Source of the DNA: a virus
Direction: 5' to 3' (one strand)
Length of the DNA: 13,707 nt
Virus genome (UHGV): UHGV-1773339
Shown: piece after piece, positions 1 through 13,707 of the stretch
Layout: every line of letters begins with the position of its first letter
Numbering within the stretch: the stretch's first letter is position 1
The notes under the pieces: model-generated
What the model was told of the DNA's origin: nothing
What the model saw: the letters and a program-made list of their open reading frames with translations, nothing else
Databases searched by the model: none
Program-made: the position numbers and the translations under genes

Positions 1-154
1 ATTAGGAGAATAAATAGAGGAAACGTATCTCATTGATGATTTTCATCATGTTTCACTAGTTTTATACGATTTCCTTTCTTTTAAAAAATCCTTTATTATC
101 AATTTGTTATGAGCTTGTCGTTGTTTTTTTTTGCATTTAAGGGATAAAACAAAA

Positions 155-262
155 GATGATTTTGCTCAAATCTTCGTCTTTGCCTTTTTTGTTTTACTTT
201 GCTTTTTCTATGTCAATTTGCTAGAAATATGCAAAGCAATAATTATTAAGCAAAGTTATAAG
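155..262 (+). promoter_or_regulatory. Putative sopAB promoter/operator region with repeated CTTTGC/GCAAAG hexamers
   Basis: Hexamers tttgct 161-166, ctttgc 178-183, ctttgc 197-202, tttgct 217-222, gcaaag 231-236, gcaaag 250-255. Positions 217-235 form an inverted repeat tttgc-N9-gcaaa. GGAGA Shine-Dalgarno at 264-268, 8 nt before the sopA ATG. F SopA is known to autorepress through CTTTGC-type operator repeats. Exact -35/-10 not assigned. Confidence 0.5.
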
Positions 263-276
263 CTGGAGATGACAGT

Positions 277-1446
277 ATGTCCTTGAAAAAGTTATTACAA
301 GATTGTGTTACGCGCGGTCAAGAAATGACCCAAGCAATTGCTATAGCTCAATTCGGTGATGATAGTCCTGAAGCTCGGCGTATCACGCGTAGATGGGGGA
401 TAACTGAAGTAGCAGATTTAATTGGTGTAACTCCTCAAGCAATAAGAGATGCTGAGAAGAACGGGCGTTTACCTGCACCTGACTTTGAAATGAGAGGAAG
501 AGTTGAACGTCGTGCCGGTTATACCATAGATCAAATCAATAGTATGCGAGCTGTTTTTGGCAACCCAAACCAACGGCCACAAGATAAAAACCCAGTTGTG
601 CTTGCTGTTATGTCACACAAAGGCGGCGTTTATAAAACATCGTCTGCAGTACATCAGGCACAATGGCTAGCATTACAAGGTCATCGTGTTCTTTTAGTTG
701 AAGGTAACGATCCTCAGGGAACAGCCTCCATGTATCACGGTTATGTACCTGATTTACATATACATGCCGAGGATACTTTACTGCCATTTTACTTGGGCGA
801 ACGCGATAACGCTGAATATGCTATAAAACCAACATGCTGGCCTGGACTGGACATTATTCCTAGCTGCCTAGCTTTACACCGTATAGAAACAGATCTCATG
901 CAATATCATGCTCAGGGTAAATTGCCTCACCCTCCTCACCTGATGCTACGCGCAGCTATAGAATCAGTTTGGGATAACTACGATGTTATCGTTATAGATA
1001 GTGCTCCAAACCTCGGTACAGGAACCATTAACGTTGTTTGCGCAGCTGACGTTATCGTTGTTGCTACCCCTGCAGAATTATTTGATTACGCCTCTGTTCT
1101 ACAGTTTTTCACAATGCTTCTCGATCTCCTAGAAAGCGTTGACCTAGGCGGATTTGAGCCGACCGTTCGCTTGCTTCTGACTAAATATAGTCTCACTACA
1201 GGAAATCAATCACGATGGATGGAAGAGCAAATAAGAAATACATGGGGATCAATGGTATTACGTCAGGTTGTACGCGTTACCGATGAAGTAGGTAAAGGTC
1301 AGATAAAAATGCGAACAGTATTTGAACAAGCGGCAAACCAGCGTTCAACACTTAATGCATGGAGAAATGCCGTCTCTATATGGGACCCTGTTTGTCGAGA
1401 AATTTTTGATGATCTAATAAAACCTCGCTGGGAGAACGAAGAATGA
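277..1446 (+). CDS. sopA: Plasmid partition ATPase SopA (type Ia ParA with N-terminal DNA-binding extension)
   Basis: 389 aa ORF with ATG start and SD. Deviant Walker A box in 'VMSHKGGVYKTS'. The long N-terminal extension before the ATPase core is typical of type Ia ParA/SopA. The translation closely resembles F-plasmid SopA as I recall it. Stop overlaps the next gene start (ATGA). Confidence 0.93.
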   Translation: MSLKKLLQDCVTRGQEMTQAIAIAQFGDDSPEARRITRRWGITEVADLIGVTPQAIRDAEKNGRLPAPDFEMRGRVERRAGYTIDQINSMRAVFGNPNQRPQDKNPVVLAVMSHKGGVYKTSSAVHQAQWLALQGHRVLLVEGNDPQGTASMYHGYVPDLHIHAEDTLLPFYLGERDNAEYAIKPTCWPGLDIIPSCLALHRIETDLMQYHAQGKLPHPPHLMLRAAIESVWDNYDVIVIDSAPNLGTGTINVVCAADVIVVATPAELFDYASVLQFFTMLLDLLESVDLGGFEPTVRLLLTKYSLTTGNQSRWMEEQIRNTWGSMVLRQVVRVTDEVGKGQIKMRTVFEQAANQRSTLNAWRNAVSIWDPVCREIFDDLIKPRWENEE

Positions 1447-2432
1447 AACAACGCTCTCTTCTAAAAAATGCTCCGGATATTAATCGCATTATGAGTAATA
1501 ATCATCATGCACCTGAACATCAGCCGGTATCACCTATGGTTGGTGATTTAAAACGTCAACTGAGTTCATTAACCGGTAATAGCATAACTTTGCCAGTATG
1601 CGGACGTAATGTTAACTTTAAGTTAGAGACGATCCCCGCAGATAAAGTAGAAATGGCAACAATGGTATGGCTAGGTAATGAGCGTGATCAAGATTTATTA
1701 AATGAATCTTCTCTAGCTGATTTAATTCCATCTTTTCTAACTTCTGGGCAACAAAATCCGGCTTTCGCAAGAAAAGTGTCAGGTATTGTTGAAGTAGCTG
1801 ATGGTTCTCGAAGACGTAAAGCAGCCATTATAACTGGATGCGATTATCGTGTTCTTATTGGCGATTTAGATGATGAACAAATGCAATGGTTATCGCAGAT
1901 AGGCAACGACTATAGACCTATCAGCGCCTATGAAAGGGGGAAAAGATACCTGCGAAGGCTCCATGAATTTGACGGTAACGTAAAATCTTTAGCTGAAGCC
2001 GAAGGCGTGGATAGAAATATTATCAGCCGATGTATTAATACAGCCGGTTTACCTAAAGATATATTGGCAATATTTAACCATCCTGGTGAGTTATCAGCCA
2101 GAGCAGGAGACGCTCTTTTTAAAGCATATCAGGGACAGGAAGCAGCCATGAAAAATGCTGCATCTCAGTTGCTGAGGATGAAAAAATCAGGTGAAAGTTT
2201 AGATGCGCAAAGAATAATACAGGCTCTTCATGATTTCATTATTGTTGAGAAAAACAATTCACATGGAGAGAAAAGGGAAAAGAAATATGGAGACGGTGTT
2301 GTGGCGAAATATGGGAAAAATTTCACAACATTAAAATTAGATAACAGAAAAATACCATCGCACCTAATGAGTAAAATTGAATCTATTCTTGAGGAGGCGT
2401 TTGGAAATTCTTCCGATGTAAAAAATAACTAA
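1443..2432 (+). CDS. sopB: Plasmid partition centromere-binding protein SopB (ParB family)
   Basis: 329 aa ORF translationally coupled to sopA (ATGA overlap at 1443-1446). Recognisable SopB/ParB-like stretches (e.g. 'ITLPVCGR', 'GNERDQ', 'DGSRRRKAA', 'GNDYRPISAYERG'). Position immediately after the ParA gene. Ends at TAA 2430-2432. Confidence 0.92.
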   Translation: MKQRSLLKNAPDINRIMSNNHHAPEHQPVSPMVGDLKRQLSSLTGNSITLPVCGRNVNFKLETIPADKVEMATMVWLGNERDQDLLNESSLADLIPSFLTSGQQNPAFARKVSGIVEVADGSRRRKAAIITGCDYRVLIGDLDDEQMQWLSQIGNDYRPISAYERGKRYLRRLHEFDGNVKSLAEAEGVDRNIISRCINTAGLPKDILAIFNHPGELSARAGDALFKAYQGQEAAMKNAASQLLRMKKSGESLDAQRIIQALHDFIIVEKNNSHGEKREKKYGDGVVAKYGKNFTTLKLDNRKIPSHLMSKIESILEEAFGNSSDVKNN

Positions 2433-2448
2433 TAGCAGAAAATAGAAT

Positions 2449-2475
2449 AGACCCCATCAGTTATAGATGGGGTCT
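2449..2475. terminator. Bidirectional intrinsic terminator between convergent sopB and the tail/accessory operon
   Basis: Perfect 10-bp inverted repeat agaccccatc / gatggggtct with a 7-nt loop, followed by a T-rich run on the plus strand (taattttatt) and preceded by an A-rich run (T-rich on the minus strand). Lies between the sopB stop (2432) and the stop of the minus-strand ORF (2481). Confidence 0.7.
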
Positions 2476-2480
2476 TAATT

Positions 2481-2768
2481 TTATTCAAAAAATATAAATA
2501 CAAGTAAACACGCCACCACCGGCACAGCAAAATCCATCAGGCTTGCTACATCCCATGCACGCGGATCAAAACCGCCCCACCACGGCATATTCATACGCTT
2601 GCCATGTCCGAACATTTCAATCCAGCGATATTCTGCCTGGGTGTGTTCACGCGCAATGAAGAACGTACAACCGGCTATCGCTCCGTAAGCCCAGTTCCCG
2701 GTAAAAAGACCAATCAGTAGCTGCGCAGCCACAGCACAAAGAGCATGAAGGAAAGGTGTTATATCCAT
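2481..2768 (-). CDS. Small multi-pass membrane protein of unknown function (candidate moron)
   Basis: 95 aa ORF with ATG start. Perfect SD (AAGGAGGAG) sits between the upstream stop TAA and the ATG on the minus strand. Three hydrophobic segments (about residues 5-25, 26-40, 75-94) around a Trp/Gly-rich loop 'MFGHGKRMNMPWWGGFDPRAWD'. No family recognised. Confidence 0.75.
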   Translation of the reverse strand: MDITPFLHALCAVAAQLLIGLFTGNWAYGAIAGCTFFIAREHTQAEYRWIEMFGHGKRMNMPWWGGFDPRAWDVASLMDFAVPVVACLLVFIFFE

Positions 2769-2778
2769 TACTCCTCCT

Positions 2779-3483
2779 TTAACCGATATCGCTTCGGGAA
2801 GTTGATAACAGCTTTAATTCTGACTCAAGTTCATCAACTCTTTCTGTCAGTTTCTGGATATGGTGAATCAGTGGAACAACCAGACGTTCGTACATTACAC
2901 CTTCGGCAACAAGGCCATTGCTGGAAATAGCTTCCGGTGCATCATCTTCGTTAGCTGGTCGCCAGTGTACAAACTGAGGGGCAATTTCTCCTACTTCCTC
3001 GGCAATCAATCCGTAGAATCCCCAGTCACGCCTGTCATTTTCGCATTGCGACCTGTACCACACAGGGCGCATCTTGAAAATGAGATCGGCGTGCTCTGAA
3101 TCTATCGTCTCTACTGAATGTTTATAGCGAATAGACGATGTTGACCGCAGCACAGACGAAATTGCGGGGTCAGGATTAAGATAAAGGTTTGCCGCCGCTG
3201 TAGTCGTGCCCAATCCCCATAAATAAAACGCTTCACGGCCAGTCAGCGGGTAAAAATCTCCACCATAATTACCGCTTTCCAGAGCATTCACTTCCAGTTT
3301 GTTTTTCAGCTTATTATCCACTTCAGTTTTTGTGTATCTGGAGCTGATATCCTGCTTTGCACTGGTCATCTCAGTCTGAAGCGTTGATACTTTTCCGCTA
3401 ATTGAGGAAATATCTTCCTTAGCTTTACTGACATCTCCCTTCAGCGTGGTGATATCTCCCGGAATTACTGTCGATGTAGCCAT
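2779..3483 (-). CDS. Coiled-coil protein with C-terminal peptidase-S74-like intramolecular chaperone domain (tail-fibre/tailspike-type auto-processing domain)
   Basis: 234 aa ORF, ATG start preceded by GAGGGAGA SD. C-terminal half shows the S74/chaperone-of-endosialidase pattern: Ser116...Lys121 dyad spacing ('SSIRYK'), 'DWGFYGLIAEEVGEIAPQFV', 'MYERLVVPLIHHIQKL', terminal coiled coil 'VDELESELKLL'. N-terminal 60 residues are heptad-like coiled coil. Confidence 0.75.
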   Translation of the reverse strand: MATSTVIPGDITTLKGDVSKAKEDISSISGKVSTLQTEMTSAKQDISSRYTKTEVDNKLKNKLEVNALESGNYGGDFYPLTGREAFYLWGLGTTTAAANLYLNPDPAISSVLRSTSSIRYKHSVETIDSEHADLIFKMRPVWYRSQCENDRRDWGFYGLIAEEVGEIAPQFVHWRPANEDDAPEAISSNGLVAEGVMYERLVVPLIHHIQKLTERVDELESELKLLSTSRSDIG

Positions 3484-3492
3484 TTGTCTCCC

Positions 3493-3774
3493 TCACATCC
3501 AGCCACGAAGTTGATGTTCAACTACAACCGCGTATTCATCGAATAATGACGGTGTTTTCACATCATTAATGATGCGCACGTTTACAAAATATCCGTCTTC
3601 CTTAACACATACCGGTTCGCCATCTTCATTCAGCTCTCCGGTTTCTTTGTACACGTTTCCTATCACATCAATGAGAACATTGTTCTGCATCACCTCGTCA
3701 TCGTAATAACCAATGCTATCCATAAAGGCCGAAAAGTCGGCCTTGTTTATGAATTTGAGGGTTAAGTCTCGCAT
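3493..3774 (-). CDS. Hypothetical acidic 93 aa protein, translationally coupled to the tail fibre gene
   Basis: ATG start shares one base with the stop of the upstream fibre gene (TAATG at 3772-3776, minus strand). Its stop is 9 nt before the next ORF start. No motif recognised. The position suggests a fibre accessory or assembly factor. Confidence 0.6.
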   Translation of the reverse strand: MRDLTLKFINKADFSAFMDSIGYYDDEVMQNNVLIDVIGNVYKETGELNEDGEPVCVKEDGYFVNVRIINDVKTPSLFDEYAVVVEHQLRGWM

Positions 3775-5981
3775 TATATTCTTTCTCCCATTTGTGCATC
3801 TGTCAGTTCCTTATGCCAGATACGTAAATTGCGCACGTGTCCAAATAAATGCCTGTTACCTGATATTGATTGACCGCCTATATTTATTGGCCCTTCTGTA
3901 TAACGTTGTCTTGTGTGTTGTGATACACCAACAGCGCCAAAGTTACCGTTTATAACAGCACGCAATTCTTTCTGCTCTGTAAACTTAAACCCAGCAATAA
4001 ACCTGCGGGTTGTCCTGTTACAGTAGGCTTTATACTCGGTCTTTGTTCCTTTTCCGTTAGTTATAATTGAGCGCGCGCCTCCAGAGGTAAAACCAAAATA
4101 CATATAACTTTCATCAGCAACATCCGTTGTTGCGCCAGTTATTGACACGTTAAGAAGCCTTGCTGAACCTTCACTGTTTGGCATTTTGTCCCAGTTGATA
4201 TTAACTTCCATAAGAACGCTTAACGGGGGCGTTGACCAGTTCAGTCTTATTGGCATTATTACCACTTCACTAGCCCGTGTAACTGCCACATCTGATGTAA
4301 CGATAAATGATGATGCACACGATCCTTTTTCAAATTGCGGCGTAGTAAACATTATCTGATCGCCTTTTTTGATCGCCCTTTTATCTGCTCCCATTTCAAA
4401 GCGCCCATACATGCTTTTTGCTTCTGGTGATTTATATGTAAATTCGACGCGTAACCATCCGTTAGCTTCTCTGTATATGACATGATTTACAGCATCCCCA
4501 CCAGAAAAACCTAAAACATCACCAGTTTCGCAATCTATGTAGGAACCAGCTACCAGCGTGTTGCTTGTGCCGTCATCGTTAACGAAAGATATTCTGGGTC
4601 TTAACGTTATAATACCTTCTCCATTTATCTTCTTAACCCTACAGGACAAGGTAACAGATTCATTTGCAGCAACATCAATAACCCTACTGTATCCAGTAGA
4701 TATTATCGTCGCCCTTTCAGTGGTTGATGTTTCCTTTACATCGAACAAACCATATTTAAAACCATATTCATCAACCGATGTGGTTATTTCTATATTCTTG
4801 TCGTCATAGTTCCATAATGAAGGATTGTTACTATTAGTAAATGTATTTGTCCTCTGACCTTCAATTAATAAACCTTCCTTTTCAAAGCGCGGCTCGTTAA
4901 TTTCTGCAAAAGCAAATGAACCTGATTTGTTTATATACGTTGCAGAAGTGGAGCGAGTGAAAGATACAACCTTCTCTGATGGAAAAGTAATAACATCATC
5001 ACCGATAGTTACTTTTTTATAACCAGGAGCGAAACCAGTAATCATTTCCAGCGAATCGTTAAATGGTATCCACACATCAGGAAGCGGCTGCAATACTTGT
5101 TTATACGGCTCCGCAGCCTGGCTTGCATACTCTCTGGCTGCATCCTCACTTGCTTTAGCTGCTGTCTGGCTTGCTGCCGATGCTTGCGCCGAGTTCGCCG
5201 CTGCAGTCTCGCTTGTCTTTGCATTGGTTTCACTGGTTTTTGCAGCTTTTTGACTGTTTGCTGATGCAGTGGCAGAAGCAGCCGCCGCACTTGCAGAACC
5301 AGCTGCGGCACTCTCGCTTTCGGCTGCTGCATCCTGACTGCTTTTCGCCGCAGTTTCACTGACTTTGGCATTCGTTTCGCTGGTCTTCGCTGCCGTCTGG
5401 CTGGACTTTGCGTTAGTTTCGCTCGCCTTCGCGGCTGTTTCGCTATTTTTCGCGTTGGTTTCTGATTTTTTGGCTGCTGTCGCGGAGTTTGCCGATGCAG
5501 TCTGCGAGGTCGCTGCCGCCTGTGCGCTGTTAGCTGCATTCGTTTCTGAGGTTTTCGCCGCGTTCTTCGATGAAGCCGCTGCAGTTTCGGATTTCTTTGC
5601 CGCCGCTGCGCTCTGAGAGGCGGCTTCGGCGTTGCGTGCCGCTTCTTCCACCATTGCCTCAAAACGGCGCAATGCCTCCGGCATGACATCATCTTCCGTC
5701 ATGGCACCGAGAAAATCATTCAGCGTACCTGGTCTGGAACCTTCATAGACGGTAATGGTCCCGGCATGTGAAGGCGGAAAACCTTCAACCAGCAGGGTGA
5801 CGCTGTACTGGCCATACTCAACATCCATGCTGTAACGTCCGGCTTCATCCGGATTTTCAGAAGCCACCGTGTTCACCAGTACCGTGGTGCTGTTACGCTT
5901 TGCCTTCAGTTGAATAGTGCAGTTCTGTATTGGTTTTCCCGCACCATCTTTCAGCACACCTGAGATTTTTACTGCTGCCAT
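3774..5981 (-). CDS. stf: Side tail fibre protein: lambda Stf-like N-terminal anchor, Ala-rich repeat stalk, novel distal region
   Basis: Long ORF. The track begins at a GTG (5987), but the ATG at 5981 gives 'MAAVKISGVLKDG...', matching the conserved Stf N-terminus as I recall it, with GGAG SD upstream. Residues about 120-285 are degenerate Ala-rich 'SETNAK/AAKTSE' repeats. The distal ~450 residues are encoded by lower-GC DNA and end in a LamG/concanavalin-like looking motif ('GNRHLFGHVRNLRIWHKELTDAQM'). Confidence 0.85.
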   Translation of the reverse strand: MAAVKISGVLKDGAGKPIQNCTIQLKAKRNSTTVLVNTVASENPDEAGRYSMDVEYGQYSVTLLVEGFPPSHAGTITVYEGSRPGTLNDFLGAMTEDDVMPEALRRFEAMVEEAARNAEAASQSAAAAKKSETAAASSKNAAKTSETNAANSAQAAATSQTASANSATAAKKSETNAKNSETAAKASETNAKSSQTAAKTSETNAKVSETAAKSSQDAAAESESAAAGSASAAAASATASANSQKAAKTSETNAKTSETAAANSAQASAASQTAAKASEDAAREYASQAAEPYKQVLQPLPDVWIPFNDSLEMITGFAPGYKKVTIGDDVITFPSEKVVSFTRSTSATYINKSGSFAFAEINEPRFEKEGLLIEGQRTNTFTNSNNPSLWNYDDKNIEITTSVDEYGFKYGLFDVKETSTTERATIISTGYSRVIDVAANESVTLSCRVKKINGEGIITLRPRISFVNDDGTSNTLVAGSYIDCETGDVLGFSGGDAVNHVIYREANGWLRVEFTYKSPEAKSMYGRFEMGADKRAIKKGDQIMFTTPQFEKGSCASSFIVTSDVAVTRASEVVIMPIRLNWSTPPLSVLMEVNINWDKMPNSEGSARLLNVSITGATTDVADESYMYFGFTSGGARSIITNGKGTKTEYKAYCNRTTRRFIAGFKFTEQKELRAVINGNFGAVGVSQHTRQRYTEGPINIGGQSISGNRHLFGHVRNLRIWHKELTDAQMGERI
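5133..5630 (-). repeat. In-frame degenerate tandem repeats encoding the Ala/Ser/Thr-rich fibre stalk
   Basis: Repeated gc(a/t)gc-rich DNA encoding reiterated KxSETNAK / TAAKxSE units. This generates the spurious Arg-rich and Ala/Phe-rich ORFs seen in other frames and strands. Confidence 0.7.
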
Positions 5982-5990
5982 ATCCACTCC

Positions 5991-6019
5991 ACAAAAAAGC
6001 CCGCCTGAACCGGCGGGCT
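5991..6019 (-). terminator. Intrinsic terminator downstream of lom
   Basis: On the minus strand: stem agcccgcc / ggcgggct with a 6-nt loop, followed immediately by TTTTTT (plus-strand A-run 5993-5998). Sits between the lom stop (6046) and the stf start. Confidence 0.75.
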
Positions 6020-6045
6020 GTCATAACACTGTGTTACCTGGCTAA

Positions 6046-6645
6046 TCAGAATTTATAACCGACACCCACGATGAAACCGTCAGTGCGCCAGTCGCCACTG
6101 CCGGAGCCTTCATAAGCAATATCAATGGCCACGGATTCGGTCGGGTTAAACTGCACGCCAGCTCCCCACGCCAGAGACGTGTTGCTGTGGCGACCGTCAT
6201 CACTTCCGGTCAGCACATCGTGCGTTTTCCCCTTGTTGTCAGTTACGCGGAGATAATCCCCGGAGAACGTCGAAACACGGCTGTAAGCCACACCTGCCAT
6301 CGCATAAGCACTGAACCATTCATTCACGCGTACAGATGGCCCCGCCATCATGCTGAACCAGCGGTTACGCACTGAATCTTCATGCCAGCGGGTATCGCTG
6401 TAATGCGTTTTTTGCTCATCTTTGGCATTGGCATAACTGAATGACGTCACCAGCCCCAGCGTGTCCGTAAATTCATAACGGTATTTCACGTTAATGCCCT
6501 TCAGGTCATCACTGCCTGGCATATCAGTATGGGCCTGAAGATACCCGGCGCTTAGTGTGGACTGATGCTCTGCTGCGCTCGCTGGCGTACCAGCGGCAAC
6601 CAGCCAGACTACTGCGGACAGAATAACAGCACATAATTTACGCAT
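6046..6645 (-). CDS. lom: Outer-membrane beta-barrel protein of the Lom/Ail/PagC/OmpX family
   Basis: 199 aa. N-terminal signal peptide ('...AAGTPASAAEH'), alternating amphipathic beta-strand pattern, C-terminal '...DWRTDGFIVGVGYKF' with terminal Phe typical of OMP barrels. Synteny (directly after J) as in lambda. Confidence 0.9.
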   Translation of the reverse strand: MRKLCAVILSAVVWLVAAGTPASAAEHQSTLSAGYLQAHTDMPGSDDLKGINVKYRYEFTDTLGLVTSFSYANAKDEQKTHYSDTRWHEDSVRNRWFSMMAGPSVRVNEWFSAYAMAGVAYSRVSTFSGDYLRVTDNKGKTHDVLTGSDDGRHSNTSLAWGAGVQFNPTESVAIDIAYEGSGSGDWRTDGFIVGVGYKF

Positions 6646-6669
6646 AATTACCTCTCGCTTTTCTGCAAT

Positions 6670-6693
6670 AAAAAAGGCGTCATTTCTGACGCC
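6670..6693 (-). terminator. Intrinsic terminator downstream of J
   Basis: On the minus strand: stem ggcgtca / tgacgcc with a 4-nt loop, followed by TTTTTTATT. About 20 nt after the J stop and about 25 nt before the lom ATG. Confidence 0.7.
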
Positions 6694-6712
6694 CGTATTG
6701 GGGTTATAAAAT

Positions 6713-9700
6713 TCAGCTGATACTGATGCCTGCGGTGGCTTTCTTCATCACCACAACCAGCAAATCGCTGATACTTGCTGTGGGATACCAGCCATTTACC
6801 CACCATGCTGATACCGAAAACTCCAGTGTCATTACGCCACTGCCTGCAGGCATATCAATAACACCCGTGTAAATCAGAGTATTATCCAGAGCCGTTCGGT
6901 TATAAATTTCAGCCCCGTTTTTCTTCACTATCAGGCGGCATGACGAATAAGTATCGCTATTCTCCCGTTCATGTCTGGCACCGCTGAAAGCCACCGCTGG
7001 AATAACAATTTGCCGGTCAAACGGCTGATCGTCATAAACCCTGACGGTAATGGTCCCTGATGGCCACCGTTCCGGTGCACGGGAGTCCCGGGGGAAAGCT
7101 TTGCCCACTGTTTTAACGAGATCGCCTTCAATCTGGTTCGCGGACAGTTTTCCCAGAACCCGGCAATTCTCGTTAATCGTGACGTTGTTGAGCGTCCCGG
7201 AGTTCGCATTCACGTTACCGCTGATATCGGCATTTTTCGCCGTCAGCCGCCCGTCCGGTGTCAGGGAAAATGCCGGAGGATTACCGCCGCTGGTAATGGT
7301 GGGAGCCGTCAGGTATTTCAGGAACACTTCGTTCATGAATATCTGATCGCCCTGACCAACAAACATCGGCTTTGTGTTGCCATTCGCAGGATTAATCATC
7401 GCAATCCTGTCTGCCGCCAGCAGCACCTGACTCTGCATGCCGTCAGGGGTGTTTTCAATACCGGCACCAATACCCGCGATATAAAGGCGTCCGTCCTGCA
7501 TCTGCTGCAGCTTCACAGCCCACATGCTGTTCAGGTTATTATTTGTATCAACCTGAACCTTCTGTATCTGCTGGATCGCTGCACTCTGGTCTTCCAGTTT
7601 CTTATTGACGGTCTGCGTGATTTCATTACTGACATCCGTGATGGACGTTCTGATTTCCGCCAGGTCAGGCGCAAGCTGACCGTTATCAATCTGCGTCCAC
7701 AGCTCCTGAGCCAGATGGGTTTTCCCTATCTCTCCTTTGAAAAAATCCAGATAGCCGGATGCATCATCACTCGGCTGGCCAACAGCCTCCACGAATGCCG
7801 ATTTGCCAACGGTGTTCACACTGCGGATGTAAAAATAATAATCATGGCCCGGCTTGATATTGATACTGGCAGCTATCCAGTACAGCGCCGTGCCAAGATA
7901 GCGGGCTGTGGTTTCAACCTGCCTGATATCCGCAATCCGTTTTTCCGAGAACCAGAACTCAAACTGTACCGTCGGGTCATAAACCGCAAGATGCGGCGTG
8001 GCGGTTATCTGAAAATAGCCCGGCGTCAGCTCAATCCGCGACGGCGCTGCCGGTGCGGCAATCCGGAACGATACCGACGCCGGATCGCCCTGCTGCCCCC
8101 AGGCATTTGCCGCCCGGACTGTCAGCCTGTAGTTTCCCAACGCCAGTTGCGTGAAGCGGTATGTGGTTTCCGTCGTCCGGGCCGTGCTGACCAGCCGCTC
8201 ACTGCCGTCATCCGCTGCCACGGTCAGGCGAAGCATAAAGCTCACGCCCTTCACCACCTTCGGCGTGTCCCAGCGCGCCAGCACCTGGTATTCCCCGCTG
8301 TCTGCGGTGACTTCGGCGGTCAGGTGCTGCACCGCTGGCGGCGTGACACCATTCACCGTGCCGCTCTGGTCGCCGTCAAAGTGCGCCCCGTTATCCACGA
8401 TGGCTTCTTTTTCCGGTACATGCTGCACGGCAGTGATGGCATACGTGCCGTCGTCGTTCTCACGGATACTCACGCAGCGGAACAGGCGCTGGCGCAGCGT
8501 CGGCAGCTTCAGCCCCCACACGCTGTATTCTGCAACGCCGTCAGGAACCCGGCTCACTTTCACCTTCACGCCGTCGGTGACGGACTGGACCTCCACGCTG
8601 ACCGGATTGCCACTTCCGTCAACCAGGCTTATCAGCGTGGTGCCGGAGGATGGCAGCGTGATTTCACGGTCGAGCGTCAGCGTCCGGGTCTGGCTGTTCA
8701 CAGCCAGCACGCGCCCGCCGATGCTGATACCGGCATAGTCATCATCGCAGATTTCAATGACATCGCCCGGTACATGGCGAAGCCCTTCAGCACCCACGCT
8801 GAAGTCCACGGTCTGCGTTTCCAGCAGTTCCGTTTTAATCAGCCACAGCCCGGCGCGGTGTGCCTGCCCCCGGCTGGTACAGCCAAAGGCATCCATCTTC
8901 GTGACGTTACGACCGTAACGGGCAATGGCCTGCGTATCTTCAACAAGCTCTGTCGCCGTCTCCCAGCCGTTATTCGGGTCAATCCAGTTCACCTCAACGG
9001 CATTATGGCGGTCCTTCAGGGCGCTGAAACTGTAGCGGAACGGCGCGCCATCATCCGGCATCACCACATTACTGCGGTTATAGGTCCACACCTTATCCGA
9101 CGGTCGGTCCTGCACGAACGTCAGCGTCTGCCCGTTCCATACCGGCATACAGCGCATCGCCGAGCAGAAATCACTGAGCACATCCCACGCCTTGCGCTGT
9201 GTGGTCAGGTACGCATTACAGGTGATGCGCGGCTCCGTGCCGCCAAAGCCGTCCGGCACTGACTGGTCGCAGTACTGGCCGATGACATACAGCGCCCATT
9301 TATCCACATCCGCCGCACCAAGACGTTTCCCCATGCCGTAGCGCGGGTGGGTCAGCATATCCCACAGACACCAGGCCATGTTGTTGCTGTATGCCGGTTT
9401 AAACGTTCCGTCCCAGATACCGCTGTATTGCCGCGTCTGCGGGTTATAATTCGACGGCACCTGCAGAATACGCCCGCGCAGATGATAATTACGGCTCACC
9501 TGCTGGCTGCCGAACTGCTCCGAGTCCACCTGCACGCCGACCAGTGCCGTGTTCGGGTAGCACTGTTTCACATCGATGATTTCGGTGTATGACGACCAGA
9601 GCGTTTTGTTCTGCAGCTGGTCTGTGGTGCTGTCCGGCGTCATCCTGCGCATCCGTATATTGAACGGGCGCGGCGGCAGGTTATCCACCACCACCGAGGC

Positions 9701-10192
9701 CAGATACTGCGAGGTGGTTTTGCCCTTAATGGTGATGTCTTTTTCCGTCACCCAGCCACCGTTACGCTGTATCTGAACCAGCAGTCGGACCTCCGACGGA
9801 TTCCTGTCACCCTTTGAGGTGGTTTCCACCAGTGCCTGTACACCGAAGGTAAAGCGCAGACGGTCGATGTTTGCCGACGTGATGGTCCGGGTGATCGGCG
9901 TGTCATATTTCACTTCCGTACCCAGCACCGTCTCGGAGCCGGAGGATTCAAATCCCTCCGGCGGTGTCTGCTCCTGCTCACCTGCCCGGAAAACCACCGT
10001 GACACCGGAGATATTGGTATTCCCCTCACTGTCCAGCACTGGCGTACTGTTCAGCAGCACGCTTTTTAATCCATCCACCGGACCTTCAACCGGCCCTTCG
10101 CTGATGGCATCGATCACACTCAGCAACTGCGTGGACTTCAGGTTGTCCTTCGCTTCGCGCGGGGTATGCCCCTTACTGCTGCCTTTACCCAT
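6713..10192 (-). CDS. J: Tail tip / host specificity protein J (central tail fibre)
   Basis: 1159 aa ORF with ATG start, N-terminus '[20 protein letters not shown]' as in lambda gpJ. Size and position after I match the lambda order. The final ~1 kb of the gene has lower GC, as expected for a receptor-binding region. Confidence 0.95.
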
Positions 10193-10213
10193 TCCTCACG
10201 CTCCATAAACGAC

Positions 10214-10234
10214 AAAACCGCCCGCAGGCGGTTT
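10214..10234 (-). other. Stem-loop in the I-J intergenic region (possible attenuator or RNA stability element)
   Basis: Inverted repeat aaaaccgcc / ggcggttt with a 4-nt loop. On the minus strand it is followed by tgtcgtttat (only partly U-rich) and then the J SD/ATG. Confidence 0.4.
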
Positions 10235-10252
10235 CACATAAAACATTTTGCA

Positions 10253-10924
10253 TCAGCGACCAATCACCACAACCTGACCACCGTCCCCCTCGTCTGCCGT
10301 GCTGATCTCCTGAGAAACCACGCGTGACCCCACGCGCATTTCCCCGTACAGAACAGGCAGAACATTGCCCTGGGCAACCATGTTATCCAGTGAGGAGAAA
10401 TAGGTGTTCTGCTTACCGTTATCCGTTGTCTGTGTACGGGGAGTTCTGGCTTTCGGTGCCAGCATCTGCGCCACACCACCGAGCACCATACTGGCACCGA
10501 GAGAAAACAGGATGCCGGTCATACCACCGGCCCCAATGGCTGCCCCCCATGCTGCAAGGGTGGCTCCGGCGGTAAAGAATGATCCGGCAATGGCGGCAGC
10601 CCCCAGGACAATCTGGAATACGCCACCTGACTTGGCCCCGGCGACTCTGGGAACAATATGAATCACAGCGCCATCAGGCAGAGTCTCATGTAACTGCGCC
10701 GTTAACCCGGACGTGCTGACGTCCCGCCCGGCAATCCGTACCTGATACCAGCCGTCGCTCAGTTTCTGACGAAACGCCGGGAGCTGTGTGGCCAGTGCCC
10801 GGATGGCTTCAGCCCCCGTTTTCACACGAAGGTCGATGCGGCGACCAAATCGTTGTAAATCCCCGTAAAGGCAGATGCGCGCCATGCCCGGTGACGCCAG
10901 AGGGAGTGTGTGCGTCGCTGCCAT
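10253..10924 (-). CDS. I: Tail tip assembly protein I
   Basis: 223 aa. Gly/Ala-rich hydrophobic central segment. Order K-I-J and size match lambda gpI. Confidence 0.9.
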   Translation of the reverse strand: MAATHTLPLASPGMARICLYGDLQRFGRRIDLRVKTGAEAIRALATQLPAFRQKLSDGWYQVRIAGRDVSTSGLTAQLHETLPDGAVIHIVPRVAGAKSGGVFQIVLGAAAIAGSFFTAGATLAAWGAAIGAGGMTGILFSLGASMVLGGVAQMLAPKARTPRTQTTDNGKQNTYFSSLDNMVAQGNVLPVLYGEMRVGSRVVSQEISTADEGDGGQVVVIGR

Positions 10925-11565
10925 TTGTCGGTGTACCTCTCTCGTTTGCTCAGTTGTTCAGGAATATGGTGCAGCAGCTCGCCGTCGCCGCAGTAAATTG
11001 CGGCGTGATTCGGCACCGATGAACCAAAACAGCACAGCAGCACATCGCCCGGCTGTGCCGCTGACAACGGCACCTGATACAGCCCCGTCGCCTCCAGATT
11101 ATCCAGATAGAGATTCTGGCCGTTACGCCACCAGTCATCCTCACGATGAAAGTCCGGCATCTCAATCCCCGCCAGATGATAAGCATCCCGGAACAGGGTG
11201 TAACAGTCCGTCACACCGTGCTCAAAGCGCCGCCCGGTAAGATGCGGCACACAGCGGAACTTATGAATCGTCCCCCGGCAGACCAGCCACCACGGCAAAT
11301 CACTCTGCACCTGCAGCCGCCGGTCGGCCTCACTCAGCCAGGGCAGACCACCGGGGTGGCTGTGGACCAGCGCCACAATCTCACCCTGCATTTCTGCCTG
11401 CAGCCAGTCTTCCGGCGACATACGGAAATACGCCTCCGGCTCACCGGAGATATTCACGCAGGGGAAATATCTTTCCCCCTCCGGCGTGCTTACCACGAAG
11501 CCGCACGACTCCGCTGGCGCACATCGCCGGGCGTGCGCCAGAATCGCTGATTCTGTCTGTGTCAT
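10822..11565 (-). CDS. K: Tail tip assembly protein K (JAMM/MPN plus NlpC/P60-like peptidase domains)
   Basis: 247 aa. JAMM motif HxHx7Sx2D present ('HSHPGGLPWLSEAD', H68/H70/S78/D81). Downstream Cys121 ('VTDCYTLF') and His residues consistent with an NlpC/P60-type fold. Overlaps I by 103 nt in another frame. Confidence 0.9.
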   Translation of the reverse strand: MTQTESAILAHARRCAPAESCGFVVSTPEGERYFPCVNISGEPEAYFRMSPEDWLQAEMQGEIVALVHSHPGGLPWLSEADRRLQVQSDLPWWLVCRGTIHKFRCVPHLTGRRFEHGVTDCYTLFRDAYHLAGIEMPDFHREDDWWRNGQNLYLDNLEATGLYQVPLSAAQPGDVLLCCFGSSVPNHAAIYCGDGELLHHIPEQLSKRERYTDKWQRRTHSLWRHRAWRASAFTGIYNDLVAASTFV

Positions 11566-11570
11566 GGGAT

Positions 11571-12269
11571 TTACTGCGAAAGTTTGTTAATGGAAAGGAA
11601 GCCGCCAAAGTTGCCGACGTTATTGCGAAACTTACAGCCACTCAGGCATTTGCTGCATTTATCCTTCGTGATATCGGACGTCGGCTGGTCATATTCATCC
11701 GCGACAGCCGGACCGTGATAACCGCACTCATCACCGCGATAGGTCCAGGTGCAGGTGTTGGCCAGCATGATACGTCCCGGAAAAACAGCGCCATCCGTTT
11801 CCGTCGGCGTGGACAGTACAAAGGAGGCACTCACCGCGCTCAGTTCGCTGCACTGCTCGATGCGCCAGCGGCTGATCACCTCCTGCTCCGGATCGGCGTC
11901 ACTGTTTCCGTTGACGAAGTTCACCGCATCCAGAAAACGGGCGTAAACCTTACGCCGGACCACCGTTCCGCCGACCAGACTCTGCAGGTCTTCCGCCATC
12001 CCGGTGACCATGCCGTGCAGGTTAGAAACCGTCAGTGTCGGACGGGCAGCACTGCCCTTGCCGTTCAGTTCAAATCCCGTCCCCTGAATGGGATACGGCT
12101 GATACTGTCGCCCCTGCCAGGTGACCGGCTCACCTTTTTCGTTCTGCTCATTACAGAAAAAATAACGTTCTCCACCGACCTCTGTCAGATCGATTTCCCA
12201 GAGCACCACGCTGGCCGACTGCTCCGCACGGGTGCATTCATTCAGTGTTTCCTGCCGGATATCCTGCAT
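11571..12269 (-). CDS. L: Tail tip protein L
   Basis: 232 aa. C-terminal Cys cluster ('DECGY...DKCSKCLSGCKF') consistent with the Fe-S-binding C-terminus described for lambda gpL. Start overlaps the M stop (TGATG). Confidence 0.92.
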   Translation of the reverse strand: MQDIRQETLNECTRAEQSASVVLWEIDLTEVGGERYFFCNEQNEKGEPVTWQGRQYQPYPIQGTGFELNGKGSAARPTLTVSNLHGMVTGMAEDLQSLVGGTVVRRKVYARFLDAVNFVNGNSDADPEQEVISRWRIEQCSELSAVSASFVLSTPTETDGAVFPGRIMLANTCTWTYRGDECGYHGPAVADEYDQPTSDITKDKCSKCLSGCKFRNNVGNFGGFLSINKLSQ

Positions 12270-12598
12270 CAGTTCACCACCTGTTTAAACTCTGCGCTGA
12301 ACTCAACACGCAGCATACTGACCCGCGACGACCATTTTGCGCAGGTCACCTTTATCTGCCTGTAACCATAAGGCGGCGTCCACAGAAAGGCCTTCCAGCC
12401 TCCGTGCTCTGCCAGAAACGACTCCAGCGCCGTGGCCTCCTCACGGGAGACAGACAGCGTCACGCTGTACGTTTTCAGGTTGGCATTCAGCCCGGCAGGC
12501 GCTCGCTGGGAATAGCCATCACCAAAGCGCACCTTTCTTACAGAAGGGGACGAAGCCACATCCATACCGGGTTTCACTTTCCAGCGGAAGGTTTTCAT
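12269..12598 (-). CDS. M: Tail tip protein M
   Basis: 109 aa, the size of lambda gpM. Start overlaps the H stop (ATGA at 12595-12598). Position between H and L. Confidence 0.92.
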   Translation of the reverse strand: MKTFRWKVKPGMDVASSPSVRKVRFGDGYSQRAPAGLNANLKTYSVTLSVSREEATALESFLAEHGGWKAFLWTPPYGYRQIKVTCAKWSSRVSMLRVEFSAEFKQVVN

Positions 12599-13707
12599 CG
12601 TCCACCTCCGGAGAACAGGCCACCATCACGCATCTGTGTCTGAATTTCATCACGGGCACCCTTGCGGGCCATGTCATACACCGCCTTCAGAGCAGCCGGA
12701 CCTATCTGCCCGTTCGTGCCATCGTTATTGATCTCGATGTTGTACTGCGGGGCAAACATCGCCATACCTGAACCACCAATATCCGCCACAACCCCCAGCT
12801 TACCGTCAGCACCACGACGCAGTGGCAGAATGGCTTCAGGTCCCGCTTCCCCCATCACACCCGCGCCTTTTGCAAAAGCAAAAAACGTCGGACGGTTAAC
12901 CACCGTGCCACTGTAACGACTCAAATCAGCAGACTGATAAATCCCCCCATTGGCATTCAGGGAAAGGCTGCTGAGATCAAATCCCAGTACACTGCCAATC
13001 CCTTTTATCGATTTCATCATGGTTGCCTGCGCCAGGATTTTCGCCATATCTGACAGCACAGAAGAGGTGAAGGATTTGAAATTGAGTTTGCCGGTAGTGA
13101 CAAAAGTTGCCAGGCCATTTCCCATGTTGCTGAAGGCTGACGAGAACACCTGTTCTGCTGTTCCTGCCGTATTATCTGCATCCACGGTAAAATCCTGAAA
13201 TGCACGCAGGACTCCGTTTTTCCAGTTACCCTGCACAACTTCAAGCTGTTGCCAGTAACGGCGATTCTCATTCAGTTGTCGGTTCAGGCTCTCCGTCAGC
13301 GCCTGCTCGGCCTTTCTGTAGTCATCCGTGTTATATGTTCCTTTCTGCTCACTATCCCGCCTCAACTGCTCCAGCTGTTGCTGGTATTTCTGGCGAAGAC
13401 TCAGTTGTATCTGATATCGCTGCCGCTGCTGATCACCCATACCCACCGTGGCGATATCCAGGTCATGTTGCTGACGCTGAGCGCGCTCTTCTTCAGCCAG
13501 TTGACTGGTCAGCTGAATTGTTTTTTTCTTCAGCTCGTTGAGTGCCGTCTGTTTCTGAAGCTCCTGCTGTTTTACATCCAGCAGCGTCAGTGCCTGAATC
13601 AGTTCATCTTTACGGGCCAGCACACTCTTTTCATCTGCCGTCAGTTTTTTCCCGTCCAGGTCGCTGATGCGCTGCTGCAGAGCCAGAAGCTGTTTATGCG
13701 CTTCTGT
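12595..13707 (-). CDS. H: Tail tape measure protein H, C-terminal part (5' end lies beyond the window)
   Basis: Reading frame stays open from 12598 to the right window edge. The track start at 13623 is an internal GTG. Coiled-coil-rich sequence followed by Gly-rich C-terminus. Position upstream of M. Confidence 0.88.
   Translation of the reverse strand, partial: TEAHKQLLALQQRISDLDGKKLTADEKSVLARKDELIQALTLLDVKQQELQKQTALNELKKKTIQLTSQLAEEERAQRQQHDLDIATVGMGDQQRQRYQIQLSLRQKYQQQLEQLRRDSEQKGTYNTDDYRKAEQALTESLNRQLNENRRYWQQLEVVQGNWKNGVLRAFQDFTVDADNTAGTAEQVFSSAFSNMGNGLATFVTTGKLNFKSFTSSVLSDMAKILAQATMMKSIKGIGSVLGFDLSSLSLNANGGIYQSADLSRYSGTVVNRPTFFAFAKGAGVMGEAGPEAILPLRRGADGKLGVVADIGGSGMAMFAPQYNIEINNDGTNGQIGPAALKAVYDMARKGARDEIQTQMRDGGLFSGGGR

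Follow-up and report, generated by a model that had tools for sequence, protein, structure and literature searches.

A probable SopA operator of the plasmid F type in the sopAB leader of an N15-like phage-plasmid of Escherichia coli

The stretch of DNA that we analysed (the window; 13,707 nucleotides of the virus genome UHGV-1773339) is, judging by its sequence, part of an N15-like linear phage-plasmid of Escherichia coli. Over the first 2.5 kb, it has 99.8% identity to Escherichia phage PhiR46_1 (46.3 kb; the host is E. coli ECOR13) and 100% identity to plasmid p13TMH22-2. A literature search for a description of PhiR46_1 found no paper. The sopA leader at the start of the window is rare, as it is present in 6 of 5,426 complete E. 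coli genomes. The genes and the related features that we will refer to are:

277-1446, + strand: sopA, encoding a type Ia ParA ATPase of 389 amino acids with an N-terminal winged helix-turn-helix; the presumed repressor
about 394-522, + strand: the winged helix-turn-helix of SopA (about amino acids 40-82)
1443-2432, + strand: sopB, encoding a ParB-type centromere-binding protein (Pfam SoPB_HTH, E = 1.6e-23)
265-268, + strand: Shine-Dalgarno sequence GGAG, read from the sequence, 8 nt 5' of the sopA ATG
3774-5987, - strand: tail-fibre gene, one of the lambda/N15-like tail genes
6046-6645, - strand: lom, another of the lambda/N15-like tail genes
6713-10192, - strand: gpJ homologue, also among the lambda/N15-like tail genes

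SopA shares 93% identity with N15 SopA and 75% with F SopA. It matches Pfam's AAA_31/CbiA, with an additional weak match to the MerR helix-turn-helix at amino acids 42-68, and it is homologous to the P7 and P1 ParA structures 3EZ9 and 3EZ2. SopB is presumed to be a co-repressor that enhances the binding of SopA; this role is carried over from F (PMC8465637, section 3.8).

The surroundings are those of the sop locus of N15: sopAB lies beside the telL hairpin telomere and is convergent with lambda-like tail genes on its other side. The telomere is to the left of the window. In the 100%-identical record, the core of an N15-type telO palindrome lies about 181 nt to the left of position 1. This perfect palindrome is centred on the junction of CCATTATACGCG and CGTATAATGG and matches the N15 telomere core. 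Because its centre is about 181 nt before position 1, the window seems to start near the telL hairpin end, with the layout that N15 has.

Some database records are odd at this end. For example, the 100%-identical plasmid record NZ_CP019258.1 (L047) was deposited as a 75-kb circle. At 3800-3840, it contains a perfect palindrome with the N15-type telO core (CCATTATACGCGCGTATAATGG), and the sopAB region is present twice, inverted around this palindrome. The circle looks like an assembly artefact due to read-through of the hairpin telomere of a linear phage-plasmid of about 46 kb. The IMG/VR contig 2724679539_000001 (L007/L042) has the same doubled and inverted pattern. Also, many IMG/VR contigs stop 390-520 nt upstream of sopA. 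At least four copies of TGTGTTCT(C/T) are found in the interval from the telomere palindrome to the sop leader (3860-3990 of NZ_CP019258.1, which is outside the window), and the equivalents in N15 are repeats of the ATGTTC/TGTTCT type. These copies may be repeats of the tos region that bind protelomerase or some other protein.

As for the centromere, searches of the entire window (1-13707) found no SopB sites of the F type (GGGACCnnGGTCCC, with up to 2 mismatches) or of the N15 type (GTGCGACCnnGGTCGCAC, with up to 3 mismatches), and no sopC array follows sopB. The absence of these palindromes from the window fits with centromere sites that are dispersed elsewhere on the replicon, as they are in N15.

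The subject of this analysis is the leader of sopA. A prior reading of the sequence alone (the sequence-only reading) described six CTTTGC/GCAAAG hexamers at 155-262, four of them direct and two inverted, and proposed that they form an operator through which SopA represses its own promoter, as in F. Within 155-262 we find four exact copies (178-183 and 197-202 on the + strand; 231-236 and 250-255 on the - strand), while the other two are near copies that match at 5 of 6 bases (TTTTGC at 160-165 and ATTTGC at 216-221). The pentamer TTTGC is common to all six, and there is a seventh TTTGC at 130-134. So the cluster is real, and it is not random (see below), but it comprises four exact hexamers rather than six. 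The features of the leader are:

178-183, + strand: site #1, CTTTGC, exact; invariant in 31 of 31 anchored leaders (2.0 bits); at the same position as #1 of F and N15
197-202, + strand: site #2, CTTTGC, exact; the left half of the perfect inverted repeat #2/#2'
216-221, + strand: site #3, aTTTGC (5/6); the left half of the inverted repeat IR3-4, at the position of #3 in F and N15; overlaps the predicted -35
231-236, - strand: site #2' (GCAAAG on the + strand), perfect here; #2' was defined in PMC8465637
250-255, - strand: site #4 (GCAAAG on the + strand), at the same position as #4 of F; overlaps the expected transcription start
212-217, - strand: GTCAAT (3/6), a putative vestigial site #1', 28 nt downstream of #1
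160-165, + strand: TTTTGC, the first hexamer of the sequence-only reading; probably outside the operator
218-246, + strand: predicted sigma-70 promoter, with -35 TTGCTA (218-223), a 17-nt spacer, and -10 AATTAT (241-246)

The sites are regularly spaced. The gaps between #1 and #2 and between #2 and #3 are both 13 nt, and the gaps between #2 and #2' and between #3 and #4 are both 28 nt. A perfect inverted repeat of the form CTTTGC-N28-GCAAAG occurs once in the window, and this is #2/#2'. The span from #1 to #4 (178-255) is 73% A+T, which is the same figure that is reported for the F operator (PMC8465637), and 21 nt separate its end from the sopA ATG at 277.

This arrangement is familiar from plasmid F. 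In DNase I footprints, F SopA (ParAF) protects the hexamer CTTTGC, and the protected stretch of the F promoter PparAB runs from #1 to #4, over about 87 bp (Boudsocq et al. 2021, PMC8465637). In F, sites #1 to #3 are direct copies of CTTTGC with 13-bp gaps, #4 is inverted and is 28 bp downstream of #3, and #2' is degenerate, inverted, and 27 bp downstream of #2 (PMC8465637). For the binding sites #1, #2, #3, #2', and #4, that paper cites Mori 1989 and Komai 2011. N15, phiKO2, and pLVPK have the same layout as F (Boudsocq et al. 2021, PMC8465637; N15 is in Fig. 5C). [quoted passage not shown] The three-dimer model rests on this one study of F. The window's leader is not among the 16 promoters that were analysed, and the authors reported that they found no close relative of the N15 promoter (Boudsocq et al. 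2021, PMC8465637).

The window's leader is like F's in its use of CTTTGC, in the 13-bp gaps between direct sites, in having inverted sites 27-28 bp downstream of #2 and #3, and in being about 73% A+T. In both cases, the gene that follows directly encodes a type Ia ParA, and the winged helix-turn-helix recognition segment is identical. On the other hand, the perfect inverted repeat of F is #3/#4, and its #2' is degenerate (GCAAga, with a 27-bp gap), while the window is the reverse, with a perfect #2/#2' (28-bp gap) and with aTTTGC as #3. The spacer sequences of F and the window are over 50% different. In N15, the positions of the sites and the gaps between them are identical to the window's, but the three direct sites are perfect and the two inverted sites are degenerate (GtAAAG, which is #2', and aCAAAG), whereas in the window the inverted sites are perfect and #3 is degenerate. 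Outside of the sites, the N15 leader is largely unrelated to the window's. F-like operator sites have reportedly been described in the N15 sop promoter, and the N15 Sop proteins are said to partly cross-repress the F promoter. Alignment with the F and N15 leaders had been suggested as a check on the sequence-only reading, and that check comes out in its favour: both leaders carry CTTTGC at matching relative positions. These comparisons support an operator of the F/N15 type that would comprise three direct and two inverted sites, plus a vestigial third inverted site. The count of four direct sites does not hold up, as the fourth would be the hexamer at 160-165, which is unconserved and has a 12-nt gap.

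The sites are also conserved across relatives. Scans of viral and genome collections for SopA gave 44 loci. (The genome collection alone gave 4, of which one, L006, with 25% identity, is irrelevant.) We compared 45 leaders, including the window's and those of F (L002) and N15 (L001), which were taken as references from annotated records. Of these leaders, 34 are distinct, and 31 align gap-free from #1 to #4. Across the 31, the mean information content is 2.0 bits for #1, 2.0 for #2, 1.86 for #3, 1.53 for #2', and 1.71 for #4. The spacers average 1.0-1.44 bits, and the five sites are the most conserved columns. If we compare the window to single relatives instead, then 0-5 of the 30 site positions differ, versus 11-27 of the 48 spacer positions (one-sided Fisher p = 1e-5 to 4e-3). 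Lack of conservation in related sop leaders would have counted against the operator, but the five sites keep their positions in 31 distinct leaders while the spacers diverge. For the hexamer at 160-165, the expectation of conservation fails: it is absent even from relatives with 99% identity. At #3, TTTGC is invariant across the relatives, and the first base is A in the window's lineage and C elsewhere.

In L013, the gap between #1 and #2 is 14 nt instead of 13, due to an extra T in a run of T. In L004 (Enterobacteriaceae bacterium LSJC7, whose SopA is 71% identical), the operator is rearranged, and its parts are CTTTGC-N13-CTTTtC, CTTTGC-N28-GAAAAG, and a separate CTTTGC-N29-GCAAAG.

The protein that would recognize these sites is conserved as well. 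The SopA segment QAIRDAEK.GRLP.PD...RGRVE.R.GY is invariant in the window, N15, F, and three other lineages (six in all). Because the recognition and wing residues of the winged helix-turn-helix are invariant, we expect that these proteins have the same DNA specificity.

It is harder to be precise about the promoter. A stricter scan of 1-400 for consensus promoters found none on the + strand, so we turned to an approximate position-weight scan, whose calls are indicative only. Inside the operator, the predicted promoter TTGCTA-17-AATTAT is the only good candidate. It is identical in L010, from the sister lineage, but it is weak, with 8 of 12 positions matching the consensus. Another possible -10, AATAAT at 238-243, is without an acceptable -35. 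Sites #3, #2', and #4 bracket the predicted core promoter and the presumed transcription start under either choice of -10. The -35 of F and N15 is TTGCTT and lies at the position of #1', whereas the best -35 and -10 in the window and in L010 are about 5 bp further downstream relative to the sites.

Before we interpret the operator, we consider whether the hexamers might be something else. Could the cluster be an accident of a T-rich and AT-rich leader? The leader is 72% A+T with many T runs, and across the entire window CTTTGC is not enriched (12 found versus 10.5 expected) and neither is TTTGC, which is what we would expect of an accident. Nevertheless, 4 of those 12 copies are packed into 78 bp. 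We shuffled the leader (1-276) 20,000 times while preserving its dinucleotide composition: no shuffle reached four CTTTGC (mean 0.24), and just six reached seven TTTGC (mean 1.67). Also, the spacing is identical to that in F and N15, and the positions of the motifs are conserved while the spacers have diverged. The shuffles and the conservation effectively refute this explanation, and we give it almost no weight. We consider it very unlikely, if a little less so, that the hexamers serve another protein instead of SopA (for instance SopB, the protelomerase TelN, or one of the host's nucleoid proteins, as IHF is). The leader is about 340-440 nt from a hairpin telomere, and the expression of sop in N15 is reportedly also controlled by the protelomerase, so a role for TelN would not be out of place. 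But F is a circular plasmid that has neither a telomere nor TelN, and it has the same hexamers with the same spacing. SopB-type sites, for their part, are GC-rich palindromes of 16-18 bp, and CTTTGC is the motif in ParAF's footprint (PMC8465637).

An alternative that deserves somewhat more attention, although we still find it improbable, keeps SopA as the binding protein but treats the six hexamers as independent, with one SopA monomer on each, so that 160-165 would be a genuine site and the tttgc-N9-gcaaa inverted repeat that the sequence-only reading pointed out would be a palindrome that binds a dimer. All six copies do share TTTGC, 160-165 is about one repeat unit upstream of #1, and an older model for F had one monomer per hexamer (Komai 2011, as summarized in PMC8465637). 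However, the gap from 160-165 to #1 is 12 nt rather than 13, and the equivalent positions have TTTTGT in L007 and L008 (whose SopA is 100% identical), TTTAGC in L010-L018 (99% identical), and unrelated sequence in N15 and F. Its mean information content is 0.82 bits, versus 2.0 for #1 and #2. The footprint in F begins at #1 (PMC8465637), and 160-165 is beyond the equivalent region. We therefore rejected it as a fourth direct site. Given that it is not conserved and is incorrectly spaced, and that a T-rich leader like this one should contain about 1.7 copies of TTTGC by chance, the simplest explanation is that 160-165 is a chance copy, and it probably is one. (We also rejected the TTTGC at 130-134, which is TATGC in the sister lineage and whose spacing is unrelated to that of the other sites.) As for the inverted repeat, it exists (217-221 and 231-235, with a 9-nt gap), but it joins #3 to #2', and the published dimer model does not pair these two. 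In that model, the pairs are #2/#2' and #3/#4, each with a 28-bp spacer. If two N28 inverted repeats are interleaved with an offset of 19 bp, then a pair that is 34 - 19 = 15 bp apart, centre to centre, follows arithmetically, so the N9 pair is a by-product; F has a similar feature, CTTTGC-N8-GCAAga. Furthermore, ParAF is a dimer in solution whose helix-turn-helix domains are about 10 nm apart, which suits N28 and not N9 (PMC8465637).

We conclude that 178-255 is very probably the SopA (type Ia ParA) operator of the sopAB promoter, homologous to that of plasmid F, and that repression is probably by dimers of SopA. The proposal of an F-type operator in the sequence-only reading is thus upheld, on the basis of five sites at the relative positions of those in F and N15, the footprinted hexamer, its conservation, and the invariant recognition segment of SopA. 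The sites, their spacing, their conservation, and the conserved DNA-binding segment of SopA we observed directly; the binding of SopA, its stoichiometry, and the repression we infer by homology. The operator can be described as interleaved N28 inverted repeats: #2/#2' is perfect, #3/#4 is aTTTGC-N28-GCAAAG, and #1 would have only a vestigial partner. By analogy to F, a dimer of SopA in its apo or ADP-bound form would place one winged helix-turn-helix on each half-site, with the half-sites about 34 bp apart (centre to centre). The dimers would lie on one face of bent, AT-rich DNA and would assemble cooperatively, with probably three dimers over about 85 bp. Such a complex would cover the -35, the -10, and the transcription start, so that RNA polymerase would be occluded and sopAB would be repressed. 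SopB, as the co-repressor, would raise the affinity of SopA.

Similar principles apply in the more distant P1 and P7 systems. There too, the winged helix-turn-helices of a type Ia ParA dimer bind inverted half-sites that are 26-29 bp apart, the half-sites overlap the par promoter, and ParB is a co-repressor. The half-sites differ, though (TTATGC and ACGTGC, within a large imperfect palindrome), and the proteins are far more distant.

The differences from F raise the question of whether the operator works in the same order. Since #3 is imperfect here, and #3/#4 is where assembly nucleates in F, the affinities of the sites or the order of assembly may differ from F. There is also variation around the vestigial site. 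The window has GTCAATTTGC at 212-221, while the sister lineage (L010-L018, whose SopA is 99% identical) has GCAAATTTGC, which is a perfect 10-bp palindrome. Within GCAAATTTGC, two bases are shared by #1' (GCAAAt, 28 nt after #1) and #3 (aTTTGC), and this overlap is a possible reason why #3 begins with A in the window's lineage. (At the equivalent of 212-221, the phiKO2-like leaders L024 and L028 have GCAACTTTGC and GAAACTTTGC.) Putting these together, we tentatively suggest, without being persuaded of it, that the operator of this lineage has been rewired relative to F. In this scenario, #2/#2' would nucleate assembly instead of #3/#4, the sister lineage would have a near-complete third repeat (#1/#1', with #1' fused with #3), and the core promoter would have moved about 5 bp downstream. 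If so, these natural variants would put the model with three overlapping ParA dimers to an independent test, and they would also probe how much the registers of the operator and the promoter can slide against each other.

This type of operator is well known, so the finding is correct but ordinary, and our understanding of how partition is controlled is unchanged. The value is mostly for annotation: the analysis locates the promoter-operator of sopAB in a group of N15-like phage-plasmids of E. coli and marks the bases that matter. It also adds natural variants to those that support the three-dimer model of type Ia ParA autoregulation through overlapping inverted repeats, namely the perfect #2/#2', the degenerate #3, and the GCAAATTTGC palindrome of the sister lineage.

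The constrained element may be longer than the hexamer. Immediately 3' of the direct sites there are runs of T (CTTTGC-n-TTTT; 184-188 and 203-208 in the window), and 5' of the inverted sites there are runs of A, and both kinds of run are kept across lineages. This conservation suggests that the element may be about 11 bp rather than 6, or else that phased A-tracts are selected for DNA bending.

Finally, the leader contains a direct repeat, with GATGATTTTCATCA at 35-48 and GATGATTTTGCTCA at 155-168, 120 nt apart. The first of these contributes to a small palindrome (TGATGA-tt-TCATCA), and the upstream promoter-like site that scores highest, TTGATG-18-TAGTTT at 33-62, overlaps with it. The GATGATT part of the repeat is kept in the sister lineage. 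The repeat could be related to a second sop promoter that lies upstream.

Follow-up and report, generated by a model that had tools for sequence, protein, structure and literature searches.

A lambda-type tail operon beside an N15-type sopAB partition operon on a metagenome contig, very probably the telomere-proximal arm of a linear phage-plasmid

At one end of the N15 prophage (NC_001901; Ravinvirus N15), the order runs from a tail fibre gene through gene 26 to the convergent genes sopB and sopA, and on to telRL and telN; telRL lies ≈ 460 to 490 nt upstream of sopA. This layout has reportedly been known since the N15 genome paper. SopABC of the F plasmid (ParABS-F) is the prototype of the type Ia partition systems. 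In lambda (NC_001416), the tail genes are followed by the b region, int and att. The systems closest to the DNA analysed here are Escherichia phage PhiR46_1 (PV340565.1) and the plasmids p13TMH22-2 (NZ_CP019258.1) and pEC21Z144-46K (NZ_CP101226.1), N15-like linear phage-plasmids that carry a lambda-type structural module. The lineage, which combines an N15 backbone and a lambda structural cassette, is already known: an isolated phage and dozens of plasmid records have been deposited, and phage-plasmid surveys describe it. Shigella and Escherichia N15-like phage-plasmids have structural genes with "considerable identity" to those of lambda (bioRxiv 10.1101/2025.09.12.675607).

The window analysed here is a whole metagenome contig of 13,707 nt (13.7 kb), assembled at low coverage (≈ 4×). 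We consider it very probable (≈ 0.9) that this contig is the telomere-proximal arm of an Escherichia N15-like linear phage-plasmid ("telomere phage") with a lambda-type virion module. Its features are collected in Table 1; the contig's own gene calls agree with this layout of open reading frames. Protelomerase, a telomere or tel site, a replicon or repA and a centromere palindrome were all absent from the 13.7-kb window, and the plasmid lifestyle therefore rests on the relatives.

Table 1. Coordinates and assignments of features in the 13,707-nt window
Feature	Position	Strand	Description
AT-rich telomere-proximal leader	1-177	+	Upstream of the sop operator
Likely sopAB promoter-operator	178-255	+	ParA-binding-type hexamers
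sopA	277-1446	+	389 aa; type Ia ParA partition ATPase, N-terminal DNA-binding region
sopB	1443-2432	+	329 aa; ParB-type centromere-binding protein
Bidirectional intrinsic-terminator-like hairpin	2449-2475		Between the convergent sop and tail operons
orf95	2481-2768	-	Conserved 95-aa small ORF, distal end of tail-fibre module; abuts sopB
234-aa tail-fibre-domain protein	2779-3483	-	S74-type intramolecular chaperone domain
orf93	3493-3774	-	Conserved small ORF between stf and the fibre-domain gene; phrog_1361, E = 1e-43
stf (side tail fibre)	3774-5981	-	735 aa from ATG; gene call of the contig
lom (Ail/Lom outer-membrane protein)	6046-6645	-	Pfam Ail_Lom, E = 6e-128
J (tail tip, host-specificity protein)	6713-10192	-	NCBIfam lambda_TipJ, 2391 bits
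I (tail tip assembly protein)	10253-10825	-	Pfam Lambda_tail_I
K (tail tip assembly protein)	10822-11565	-	JAB and NlpC/P60 domains
L (minor tail protein)	11571-12269	-	Pfam Phage_tail_L, E = 1e-99
M (minor tail protein)	12269-12598	-	Phage_min_tail domain
H (tape-measure protein), C-terminal 370 aa	12595-13707	-	Truncated by contig end

A preliminary description of this DNA had recognized a type Ia ParA/ParB pair, and the family models agree. SopA scored 734 bits against the SopA equivalog NCBIfam NF010259 (cut-off 725; model positions 1-387 of 388), and Pfam AAA_31 and CbiA matched at residues 108-342. A weak match to a helix-turn-helix (HTH) was found at residues 42-68, and P1/P7-type ParA structures were matched as well. 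The parB-type gene directly follows the parA-type gene, with an overlap of 4 nt. SopB matched PRK13698 (NF010252; 405 bits, cut-off 274), Pfam SoPB_HTH (E = 1.6e-23) and the solved structure of F SopB, 3mky (E = 5.8e-39); it aligned to the DNA-binding and dimerisation domains of the F protein with an identity of ≈ 43% across the solved part and of ≈ 56% within the HTH. The preliminary description had also suggested a comparison with N15 and other phage-plasmids. Against N15, identity was 93.3% for SopA (gp28) and 73.7% for SopB (gp27); each protein was 100% identical to its counterpart in PhiR46_1, pEC21Z144-46K and p13TMH22-2. The operon had been called F-type. SopA passes the SopA equivalog model, but the Sop proteins are of the N15 type and not F's own, and the layout of the cis sites is likewise that of N15, a sopC array being absent.

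The region upstream of sopA contains CTTTGC at 178 and 197, ATTTGC (one mismatch) at 216 and inverted copies, GCAAAG, at 231 and 250. The direct copies stand at 13-bp intervals and the inverted ones follow after a 28-bp spacer (197 to 231, 216 to 250); by chance, ≈ 0.06 such hexamers are expected per 100 nt. This architecture has been published for the PparAB promoter of F, N15 and phiKO2 (PMC8465637). The ParA operator hexamers are the same in the window and in N15, and the CTTTGC hexamers of the F promoter have the same spacing. Judged by this sequence pattern, sopA is likely to be preceded by a ParA-autoregulated promoter of the type Ia architecture.

F has sopC beside sopB, whereas the window does not. 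Downstream of sopB we found neither a GGGACCNNGGTCCC site nor a tandem 43-bp array, and the interval holds no tandem or palindromic repeats of a sopC-like kind, just 48 bp with the terminator hairpin. By analogy with N15, the centromeres would be single palindromes dispersed elsewhere in the genome. N15 has four copies of the palindrome GCGACCNNGGTCGC, identical to the published IR1-4 sequences (PMC7205306). They span 33481-45563, and none lies in the sop/tail arm; consistent with this, a search of the window for TGCGACCNNGGTCGCA, with up to two mismatches allowed, yielded none. PhiR46_1 and pEC21Z144-46K each have five N15-type centromere palindromes in syntenic positions, against 0.0025 expected by chance.

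The sop operon had been described as convergent with the tail operon and ≈ 50 bp from it. In fact, 48 bp separate the stop of sopB (2432) from that of the first tail-side gene (2481), and the orientation is as stated. In this gap, the hairpin stem is 10 bp long, 6 of its pairs being GC, and T-runs occur on either strand. It also marks the module boundary: homology to N15 ends at 2381 and homology to chromosomal lambdoid prophages begins at 2508. The earlier picture, in which stf stood against sopB, has to be corrected, since the neighbour of sopB is the 95-aa ORF and three ORFs separate stf from sopB. The N15-like layout proposed earlier is confirmed; N15 has the same sop/tail junction, with sopA and sopB convergent on the tail genes. 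The junction recurs in ≈ 20 plasmid records listed for E. coli, E. albertii and E. fergusonii; chance, or a single stray join, does not account for the adjacency. From sop to M, the window and its three closest relatives share one gene order.

The order M-L-K-I-J with lom and stf is that of the lambda tail, and the proteins belong to lambda families (Pfam, NCBIfam). A complete lambda-order tail tip module had been claimed. Its order, H-M-L-K-I-J-lom-stf, stands, but H (TIGR01541 tape_meas_lam_C, E = 1e-86) is cut by the contig end and the module is to that extent incomplete. M, L, K, I and J are 92.7%, 96.6%, 94%, 99.6% and 83% identical to those of lambda, and bases 7696-12733 are 96.6% identical to lambda DNA. 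In contrast, M, L, K, I and J of N15 share only 30-38% identity with those of the window (31% for N15 gp21 and J). The tail from M to J is of lambda's own type and not of N15's. The similarity to lambda does not extend throughout: Lom is 45% identical to lambda Lom, and the C-terminal third of J and stf also diverge.

The fibre end differs from both N15 and lambda. The genes beside sopB are cor, gene 25 and one like umuD in N15, and lom, stf and fibre accessories in the window. Stf matched Pfam phage_tail_N (E = 9e-67) and an NCBIfam spike-fibre domain. No lambda-type tfa follows stf; orf93, the S74-domain protein and orf95 stand there instead, and the proteins downstream of stf gave no alignment with the lambda region that includes tfa/orf-194. 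The 234-aa protein matched Pfam Peptidase_S74 at residues 116-172 and tail-fibre families of PHROG, and is annotated in the relatives as "tail fiber domain-containing protein". The orf95 product matched phrog_1443, a family of unknown function (E = 5e-57), and had no match in Pfam or NCBIfam.

The left part of the window is nearly or fully identical to the relatives. Bases 1-2769 have a DNA identity of 99.5-99.7% to PhiR46_1 and pEC21Z144-46K, and bases 1-4463 are 100% identical to 15472-19934 of p13TMH22-2, where a mirror arm (15109-10647) also matches. The stf and fibre-accessory alleles differ: Stf is 58-66% identical to that of PhiR46_1 and pEC21Z144-46K, and stf of p13TMH22-2 carries an IS3 element where the window has the empty site. 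The relatives are ≈ 46 kb long and have a protelomerase, an N15-type RepA and an N15-like telomere palindrome. The protelomerase is a 633-aa coding sequence beside telL in PhiR46_1 and a "protelomerase family protein" in pEC21Z144-46K and p13TMH22-2; RepA has 1331 aa and is annotated as a replication protein of the "CyRepA1 family". Of the cB/cro/Q-like immunity functions, the relatives encode an XRE repressor, one Cro/CI regulator and a Q antiterminator. PhiR46_1 was deposited as linear, with telL and telR annotated. The ends of the relatives, CCATTATACGCGCGTATAATGG, match the telRL core of N15. p13TMH22-2 has the N15 telO core TATACGCGCGTATA within a palindrome that is perfect over at least 72 nt, and PhiR46_1 ends with the same core. 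The N15 centromere palindrome and tel core are of the same type as those used by the window's relatives.

These records also place the contig relative to the telomere. Window base 1 corresponds to position 46098 of 46290 in PhiR46_1. In p13TMH22-2, the palindrome is centred at 15290/15291, which puts the tip of the hairpin telomere 182 nt beyond base 1 on the left. The protelomerase gene lies outside the window, as the contig stops before the position of telN is reached. Whereas the lambda tail genes are succeeded by the b region, those of the window are succeeded by sopBA and, in the relatives, then by the telomere. Of the features to be sought according to the preliminary description, telN, tel and a replicon are present in the full-length relatives and none is inside the window. 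Its proposal that the element replicates and segregates as a plasmid in the lysogen gains support through these protelomerase-, RepA-, tel- and centromere-bearing relatives. Maintenance of the contig's own element as a linear plasmid, which we infer mostly from near-identical relatives, is supported as its probable state. The element may also be inducible and complete, against which stands the IS3 element in stf of p13TMH22-2, its nearest relative.

The right-hand end of the contig has a different affinity. With H of lambda, PhiR46_1, pEC21Z144-46K and p13TMH22-2, the window H shares only 30-32% identity, and a chromosomal prophage matches bases 12751-13707 at 99.6-100%. Integrative lambdoid prophages carry this H allele, and the N15-like records all lack it; no lambda-tail N15-like element with it was matched among the N15-like plasmid and phage records of the collections searched. 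The last 1 kb is either a natural mosaic or an assembly chimera. A chimera with a chromosomal prophage is possible for the right-hand contig end alone, that is, for the last 1 to 1.7 kb. The contig may instead be a natural recombinant in which the H region of an N15-like phage-plasmid was replaced by an integrative chromosomal lambdoid allele (mEp460/cdtI/phi458 type), a reading that we hold tentatively, at somewhat under an even chance.

A more radical view is that the sop/tail adjacency itself is not biological, the assembler having joined sopAB of a conventional plasmid to the tail genes of a chromosomal lambdoid prophage. The low coverage, the H end that is unlike every N15-like relative, and the many copies of very similar lambdoid-type tail regions in E. 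coli (median 2 per genome, up to 15) would all favour such an error. However, the identical bases 1-4463 cross the sopB/fibre junction in p13TMH22-2, an independent isolate assembly, and most 250-nt windows remain 98-100% identical to it up to ≈ 11,750. The junction is also present in PhiR46_1, pEC21Z144-46K and the ≈ 20 other records, and F-type sopC does not follow sopB. Since independent records share the junction, we reject a chimera at this point as very unlikely.

It is just as improbable that the window derives from an integrated lambdoid prophage, or a defective remnant, with a captured sopAB cassette and no plasmid maintenance. In favour of this reading, integrated prophages commonly have tail genes of this type, no replicon lies in the window, and one chromosome record among the complete genomes (YDC107, NZ_CP025707.1) has this sopAB. 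The preliminary description had suggested checking whether the contig is circular, linear or chromosomal. This sopAB was found in 15/5426 complete E. coli genomes at 23 places, 21 of them on plasmid records, which are of about 46 to 75 kb. Both of the remaining, "chromosomal" places belong to a single palindromic assembly artefact: the YDC107 record opens with the sop region duplicated as mirror images, with frameshifts throughout one arm and with Qin-prophage genes directly beside the structural-gene end. Such an arrangement is the signature of a mis-joined hairpin read-through. Moreover, integrase is absent from the full-length relatives examined, which have a protelomerase, and integrative lambdoids with similar tails have no sopAB.

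A circular phage-plasmid in the style of P1, D6 or SSU5 is extremely unlikely: most related plasmid records are labelled "circular" and the window contains no telomere, but protelomerase genes are present in the relatives, the PhiR46_1 record is linear and has telL and telR, p13TMH22-2 has perfect palindromes at both its sop end and its telN end, as arise when long reads run through hairpins, and P1 ParA is only ≈ 22% identical to the window SopA. At the "circular" junction of pEC21Z144-46K, the sop end meets the telN end, and the 160 nt examined across it contain no tel palindrome; the telomere sequence is therefore missing from that record.

If the contig is the arm of an N15-like linear phage-plasmid, the following scheme, taken from relatives with 99-100% identity at the sop end, would apply. 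In the lysogen, the ≈ 46-kb genome would be a low-copy linear plasmid with covalently closed hairpin ends, made by protelomerase at an N15-like tel palindrome ≈ 180 to 190 nt beyond window base 1 and replicated by N15-type RepA. SopB would bind 16-bp palindromes (TGCGACCNNGGTCGCA) scattered in the other genome arm and not beside sopB. Nucleoid-bound SopA-ATP would position the copies, each daughter cell inheriting one, and SopA would repress its own promoter via the hexamers. Upon induction, the late operon would give rise to a lambda-type tail, and the terminator hairpin would keep the convergent late and sop transcripts apart.

Elements of this lineage are rare, as the count of 15 in 5426 complete E. 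coli genomes for this sopAB shows. They are routinely taken for circular "cryptic plasmids", or else wrongly assembled, either as palindromes or as part of a chromosome, and they break into contigs near the hairpin telomere. The sopAB operon abutting tail-fibre genes is a usable marker for such elements in fragmented metagenomes. The value of the present contig as a discovery is small, and it serves as a worked example of this practical use. If true, the H recombinant would directly capture modules being exchanged between lambdoids that live on plasmids and lambdoids that live in chromosomes.

The window comprises one entire metagenome contig (ENA ERZ772875, NODE_2430; coverage, 3.97) without flanking sequence, so everything past its two ends has to be read from relatives. 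SopA gave an end-to-end match, over the cut-off, to the NCBIfam SopA equivalog, SopB matched PRK13698, Pfam SoPB_HTH and the solved structures of F SopB, and, among the tail proteins, L, K, I, J, Lom and Stf-N matched their lambda families. The stop codons of the convergent sop and tail genes are 48 bp apart, and between them lies a putative terminator hairpin (2449-2475) whose 10-bp stem is bordered on both strands by T-runs. Scanned against Rfam over its full length, the window revealed no RNA family. The ORF map, the family matches and the 48-bp gap thus confirm the preliminary description, which had placed an F-type SopAB operon directly against a complete lambda-order tail tip module, except that H is cut by the contig end. 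Nor is stf the direct neighbour of sopB: three ORFs intervene, so that the gene touching sopB is a 95-aa ORF (orf95, phrog_1443).

Partition and tail genes of the window
Feature	Position	Strand	Basis
sopA	277-1446	+	ORF map, agreeing with the contig's own gene calls
sopB	1443-2432	+	ORF map, agreeing with the contig's own gene calls
orf95, 234-aa fibre-domain protein, orf93, stf, lom, J, I, K, L, M, C-terminal 370 codons of H		-	ORF map and contig gene calls

By megablast, one phage and many plasmid records of E. coli, E. albertii and E. fergusonii, typically of 46-50 kb, span both the sop and the tail genes. Escherichia phage PhiR46_1 (PV340565.1) was deposited as linear with telL and telR annotated. 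It encodes a 633-aa CDS adjoining telL, a 1331-aa 'primase', a cI-like repressor and a full lambda-order head and tail module, and ParB and ParA are its last genes ahead of telR. The RefSeq annotation of plasmid pEC21Z144-46K (NZ_CP101226.1) gives the equivalents as a protelomerase family protein, a CyRepA1-family plasmid replication protein, an XRE repressor, a Cro/CI regulator and a Q antiterminator; a RelE/ParE toxin pair is also annotated. Gene content and order in both are those of N15. SopA and SopB of the window are 100% identical to their counterparts in PhiR46_1, pEC21Z144-46K and plasmid p13TMH22-2 (NZ_CP019258.1); N15 gp28 is 93.3% identical to SopA and N15 gp27 73.7% identical to SopB. 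In the N15 annotation, the convergent genes sopB and sopA come after the distal tail genes; telRL is cut at a site ~490 nt upstream of sopA, with telN on its far side. This is the layout that the preliminary description had given for N15. A literature search on the accessions and names of PhiR46_1 found no paper. Many sequences of the lineage of the window already exist, one member has been isolated as a phage, and the literature discusses the lineage.

Window positions 1-4463 are 100% identical to positions 15472-19934 of p13TMH22-2 and also match the mirror arm, 15109-10647. This record is therefore a palindrome, centred at 15290/15291, and its position places base 1 of the window ~182-192 nt from the hairpin tip. 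The palindrome centre reads ...ATATCAGCACATAATTCCCCATTATACGCGCGTATAATGGGGAATTATGTGCTGATAT... and includes the N15 telRL core; the same core forms the end of PhiR46_1. p13TMH22-2 is mirrored at the telN end as well, where it contains two inverted, frameshifted protelomerase genes (record positions 59592-63873). Such mirroring is expected of long reads that run through hairpin telomeres. A linear element with hairpin ends underlies this 75-kb 'circular' plasmid record, which the assembly rendered as a partial palindrome with mirroring at both telomeres and many frameshifted genes in one arm. In the 'circular' record of pEC21Z144-46K, the sop and telN ends are joined directly, and the 160 nt examined across this end/start junction contained no tel palindrome; hence, the deposited record lacks the telomere sequence.

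The accessory genes of stf (2481-3774) are unlike the stf-tfa of lambda: orf93 (phrog_1361) and orf95, both small and conserved, bracket the 234-aa protein, which has an S74 intramolecular-chaperone domain. The allele of this protein is a 100% match with that of p13TMH22-2, and PhiR46_1 and pEC21Z144-46K match over the first ~30 residues only. p13TMH22-2 has an IS3-family insertion of ~1.3 kb in stf at window positions 4459-4463, where two alignment blocks overlap by 5 bases; the uninterrupted stf of the window is the empty site. Within the stretch encoding the Stf shaft, 21-nt (7-codon) units are tandemly repeated in two short arrays (5272-5444). CTTTGC recurs in stf every 189 nt (5217, 5406 and 5595), a spacing that suggests a repeated unit of 63 aa.

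This sopAB was found in 15 of 5426 complete E. coli genomes, and 21 of its 23 places were on plasmid records. Both chromosomal places, which could be taken for integration, are in strain YDC107 (NZ_CP025707.1). There, a mirrored copy of the same phage-plasmid, with the sop region duplicated, occupies the very start of the chromosome record (1-42534). Frameshifts abound in one arm, and the mirrored copy adjoins Qin-prophage genes at its structural-gene end. The mirror duplication and the frameshifts very likely reflect mis-assembly by hairpin read-through, and we rejected this case as an integration; the record is open to misreading as one. PhiR46_1 and pEC21Z144-46K, the full-length relatives that we examined, lack an annotated integrase, and the integrase-bearing lambdoids with similar tails are without sop. 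Residence in a chromosome, which would have spoken against a phage-plasmid, is thus not borne out. The phage-plasmid interpretation is supported; we infer telN, tel and repA from the near-identical relatives.

The tail operon changes ancestry towards H. Compared with p13TMH22-2 in sliding windows, identity was 98-100% in most windows up to ~11,750 and went down to 92-95% in the 5' end of L and in M; bases 12,000-12,733 were only 92-95% identical to any phage-plasmid. The C-terminal part of H (12,751-13,707) was unmatched in any N15-like record but matched a chromosomal lambdoid prophage at 99.6-100% identity. At the protein level, it shares only ~30% identity with lambda H and with the H proteins of the phage-plasmids. 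We looked for a plasmid-size record with both the window H allele and sopAB and found none. Plasmid pZ1323HEC0010-3, whose related H allele is 89% identical, was ruled out as an integrase-bearing lambdoid without sop, and the 'plasmid' matches to the H allele at 99% were ruled out as chromosome-size records filed as plasmids. At ~4x coverage, the ancestry change (11750-13707) fits either a natural recombinant or a metagenome assembly cross-over in the conserved M/H junction. The junction between sop and tail genes is confirmed by independent isolate assemblies and is not affected by this question.

Upstream of sopA, CTTTGC is present at 178 and 197 and ATTTGC at 216, with intervals of 13 bp, and inverted GCAAAG hexamers at 231 and 250 lie exactly 28 bp past the direct hexamers at 197 and 216. 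This is the architecture of the published ParA-binding promoters of F, N15 and phiKO2 (PMC8465637), and the N15 sop promoter has the same 19-nt periodicity. Allowing up to two mismatches, neither the F-type centromere GGGACCNNGGTCCC nor the N15-type centromere GCGACCNNGGTCGC had any match in the window, which therefore has partition genes without a centromere. Searches around sop for tandem and dispersed repeats gave chance-level short pairs only and no repeat array, nor did an F-style centromere array adjoin parB. The N15 centromeres IR1-4 were published as single TGCGACCNNGGTCGCA palindromes (PMC7205306), and we located these in N15 at 33481, 35932, 41126 and 45563. PhiR46_1 and pEC21Z144-46K contain five syntenic sites of the TGCGACCNNGGTCGCA type (chance expectation, 0.0025), which are situated within repA, after Q and further on in the non-structural region ahead of the terminase genes. 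The proteins are thus of the Sop type and, judged from these relatives, the layout of the cis-sites is that of N15, not that of F.

The tail module has another ancestry. Identity to the lambda proteins is 92.7% for M, 96.6% for L, 94% for K, 99.6% for I and 83% for J, as against only 30-38% to those of N15, and lambda DNA is 96.6% identical to window positions 7696-12733. N15 homology stops at 2381 and homology to chromosomal lambdoid prophages starts at 2508, which places the module boundary at the putative terminator. The G+C content steps sharply from ~38-43% in the sop module (1-2500) to 52-62% in the tail genes (5000-13707), as would fit modules that differ in origin and meet at this hairpin. 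The 3' third of J (6713-7700) has either no match or 77% identity to lambda J DNA, as against 96.6% upstream; judged from sequence, the receptor specificity of J is probably not that of lambda for LamB. The identity of the lom product to its lambda counterpart is also only 45%. According to a survey preprint, N15-like phage-plasmids of Shigella and Escherichia have structural genes with considerable identity to lambda, the tail genes being the most variable (10.1101/2025.09.12.675607); the N15/lambda hybrid has therefore already been described. The phage-plasmid interpretation is thereby refined: the Sop system is of the N15 type, the tail is of the lambda type, and the centromeres are probably located elsewhere.

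What the first reader, a model, noticed from the sequence alone, without database searches (positions are those of the whole stretch)
2433..2480. No tandem sopC-like centromere array downstream of sopB
In F the centromere is a tandem array of 43-bp repeats immediately after sopB. Here only 48 bp separate sopB from a convergent gene, and that space holds a single hairpin terminator. The centromere must lie elsewhere; in N15, as I recall, several palindromic centromere sites are dispersed around the genome. The 2449-2475 palindrome (GACCCCATC arms) does not resemble the F sopC inverted repeat, so I interpret it as a terminator, but SopB binding is worth testing.
Basis: partly seen in the sequence, partly recalled or inferred. 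Interest (0 to 1): 0.4.

Follow-up and report, generated by a model that had tools for sequence, protein, structure and literature searches.

The report
sopB terminator hairpin, centromeres lie elsewhere
The 48-bp gap after the partition gene sopB most likely holds an ordinary two-way transcription terminator, and relatives with the same sop genes carry their partition sites far away as scattered 16-18-bp palindromes, as already described for phage N15.

Summary
Observation confirmed. sopB ends at 2432 and a convergent 95-aa gene ends at 2481. The 48-bp gap holds one perfect 10-bp-stem, 7-nt-loop hairpin (2449-2475). No tandem array lies there or anywhere near the sop operon.

Interpretation supported. 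The window belongs to an N15-like linear phage-plasmid. The hairpin is best read as a bidirectional intrinsic terminator:
- The N15 and phiKO2 GenBank records annotate a putative terminator at the same position.
- PY54, other E. coli relatives and most of 20 IMG/VR sopB loci also have a GC-core hairpin just after sopB, with at least 10 unrelated stem sequences.

The hairpin does not resemble the SopB site (8 of 14 mismatches, chance level). The published N15 centromere sites IR1-4 are GTGCGACCnnGGTCGCAC.

Two complete relatives whose sop operon is 99.7-100% identical carry five perfect copies. These lie 26-36 kb from sopB, syntenic with N15 IR1-4, and are the only repeated palindrome in the genome. 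In those relatives only about 457 bp, with no array, separate sopA from the telomere.

Limits: the window's own complete element was not found, so centromere location is inferred from relatives. Termination and SopB binding were not tested. This is already-known biology and of low interest.

The parts
178..255 (+). Probable SopA (ParA) operator in the sopAB promoter region. Hexamers CTTTGC at 178 and 197, ATTTGC at 216, and inverted GCAAAG at 231 and 250.
   Evidence: and direct reading. The direct hexamers have 13-bp intervals. The inverted pairs 197/231 and 216/250 each have a 28-bp spacer. This is the architecture described for F, N15 and phiKO2 in PMC8465637.
277..1446 (+). sopA, a type Ia partition ATPase (389 aa).
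   Evidence: NCBIfam NF010259 'plasmid-partitioning protein SopA': 734 bits against a cut-off of 725, full length.
1443..2432 (+). sopB, the centromere-binding ParB-family protein (329 aa).
   Evidence: NCBIfam NF010252: 405 bits against a cut-off of 274. 74% identical to N15 SopB. E = 6e-39 to the F SopB structure 3MKY. Recognition helix DRNIISRCIN, compared with N15 DRNIVNRCMN and F [10 protein letters not shown]. The arginines equivalent to F R190, R195 and R219 are conserved.
2433..2480 (.). The 48-bp intergenic gap between the convergent sopB and 95-aa genes. It contains no tandem repeat.
2449..2475 (.). Hairpin with a 10-bp perfect stem (6 G-C pairs) and a 7-nt loop. Predicted bidirectional intrinsic terminator. 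A/U pairing can extend the stem to 2441-2485 on the + strand.
   Evidence: Putative terminators are annotated at the same position in N15 and phiKO2. The hairpin's position is conserved while its sequence is not.
2481..2768 (-). Convergent 95-aa hydrophobic protein gene, the last gene of the side-tail-fibre module.
   Evidence: The homologue in phage 21 is annotated as a putative membrane protein with 2 TMDs. No Pfam or NCBIfam hit. Homology to ordinary lambdoid phages begins at 2500-2508.

Best explanation
The window is the telomere-proximal arm of an N15-like linear plasmid prophage. From the telomere it runs: sopA, sopB, side tail fibre genes, J, and the tape-measure gene.

The 2449-2475 hairpin is a bidirectional intrinsic (rho-independent) terminator. 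On the + strand it ends the sopAB transcript, which is made in the plasmid state, so that it does not run antisense into the tail genes. On the - strand it can end transcripts leaving the tail-fibre module.

The hairpin is not a SopB site. Partition in this element uses N15-type centromere sites. These are single 16-18-bp palindromes, (G)TGCGACC-nn-GGTCGCA(C), scattered tens of kb away in the replication, regulation and late-gene region, outside this window. SopB dimers bind each palindrome through the helix-turn-helix plus the conserved arginine equivalent to F R219. They nucleate partition complexes that SopA moves.

Shown here:
- the anatomy of the gap;
- the predicted fold;
- the absence of any array or SopB-type site in the window;
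- the presence, synteny and exclusivity of the palindromes in genomes with the same sop operon.

Inferred:
- that termination actually occurs;
- that this SopB binds the palindromes;
- that the window's own element carries them.
For: Element identity:
- Best phage hit is PhiR46_1, which has annotated telL/telR sites, ParA and ParB.
- p13TMH22-2 is 100% identical over window 1-3500. It carries protelomerase and an N15-like telomere palindrome whose tip lies 181 bp before window position 1.

Terminator:
- 10-bp stem with 6 G-C pairs, 7-nt loop, T-rich tails on both strands; fold z-scores of -5.6 and -4.5.
- The N15 record annotates a 'putative rho-indep. transcription terminator' between gene 27 (sopB) and the convergent gene 26. 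The phiKO2 record annotates a 'terminator putative' after its sopB.
- Hairpins at the same place in N15, phiKO2, PY54 and E. coli relatives have different stems.
- 16-18 of 20 diverse IMG/VR sopB loci have a GC-core hairpin within about 110 bp of the sopB match end, with at least 10 distinct stem sequences.
- PY54 shares the loop (GTTATA) and tail (TTAATTTTATT) with the window but has a different, still complementary stem.

Not a SopB site:
- The best match in 2425-2480 to TGCGACCnnGGTCGCA has 8 of 14 mismatches, the bulk of the window-wide distribution.
- The hairpin arm occurs nowhere else in the 46-kb relative.

Centromere elsewhere:
- N15 IR1-4 sequences come from PMC7205306 Table 4. They sit in N15 at 33480, 35931, 41125 and 45562.
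- There are five perfect GCGACC(AC/GT)GGTCGC sites in PhiR46_1 and in p13TMH22-2, where 0.01 are expected by chance. Four of them are full 18-bp GTGCGACC..GGTCGCAC.
- Their positions are syntenic with N15: inside repA, after Q, before the late operon, and near the cos-proximal genes.
- An unbiased palindrome census of PhiR46_1 finds this as the only family with more than 2 copies.
- Two IMG/VR contigs with the exact hairpin junction, and an NCBI contig encoding the identical SopB, also carry the IR.

Specificity:
- N15 SopB residues 179-200 carry the DNA specificity (PMC2910045).
- The window's SopB matches 17 of those 22 residues and keeps the N15-type D-R-N start of the recognition helix, where F has S-R-K.
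Against: - The U-tracts are interrupted (+ strand UAAUUUUAUU, - strand AUUCUAUUUU), so termination may be only partial.
- The terminator scan as a whole does not exceed shuffles.
- There are no transcript 3'-end data.
- During lytic growth, Q-antiterminated late transcription would probably read through the hairpin on the - strand (inference from lambdoid biology).
- One Klebsiella relative (48ST307) has only 11 bp and no hairpin after sopB, so the feature is not universal.
- The window's own complete genome was not found. p13TMH22-2 is identical only over 1-3500, and is 98.5% identical with 93% coverage over 1-12733. The presence of IR sites in this exact element is therefore inferred.
Confidence: 0.85

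Rival explanations
1. The 2449-2475 palindrome is a SopB-binding site, either a local centromere or a regulatory site, on double-stranded DNA.
For: It is a perfect palindrome directly after sopB, where F keeps sopC. The right arm contains TGGGGTC, which matches the F half-site TGGGACC at 5 of 7 positions (read).
Against: - 8 of 14 mismatches to the N15-type consensus, which is chance level.
- No match to GGGACCnnGGTCCC at up to 2 mismatches.
- The 5/7 half-sites are everted and 11 bp apart, whereas true sites are inverted and 2 bp apart.
- The arm sequence is unique in the 46-kb relative.
- The hairpin sequence is replaced by unrelated hairpins in relatives whose SopB is 75-83% identical.
- The genome already has five perfect cognate sites.
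Confidence: 0.03
2. The hairpin is mainly a 3'-end stabiliser that blocks exonucleases on sopAB mRNA. Actual termination would be Rho-dependent or occur further downstream.
For: The U-tracts are interrupted on both strands. Stable GC-core hairpins at operon ends can protect mRNA (general knowledge).
Against: The N15 and PY54 counterparts have canonical or similar T-runs right after the stem. The hairpin is flanked symmetrically by A-rich and T-rich runs, as in bidirectional terminators. Only 5 bp separate the stem from the convergent gene's stop, leaving no room for another terminator.
Confidence: 0.09
3. The hairpin has no selected function and is a by-product of the recombination joint between the sop module and the lambdoid tail-fibre module.
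For: Homology to ordinary lambdoid phages starts at 2500-2508, about 25-35 bp from the hairpin. The sop homology of the 90%-identical relatives ends inside the sopB 3' end at about 2083-2122. The region is therefore mosaic.
Against: A perfect 10-bp stem is not expected by chance in 48 bp (0 of 200 shuffles fold as well). Independent lineages all keep some hairpin at this position.
Confidence: 0.03

Closest known systems
Phage-plasmid N15 sop system with dispersed centromere sites IR1-IR4 (Ravin & Lane 1999, cited in PMC7205306; Grigoriev & Lobocka 2001 and Dorokhov et al. 2003 from my own knowledge)
   Same: - sopA-sopB operon next to telR.
- No sopC array after sopB.
- A terminator hairpin between sopB and a convergent gene.
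- SopB 74% identical.
- Identical IR core TGCGACCnnGGTCGCA at syntenic positions in relatives with the same sop operon.
- The same SopA operator hexamer layout.
   Different: - Five sites instead of four in the two complete relatives, including a pair only 220 bp apart.
- A different hairpin sequence.
- The convergent gene is a small membrane protein of a lambda-type side-tail-fibre module, not a umuD-like gene.
- The recognition helix differs from N15 at 3 of 10 positions (I/V, S/N, I/M).
F plasmid sopABC
   Same: - Homologous SopA and SopB (SopB HTH and C-terminal region E = 6e-39 to 3MKY).
- The CTTTGC operator layout.
- A binding site of the same 7-nn-7 palindromic form, differing at one base per half-site (PMC2910045).
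   Different: F has 10-12 tandem 43-bp repeats immediately after sopB (PMC7205306, PMC8465637). Here there is no array and no F-type site.
phiKO2 and PY54 linear phage-plasmids
   Same: The same sopAB (or spyAB), hairpin, convergent-gene anatomy. PY54's hairpin shares its loop and tail with the window's.
   Different: Different stem sequences. Their sop genes are 64-76% identical to the window's at the DNA level. Their centromere sites were not examined here.

Membership tests
Intrinsic (rho-independent) terminator | GC-rich stem of about 5-12 bp with a short loop | tested here: met
   10 perfect pairs, 6 of them G-C, with a 7-nt loop. -21.3 and -19.2 kcal/mol, z = -5.6 and -4.5.
Intrinsic (rho-independent) terminator | U-tract immediately 3' of the stem | tested here: inconclusive
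   + strand UAAUUUUAUU and - strand AUUCUAUUUU. Both pass the scan's rule of at least 5 T in 8, but both are interrupted.
Intrinsic (rho-independent) terminator | Located at the 3' end of a transcription unit | tested here: met
   16 nt after the sopB stop and 5 nt before the stop of the convergent gene. The same position is annotated as a terminator in N15 and phiKO2.
Intrinsic (rho-independent) terminator | Structure conserved while sequence drifts | tested here: met
   At least 10 different stem sequences at this position across N15-like elements. These are non-homologous hairpins, so this is not a column-by-column covariation test. The exception is window against PY54, which share a loop and tail.
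Intrinsic (rho-independent) terminator | Transcripts actually end there | not testable with these tools
   Needs Term-seq, 3' RACE or a read-through reporter.
F-type sopC centromere | Tandem 43-bp repeats directly downstream of sopB | tested here: not met
   TRF finds no array. The gap is only 48 bp.
F-type sopC centromere | 16-bp site TGGGACCnnGGTCCCA | tested here: not met
   0 matches at up to 2 mismatches in the window. In the relative, the only matches at up to 2 mismatches are the five N15-type sites.
N15-type dispersed Sop centromere system | Type Ia SopA/SopB operon closely related to N15's | tested here: met
   NCBIfam SopA and SopB equivalogs score above their cut-offs. SopB is 74% identical to N15 SopB.
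N15-type dispersed Sop centromere system | Linear plasmid prophage with protelomerase and hairpin telomeres | tested here: met
   Shown in relatives only. PhiR46_1 has telL/telR annotated. p13TMH22-2 has an N15-like telomere palindrome 181 bp before window position 1, plus protelomerase genes.
N15-type dispersed Sop centromere system | Several single palindromes TGCGACCnnGGTCGCA far from sop | tested here: met
   Five perfect sites in each of two complete relatives whose sop operon is 99.7-100% identical, with 0.01 expected by chance. Also present on contigs with the exact hairpin or the exact SopB. None in the window. The window's own remainder was not available.
N15-type dispersed Sop centromere system | SopB binds these sites and they stabilise a plasmid in cis | not testable with these tools
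   Shown experimentally for N15 (PMC7205306 and the references it cites). Not done for this element.

The most novel reading that the evidence does not exclude
In this lineage the extra, closely spaced IR pair could act as a composite main centromere. The pair is two perfect 18-bp sites 220 bp apart, where N15 has the single IR4. It would be an intermediate between N15's isolated single sites and F's tandem array. Separately, this SopB's recognition helix (N15-like D-R-N start, F-like IxxRCIN end) might give it dual F/N15 specificity. Neither idea concerns the hairpin itself, which I consider an ordinary terminator.
Probability: 0.1. Interest if true: 0.3.

Novelty: already known. Interest (0 to 1): 0.08.

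Why it matters
It matters little beyond annotation. It confirms that this very common E. coli phage-plasmid lineage follows the N15 plan: the sop operon at the telomere, a terminator after sopB, and centromere palindromes scattered elsewhere. The exact SopB protein is listed in 2114 blocks of the assembly index.

Two practical points follow.
- A missing sopC next to sopB does not mean a defective partition system in these elements.
- Short palindromes here can be confused in either direction. The N15 RefSeq record annotates the stretch containing centromere site IR4 (45562-45577) as a putative terminator stem-loop (45560-45584).

Tried and rejected
Locating the window's own genome failed.
- It was not found in the phage, plasmid or complete E. 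coli genome collections. It was not found in GTDB genome contigs, IMG/VR, or the 10 longest contigs encoding the identical SopB (judged by gene layout).
- I first took p13TMH22-2 to be the source because it is 100% identical over 1-3500. I corrected this. That record has an IS3 in the tail-fibre gene and diverges after window 12733.

Searches that found nothing:
- F-type sopC sites in the window.
- Rfam, no family at gathering threshold.
- Pfam and NCBIfam for the 95-aa gene.

Technical problems:
- The first hairpin survey used max_distance 12 and missed even the window's own hairpin. I repeated it with 30.
- Most fetched loci were not exported to the Python sandbox. The unbiased palindrome census was therefore run only on PhiR46_1 and the window.
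- Ravin & Lane 1999 (PMC94163) is not held in the paper library. The IR sequences were taken from PMC7205306 Table 4 instead.

A column-wise covariation test of the hairpin was not attempted, because the hairpins of different lineages are not alignable.

Full report
WHAT IS THERE

The sopB ORF runs 1443-2432. A convergent ORF runs 2481-2768 on the minus strand. The gap 2433-2480 is 48 bp.

The gap contains one perfect inverted repeat: AGACCCCATC (2449-2458), a 7-nt loop AGTTATA, and GATGGGGTCT (2466-2475). An A-rich run precedes it and a T-rich run follows it. Folded as RNA it gives -21.3 kcal/mol on the + strand (z = -5.6) and -19.2 kcal/mol on the - strand (z = -4.5). None of 200 shuffles folds as well in either case.

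The simple terminator scan lists the hairpin on both strands among the best sites in the window. The scan's total count is not above shuffles, so I do not lean on it alone.

Tandem Repeats Finder at its lowest threshold finds no array in or near the gap. No F-type or N15-type SopB site occurs anywhere in the window.

WHAT THE ELEMENT IS

SopA and SopB score above the curated cut-offs of the NCBIfam SopA and SopB equivalogs. SopB is 74% identical to N15 SopB. It matches the F SopB crystal structures.

The best phage hit, PhiR46_1 (PV340565.1), is a 46.3-kb genome with annotated telL and telR sites. ParA and ParB sit at the telR end.

The E. coli plasmid p13TMH22-2 is 100% identical to window 1-3500. 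Its 75-kb 'circular' record is a fold-back mis-assembly of a roughly 46-kb hairpin-ended linear replicon:
- The sop and tail genes are mirrored around an N15-like telomere palindrome (...TATCAGCACATAATTCCCCATTATACGCG|CGTATAATGGGG...). Its centre lies 181 bp before window position 1.
- Two protelomerase copies are mirrored around the other end.

The window is not this record throughout. Over 1-12733 it is 98.5% identical with 93% coverage. The record has an IS3 in the tail-fibre gene that the window lacks. I could not find the window's own genome. Statements about sequence outside the window therefore rest on relatives.

THE HAIRPIN AS A TERMINATOR

The N15 RefSeq record annotates a 'putative rho-indep. 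transcription terminator' stem-loop between gene 27 (sopB) and the convergent gene 26. The phiKO2 record annotates a 'terminator putative' after its sopB.

Hairpins found just after sopB:

| Element | Hairpin |
|---|---|
| N15 | AAAAAAAGCCCCAC-atac-GTGGGGCTTTTCGCTTTTT |
| phiKO2 | GTGGCCCATAT-aat-ATATGGGCCAT |
| PY54 | AAAGCCCTGCGA-gttata-TTGCGGGGCTTTAATTTTATT |
| E. coli relatives with about 90% sop identity | ATCCCCTGC-att-GCAGGGGAT, in a 32-bp gap |

I also surveyed 20 diverse IMG/VR loci encoding SopB relatives of 54-100% identity. Of these, 16-18 have a GC-core hairpin within about 110 bp of the end of the sopB match. The stems have at least 10 unrelated sequences.

PY54's hairpin shares the loop and the TTAATTTTATT tail with the window's. 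Its stem is different but still complementary.

A structure that is kept in place while its sequence is freely replaced, with A/T runs on both sides, is what a bidirectional intrinsic terminator looks like. A protein-binding site would keep its sequence.

Weak points:
- The U-tracts are interrupted.
- One Klebsiella relative has no hairpin.
- Termination has not been measured.

THE HAIRPIN IS NOT A SopB SITE

The published N15 centromere sites are (PMC7205306 Table 4):

| Site | Sequence |
|---|---|
| IR1 | GTGCGACCACGGTCGCAC |
| IR2 | GTGCGACCTCGGTCGCAC |
| IR3 | GTGCGACCATGGTCGCAC |
| IR4 | GTGCGACCACGGTCGCAC |

They differ from the F site at one base per half-site (PMC2910045).

The best alignment of TGCGACCnnGGTCGCA anywhere in 2425-2480 has 8 of 14 mismatches. 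This is typical of random positions in the window. The hairpin arm GACCCCATC occurs only at the hairpin in the 46-kb relative. The right arm has a 5-of-7 resemblance to the F half-site (TGGGGTC against TGGGACC), but the half-sites are in the wrong relative orientation and spacing.

WHERE THE CENTROMERE IS

In N15 the four sites lie as follows:
- 33480, inside repA;
- 35931, after Q;
- 41125, just before the late promoter;
- 45562.

PhiR46_1 has five perfect GCGACC(AC/GT)GGTCGC sites, at 7933, 10376, 14755, 17795 and 18015.

p13TMH22-2 has the same five, at record positions 43668, 43888, 46928, 51307 and 53750. Two further copies are assembly mirror images. The chance expectation is 0.01. Four of the five are full 18-bp GTGCGACC..GGTCGCAC palindromes.

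The sites are syntenic with N15 IR1-4, and one position is doubled into a pair 220 bp apart. They lie 26-36 kb from the sopB stop along the linear prophage.

An unbiased census of all palindromes with 6-bp arms and 0-4-bp spacers in PhiR46_1 finds this family as the only one with more than two copies. In 50 shuffles the largest family was 1-2.

Further support:
- Two metagenomic viral contigs carrying the exact 78-bp sopB-hairpin junction also carry the 18-bp IR elsewhere on the same contig.
- An NCBI contig encoding the identical SopB has the IR inside repA at the predicted place.

On the other side of the operon, the relatives have only about 457 bp between the telomere tip and the sopA start codon. 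This stretch holds short TGTTCT-type repeats near the telomere and the SopA operator. It holds no sopC-like array.

SPECIFICITY

PMC2910045 reports that N15 SopB residues 179-200 carry all the determinants of site specificity. It also reports that R190, R195 and R219 (F numbering) are conserved contacts.

| Protein | Residues equivalent to N15 179-200 |
|---|---|
| Window | GNVKSLAEAEGVDRNIISRCIN |
| N15 | GNVKALAEAEGIDRNIVNRCMN |
| F | [22 protein letters not shown] |

The window keeps the N15-type D-R-N where F has S-R-K. It also keeps the arginine in ELSARAGDAL that corresponds to F R219. This fits the N15-type sites found in genomes carrying this exact protein. Binding itself is inferred.

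COMPARISON AND VERDICT

In every respect tested this is the N15 arrangement, which has been in the literature since 1999-2003.

The only departures from N15 are minor:
- a fifth site, forming a 220-bp pair;
- a different terminator sequence;
- a different convergent gene.

Novelty: already known. Interest: low.

Noticed in passing
window 178-255: Five hexamers matching the F/N15 SopA operator. CTTTGC at 178 and 197, ATTTGC at 216, inverted GCAAAG at 231 and 250. They show the published 13-bp intervals and two 28-bp-spaced inverted pairs (PMC8465637). These are the only Sop-related cis-elements in the window.
   Followed up: partly
window 34-48 and 155-168: Small palindrome TGATGAtttTCATCA upstream of the sop promoter, with a partial direct copy (GATGATTTTGCTCA) 120 bp downstream. 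Seen in the identical stretch of L002 (family D3). Function unknown; it could relate to the reported control of N15 sop expression by protelomerase or Sop proteins.
   Followed up: no
L002 (NZ_CP019258.1) 14833-15747; also L177, L179-L186 and IMG/VR contig 2724679539_000001: Many public assemblies of this element are fold-back artefacts. sopB-sopA is mirrored as sopA-sopB around the hairpin telomere, giving 'circular' records of 60-90 kb and even joins into Mb-scale contigs. Eight of the 10 longest contigs encoding this SopB show the mirror.
   Followed up: partly
L012 (N15, NC_001901.1) 45560-45584: The N15 record annotates a 'putative rho-indep. transcription terminator' stem-loop that contains centromere site IR4 (45562-45577, followed by GCTTTTCC).
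   Followed up: partly
L003 8667-8902 (record 43667-43902); L001 17794-18029: Two perfect 18-bp IR sites only 220 bp apart flank a non-coding stretch where N15 has a single IR4 next to a cytosine methylase gene. The same 220-bp spacing recurs in IMG/VR contigs (for example L030, L019, L026).
   Followed up: partly
window 2500-2508 and about 2083-2122: Two mosaic joints. Homology to ordinary, non-plasmid lambdoid phages starts 19-27 bp inside the 3' end of the 95-aa gene. The sop homology of the 90%-identical E. coli relatives ends inside the sopB 3' region, so the SopB C-terminal part and the terminator are exchanged together.
   Followed up: partly
window 3774-5987: An intact 737-aa side-tail-fibre ORF. 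The closest record, p13TMH22-2, has an IS3-family insertion and further differences in this gene. Short 13-21-bp tandem repeats lie inside it at 5118-5444.
   Followed up: no
window 12734-13707: The last roughly 1 kb (the tape-measure gene end) does not match the relatives that share the sop operon. It matches other lambdoid phages such as PhiR55_1 and PhiR47_1. This is another mosaic boundary.
   Followed up: no
window 1443-2432: This exact 329-aa SopB is listed in 2114 blocks of the public assembly index, so this phage-plasmid lineage is very common. Its recognition helix DRNIISRCIN is N15-like at the start and F-like at the end.
   Followed up: partly

Follow-up and report, generated by a model that had tools for sequence, protein, structure and literature searches.

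The three genes that follow the side tail fibre gene stf in the virus genome UHGV-1773339 probably form the conserved 3′ part of a side (lateral) tail-fibre locus of modular build and are not separate cargo. As judged from sequence comparison, at least two of the three, orf93 and orf234, belong to the fibre apparatus, and among the trio only orf95 could be a gene of the conversion or exclusion type. The initial annotation of the window, i.e. of the whole stretch of 13,707 nt analysed here, had regarded the trio as an accessory cassette. This view is very unlikely to hold, as orf234 appears to encode a fibre subunit and orf93 relatives accompany every fibre of this kind that was examined, virulent phages included. 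The finding itself is a common and largely ordinary one, which does not overturn the current understanding of tail fibres. Roughly every eighth complete E. coli genome contains the trio, which is also represented in the classical phage 21, and two of the three cassette proteins are without assigned function despite this spread. Stf head, orf93 and distal fibre would together constitute one exchangeable module common to temperate phages (lambdoid or N15-like) and virulent ones (T1-like or T5-like), which would explain how host-range determinants move between these groups. For the engineering of lambda-type delivery particles, it indicates the partner genes that have to be transferred along with an exchanged fibre head.

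Organisation, composition and conservation of the locus

All four genes are encoded on the minus strand. The stf gene runs from position 5987 to 3774 and is followed by orf93 (3493..3774), orf234 (2779..3483) and orf95 (2481..2768). According to the sequence, stf and orf93 overlap by one nucleotide (TAATG), a 9-nt spacer separates orf93 from orf234 (TGA-GGGAGACAA-ATG), and a 10-nt spacer separates orf234 from orf95 (TAA-AGGAGGAGTA-ATG). Each of the three genes has its own Shine-Dalgarno site on the minus strand, namely GGGAG at 3785..3789, located inside the 3′ end of stf and 10 nt upstream of the orf93 ATG, GGGAG at 3488..3492 in the 9-nt spacer, and AGGAGG at 2773..2778 in the 10-nt spacer. 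Behind orf95, a hairpin of 10 bp at 2449..2475 (−19.2 kcal/mol; z = −5.9 relative to shuffled sequences) represents an intrinsic terminator, which is bidirectional, is assigned to neither strand, closes the late operon and faces sopB. Gene order, strand, overlap, spacers, Shine-Dalgarno sites and the end of the trio at a terminator are hence as initially annotated, and the sequence likewise bears out the tight coupling to, and probable co-transcription with, stf.

The 9-nt spacer precedes the distal gene in nearly all related prophage loci that possess such a gene, and in related loci with the 234-aa type orf95 is preceded by a spacer of 10-13 nt. Since this junction geometry recurs, the layout is not due to chance. 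The median dN/dS amounts to 0.24 for orf93, 0.19 for orf234 and 0.13 for orf95 (80, 45 and 65 pairs, respectively). Given these low values, all three ORFs are real genes under purifying selection. In the databases, related proteins are named only “hypothetical protein” or “tail fiber domain-containing protein”.

With 42-48% GC, the trio differs from lom and the genes J to M (53-60%), so that the compositional contrast noted initially is real. However, the break is found inside stf and not at the stf/orf93 junction. The GC content drops near stf residue 300, from 0.54-0.55 in the portion at 5088..5987 to 0.40 in the last 437 codons. The former, lambdoid and GC-rich part (minus strand) encodes the N-terminal attachment domain phage_tail_N (residues 5-134; Pfam PF08400, E 9e-67) and an Ala/Ser-rich shaft. 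The latter, low-GC and hypervariable part (3774..5087, minus strand) encodes residues ~300-737, a putative receptor-binding head. Here, residues 374-572 correspond to NCBIfam NF048003 (GTA_spike_fiber, E 1e-20), stf matches Rcc01080, the head spike fibre of RcGTA (PDB 6tb9, E 2e-6), and the C-terminal domain ends with ...RHLFGHVRNLRIWHKELTDAQMGERI. Over 548 residues, stf is 42% identical to the lateral tail fibre of the T1-like phage PeterMerian. Together with orf93 and orf234, stf residues ~300-737 are homologous, as a unit, to lateral-fibre loci of coliphages (T1-like and T5-like), in which gene order and junction spacing are as in the window. The mar004NP2 locus has the same layout, and an rV5-like phage has the fibre-orf93 pair only. 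As the drop in GC content and the homology to lateral-fibre loci of T1-like phages both begin inside stf, the distal ~60% of this gene are part of the mosaic unit. The trio does lie in lower-GC mosaic DNA, but it is not a module merely added to stf, and by these sequence criteria stf residues ~300-737 and the trio are one mosaic module.

To describe conservation, 80 prophage loci were compared and identities measured against the window. The stf N-terminal domain is 91-99% identical, while the head shows identities of 31-100% with a median of 41%; the corresponding values are 82-96% for orf93, 91-100% for orf234 and 88-100% for orf95. The variable content of the locus is thus not the trio (82-100%), as had been proposed, but the stf head, which is presumably the receptor-binding part. 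Among the 71 informative loci, 50 contain a distal gene of the 234-aa type together with orf95, and the distal gene is missing from none. The whole trio was found in 722 of 5426 complete E. coli genomes, BL21 among them. A further 19 of the 71 loci have an alternative 346-aa distal gene next to orf95.

Roles of the orf234 and orf93 products

The orf234 product aligns with the C-terminal positions 1147-1384 of phrog_3299 (E 5e-139), and several tail-fibre PHROGs match too. Its conserved N-terminus (residues 1-26, MATSTVIPGDITTLKGDVSKAKEDIS; 3406..3483, minus strand), for which we propose a docking role, is shared with the PeterMerian 231-aa protein and with two distal fibres that are otherwise unrelated to orf234, i.e. 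those of 2G7b (346 aa) and the T5-like phage IrisVonRoten (gp24, 574 aa). The consensus M[AV]TxTVIPxDIxxLK is found in the 234-, 231-, 346- and 574-aa distal proteins. Residues 116-234 (2782..3138, minus strand) make up a Peptidase_S74 intramolecular chaperone domain (Pfam PF13884), in which residues 116-172 score 27.5 bits (cut-off 22); the counterparts of PeterMerian and 2G7b pass this threshold as well. Self-cleavage is predicted between T115 and S116. The S-x4-K motif SSIRYK (S116/K121; codons at 3136-3138 and 3121-3123) can be aligned to SDSRLK in IrisVonRoten gp24 and to the motif of DT57C LtfA, and S-x4-K is kept in 52 ORFs related to orf234, the 346-aa type reading SDRDLK. In addition, the S74 domain aligns with the C-terminus of DT57C LtfA (8hqz_d, E 5e-6), and the residues in front of it show coiled-coil/fibre-shaft motifs that match P22 gp26 and LtfA repeats. 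Only ~45 residues, corresponding to a short tip, are kept between coiled coil and chaperone domain. The phage_tail_N domain was found in stf only, orf234 being without a virion-attachment domain. The alternative distal genes combine the same N-terminal peptide and S74 domain with different middles. Anchor, variable domain and chaperone are the usual layout of receptor-binding proteins, to which the distal genes appear to conform. Overall, these features point to orf234 as a minimal distal (branch or tip) fibre subunit with a predicted self-cleaving chaperone domain. Its identity of 91-100%, unlike that of a typical receptor-binding tip, and the size of its predicted mature part (only 115 residues) speak against this reading.

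The orf93 product is an acidic protein of 10.7 kDa (pI 4.24) that belongs to PHROG 1361 (phrog_1361, E 1e-43). It has no Pfam, NCBIfam or PADLOC match, and PDB sequence searches with its family, single-sequence and profile, were empty. AlphaFold2 predicts an alpha/beta structure (pLDDT 82.5), for which a fold search returned no informative match and no fold relative of known function. Similarly, no described function of the small genes was found in the literature. An exhaustive HMMER search of orf93 yielded 45 representative clusters only. A candidate domain fusion, P0277 (2928 aa), was rejected, as this repetitive, adhesin-like protein matches only a short GEPxCVKEDG string. In all related loci, orf93 and its relatives are located directly 3′ of a fibre gene of the GTA_spike_fiber type, and NF048003 scores above cut-off in eight of eight fibres upstream of orf93-like genes, one of them in a Comamonas prophage; a 95-aa Comamonas protein aligns with the orf93 profile with an hhalign probability of 85%. 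We infer that orf93 is a fibre assembly or joint protein. Its near-invariant C-terminal residues R90 and W92, which lie within a low-confidence tail of the AlphaFold2 model, look like part of a partner-binding segment.

As stated in the initial annotation, an ORF resembling lambda Tfa is absent. None of the three proteins matches Caudo_TAP (Pfam PF02413, lambda Tfa), and for orf93 and 21 relatives this holds even at E ≤ 1, while true Tfa in related prophages scores E 1e-28. Nevertheless, orf93 could be a purely Tfa-like assembly chaperone that is absent from the virion and takes no part in docking orf234. This possibility, which we consider doubtful but the strongest of the alternatives, is consistent with the position of orf93, which is that of Tfa and translationally coupled, with its small size and acidity, and with its occurrence with or without a distal fibre gene. 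Moreover, prophages that also have a classical (collar-type) Stf pair Tfa with that fibre only, so that the two fibres use Tfa and orf93, respectively. On the other hand, orf93 does not co-vary with the hypervariable stf head, as would be expected of a tip-specific chaperone. Its gene is placed between two fibre genes, as if mirroring physical order like T4 genes 34-35-36, the orf234-type docking peptide was seen only in phage groups with orf93 matches, and the R90/W92 tail resembles a partner-binding segment. Conversely, since phage 21 and Lambda_2E9-type loci contain stf, orf93 and orf95 and no distal gene, orf93 cannot act solely as docking adaptor.

The chaperone function could alternatively reside in orf234, acting in trans on Stf without being a structural fibre subunit. 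The S74 domain (“chaperone of endosialidase”) is its sole Pfam domain, Stf has neither its own chaperone domain nor a Tfa, orf234 is near-invariant, as expected of a general helper, and some records name genes of this type “putative lateral tail fiber chaperone” or “chaperone of endosialidase”. We nevertheless regard such a role as improbable. S74 domains work in cis on the polypeptide preceding them (PMC4728585 and references therein), and orf234 supplies such a polypeptide in its own 115-residue N-terminal part with the shaft motifs. In addition, a Stf head of this kind is folded in loci of the phage 21 type without any orf234, and in the 346-aa and 574-aa alternatives large additional domains lie between N-terminal peptide and S74 domain.

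With orf234 as a distal subunit and orf93 as an assembly or joint protein, the following sequence of events can be envisaged. During late expression, the stf-trio genes would be translated in a coupled way and Stf would trimerise via its shaft. The orf93 product could serve as an assembly factor or remain bound as a small joint protein. Aided by its own chaperone domain, orf234 would trimerise, and this domain would then cut itself off at T115|S116 to leave a 12-kDa subunit. This subunit may dock by its N-terminal peptide on the Stf/orf93 end and thereby form a short second (branch or tip) fibre, comparable to what has been proposed for IrisVonRoten gp22/gp24 and DT57C LtfA/LtfB. The weakest step concerns orf95, which is most likely not part of the virion and would act in the cell envelope, either during phage production or in the lysogen, where it could exclude superinfecting phages or mask the surface receptor. 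In the only virion proteome found for a phage with this module, just five to eight proteins were detected per phage (PMC6563131).

Cargo and fragment readings and the orf95 membrane protein

If the trio had been acquired horizontally as an accessory or lysogenic-conversion cassette that functions independently of the fibre and is expressed in the lysogen, its GC content below that of the tail genes would be accounted for. The same applies to its position next to sopAB, where N15-like and lambdoid phages carry morons, to the presence of sitABCD directly after orf95 in phage 21 and Lambda_2E9, to orf95 homologues outside phages and to a weak promoter-like site at 3806-3778. We consider this very unlikely, because the low-GC block and the homology unit begin within stf, strictly virulent phages (T1-like and T5-like) carry homologues of orf93 and orf234 inside their lateral-fibre loci, and the trio is the conserved and not the variable part of the locus. 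Furthermore, separate promoters would not fit into the overlap and the spacers of 9-10 nt, promoter-like sites are no commoner than in shuffled sequence, and none of the three proteins matches PADLOC-DB at E ≤ 0.1. The window gave no match to an Rfam RNA family. The telocin/immunity loci of Klebsiella telomere phages, which are bacteriocin-plus-immunity pairs (PMC12042878), were considered as a sopAB-adjacent analogue and discarded, as the trio is unlike such pairs.

The small membrane protein encoded by orf95 belongs to PHROG 1443 (phrog_1443, E 5e-57). AlphaFold2 predicts three helices (residues 4-23, 26-53 and 74-94; pLDDT 94), whereas by hydropathy two segments are strongly hydrophobic and two TMDs are noted in the phage 21 record, so that the topology, with three or two membrane helices, is uncertain. 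The family shares the invariant loop motif REHTQAEYRW...G.R...PWWGGF..R.W and has no relatives in Pfam (run on every alignment member), NCBIfam, PDB or PADLOC. Relatives of orf95 are positioned directly 3′ of fibre or spike genes in elements of E. coli, Leclercia, Salmonella, Citrobacter and Aeromonas as well as of Comamonas, Chelativorans, Desulfovibrio, Halomonas and Cobetia, and 3′ of receptor-binding-protein genes in many Proteobacterial prophages and some virulent phages. This linkage spans alpha-, beta- and gammaproteobacteria and Desulfovibrio. One homologue is found between structural genes of the large Cobetia phage Carin-5 and partial matches occur in large Aeromonas and Salmonella phages, so that the idea of orf95 being confined to temperate phages was dropped. 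Other homologues have non-phage chromosomal settings, i.e. beside a pirin gene in Aeromonas and beside ligA or pnp in Sphingomonads.

Phages of several morphotypes thus appear to keep orf95 translationally coupled to the 3′ end of a receptor-binding-protein gene. An action on the cell envelope or in superinfection exclusion is a guess; the non-phage settings of some homologues argue against it, as does the conservation of the family, which far exceeds that usual for exclusion proteins. Tentatively, orf95 may stand for a class of small inner-membrane proteins that has not been described before, is very widespread, was apparently co-opted from a cellular gene and is coupled to receptor-binding-protein genes. 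In that case, it could have a generic function in the envelope, such as a block of DNA entry or a change in surface-glycan display, irrespective of the receptor recognised by the neighbouring fibre. As a lesser possibility, orf93 may be a new kind of fibre joint by which spike-fibre-type fibres accept interchangeable distal fibres.

Alternatively, orf95 might be a holin-like protein involved in lysis timing or another late lytic factor, given that it is encoded in the late operon in tightly coupled form, that its Carin-5 relative sits among structural genes and that one of 67 family members weakly matches Phage_holin_8. There is little to recommend this idea. The gene is located at the end of the tail-fibre operon and not in a lysis cassette, its product lacks a charged tail at the C-terminus, orf95 is absent from the T1-like and T5-like phages sharing the rest of the module, conserved homologues exist on chromosomes, and the single Phage_holin_8 match lies below any useful threshold.

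A break-up of one long tail-fibre gene into three fragments could be suspected, because orf234 aligns with the final 238 of 1385 positions in a PHROG profile and because lateral fibres exist in single-polypeptide and multi-gene forms (PMC8594841). This reading can practically be dismissed. All three ORFs possess a start codon and a Shine-Dalgarno site of their own, fibre-like sequence features are missing from orf93 and orf95, and intact separate genes occur in at least four phage groups. Their conserved spacing across lambdoid, T1-like and T5-like phages together with the dN/dS values largely refutes the fragment reading.

Comparison with known systems

A close counterpart is the locus of the virulent T1-like phage PeterMerian (Bas05, Drexlerviridae), where bas05_0031/0030/0029 show the same three-gene order and the same junctions. 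Identities to the window are 42% for the fibre, 48% for the 92-aa protein and 55% for the 231-aa protein. Like stf, the PeterMerian fibre has a GTA_spike_fiber head, whereas its N-terminal attachment part differs from the lambdoid phage_tail_N of the window. PeterMerian has no orf95, and its third gene is annotated as a chaperone. In IrisVonRoten, gp22/gp23/gp24 follow the same order: gp22 is a proximal fibre with a spike-fibre head, gp23 a 92-aa orf93 homologue (40% identity), and gp24, which starts 9 nt after gp23, has the orf234 N-terminal peptide and a C-terminal S74 domain. With 574 aa and two large receptor-binding domains, gp24 is far longer than orf234, and orf95 is again absent. In PMC11990801, the two-part lateral fibre has been modelled with gp22 as proximal and gp24 as T-shaped distal part, and no role is assigned to the 92-aa protein.

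Lateral fibres that are branched or composed of two parts have been described (PMC4728585, PMC10713586 and PMC11990801). In the L-shaped LtfA/LtfB fibres of DT57C and DT571/2, a second fibre protein with an S74 domain attaches to the virion via the first fibre protein, which is the same concept, and as in branched-fibre systems the window has tandem fibre genes with a virion-attachment domain only in the first. In contrast, both LtfA and LtfB of DT57C carry S74, which in the window is restricted to the distal protein. An orf93-type gene or spike-fibre head was not seen in the DT57C and DT571/2 literature, and orf234 residues 1-26 have no match in DT571/2. RcGTA Rcc01080 is homologous to stf residues ~340-578 but is a capsid spike and not a tail fibre. 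We know of no orf93- or orf95-like partner in RcGTA.

Like the exclusion lipoproteins Cor and Llp, orf95 is encoded beside a receptor-binding-protein gene. In contrast to these, it is predicted to be an integral three-helix bundle, and its N-terminus (MDITPFLHALCAV) contains neither a basic n-region nor an [LVI][ASTVI][GAS]C lipobox. With lambda Stf/Tfa, the window shares the Stf N-terminal attachment domain and a small, translationally coupled gene directly 3′ of stf, although orf93 has half the size of Tfa, no Caudo_TAP match and a different predicted fold. In phage 21, CPT_21_22/23/24 are annotated as side tail fibre, hypothetical protein and putative membrane protein. Here, both small genes follow a spike-fibre-type Stf without a distal fibre gene between them; the first belongs to the 92-aa subfamily of orf93 homologues (the near-identical locus of Lambda_2E9 shows ~50% identity), the second an orf95 homologue with 90.5% identity, and sitABCD cargo comes next, where the window has sopBA.

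Gene layout and origin of the locus

The window is part of an N15-like or lambdoid phage-plasmid. Its nearest database relative is the E. coli plasmid p13TMH22-2 (99.8% identity), and it resembles sopAB-carrying phage-plasmids of 45-50 kb such as PhiR46_1. The late tail genes M, L, K, I, J, lom and stf are encoded on the minus strand, and sopA/sopB on the plus strand. In p13TMH22-2 (L001 7375-10308) stf is interrupted by an IS3-family transposase and the ParB/SopB gene is present in two identical copies; the window stf (3774-5987) is intact.

The side tail fibre gene stf (minus strand, 5987 to 3774) ends with a TAA stop that shares one base with the ATG of orf93 (minus strand, 3774 to 3493). 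A 9-nt spacer containing GGGAG leads to orf234 (minus strand, 3483 to 2779) and a 10-nt spacer containing AGGAGG to orf95 (minus strand, 2768 to 2481), 3' of which a 10-bp hairpin (2449-2475) facing the sopB end exceeds shuffled sequence in stability by a wide margin (z = -5.9). The initial annotation had described three coupled ORFs 3' of stf, on its strand and closed by a terminator, and its coordinates, 1-nt overlap, both spacers and hairpin were all found. This layout is confirmed by the recurrence of the spacing in related prophage loci, with 9 nt ahead of the distal gene in nearly all loci having one and 10-13 nt ahead of orf95 in loci of the 234-aa type, as well as by purifying selection on all three genes (median dN/dS of 0.24 for orf93, 0.19 for orf234 and 0.13 for orf95).

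Several further features were noted in and around stf. As listed, the ORF begins with a GTG (MDMAAVKISG, 5981-5987); the MAAVKISG encoded from an ATG two codons downstream resembles the N-terminus of lambda Stf, and the true start may lie at 5981. A 216-aa minus-strand ORF (5042-5692) in another frame of the Ala/Ser-rich shaft yields a low-complexity Arg/Lys/Gln-rich translation and most likely arises from the repetitive, GC-rich nature of the coding sequence rather than representing a gene. The neighbouring lom (6046-6645; Ail_Lom match, E 6e-128) is flanked by terminator-like minus-strand hairpins at 6675-6694, past J, and at 5998-6019, past lom, consistent with lom as a moron that lies between J and stf and is insulated separately. 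A weak sigma-70-like site (CTGACA-17-AAGAAT, 9/12 matches; minus strand, 3778-3806) within stf just before the orf93 start is probably not meaningful, since promoter-like sites are no more frequent in this region than in shuffled sequence.

One module with the distal part of stf

The three genes were initially set apart by composition from the GC-rich tail genes. This holds for the trio (42-48% GC compared to 53-60%), but the last 437 stf codons also have only 40% GC; the compositional break lies inside stf. Together with the trio, the distal part of stf forms one unit, as follows from its homology to a fibre of PeterMerian, a virulent phage of the T1-like group, from the next two genes of that phage and from T5-like layouts. 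Residues 197-737 of stf share 42% identity with the PeterMerian lateral tail fibre, which is followed in the same order as in the window by genes for a 92-aa protein (48% identity to orf93) and a 231-aa protein (55% to orf234), with junctions of 0 nt and then a 12-nt spacer. This arrangement recurs in two T5-like phages, IrisVonRoten and mar004NP2, as a fibre, a 92-aa protein (38-40% identity), 9 nt and a distal fibre gene. In the rV5-like phage LL12 the fibre and an orf93-like gene are present and the distal gene is absent. For orf93, homologues were identified in 182 phage records (lambdoid, Drexlerviridae, Dhillonvirus, Tequintavirus and Vequintavirus groups), and for orf234 full-length homologues in about 45, for the most part T1-like. 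In vB_Eco_mar004NP2 (L094 4789-6561) the distal fibre region that follows the orf93 homologue carries three short annotated genes (297, 750 and 648 nt), each named 'tail fiber protein', which could reflect either a frameshift or a true split.

To assess variation, 80 prophage loci from IMG/VR were compared to the window. Identity to the low-GC stf head (residues ~300-737) is 31-100% with a median of 41%, compared to 82-96% for orf93, 91-100% for orf234 and 88-100% for orf95. The trio is thus a conserved frame around a hypervariable receptor-binding head, which is the opposite of a variable cargo locus. From the initial interpretation a mosaic locus without Tfa, the lambda tail-fibre assembly family, can be retained, but the trio is not an accessory cassette, and variability resides in the stf head instead. 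The 234-aa gene and orf95 are found in 50 of the 71 loci of sufficient length to judge and a 346-aa alternative distal gene with orf95 in 19; in the other two, the alternative distal gene precedes another Stf, of the classical kind, along with its own Tfa. In some E. coli prophages (L022 7347-9382; L029 7347-9376) stf, orf93 and the 346-aa fibre, without orf95 behind it, precede a second, complete Stf gene (phage_tail_N plus Collar) and a classical Caudo_TAP Tfa, so that two distinct side-fibre sets lie one after the other. Of 5426 complete E. coli genomes, 722, BL21 among them, contain all three genes of the trio and 1851 contain parts of it, nearly always in chromosomal prophages.

Proposed roles of orf93 and orf234

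Residues 374-572 of stf match NCBIfam NF048003 (GTA_spike_fiber), and residues ~340-578 are homologous to the RcGTA head spike fibre Rcc01080 (PDB 6tb9). GTA_spike_fiber scores above its curated cut-off in every examined fibre upstream of an orf93-like gene (window, PeterMerian, IrisVonRoten, phage 21, LL12, mar004NP2 and a Comamonas kerstersii prophage). The orf93 product belongs to PHROG 1361, to which no function is assigned there, and has no match in Pfam, NCBIfam or PADLOC. Its family is small and phage-restricted, as an exhaustive HMMER search gave no more than 45 representative clusters. It always lies directly 3' of a spike-fibre-type fibre, with or without a distal fibre gene behind it, and in prophages with both fibre types orf93 pairs with the spike-fibre type and classical Tfa with the collar-type Stf. 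From this genomic context we infer a role for orf93 in the assembly or the joint of this fibre type, either as a Tfa-like chaperone or as a retained joint protein providing a docking site. A remote homologue (hhalign probability 85%) occupies the equivalent position in the Comamonas kerstersii prophage (L100 3551-5294), where a 388-aa GTA_spike_fiber protein, the 95-aa homologue (phrog_18574) and an orf95 homologue follow one another with two 4-nt overlaps; the linkage therefore reaches betaproteobacteria.

The orf234 product passes the Peptidase_S74 gathering score at residues 116-172, aligns over its entire length with the last 238 positions of a long fibre PHROG and matches several further tail-fibre PHROGs. 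Its C-terminal half aligns with the DT57C LtfA C-terminus (8hqz_d), its N-terminal half with fibre-shaft repeats and the P22 gp26 coiled coil. The segment S116-S-I-R-Y-K121 aligns to SDSRLK in IrisVonRoten gp24 and fits the S-x4-K dyad of self-cleaving S74 domains; SSIRYK recurs in 52 related ORFs, and the 346-aa type has SDRDLK. A predicted cut at T115|S116 would give a mature subunit of 12.3 kDa. The first ~26 residues (MATSTVIPGDITTLK...) recur in PeterMerian (231-aa protein), 2G7b (346-aa protein) and IrisVonRoten, whose gp24 is a 574-aa T-shaped fibre; between this peptide and the S74 domain these proteins are wholly different. The peptide was found only among phage groups that also yielded orf93 matches, and in DT571/2-type fibres the match is limited to the segment after it. 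Receptor-binding fibre subunits are typically built from a conserved anchor, a variable middle and a self-cleaving chaperone, and we therefore interpret orf234 as a minimal fibre of the distal or branch type. Annotations of its relatives as 'chaperone of endosialidase' or 'putative lateral tail fiber chaperone' would suggest a role in trans, but most likely merely repeat the Pfam domain name; phage 21-type loci argue against such a role, as they make the same kind of Stf head without any orf234. A caveat to our reading is that orf234 itself barely varies and has a tiny tip; this fibre may bind something conserved or be mainly structural.

orf95 and relation to known lateral fibres

The orf95 product belongs to PHROG 1443, likewise without a function assigned there, and no relatives were found in Pfam, PDB or PADLOC. 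Its AlphaFold2 model comprises three helices with very high confidence (pLDDT 94), and 21 positions are invariant among 67 aligned sequences, mostly in REHTQAEYRW...G.R...PWWGGF..R.W. The family is broad, with 573 clusters in the protein search and 70 species-level loci from gamma-, beta- and alphaproteobacteria and Desulfovibrio. In phage-derived contexts the homologues lie directly 3' of receptor-binding genes, commonly with a 4-nt overlap: behind an S74 fibre and also a Tail_spike_N spike in Leclercia, a pectate-lyase spike with S74 domain in Desulfovibrio, a spike-fibre plus LamG protein in Chelativorans, fibre or spike genes in Citrobacter, Aeromonas salmonicida and Comamonas, the Tfa gene of Halomonas phiHAP-1, and stf plus the 92-aa gene in phage 21. 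In Salmonella the homologue is flanked by two tailspike genes, in Cobetia phage Carin-5 by tailspike and fibre genes. T1-like and T5-like phages have the module without this gene.

Homologues with 45-61% identity also occur in non-phage chromosomal neighbourhoods (L004 6001-6309; L099, L101, L103; L157, L160, L146), next to pirin and RIO1 kinase genes in Aeromonas and after ligA or pnp in sphingomonads and other alphaproteobacteria, which suggests a cellular origin or function of the family. In phage 21 and Lambda_2E9-type loci (L002 1-2876; L165 4386-7835) the orf95 homologue is directly followed, on the other strand, by a sitABCD manganese/iron transporter operon; this is the true cargo position of the locus. 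The topology of orf95 is uncertain, with two strongly hydrophobic segments and an amphipathic middle helix. Linkage to receptor-binding genes being the sole consistent signal, we tentatively suggest, with low confidence, that orf95 acts at the envelope level, e.g. by excluding superinfecting phages or masking receptors. That orf95 is so highly conserved and has cellular homologues argues against a classic arms-race exclusion protein.

Two-part or branched lateral fibres were established genetically for DT57C and DT571/2 (PMC4728585), with indirect cryo-EM support (PMC10713586). According to the BASEL papers (PMC8594841; PMC11990801, Fig 12B legend), lateral fibres may consist of one or several polypeptides; IrisVonRoten gp24 is modelled there docking on gp22, a proximal fibre with a galectin-like C-terminal domain, and no role is given to the 92-aa protein in either paper. 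Our literature search found no paper on orf93 or orf95, two families that are common yet have no assigned function. The locus in the window thus represents a lambdoid, phage-plasmid member of the known two-part or branched fibre architecture, with the smallest distal fibre seen here among those compared and two uncharacterised conserved partners.

What the first reader, a model, noticed from the sequence alone, without database searches (positions are those of the whole stretch)
2481..2768. 95 aa membrane protein with a perfect Shine-Dalgarno at the end of the tail operon: candidate lysogenic-conversion or superinfection-exclusion moron
Small inner-membrane proteins at the distal end of tail operons in temperate phages are often morons that alter envelope function or block DNA entry of other phages (for example HK97 gp15; Cor of phi80/N15 is a functional precedent at a similar locus). 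This ORF has a consensus RBS (AAGGAGGAG) and three predicted transmembrane segments, but no lipobox and no positively charged N-terminus, so it is not a typical Cor lipoprotein. Function is unassigned.
Basis: inference. Interest (0 to 1): 0.6.

Follow-up and report, generated by a model that had tools for sequence, protein, structure and literature searches.

The report
Conserved membrane protein trailing phage receptor-binding genes
The 95-residue ORF is a real, strongly conserved small inner-membrane protein of unknown function. Across very different phages it sits immediately after, and is often translationally coupled to, the tail-fibre or tailspike gene, so it looks like a late, fibre-linked accessory gene rather than a self-expressed lysogenic-conversion moron.

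Summary
The ORF at 2481-2768 (- strand) is real. It encodes 95 aa, has an AAGGAGG Shine-Dalgarno 4 nt before the ATG, has no lipobox, and is under purifying selection (dN/dS about 0.12).

It is a full-length member of PHROG 1443 (function unknown). It gave no hit in Pfam, NCBIfam, PADLOC or PDB sequences, and no specific fold match. Its 1.4-kb neighbourhood occurs in 1851 of 5426 complete E. coli genomes.

The window is an N15-like linear plasmid-prophage. The gene is the last gene of the tail-fibre operon, convergent with sopAB.

Homologues lie directly after the receptor-binding gene in lambdoid, P2/HP1-like, P22-like and Kuttervirus-like phages, with gaps of -1 to about 45 nt. This holds in Escherichia, Salmonella, Enterobacter, Citrobacter, Pantoea, Leclercia, Comamonas, Halomonas, Chelativorans and Desulfovibrio.

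No promoter-like site precedes the gene. In sibling alleles a terminator-like hairpin does. This points to late, read-through expression, not classic moron expression. Sphingomonadales carry chromosomal, non-phage homologues.

Function remains unassigned. My best guess, at low confidence, is a generic exclusion or envelope-altering factor coupled to receptor-binding genes. It is not Cor-like, holin-like or Gtr-like by sequence.

The parts
2481..2768 (-). The 95-aa small inner-membrane protein ('t95'), a member of PHROG 1443. It has a TM1-TM2 hairpin with GxxxG motifs (G20xxxG24, G29xxxG33), a conserved amphipathic segment REHTQAEYRWI...KRxNMPWWGGFDxRxW, and a third TM helix.
   Evidence: (phrog_1443, E=5.4e-57, residues 1-93 of 97)
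2773..2779 (-). Shine-Dalgarno AAGGAGG, 4 nt (AGTA) before the ATG. It overlaps the TAA stop (2779-2781) of the upstream gene.
2449..2475 (.). Bidirectional intrinsic-terminator-like hairpin (10-bp stem, 6 GC pairs, T-runs on both strands). It ends both the tail-fibre operon and the convergent sopAB operon.
   Evidence: the same hairpin is found in PhiR46_1
2779..3483 (-). A 234-aa short tail-fibre protein with a C-terminal Peptidase_S74 intramolecular chaperone domain. It is the gene immediately upstream of t95. Sibling phages carry a 346-aa version.
   Evidence: PF13884, E=4e-6; phrog_3299 C-terminus, E=5e-139
3493..3774 (-). A 93-aa acidic soluble protein (PHROG 1361, function unknown). It recurs between stf and t95 in E. 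coli phages, and a remote relative (phrog_18574) sits in the same position in Comamonas.
3774..5987 (-). A 737-aa side tail fibre (Stf), with a phage_tail_N N-terminus and a distal 'GTA head-spike-fibre'-type domain (phrog_1419/5939).

Best explanation
t95 is a small integral inner-membrane accessory protein. It is made from the late tail-fibre transcript, by translational coupling or read-through from the receptor-binding-protein (RBP) gene. It is not a promoter-bearing moron.

Its invariant polar and aromatic motif (R40-E41-x-x-Q44-x-E46-x-R48 ... W72, plus H8, R58, D79 and P83) lies at one membrane interface. The positive-inside rule places that interface on the cytoplasmic side. Because the motif is the same whatever RBP precedes the gene, I infer that it binds a conserved host envelope component rather than the fibre's receptor-specific part.

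The mechanism I commit to, at low confidence, is a generic change at the inner membrane of the infected or lysogenic cell that excludes further phage. This could work by blocking genome entry (functionally like T4 Imm, HK97 gp15 or P22 SieA) or by damping synthesis of surface receptor glycans.

Shown: the gene is real, it is conserved, it is predicted to be membrane-embedded, it is linked to RBP genes, and no promoter-like site was detected. Inferred: late expression, topology, target and phenotype.
For: Gene reality and constraint:
- There are 573 homologues and dN/dS is about 0.12.
- R40, E41, Q44, E46, R48, W72 and P83 are invariant in an alignment spanning gamma-, beta-, alpha- and deltaproteobacterial hosts and five phage types.

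Linkage to RBP genes:
- Phage 21 and ev017: Stf, then a 92-aa protein, then t95.
- phiHAP-1: directly after the tail-fibre assembly gene and before the sheath gene.
- Comamonas, Pantoea and Chelativorans: after phrog_5939-type fibres.
- Leclercia fibre and Desulfovibrio spike.
- Enterobacter P2/HP1-like prophage: S74 fibre, then t95 with a 0-nt gap.
- Citrobacter: J, then a pectate-lyase spike, then t95.
- P22-like prophage: tailspike, then t95 with a TAATG overlap, then the prophage end.
- A 160-kb Kuttervirus-like contig: t95 between two tailspike genes.

Expression:
- The gap to the upstream gene is 10 nt and the SD overlaps that gene's stop.
- No promoter-like site lies on the gene's strand.
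- A terminator-like hairpin sits directly upstream in about 29 sibling loci.

The slot is variable: N15 has a UmuD-like gene there.

No similarity was found to structural, lysis or known defence proteins.
Against: - No phenotype, expression or interaction data exist. The literature search found nothing on this family.
- Expression together with late tail genes is a poor time to start excluding other phages or to change surface glycans.
- A generic exclusion factor gives no obvious reason for such tight coupling to RBP genes.
- Chromosomal, non-prophage homologues in Sphingomonadales (four directly after ligA) suggest a cell-autonomous function unrelated to phage.
- The family also occurs away from RBP genes: after the terminase in jumbo phage PS1 and upstream of gp10 in Aeromonas phage 4_4512.
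- Topology is unsettled. The E. coli-type proteins predict a cytoplasmic loop, whereas the Sphingomonad proteins have Arg-rich C-tails.
Confidence: 0.3

Rival explanations
1. t95 is a membrane-anchored helper for RBP production or assembly. It is made stoichiometrically with the fibre or spike, and its cytoplasm-facing conserved loop assists folding, trimerisation or attachment of fibres, or keeps them from being sequestered at the membrane.
For: In many unrelated phage types the t95 start overlaps or abuts the RBP stop codon, as is usual for fibre-chaperone pairs. In E. coli and Comamonas it travels as a triple: fibre (phrog_5939/1419), a roughly 93-aa protein, then t95. The predicted topology puts the conserved loop in the cytoplasm.
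Against: The same t95 sequence (about 60% identity) follows structurally unrelated RBPs: S74 fibres, P22-type Head_binding tailspikes, pectate-lyase spikes and P2-type fibre plus Tfa. There is therefore no co-variation with the supposed client. S74 fibres and P22-type tailspikes fold without such a helper (established knowledge). Homologues exist with no RBP nearby (Sphingomonadales chromosomes, jumbo phage PS1). To my knowledge no membrane-bound fibre chaperone has been described.
Confidence: 0.17
2. t95 is a lysis-timing factor, either a holin-like or antiholin-like membrane protein, expressed at the very end of the late operon.
For: It is a small protein with two or three TMDs, apparently late-expressed, and the last gene after the RBP genes. 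From my own knowledge, the T4 holin gene t follows gene 38, and in many Gram-positive phages the holin follows the fibre genes.
Against: It gave no hit to any holin, antiholin or spanin family in Pfam or PHROGs at E<=0.1. It lacks the charged C-terminal tail typical of holins, ending 1-4 residues after TM3. Its 35-residue conserved loop and 45-60% identity across bacterial classes are unlike holins. From my own knowledge, phage 21 already has its own S21/R21 lysis cassette elsewhere. The Sphingomonad copies are chromosomal.
Confidence: 0.13
3. t95 is a captured cellular envelope-homeostasis protein (an auxiliary 'host-like' gene). It has an intrinsic biochemical or ligand-binding activity at the membrane interface, for example towards a lipid head group or lipid carrier. 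Phages carry it to keep the envelope in a favourable state, and it ends up after RBP genes because that is where cargo is tolerated.
For: Stand-alone chromosomal homologues lie in housekeeping contexts in Sphingomonadales and other Alphaproteobacteria, four of them directly after ligA. The invariant charged and aromatic cluster resembles a ligand or active site. The family is also present in virulent jumbo phages.
Against: At 95 aa with no recognisable catalytic motif it is an unlikely enzyme, and no Pfam, PDB or fold relative was found. A cargo-slot explanation does not account for the start/stop overlap with RBP genes or for the position between two tailspike genes.
Confidence: 0.2
4. This is the first reader's reading taken literally: a classical moron or lysogenic-conversion gene expressed from its own promoter in the lysogen, like lom, bor or cor.
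For: The gene occupies a variable slot at the end of the tail operon, next to the prophage end or the par genes. A strong terminator follows it. Related phages differ in whether they carry it.
Against: No promoter-like site lies upstream on its strand. The gap is only 10 nt. A terminator-like hairpin sits immediately upstream in sibling alleles, leaving 22 nt to the ATG. Its GC content (48%) is not distinct from the neighbouring fibre genes (42-46%). It also occurs in virulent-type phage genomes.
Confidence: 0.12

Closest known systems
PHROG 1443 (function unknown); RefSeq WP_021512622.1 'hypothetical protein'; UniProt label 'Ybl63'; phage 21 CPT_21_24 'putative membrane protein'
   Same: It is a full-length member (E=5.4e-57) and is 90-100% identical to the proteins in phage 21, PhiR46_1 and many wild lambdoid phages.
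   Different: Nothing. This is the family it belongs to, and that family has no assigned function.
Cor (phi80, N15, HK022) and T5 Llp, which are receptor-blocking superinfection-exclusion lipoproteins encoded next to tail or RBP genes
   Same: It is a small envelope protein encoded within or next to the tail/RBP module of a temperate phage. N15, a relative of this element, carries cor in the same operon.
   Different: t95 has no signal peptide or lipobox and is polytopic in the inner membrane rather than an outer-membrane lipoprotein. It shows no sequence similarity to Cor or Llp. Its sequence does not vary with RBP type, so it is unlikely to block a specific receptor.
T4 Imm, HK97 gp15 and P22 SieA, which are inner-membrane proteins that block phage genome entry
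   Same: It is a small helical inner-membrane protein encoded by a phage, and a generic exclusion role would fit its RBP-independent sequence.
   Different: It matched only three PHROG families, all of unknown function. It appears to be expressed with late genes rather than early or in the lysogen. Its function is untested.
O-antigen conversion modules next to tailspike genes (P22 gtrABC, Sf6 oac, epsilon15 and D3 polymerase inhibitors)
   Same: In a P22-like prophage the homologue lies directly after the tailspike gene at the prophage end. It is a small hydrophobic protein like the epsilon15 and D3 Wzy inhibitors (my own knowledge).
   Different: It gave no Pfam or PHROG hit to GtrA or any other conversion family, and no partner glycosyl- or acetyl-transferase gene is present. 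It is co-directional with and overlaps the tailspike gene rather than being separately transcribed. Its sequence is conserved across hosts with unrelated O-antigen machinery.
Class I holins (lambda S105 type, three TMDs)
   Same: It is of similar size (95 aa), has up to three hydrophobic helices, and lies in a late operon.
   Different: It has no charged C-terminal tail, has a long conserved TM2-TM3 loop, is not next to an endolysin, and gave no holin family hit.

Membership tests
PHROG 1443 (uncharacterised phage protein family) | Full-length match to the family profile | tested here: met
   The match has E=5.4e-57 and 190.9 bits, covering residues 1-93 against profile positions 1-93 of 97.
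Cor / Llp receptor-blocking lipoproteins | N-terminal signal peptide with a positively charged n-region and a lipobox cysteine | tested here: not met
   The N-terminus is MDITPF with no K or R. C11 is preceded by H-A-L and is not conserved in the family.
Cor / Llp receptor-blocking lipoproteins | Sequence homology to Cor or Llp families | tested here: not met
   The only PHROG hits are phrog_1443, phrog_34165 and phrog_9191, all of unknown function. There is no Pfam or NCBIfam hit.
Moron in the Hendrix sense (autonomous transcription unit inside a late operon) | Own promoter immediately upstream | tested here: not met
   The gap to the upstream gene is 10 nt. There is no sigma-70-like site on the - strand between 2769 and about 3777. 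The equivalent regions of PhiR46_1 and phage 21 also have none within about 360 nt and 1 kb of the ATG respectively. This was a consensus scan only, so weak or non-sigma-70 promoters are not excluded.
Moron in the Hendrix sense | Own terminator immediately downstream | tested here: met
   A hairpin at 2449-2475 with a 10-bp stem and a T-run lies 5 nt after the stop codon.
Moron in the Hendrix sense | Present or absent between otherwise related phages, and base composition distinct from neighbours | tested here: inconclusive
   The slot holds a UmuD-like gene in N15, which supports variable content. GC content is 48.3% against 42-46% for the adjacent fibre genes, which is not distinctive.
Holins | At least one TMD plus a highly charged hydrophilic C-terminus, usually adjacent to an endolysin, with a holin family match | tested here: not met
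   The C-terminal tail is 1-4 residues long. There is no holin hit in Pfam or PHROGs. The neighbours are fibre and partition genes.
Known anti-phage defence proteins (PADLOC-DB 2.0) | Match to any defence-system model | tested here: not met
   No families matched at E<=0.1.
Inner-membrane superinfection-exclusion proteins (Imm / gp15 / SieA), as a functional class | Blocks genome entry of a superinfecting phage when expressed alone | not testable with these tools
   This needs efficiency-of-plating, adsorption and DNA-entry assays. Sequence similarity is absent.
GtrA / seroconversion modules | GtrA-like four-TM flippase fold or family hit, plus partner transferase genes | tested here: not met
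   There is no Pfam hit and no transferase gene in the operon.

The most novel reading that the evidence does not exclude
t95 defines an unrecognised, near-universal 'RBP-trailing' membrane factor of Gram-negative phages. It is translationally coupled to tail fibres and tailspikes of every architecture. Through its invariant RE-x2-Q-x-E-x-R/W motif it acts on one conserved inner-membrane target, for example a lipid-carrier-dependent glycan pathway or the genome-entry route. Cellular homologues in Sphingomonadales point to the ancestral activity.
Probability: 0.25. Interest if true: 0.75.

Novelty: new variant of a known kind. Interest (0 to 1): 0.5.

Why it matters
The 1.4-kb fibre-end segment that contains this gene occurs in about a third of complete E. 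coli genomes (1851 of 5426, often in several copies), and the family occurs in phages of four morphotypes, yet it has no name, no Pfam family and no literature.

Its near-obligate position right behind receptor-binding genes, independent of RBP type, suggests a general and still unknown step linked to phage adsorption organelles or to exclusion. Receptor-binding modules are what people swap when engineering phage host range, and what phages themselves exchange. An unrecognised co-travelling gene therefore matters both for phage engineering and for interpreting prophage-encoded resistance.

It is a cheap and well-defined target for experiments: 95 aa, seven invariant residues, and tractable phages such as phage 21 and PhiR46_1.

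Tried and rejected
- Homology to known families: Pfam, NCBIfam and PADLOC gave nothing. A profile against PDB sequences gave nothing at E<=10.
- Weak PhoR N-terminal (PF11808) hits: these appeared in 4 of 41 members (best E=0.0035, below the curated cut-off). I judged them compositional, reflecting a TM hairpin followed by a Trp-rich stretch, not homology.
I rejected the label as spurious.
- Tai/Ati tail-assembly-interference systems (PMC11364771): these lie at a different locus, before the packaging module, and involve different proteins. Rejected.
- Obligate pairing of t95 with the 93-aa neighbour across taxa: phmmer/hmmsearch found the 93-aa protein only in the Escherichia-type loci. One remote PHROG-level relative exists in Comamonas. 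The pairing is therefore not general.
- Conserved chromosomal partner genes in Alphaproteobacteria: only ligA recurs, in 4 loci.
- Literature searches for the family identifiers and for fibre-adjacent small membrane proteins found nothing relevant.
- A distant-member alignment was too variable to scan IMG/VR.

Full report
**1. The observation**

The - strand ORF at 2481-2768 encodes 95 aa: MDITPFLHALCAVAAQLLIGLFTGNWAYGAIAGCTFFIAREHTQAEYRWIEMFGHGKRMNMPWWGGFDPRAWDVASLMDFAVPVVACLLVFIFFE. I call this protein t95 below. Read on the - strand, the upstream sequence is TAA-AGGAGG-AGTA-ATG. The SD AAGGAGG occupies 2779-2773, the spacer is 4 nt, and the TAA stop of the preceding 234-aa ORF overlaps the SD, so only 10 nt separate the two genes.

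Five bases after the t95 stop lies a hairpin with a 10-bp stem (6 GC pairs) and T-runs on both strands, at 2449-2475. It ends both this operon and the convergent sopB.

Hydropathy shows strong hydrophobic segments at about 3-24 and 76-94, and a weaker one at 25-39. An AlphaFold2 model built on a 36-sequence alignment has mean pLDDT 93.7, with helices at 3-22, 25-52 and 73-93. There is no lipobox and no basic N-terminus.

The ORF is a real gene:
- It has 573 homologues at E<=1e-3 in the 5.8-billion-protein set.
- It has 443 clusters at 50% identity in the exhaustive HMM search, all stand-alone proteins of about 60-145 aa.
- Mean dN/dS is about 0.13 and the median 0.12 over 47 distinct alleles.

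**2. Where the window comes from**

The - strand carries lambda-like tail genes in the order H, M, L, K, I, J (6713-10192), lom (6046-6645) and stf (3774-5987). These are followed by a 93-aa ORF, a 234-aa ORF with a Peptidase_S74 chaperone domain, and t95. The + strand carries sopA and sopB (277-2432).

The t95 protein is 100% identical to a 'hypothetical protein' of Escherichia phage PhiR46_1. That phage has the same layout and an annotated telR site, which makes it an N15-like linear plasmid-prophage. The 1.4-kb region around t95 is 100% identical to E. coli plasmid p13TMH22-2, where the protein is WP_021512622.1.

**3. What the protein is**

- It is a full-length member of PHROG 1443, function unknown (E=5.4e-57).
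- It gave no hit in Pfam, NCBIfam or PADLOC.
- A family profile gave no hit against PDB sequences at E<=10.
- Source names are all 'hypothetical', apart from 'Ybl63', 'putative membrane protein' (phage 21) and one 'prolipoprotein diacylglyceryl transferase'. I tested that last label against E. coli Lgt and rejected it (hhalign probability 0.03).
- Weak sub-threshold hits to the PhoR N-terminal TM hairpin occurred in 4 of 41 members. I take them as compositional.
- Literature searches found nothing on the family.

**4. Conservation**

Within Gamma- and Betaproteobacteria, 24 columns are invariant. In a 13-sequence alignment the invariant residues are R40, E41, Q44, E46, R48, W72 and P83. That alignment spans E. 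coli, Halomonas phiHAP-1, Aeromonas podo- and jumbo phages, Comamonas, Chelativorans, Desulfovibrio, Sphingomonas and a Dehalococcoidia MAG. Over 224 members, H8, G29, A45, R58, P62 and D79 are also conserved at >=86%.

TM1 and TM2 carry GxxxG motifs (G20xxxG24, G29xxxG33). Residues 40-53 extend TM2 as an amphipathic helix, and the following loop is Trp-rich (PWWGGFD..W).

K+R counts over the 224 members average 5.7 in the central loop, against 0.8 in the TM1-TM2 turn plus C-tail. The positive-inside rule therefore predicts N-in, conserved loop cytoplasmic and C-out for the E. coli type. The Sphingomonad homologues have Arg-rich C-tails, so I do not consider the topology settled.

**5. Genomic context, the main result**

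In E. coli relatives the order is stf, a 93-aa protein, an optional second fibre gene, then t95. Of the 80 closest IMG/VR loci, 67 have the 93-aa gene upstream and 43 have the S74 fibre gene adjacent. In phage 21 and ev017, t95 directly follows the 92-aa gene and is convergent with sitABCD cargo.

Outside E. coli, homologues lie directly after receptor-binding genes of unrelated kinds:

| Element or host | Context of the t95 homologue |
|---|---|
| Comamonas, Pantoea, Chelativorans | After phrog_5939-type fibres |
| Leclercia | After a 720-aa fibre |
| Pantoea | After a phrog_2837 tail protein |
| Halomonas sp. H2 | Two genes after a fibre |
| Acidovorax | J, then two genes, then t95 |
| Desulfovibrio | After a 935-aa tailspike, TAA-ATG with 0 gap |
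| Enterobacter (P2/HP1-like prophage) | After a 939-aa Phage_tail_fib plus S74 fibre, 0 gap |
| Citrobacter (lambdoid prophage) | J, a pectate-lyase spike, t95, then host genes |
| P22-like prophage | Head_binding tailspike, t95 with a TAATG overlap, then host genes |
| 160-kb Kuttervirus-like contig (Salmonella assembly) | Between two tailspike genes |

There are exceptions:
- Jumbo Aeromonas phage PS1: after the terminase.
- Aeromonas P22-like phage 4_4512: between an unassigned 698-aa gene and gp10.
- Aeromonas phage 62AhydR11PP: one gene away from a convergent tailspike.
- About 30 alphaproteobacterial loci, mostly Sphingomonadales. Their flanking genes are housekeeping types rather than phage genes, and four lie directly after ligA.

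**6. Expression signals**

No sigma-70-like site lies on the gene's strand from the ATG back to about 3777 in the window. None lies within about 360 nt of the ATG in PhiR46_1, or within about 1 kb in phage 21.

Three junction types occur in close relatives:
- The window type, in which the SD overlaps the fibre gene's stop.
- A type in which the terminator-like hairpin GGGGCCGAGCGCCCC plus a T-run lies between the 346-aa fibre gene and t95. It leaves 22 nt to the ATG. About 29 loci have it, including PhiR46_1.
- The phage 21 type, in which t95 lies directly after the 92-aa gene.

A similar hairpin precedes the gene in the Kuttervirus-like contig. Together with the start/stop overlaps, this argues that t95 is transcribed and translated as the tail end of the late RBP message. 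In lambdoid phages this would be by antiterminated RNA polymerase, which is established knowledge for lambda Q and an inference here. It argues against an autonomous moron. This rests on consensus scans and is not proof.

**7. Interpretation**

The following points are shown:
- The gene is real.
- It belongs to an uncharacterised family.
- Its sequence is extremely constrained.
- It is predicted to be a helical membrane protein.
- It is recurrently and tightly linked to RBP genes, independent of RBP type.
- It lacks a detectable promoter.
- It sits in a slot of variable content, since N15 has a UmuD-like gene there.
- Cellular homologues exist.

Everything about function is inferred.

Because the sequence does not co-vary with the RBP, t95 is unlikely to recognise a particular receptor or fibre. 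It more likely engages a conserved envelope component.

- Best guess: a generic exclusion or envelope-altering inner-membrane factor co-inherited with RBP modules (confidence 0.3).
- Rival: a captured cellular envelope protein carried as an auxiliary gene (0.2).
- Rival: a membrane-anchored helper of RBP production (0.17).
- Rival: a lysis-timing factor (0.13).
- Rival: the literal promoter-bearing lysogenic-conversion moron (0.12).

The main weakness of my best guess is that late expression is a poor time to begin exclusion. The main weakness of the assembly and lysis rivals is the existence of RBP-free and phage-free homologues.

**8. Comparison with known systems**

- It is not Cor or Llp: it has no lipobox and no homology.
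- It is not a holin by family or by architecture.
- It is not GtrA-like.
- It is not in PADLOC.
- It matches no PHROG family of known function.

It works in the same genomic niche as Cor, Llp, gtr and oac, which are RBP-adjacent envelope genes. It differs in being generic in sequence, polytopic, and translationally coupled to the RBP gene.

**9. Verdict**

Its interpretation is partly supported. The gene is an ordinary-looking but strikingly conserved and widespread unknown. Its new and testable feature is its coupling to RBP genes across phage types.

Noticed in passing
window 277-2432 (+), with the context in L001 (PhiR46_1): A SopA/SopB (ParA/ParB) partition operon is convergent with the tail-fibre operon. 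The closest phage has an annotated telR site. The window is therefore part of an N15-like linear plasmid-prophage, not an integrated lambdoid prophage.
   Followed up: partly
window 2779-3483 (-): The 234-aa fibre ORF is a short form of a family that is 346 aa in PhiR46_1 and E. coli relatives, and up to about 1385 aa in PHROG 3299. It keeps a roughly 32-aa N-terminal adaptor (phrog_4563, residues 1-32), a coiled-coil stretch and the Peptidase_S74 chaperone domain, but lacks most of a shaft or tip. It may be a deletion derivative or a minimal fibre.
   Followed up: partly
window 3493-3774 (-): A 93-aa acidic soluble protein (PHROG 1361, unknown function) lies between stf and the downstream genes in 67 of 80 close loci. 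It has a remote relative (phrog_18574) at the same position in Comamonas. It is a candidate assembly factor for the 'GTA head-spike-fibre'-type Stf tip.
   Followed up: partly
L001 7965-7979 and about 29 IMG/VR loci (for example L011, L014); also L157 just upstream of 6001: A GC-rich hairpin plus T-run (terminator-like) sits between the fibre or tailspike gene and the t95 homologue. It leaves only a weak SD before the ATG. Expression there would need terminator read-through.
   Followed up: partly
L136, L140, L147, L148, L150 and about 25 other alphaproteobacterial loci: Chromosomal, apparently non-prophage homologues of t95 occur in Sphingomonadales. Four lie immediately downstream of NAD-dependent DNA ligase (ligA). 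All have Arg-rich C-terminal tails and lack the N-terminal MD(I/L)(T/S)P of the phage forms.
   Followed up: partly
window 5042-5692 (-), 216-aa ORF inside stf; imperfect 21-nt repeats at 5272-5312 and 5374-5444: A long Arg/Gln/Pro-rich ORF lies in another frame of the same strand within stf. It coincides with the Ala/Ser/Thr-rich repetitive shaft region (SETNAK.. repeats) and looks like a compositional artefact, not a gene.
   Followed up: no
L163 (plasmid p13TMH22-2, NZ_CP019258.1 10871-26271): The 75-kb 'circular' record holds two inverted copies of the t95-sopB-sopA segment facing each other. One copy has frameshifts, and an IS3 element interrupts stf. This may be a head-to-head assembly of a hairpin-ended linear plasmid-prophage.
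   Followed up: no
L156 (phage N15, 21692-22078 of NC_001901): In N15, the last slot before the terminator and sopB holds a UmuD-like gene (gene 26), while cor (gene 24) lies further upstream after J. This shows the slot is a cargo position whose content varies among N15-like phages.
   Followed up: yes
window 6046-6645 (-) versus 2481-5987: lom (GC 53%, GC3 56%) and J (GC 57%, GC3 68%) are much GC-richer than the stf, 93-aa, 234-aa and t95 block (GC 42-48%) and than sopAB (38-44%). This is consistent with mosaic origins of the fibre-end module.
   Followed up: no

Follow-up and report, generated by a model that had tools for sequence, protein, structure and literature searches.

The window analysed here, a stretch of 13,707 nucleotides of the virus genome UHGV-1773339, holds on its minus strand an open reading frame of only 234 residues that ends in a peptidase S74 intramolecular chaperone (IMC) domain. 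Such chaperones are known from T5 pb1, the K1F endosialidase and the GA-1 neck appendage; these share with the protein described here the PF13884 family and a long C-terminal coiled-coil helix. In pb1, K1F and GA-1, however, the chaperone is the last part of a chain of ~650-1,400 residues and follows a large receptor-binding or enzymatic domain, whereas here only 115 residues, a coiled coil and a tip of ~50 residues, come before the chaperone, and the whole is a separate gene product. What does so short a protein do? An initial annotation of the same DNA left two answers side by side: a relic C-terminus stranded by a swap of fibre modules, or a genuine mini-fibre or trans-acting trimerisation factor. 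The gene proved to be real, conserved and constrained. Its product is probably a minimal fibre protein that, after autocleavage, would form a trimeric coiled-coil mini-fibre, a distal or branch element of the side fibre that is docked there by its N-terminus.

The S74 gene and its transcription unit

The window comes from an N15-like or lambdoid phage-plasmid of E. coli. The 234-residue ORF is 100% identical to an ORF of the E. coli plasmid NZ_CP019258.1, and a close relative, phage PhiR46_1, carries a telR site, ParA and ParB. The minus strand holds a lambda-type tail region (H, M, L, K, I, J and lom) followed by a unit of four genes that encode a side tail fibre of 737 residues, a protein of 93 residues, the 234-residue S74 protein and a membrane protein of 95 residues. 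The features to which we refer are as follows.

277-1446, plus strand: sopA
1443-2432, plus strand: sopB
2449-2475, bidirectional: hairpin terminator at the end of the fibre unit, on the side of sopB (terminator scan)
2481-2768, minus strand: gene for the 95-residue predicted membrane protein (PHROG 1443 match), last gene in temperate versions of the unit
2779-3483, minus strand: stand-alone S74/IMC ORF, the candidate mini-fibre; 234 codons for 234 residues, stop codon included (2779-2781); from the ORF list and the sequence
2782-3138, minus strand: S74 IMC domain, residues 116-234 (Pfam PF13884 and Foldseek), with a C-terminal coiled-coil helix at 198-232
3121-3138, minus strand: S116-S-I-R-Y-K121, predicted scissile serine and activating lysine (S-x4-K); invariant across alleles, in the register of pb1
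3139-3288, minus strand: short pre-cleavage tip, residues 66-115, ending in R113-S114-T115; conserved together with the IMC in longer prophage fibres
3328-3465, minus strand: heptad alpha-helical coiled coil (shaft), residues 7-52; I, L, M or V at 77% of a/d positions and at 0% elsewhere
3439-3483, minus strand: conserved N-terminal motif and putative docking peptide, residues 1-15, MATSTVIPGDITTLK; common to third-gene alleles
3488-3494, minus strand: Shine-Dalgarno sequence GAGGGAG, 4 nt before the ATG of the 234-residue ORF and overlapping the TGA of the 93-residue gene (from the sequence)
3493-3774, minus strand: 93-residue cassette partner (PHROG 1361), second gene; its start overlaps the stop of the fibre gene (TGATG)
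3774-5987, minus strand: side tail fibre (Stf-like, 737 residues), first gene; lambda-type N-terminal anchor, Ala-rich coiled coil and hypervariable lectin-like C-terminal head
6019-5998: terminator-like hairpin on the other flank of the four-gene unit (terminator scan)
6046-6645, minus strand: lom
6713-10192, minus strand: J

The S74 gene starts at its own ATG at 3483 on the minus strand and has its own ribosome-binding site, as the initial annotation had it. The gene for the 95-residue membrane protein likewise has its own AGGAGG site, directly after the S74 stop codon. The unit is tightly packed, with overlapping or adjacent signals and with terminators on both sides. Between 5987 and 2481 on the minus strand the terminator scan found no terminator-like site with more than three G-C pairs; two weak sites of three G-C pairs each lie inside the unit, at 4700-4683 and 2526-2509. 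The fibre, 93-residue, S74 and membrane-protein genes thus form one transcription unit, with the S74 gene downstream of the main fibre gene. The earlier placement after the big fibre gene needs one correction, in that the two are not direct neighbours: the conserved 93-residue gene lies between them.

The side tail fibre is anchored by a lambda-type N-terminal domain (Pfam phage_tail_N, E 9e-67; match to PDB 9e7m), and residues 374-572 match the NCBIfam GTA_spike_fiber domain, a sugar-binding domain of the GTA head-spike-fibre type. A Pfam scan detected no S74 domain in this fibre. Its true start is probably the ATG at 5981, since relatives begin with MAAVKISG. For the 93-residue protein no informative fold match was obtained; its family matches 182 phage records, rV5-like myoviruses included, and its gene stands directly after a fibre gene wherever annotated.

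Domains of the 234-residue protein

Residues 116-172 matched positions 1-57 of the 58 of the PF13884 (Peptidase_S74) profile with an E-value of 4e-6 and a score of 27.5 bits, for which the gathering cut-off is 22 bits, and the precomputed match is also found on cluster representatives of the protein. T115, S116 and K121 are in register with Thr1263, Ser1264 and Lys1269 of T5 pb1, in which Ser1264, with Thr1263 before it, is activated by Lys1269 (PMC4690869). S116, S117 and K121 were invariant in an alignment of 21 sequences and in a comparison of five alleles; in an alignment of 48 sequences, K121 was invariant and S116 at least 90% conserved. At position -14, occupied in pb1 by Arg1250, the sensor of the neighbouring chain, the protein has no arginine. 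R113, at -3, is at least 90% conserved and might serve as a substitute.

The AF2 monomer is confident over residues ~120-232, with pLDDT values of 81-93 in 10-residue blocks across residues 131-230. The best PDB matches obtained with Foldseek were the ICA domain of MyRF (7dc3; E 2e-5, probability 1.00) and the chaperones of GA-1 (3gud) and endoNF (3gw6), and the best PDB match by sequence was the S74 end of LtfA, the L-shaped fibre of DT57C (8hqz_d; E 4.7e-6). A heptad pattern recurs in the C-terminal helix (residues 199-233). The protein is a member of the S74 family by its profile, by its catalytic serine and lysine with a threonine before the serine, and by the characteristic alpha/beta fold with a long C-terminal helix. 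The domain boundary (from about S116, nt 3138-2782) thus stands as initially annotated, and so does the S116/K121 dyad, as a predicted site.

The part before the predicted cut, residues 1-115, has a computed mass of 12.3 kDa, in agreement with the processed product of ~12 kDa that had been proposed. The coiled coil annotated earlier in this N-terminal half was recovered as the heptad shaft, and AF2 predicts a helix for residues 9-49. The heptads of the shaft show weak sequence similarity to the coiled coil of the gp26 tail needle (4lin; E 0.005). In the tip, N99 was invariant in the alignments, and T93/T94, A98 and R113 were nearly so; the AF2 monomer has pLDDT below 50 over the tip region (58-115). 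The comparison of five alleles revealed no globular middle domain in the 234-residue allele.

We also compared residues 1-115 with 1.84 billion representative proteins. The whole mature part aligned only to the N-termini of short proteins, and its matches in long proteins were to generic heptad repeats. A single long protein (P0223, 740 residues) looked at first as if it included the mature part, but proved to be a low-complexity heptad repeat and no true homologue.

Conservation and the three-gene cassette

Of 5,426 complete E. coli genomes, 746 encode the 234-residue protein, 740 of them at a coverage of 80% or more. Its homologues form clusters of 2,928 sequences (234 residues long) and 650 sequences (227 residues long). 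Full-length identity to the 234-residue proteins of the lambdoid phages IdasGreatGrand, PhiR49_1 and PhiR55_1 is 94-95%, and orthologues of 225-231 residues with ~55-60% identity come from phage genomes of ~50 kb. In the phage collection, about 40 virulent Drexlerviridae (Tempevirinae) carry the full-length protein, PeterMerian, KarlJaspers, SECphi27 and swan01 among them. Both halves of the gene are under purifying selection: pairwise dN/dS among five lambdoid copies was 0.13-0.29 over the whole gene, 0.13-0.40 in residues 1-115 and 0.08-0.18 in the IMC.

These data bear directly on the view that the gene is a relic, that is, a 3' remnant of some longer fibre gene, left behind by a module swap, non-functional and with a fortuitous start codon. 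Longer prophage fibres (P0033-P0036, P0042 and P0045) do have C-termini with 53-64% identity to the tip and IMC (~residues 70-234), and the gene may have arisen by exchange with the end of such a fibre, as this likeness suggests. Damaged copies exist as well: a stop codon interrupts that of ATCC 43886, and the PhiR47_1 allele breaks off within the S74 domain. Yet lambdoid prophages and virulent Drexlerviridae alike keep the length and the N-terminus, both halves have dN/dS values well under 1, and the N-terminal motif is common to independent alleles. The ORF was not the 3' end of a longer gene in any relative examined, the observation that would have identified a relic, and the mature part found no long parent among the 1.84 billion representatives. 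We therefore reject the relic as a description of the present gene and regard it as highly improbable.

The 234-residue ORF is the third gene of a horizontally mobile cassette, which consists of a lectin-type side fibre, the 93-residue gene and an S74-terminated fibre. The order fibre, 92/93-residue gene and S74 gene is common to the window and PeterMerian, with protein identities of 42%, 48% and 55%. It is kept in eleven related loci from five phage lineages, those of JenP2, PhiR46_1, 2G7b, PhiR47_1, mar004NP2 and KarlBarth among them. The third gene itself varies in length: it encodes 348 residues in the Nonagvirus JenP2, 345-346 or 294 residues in other lambdoid phages and 589 residues in the T5-like mar004NP2, and it is split in the Dhillonvirus KarlBarth. 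A C-terminal S74 domain was found in all four of the complete alleles scanned from outside Dhillonvirus, and the T5-like allele has one too, as its motif SDSRLK shows. The T5-like phages checked (mar004NP2, EC104, EC142, JLBYU40 and L6jm) also carry the 93-residue gene. The 234-residue allele is the shortest form, without the globular insert of the longer alleles.

What unites the alleles is their N-terminus. The motif M[AV]TxT[VIN]IPxDIxxLK starts third-gene products of 225-589 residues in lambdoid phages, Drexlerviridae, Nonagvirus, Dhillonvirus and T5-like phages; the first ~15 residues are kept, the middles are unrelated and the S74 domains are only ~25% identical. Such a pattern is that of an LtfB-type slot, in which a putative attachment region is conserved and the remainder varies.

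The family is already in public records. PGAP labels its members in E. coli genomes 'tail fiber domain-containing protein', and other records have 'chaperone of endosialidase' or 'putative lateral tail fiber chaperone'. Neither this public annotation nor the three-gene cassette figured in the initial annotation. We found no functional study of the family in the literature. Nor did we find, in published proteomic or structural work, a record or an experiment that places the protein or its N-terminal fragment in virions; the relevant proteomic sets (Michniewski et al.) contain 5-8 proteins per phage and do not cover the gene.

Proposed role of the 234-residue protein in the side fibre

Between relatives the C-terminal 440 residues of the side fibre are 41-62% identical; the S74 protein stays at 94% and the 93-residue protein at 82-92% identity. 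In one pair, 94%-identical S74 proteins accompany fibre heads that are just 44% identical; in another, a fibre tail of 77% identity is paired with an unrelated third-gene allele of 346 residues. S74 alleles and fibre heads thus assort independently. Since the head is hypervariable and has a sugar-binding domain while the S74 protein is conserved, the head of the big fibre, and not the mini-fibre, is the diversifying receptor-binding part. The 234-residue allele, conserved and without a globular middle, does not show the receptor-binding type of diversification that marks a host-range determinant. Beside a hypervariable head, a conserved mini-protein makes a generic role likelier than strain-specific receptor choice; structural or mechanical support, or the binding of a conserved surface feature, is the more likely function by this comparison. 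A cassette without the gene exists, too. The side fibre of phage 21 is of the same type (39% identity across the entire head) and is accompanied by a 92-residue gene and a 'putative membrane protein' 91% identical to the 95-residue protein of the window, but this cassette contains no S74 gene and has no room for one, so the role of the mini-fibre is dispensable there.

We picture the action of a minimal fibre protein as follows. The C-terminal S74 domain would put three chains in register, with the long terminal helices forming a coiled coil. Folding would then be templated towards the N-terminus, through the short tip (~66-115) and next a heptad coiled coil of ~45-60 residues. When the trimer has formed correctly, K121 would activate S116, which would cut the T115-S116 bond, and the chaperone would leave. 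The product would be a trimer of 12.3-kDa chains, a stub of roughly 10 nm, which would dock via its N-terminal peptide MATSTVIPGDITTLK onto a conserved part of the side fibre or onto the 93-residue protein, as a distal or branch element. Trimerisation, autocleavage, incorporation into the virion and the docking partner are thus what we infer from the domains and their conservation. The virion anchor of the side fibre differs by lineage (25% identity between the lambda-type N-domain and the Drexlerviridae N-terminus) while the N-terminus of the mini-fibre is conserved, and a partner would therefore most simply be sought inside the cassette. Two points speak against a mini-fibre: the mature part is very small for a receptor-binding element, and it is conserved, unlike typical receptor-binding proteins.

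The second half of the original alternative, a trans-acting factor, fared less well than the mini-fibre. In this scenario the protein would not be part of the virion; it would help the side fibre to trimerise or fold, for example by nucleating its coiled coil, and would then be cleaved and discarded. Drexlerviridae orthologues are in fact named 'putative lateral tail fiber chaperone' in the BASEL GenBank records, the gene lies downstream of a fibre gene, the usual place of tail-fibre assembly genes, the side fibre has no S74 domain of its own, and the 234-residue protein is conserved rather than diversifying. However, alleles that assort independently of the fibre head, and a phage 21 cassette with fibre, 92-residue gene and membrane protein but no S74 gene, argue against a dedicated trans-chaperone for the head and favour an optional accessory piece. 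Across alleles, conservation is highest in the N-terminal peptide and not in the S74 domain, and the invariant catalytic dyad implies that a mature N-terminal product is released. Co-variation together with obligatory co-occurrence with a client fibre tip, the mark of Tfa/gp38-type proteins, was not found; nor did Pfam, NCBIfam or PHROGs yield any match of the protein to the known Tfa-type chaperone families, and those PHROG matches that have a functional category are all tail or head structural proteins. In the published structures examined, the chaperone acts on the chain to which it is fused (PMC4690869), and our literature search found no statement on S74 chaperones working in trans. We consider such a factor unlikely.

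Quite unlikely, in our judgement, is a conserved strut that holds, positions or retracts the side fibre without extending it or binding the host. A coiled coil combined with a C-terminal trimerisation unit has a parallel in T4 fibritin, a trimeric coiled-coil rod whose register is set by the C-terminal foldon; the foldon has no homology to S74 and stays in place, whereas the S74 domain is expected to be lost by cleavage. A brace or sensor of this kind would also fit a mini-fibre that is conserved while the fibre head varies. The BASEL authors suggest that second fibres which are conserved have 'more mechanical' roles, and weak density in DT57C has been interpreted as LtfB folded back onto the tail tip. 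Against this, the tail-tip proteins differ among the lineages that share the N-terminal motif, so that a contact outside the cassette would have to re-evolve each time. A bolder idea, to which we give a similarly low probability, is that the mini-protein is the first S74 protein to work between chains of different genes: with its coiled coil and N-terminal peptide, put in register by the self-cleaving chaperone, it would nucleate or lock the side-fibre trimer, perhaps via the 93-residue protein, and stay as a cap or brace. If true, such inter-gene action would explain conservation across five siphovirus lineages while the fibre head diversifies.

Several known systems resemble the proposed mini-fibre. 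The alleles of AKFV33/mar004NP2 (orf135, 589 residues), JenP2 ('endosialidase-like protein', 348 residues) and the lambdoid phages 2G7b and PhiR46_1 (345-346 residues) occupy the same slot and have the same motif and S-x4-K site, but also an extra globular middle of ~110-350 residues that could bind a receptor and is absent from the 234-residue allele. The AKFV33/mar004NP2 orf135 product was called an LtfB orthologue by the original authors (PMC6563131). Like the role proposed here, DT57C LtfB and phiEco32 gp15 are S74-terminated second fibre proteins encoded downstream of a main fibre, and genetic evidence indicates that LtfB is attached to the virion only via LtfA, through its N-terminal region (PMC4728585). 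The likeness has limits: LtfB is a demonstrated host-range determinant, whereas the 234-residue protein is conserved and much shorter, and the DT57C arrangement has no 93-residue gene, unlike the cassette here.

A shared N-terminal motif in DT57C LtfB was considered and discarded. The N-terminus of LtfB is of the phiEco32 gp15 type and lacks residues 1-26 of the T5-like motif allele, which have full coverage only in T5-like phages; only residues 27-69 of that allele match DT57C, and they do so inside ltfA.

BASEL phages offer a further precedent: their distal fibres, which have a T5-like chaperone, are attached to proximal fibres, and one of the latter has a galectin-like domain. The BASEL proteins bas05_0029 and bas06_0035 (225-231 residues, 55-60% identity) are direct orthologues of the 234-residue protein, and their name, 'putative lateral tail fiber chaperone', is annotation only. 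RBPseg class TC7, a structure-prediction class, is a candidate likeness and may include these proteins. The tail needle gp26 of P22/Sf6-type phages is another short trimeric coiled-coil rod whose register is set at the C-terminus, but its trimerisation unit has no homology to S74.

The 234-residue protein is thus a minimal S74-terminated accessory fibre protein of a multi-protein lateral fibre and calls for no new mechanism. Its gene marks a portable three-gene side-fibre cassette of temperate and virulent E. coli siphoviruses, and is found in about one in seven complete E. coli genomes. With only 115 residues, mostly coiled coil, it offers about the smallest natural substrate of an S74 chaperone, and therefore a convenient model for how such a chaperone templates a trimer fold and senses assembly before cleavage. 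Whether the mini-fibre is docked as a distal stub, serves as a brace or aids assembly bears on the re-targeting of lambda-type particles and therapeutic siphoviruses by module swaps, because such knowledge would say which accessory genes must go along with a swapped fibre.

Presence, absence and damage of the third gene

The following loci elsewhere bear on the mini-fibre gene, third in the side-fibre cassette:

L012 1944-4585: phage 21, cassette without the S74 gene
L008 4001-4705: ATCC 43886 prophage, copy of the mini-fibre gene damaged by an internal stop
L010 4501-5385: PhiR47_1, 294-aa third-gene allele, damaged, terminating within the S74 domain
L013 4270-5149: KarlBarth, third gene damaged by a frame change that yields two ORFs
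L006 2782-6009: E. coli C43(DE3), a BL21 derivative, defective prophage with the mini-fibre gene

Phage 21 carries genes for the fibre, the 92-aa protein and the membrane protein, with no S74 gene in between. One and the same cassette thus occurs with or without its third gene, as a presence/absence polymorphism.

The defective prophage of C43(DE3) carries the mini-fibre gene intact, and its side-fibre gene is truncated by IS3. Since C43(DE3) belongs to the laboratory B-strain lineage, common expression hosts already contain the mini-fibre gene.

Head and start of the side fibre

Window 3774-5087, minus strand: hypervariable side-fibre head, C-terminal ≈ 440 aa
Window 5981-5987, minus strand: side-fibre start region, GTG 5987 versus ATG 5981

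Among phages that are otherwise near-identical, identity in the side-fibre head is 41-62%. Conserved segments flank the head (PLPDVWIPFNDSL... on one side and ...HLFGHVRNLRIWHKELTD on the other), and the NCBIfam 'GTA head spike fiber' domain lies inside it. Within the cassette, the head appears to be what really determines host range. The mechanical ORF call placed the side-fibre start at GTG 5987. The true start is likely to be ATG 5981, because all relatives begin at MAAVKISG, two codons later.

Surroundings of the fibre unit

Window 2449-2475: bidirectional hairpin with a 10-bp stem, between sopB and the fibre unit
Window 2481-2768, minus strand: 95-aa predicted membrane protein (PHROG 1443), last gene of the fibre unit in temperate phages
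Window 5998-6019: strong terminator-like hairpin, directly downstream of lom and ahead of the fibre gene
Window 7715-9262, plus strand: 515-codon ORF, antisense within gene J

With a terminator-like hairpin between lom and the fibre gene, expression of the fibre unit probably needs late-gene read-through. The membrane protein is 91% identical to its phage 21 counterpart, and none of the virulent-phage cassettes examined had it. A possible role is a surface or exclusion function expressed in lysogens. The ORF antisense to J is most likely spurious and derived from composition.

Second fibres of T5-like phages

L011 5289-7058: 589-aa 'LtfB-like' fibre of the T5-like phage vB_Eco_mar004NP2

In AKFV33-type T5 phages, the 589-aa fibre opens with MVTKTVIPTDITKLK, the same motif as at the N-terminus of the mini-fibre, and its gene is preceded by a 92-aa gene. 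The DT57C genome lacks the N-terminus of this fibre: only residues 27-69 match, and the match is located inside ltfA. T5-like phages thus appear to use at least two different systems of second-fibre attachment.

What the first reader, a model, noticed from the sequence alone, without database searches (positions are those of the whole stretch)
5991..6693. lom-type outer-membrane protein gene insulated by intrinsic terminators on both sides
The Lom/Ail/PagC-family gene lies between two clean hairpin-plus-U-run terminators (after J at 6670-6693 and after lom at 5991-6019) with only ~25 nt between the upstream terminator and its ATG. This implies either read-through from the late operon or an internal promoter within the 3' end of J. 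Lom-family morons are expressed in lysogens and linked to adhesion and serum resistance, so the regulatory arrangement is worth defining.
Basis: partly seen in the sequence, partly recalled or inferred. Interest (0 to 1): 0.4.

Follow-up and report, generated by a model that had tools for sequence, protein, structure and literature searches.

The report
Lambda-type lom gene between two terminators
The two terminator hairpins flanking the lom outer-membrane gene are real and conserved, but this is the same J-lom-stf layout as phage lambda and occurs in most E. coli genomes, so it is ordinary.

Summary
On the minus strand, a hairpin plus T-run lies after J (6694-6670). A second lies after lom (6019-5993). 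With the bidirectional hairpin at 2449-2475, these are the only strict terminator-like sites in the window (4 hits against 0.4 expected).

The J-lom hairpin is under selection. All 175 related loci have it at the same place, in 23 versions, with compensatory and G·U changes.

The arrangement is not new. Lambda has hairpins at both positions, and the segment occurs in 4,710 of 5,426 complete E. coli genomes. The N15 and HK97 records already annotate terminators around accessory genes in their late operons.

The window comes from an N15-like linear phage-plasmid. Its closest complete relative encodes a Q antiterminator. The tail-fibre gene stf starts 11 nt after the second T-run. Late transcription must therefore read through both terminators, as in lambda.

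A conserved promoter inside the 3' end of J is not supported. The candidates score within the chance range and are not conserved, and 24 nt is too short to hold a promoter. How lom is transcribed in lysogens remains open, as it does for lambda.

Interest is low.

The parts
6713..10192 (-). J, the tail-tip host-specificity gene. It is the last essential tail gene upstream of lom.
   Evidence: ORF. Pfam Phage-tail_3, Ig_J, FNIII-A_GpJ, Ig_GpJ_C and Phage_Tail_Tip. The C-terminal 299 aa match solved lambda-type gpJ chains.
6667..6694 (-). Intrinsic-terminator-like element t(J-lom). Stem 6694-6687 pairs with 6682-6675, GAAA loop at 6686-6683, T-run 6675-6670 followed by ATT.
   Evidence: Present in all 175 related loci in 23 versions. 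In the 19 gap-free versions counted, 95.4% of cells are paired and 3 of 8 pairs show compensatory changes. d-score about 24-31, similar to a trp-type control.
6703..6708 (-). TATAAC, a -10-like hexamer just after the J stop codon. It lies in the semi-conserved block TTTAT[AT]AACCC and has no -35 partner. It is a speculative promoter element only.
   Evidence: Read from the sequence. Conserved in most non-lambda variants but altered in several, and absent in lambda.
6651..6656 (-). Shine-Dalgarno sequence GAGAGG of lom, 5 nt before the ATG.
   Evidence: Sequence. Present in lambda and in most of the lom-upstream versions listed; a subset of the 207-aa Lom class has AAAGAGG instead.
6046..6645 (-). 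lom, an Ail/Lom-family outer-membrane beta-barrel protein of 199 aa.
   Evidence: Pfam PF06316, E=6e-128, 424.8 bits. 46% identical to lambda Lom. Matches solved Lom (9wso), OmpX and Ail chains. Translation shows an N-terminal signal-like segment and a C-terminal GYKF.
6023..6037 (-). Small A/U-rich hairpin (GUAAC-ACAGU-GUUAU) in the lom 3' untranslated region, just before the terminator.
   Evidence: Centroid fold. The sequence block is conserved with lambda.
5991..6019 (-). Intrinsic-terminator-like element t(lom-stf). Stem 6019-6012 pairs with 6005-5998, loop GGTTCA, T-run 5998-5993.
   Evidence: Nearly identical in lambda. Present in most related loci. d-score about 34-43. A sub-threshold Rfam Trp_leader hit reflects the trp-type terminator shape.
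3774..5981 (-). stf, the side tail fibre gene. Its SD (GGAG, 5990-5987) directly follows the T-run, and its ATG is 11 nt after the T-run.
   Evidence: Pfam phage_tail_N, 8.9e-67. Solved tail-fibre N-terminus 9e7m. Sequence.
2449..2475 (.). Bidirectional 10-bp hairpin at the end of the tail-fibre cluster, facing the convergent parB gene.
   Evidence: N15 has an annotated terminator at the equivalent place.

Best explanation
This is the standard lambda-type J-lom-stf junction. It is carried here by an N15-like linear phage-plasmid. lom is an accessory (moron-type) outer-membrane gene that sits inside the late tail operon.

It is bracketed by two genuine Rho-independent terminators on the coding strand.

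During lytic growth, RNA polymerase modified by the phage Q antiterminator ignores both terminators. It therefore transcribes J, lom, stf and the distal fibre genes as one late transcript. This step is inferred from the lambda paradigm and from the anatomy.

In the repressed prophage there is no Q. The first terminator then stops stray transcription that starts in the roughly 20-kb late operon. The second terminator ends any lom transcript before it reaches stf. This step is also inferred.

The sequence shows no conserved sigma-70 promoter for lom. Expression of this type of lom in lysogens is probably low. It would come from weak or conditional initiation upstream plus partial read-through of the first terminator.
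For: - Anatomy and statistics of the two terminators.
- Selection on the first hairpin as an RNA structure: 175 of 175 loci have it, in 23 versions. Compensatory G-C to A-U and C-G to U-A changes occur, with G·U intermediates. In the 19 gap-free versions counted, 95.4% of cells are paired, and 0 of 500 shuffles reach the covariation score. Sliding the partners destroys the pairing.
- Lambda has hairpin plus T-run at both homologous positions. The second is almost identical; the first has a different stem.
- stf starts 11 nt after the second T-run. This leaves no room for a promoter, so late polymerase must read through.
- The 99%-identical relative PhiR46_1 encodes a Q antiterminator, PF06323, 2.3e-84.
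- The N15 and HK97 GenBank records already annotate rho-independent terminators and 'moron' genes inside their late operons.
- The segment is present in 4,710 of 5,426 complete E. coli genomes.
- Literature: lambda lom is reported as transcribed in lysogens (PMC1151598, PMC7067206). It was undetected in another study, which notes that little is known about the lom promoter (PMC2147009).
Against: - No transcription data exist for this element. Termination efficiency and Q-dependent read-through are inferred, not shown.
- The Q gene is not in the window. It is seen only in the nearest complete relative.
- lom does not differ in GC content from its immediate neighbours, so one classical moron hallmark is missing.
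- No promoter was found. The model does not say how lom is expressed in lysogens.
Confidence: 0.8

Rival explanations
1. A sigma-70 promoter inside the 3' end of J drives lom in lysogens, and part of the polymerase reads through the J-lom terminator. It is compatible with the main model for lytic growth.
For: Weak sigma-70-like matches lie at 6906/6883-6878 (TTTATA-17-AATACT, 8.7 bits) and at 6858/6836-6831 (TTGATA-16-CGTAAT, 8.2 bits). The TTGATA/TTGACA hexamer is conserved, including in lambda. The papers read here cite earlier work that lambda lom is transcribed in lysogens, and an array study detected it (PMC1151598), so some start site must exist upstream.
Against: The scores are within the chance range. 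The top 15 minus-strand sites in the window score 9.1-11.1 bits, and about 0.5 sites of this strength are expected in 330 nt. The -10 parts vary (CGTAAT, TCACAT, AAACGT) and most lack the key A at position 2. The conserved TTGATA hexamer falls in the conserved J peptide VIDMPAG. The consensus scan found nothing on this strand. A predicted strong terminator lies between these sites and lom.
Confidence: 0.25
2. The J-lom hairpin is part of the lom mRNA leader. A -10-only promoter at the J stop codon (TATAAC, 6708-6703) would start transcription about 2 nt before the hairpin. The hairpin would then act as an attenuator and as a 5'-terminal stabilising stem-loop, as in the ompA mRNA.
For: The block TTTAT[AT]AACCC just upstream of the hairpin is kept across J variants with different stop-codon contexts. 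A few variants have TGTTATAAC, which is an extended -10 shape (L179, L189). An IS insertion in L073 leaves the hairpin-lom unit intact.
Against: There is no -35, and the hexamer lacks the conserved final T. Several variants alter it (TTTAAC, CATAAC, TATAGC), and lambda has nothing comparable. The block may be conserved only through recent common ancestry. A transcript starting there would mostly terminate after about 30 nt.
Confidence: 0.1
3. The hairpins act mainly as RNA processing or stability barriers within the long late transcript. They would protect the J and lom segments from 3' exonucleases rather than stop polymerase.
For: Selection is on RNA pairing, which does not by itself distinguish termination from 3'-end protection. 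Q-modified polymerase would not terminate there in lytic growth.
Against: The invariant T-run directly after every stem version is the specific signature of intrinsic termination. It is not needed for a stability hairpin. The two roles are not exclusive.
Confidence: 0.15
4. The inverted repeats are chance features or DNA-level palindromes, such as protein-binding or recombination sites, and not RNA elements.
For: One variant has the loop inverted (L171). IS elements or rearrangements hit this spot in L073 and L167.
Against: The strict scan gives 4 hits against 0.4 expected. G·U pairs occur on the coding strand only and would be C·A mismatches on the other strand. The stem sequence varies freely while the pairing is kept. 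No terminator-like site is found on the opposite strand.
Confidence: 0.03

Closest known systems
Phage lambda J-lom-stf (orf-401) junction, NC_001416 18903-19650
   Same: Same gene order. Hairpin plus T-run in both intergenic gaps. The lom 3' end, the second terminator and the stf start are about 90% identical in DNA. The SD GAGAGG lies before lom.
   Different: Lom is only 46% identical in protein. The first hairpin has a different and weaker stem in lambda (6 bp, d about 9, against 8 bp, d about 24-31). The host replicon here is an N15-like linear plasmid prophage, not an integrating lambda.
Morons of lambdoid phages, for example HK97 gp22/gp23 and the N15 genes 22-24 (cor) block
   Same: An accessory gene is inserted in the late tail operon and is bounded by annotated rho-independent terminators. 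The gene is absent from the same position in related phages.
   Different: The textbook moron has an upstream sigma-70 promoter and deviant GC content. Here no promoter is detectable, a terminator sits where the promoter would be, and the GC content is not distinct.
lom of the short-tailed Stx phage Phi24B (HM208303)
   Same: An Ail/Lom-family gene with a hairpin plus T-run downstream. The sequence TTTTTTATTGC follows the stem there too.
   Different: Upstream there is a 90-nt A/T-rich spacer with no hairpin. It has weak promoter-like sites of about 8-9 bits, no stronger than those upstream of lom in the window. Expression there is reported as constitutive and uncoupled from induction (PMC3342100). 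It is not adjacent to a J gene.
Q-antiterminated late operon of lambda
   Same: A co-oriented late gene train is interrupted by intrinsic terminators that must be read through. A Q homologue is present in the nearest complete relative.
   Different: The late promoter and its Q-utilisation site lie outside the window and were not examined.

Membership tests
Ail/Lom outer-membrane protein family (Pfam PF06316) | Full-length match to the family HMM above the gathering score | tested here: met
   424.8 bits against a cut-off of 23, E=6e-128, residues 1-199 on profile positions 1-199.
Ail/Lom outer-membrane protein family (Pfam PF06316) | N-terminal signal peptide and a C-terminal aromatic beta-signal, typical of small 8-stranded barrels | tested here: met
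   The translation starts MRKLCAVILSAVVWLVAAGTPASA and ends GVGYKF. By sequence it is homologous to solved Lom (9wso), OmpX (1qj8) and Ail (3qra). The fold itself was not modelled.
Intrinsic (Rho-independent) terminator | G+C-rich stem of 5-14 bp with a short loop | tested here: met
   Both have 8 pairs (5 and 7 G-C) and loops of 4 and 6 nt. Hairpin dG is -13.0 and -17.6 kcal/mol.
Intrinsic (Rho-independent) terminator | U-tract immediately 3' of the stem, on the transcribed strand, downstream of a stop codon | tested here: met
   TTTTTT follows each stem directly. The first stem starts 18 nt after the J stop and the second 26 nt after the lom stop. Both are detected on the coding strand only.
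Intrinsic (Rho-independent) terminator | Pairing maintained by compensatory change in relatives | tested here: met
   t(J-lom): 3 of 8 pairs have changes on both sides, 95.4% of cells are paired, and 0 of 500 shuffles reach the covariation score. t(lom-stf) varies little and its conservation is mostly plain identity.
Intrinsic (Rho-independent) terminator | Measured termination of E. coli RNA polymerase | not testable with these tools
   Needs in vitro transcription or Term-seq.
Moron (accessory transcription unit in a lambdoid late operon) | Extra gene absent from the same position in related phages | tested here: met
   HK97 goes from J straight to stf. N15 has genes 22-24 instead of lom.
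Moron (accessory transcription unit in a lambdoid late operon) | Own downstream terminator | tested here: met
   t(lom-stf), 6019-5993.
Moron (accessory transcription unit in a lambdoid late operon) | Own upstream promoter | tested here: inconclusive
   No sigma-70-like site above the chance level, and none conserved. The 24 nt between the T-run and the ATG cannot hold a promoter. Activator-dependent or weak promoters cannot be excluded.
Moron (accessory transcription unit in a lambdoid late operon) | Base composition different from flanking genes | tested here: not met
   lom has GC 0.53-0.56. The 3' third of J has 0.47-0.53 and the 5' part of stf has 0.52-0.56.
Moron (accessory transcription unit in a lambdoid late operon) | Expression from the repressed prophage | not testable with these tools
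   For lambda lom the reports are mixed: stated as known and seen on arrays in PMC1151598, listed as expressed in PMC7067206, not detected in PMC2147009.
Q-antiterminated late operon | Q-family antiterminator encoded by the phage | tested here: met
   Q is not in the window. In PhiR46_1 (99.1% identical over 5900-6800), the ORF at 9454-10164 matches PF06323 at 2.3e-84 and phrog_304.
Q-antiterminated late operon | Late structural genes located behind intrinsic terminators without a promoter of their own | tested here: met
   The stf SD abuts the T-run and its ATG is 11 nt after it.

The most novel reading that the evidence does not exclude
The J-lom 'terminator' may be a dual-purpose leader element. 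A -10-only promoter at the J stop codon (TATAAC, 6708-6703) would start the lom mRNA just before the hairpin. The hairpin would then throttle transcription as an attenuator and also protect the 5' end of the transcripts that escape. This would give the low and variable Lom expression reported for lambda lysogens.
Probability: 0.08. Interest if true: 0.35.

Novelty: already known. Interest (0 to 1): 0.12.

Why it matters
It matters little beyond annotation. The locus is a textbook example of an accessory gene embedded in an antiterminated late operon. One genuine but old gap remains: nobody appears to have mapped the promoter of lambda-type lom. The comparative data narrow that question. They argue against a conserved promoter inside J, and they show that the upstream hairpin is selected as an RNA structure. 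Because this junction sits in about 87% of complete E. coli genomes, often in several copies, a single 5'-end and 3'-end mapping experiment would settle the question for thousands of prophages.

Tried and rejected
- Rfam: no family at gathering score in the whole window. Only sub-threshold terminator-shaped hits (Trp_leader, RyhB) at the lom terminator.
- PhoP-box and sigma-S/sigma-E-like motifs were looked for by eye upstream of lom. Nothing convincing was found, and this was not pursued.
- K-12 Rac lomR as a source of expression data was rejected. The J-lom junction is deleted there, and the low-expression entry in PMC10392735 refers to the fragment downstream of IS5.
- The 24B_1 small RNA of Phi24B (PMC4426718) was rejected. 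It lies in a 428-bp lom-downstream region that lambda lacks according to that paper, and the window has the lambda-type 64-nt gap.
- 'The hairpin travels with lom, not with J' was weakened. The two loci with non-J upstream DNA are an IS insertion (L073) and an unidentified rearrangement (L167).
- A literature search for the old lambda t'J terminator work found nothing in the held library. My recollection of that work is unverified and is not used as evidence.
- The ribosome-profiling paper on lambda (PMC3718152) is not held.
- The partner chains of PDB 9wso were sought through J and Stf queries and not found.

Full report
**Observation**

All the relevant genes read on the minus strand. They are J (10192..6713), lom (6645..6046; Pfam Ail_Lom, E=6e-128) and stf (5981..3774; phage_tail_N, 8.9e-67).

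The first terminator-like element starts 18 nt after the J stop codon. Its stem-loop is GGGCGTCA-GAAA-TGACGCCT (6694-6675), followed directly by TTTTTTATT.

The second element starts 26 nt after the lom stop codon. Its stem-loop is AGCCCGCC-GGTTCA-GGCGGGCT (6019-5998), followed by TTTTTTG.

I applied a stricter definition: at least 8 pairs, at least 5 G-C pairs, and at least 5 T in the next 8 bases. The window then has four hits at three places. These are the two lom-flanking sites and a bidirectional hairpin at 2449-2475. Two hundred dinucleotide shuffles gave 0.4 +/- 0.8 hits.

The J-lom spacer folds far better than shuffles (z = -3.6). I also computed a d'Aubenton-Carafa-type score. The formula is recalled from memory and uses modern energy parameters, so the values are approximate. 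Both elements score 24-43, about the same as a trp-type control terminator at 30. Lambda's J-lom hairpin scores about 9.

**Source of the window**

- The 901 bases around lom are 99.1% identical to Escherichia phage PhiR46_1.
- That phage has annotated telL and telR ends, a protelomerase, parA/parB and a Q antiterminator.
- The window itself carries parA and parB at 277-2432 on the plus strand.
- The gene order matches N15: J, accessory genes, tail fibre, terminator, parB, parA.
- The window therefore comes from an N15-like linear phage-plasmid that carries a lambda-type lom-stf module.

**Comparative evidence**

Lambda has a hairpin plus T-run at both homologous positions.
- The second hairpin lies in a block about 90% identical to the window.
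- The first has a different stem, CGTCCG-GGAA-CGGGCG, followed by TTTTATT.

I collected 175 loci with an intact lom after J from IMG/VR and GTDB genomes.
- Every one has a hairpin plus T-run immediately upstream of the lom ribosome-binding site.
- The hairpin occurs in 23 distinct versions.
- Stem positions change in a compensatory way: GCGTCA/TGACGC, GCGCCA/TGGCGC, GCACCA/TGGTGC and GCACCTC/GAGGTGC.
- Some versions have G·U intermediates on the coding strand.
- On the 19 gap-free versions, 95.4% of cells pair and 3 of 8 pairs carry changes on both sides.
- None of 500 shuffles reaches the observed covariation score. Sliding the 3' partner by 1-3 columns drops pairing to 36-59%.

The T-run is retained in every version. 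The first hairpin is therefore selected as an RNA structure with a U-tract, which is the signature of an intrinsic terminator.

The second terminator is conserved mostly by identity.

**How common it is**

- The 781-base junction matches 15,102 places in 4,710 of 5,426 complete E. coli genomes.
- The GenBank records of N15 and HK97 already annotate 'putative rho-independent terminators' and 'moron products' inside their late operons.

**Mechanism**

The stf Shine-Dalgarno sequence abuts the T-run of the lom terminator. The stf ATG lies 11 nt after that T-run.

stf is a late structural gene with no room for its own promoter. It can therefore be expressed only by polymerase that reads through both terminators. 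The lambda paradigm is Q-mediated antitermination of the late transcript. This is established knowledge and was not tested here. The nearest complete relative encodes a Q protein (PF06323, 2.3e-84).

In the repressed prophage there is no Q. I infer the following.
- The first terminator blocks stray transcription arriving from the late operon.
- The second terminator keeps any lom transcript from running into stf.

**The lom promoter**

The consensus scan finds no sigma-70-like site on the minus strand between 6650 and 7100.

A position-weight scan (matrices approximated from memory) gives 8.7 and 8.2 bits for the best two candidates inside J.
- The top 15 minus-strand sites in the window reach 9.1-11.1 bits.
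- About 0.5 sites of the candidates' strength are expected per 330 nt.
- The -10 parts of these candidates vary among relatives and are absent in lambda.
- J variants with quite different C-terminal domains keep the same hairpin-lom junction.

The 24 nt between the T-run and the ATG hold only the ribosome-binding site. The best site there (TTTATT-17-AATTAT) would start transcription inside lom.

A -10-like TATAAC sits just after the J stop codon (6708-6703), within the semi-conserved block TTTAT[AT]AACCC. It has no -35 partner, lacks the final T, is altered in several variants and is absent in lambda.

So a conserved promoter in J is not supported. The source of lom transcription in lysogens stays open.

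The literature read here agrees that the question is open.
- lom is listed as expressed in lambda lysogens (PMC1151598, PMC7067206, PMC3594210).
- It was not detected in one array study, whose authors say that little is known about the lom promoter (PMC2147009).

The unrelated lom of the podovirus Phi24B is built differently.
- It has a 90-nt A/T-rich upstream spacer without a hairpin.
- It is reported to be expressed independently of induction (PMC3342100).

**Other checks**

- Rfam finds no family.
- lom is not compositionally distinct from its immediate neighbours, so that moron hallmark is not met.
- Lom is 46% identical to lambda Lom. It matches a solved Lom chain (9wso) as well as OmpX and Ail.

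**Verdict**

The arrangement is the well-known lambda one and is nearly ubiquitous in E. coli prophages.

The 'promoter within J' option has no sequence support.

Novelty: already known. Interest: low.

Noticed in passing
window 277-2432 (+), and the whole window: The window is from an N15-like linear phage-plasmid, not an integrated lambda. ParA (AAA_31/CbiA) and ParB (SopB_HTH) genes lie next to the tail-fibre cluster. The 99%-identical relative PhiR46_1 has telL/telR ends, a protelomerase and a Q gene.
   Followed up: yes
window 2449-2475: A 10-bp bidirectional hairpin lies between the convergent parB gene and the last tail-fibre-cluster ORF. N15 has an annotated terminator at the equivalent place. 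Its T-runs are weak on both strands (d-score below 0).
   Followed up: partly
window 5981-5998: The stf start codon is only 11 nt after the T-run of the lom terminator, and its SD (GGAG) abuts the T-run. stf therefore depends entirely on terminator read-through.
   Followed up: yes
L091-L101 (GTDB genome contigs): Lambda J-lom-stf DNA, identical or near-identical to lambda over the stretches compared, appears in contigs of unrelated assemblies. Several of these contigs are labelled at about 1x coverage. The assemblies include Neobacillus, Kitasatospora, Leeuwenhoekiella, Pseudomonas, Shewanella, Desulfosporosinus and Bradyrhizobium. This most likely reflects lambda DNA contamination of sequencing libraries.
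   Followed up: no
L171, L073, L167 (IMG/VR loci), just upstream of lom: L171 has the hairpin loop inverted (TTTC instead of GAAA). In L073 an IS3-type transposase gene ends right before the hairpin. In L167 a rearrangement removes most of the left arm. The palindrome seems to be a hotspot for rearrangement.
   Followed up: partly
window 6665-6675; L195 6038-6050 (N15); L199 2595-2606 (Phi24B): The same 11-mer, TTTTTTATTGC, follows three different terminator stems. These are t(J-lom) here, the N15 terminator before tail-fibre gene 25, and the Phi24B lom terminator. The 11-mer occurs once in the window against 0.02 expected.
   Followed up: partly
L199 2575-2606 (Phi24B, downstream of lom): A clear hairpin plus T-run (ACCCGC-TGTGAT-GGCGGGT TTTTTAT) follows the Phi24B lom gene. 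PMC4426718 reports that ARNold found no Rho-independent terminator in this region.
   Followed up: no
window 5960-6140 compared with lambda (L002 1000-1180): There is a mosaic joint inside the lom 3' end. The last ~25 codons of lom, the terminator and the stf start are about 90% identical to lambda at the DNA level, while Lom overall is only 46% identical in protein. Sharp GC shifts at about 7900 (within J) and about 5000 (within stf) mark further module boundaries.
   Followed up: partly
window 6046-6645 (Lom protein): The PDB holds a solved chain named 'Outer membrane protein lom' (9wso_C, 206 aa, E=7e-50). The other chains of that entry could not be identified; they are not J or Stf by sequence search.
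   Followed up: partly
window 2779-3483 (-): This 234-aa ORF has a C-terminal Peptidase_S74 (intramolecular chaperone) domain and matches the C-termini of long tail-fibre families. The corresponding ORF in PhiR46_1 is longer (1041 nt), so the distal fibre module differs between these otherwise near-identical phages.
   Followed up: no
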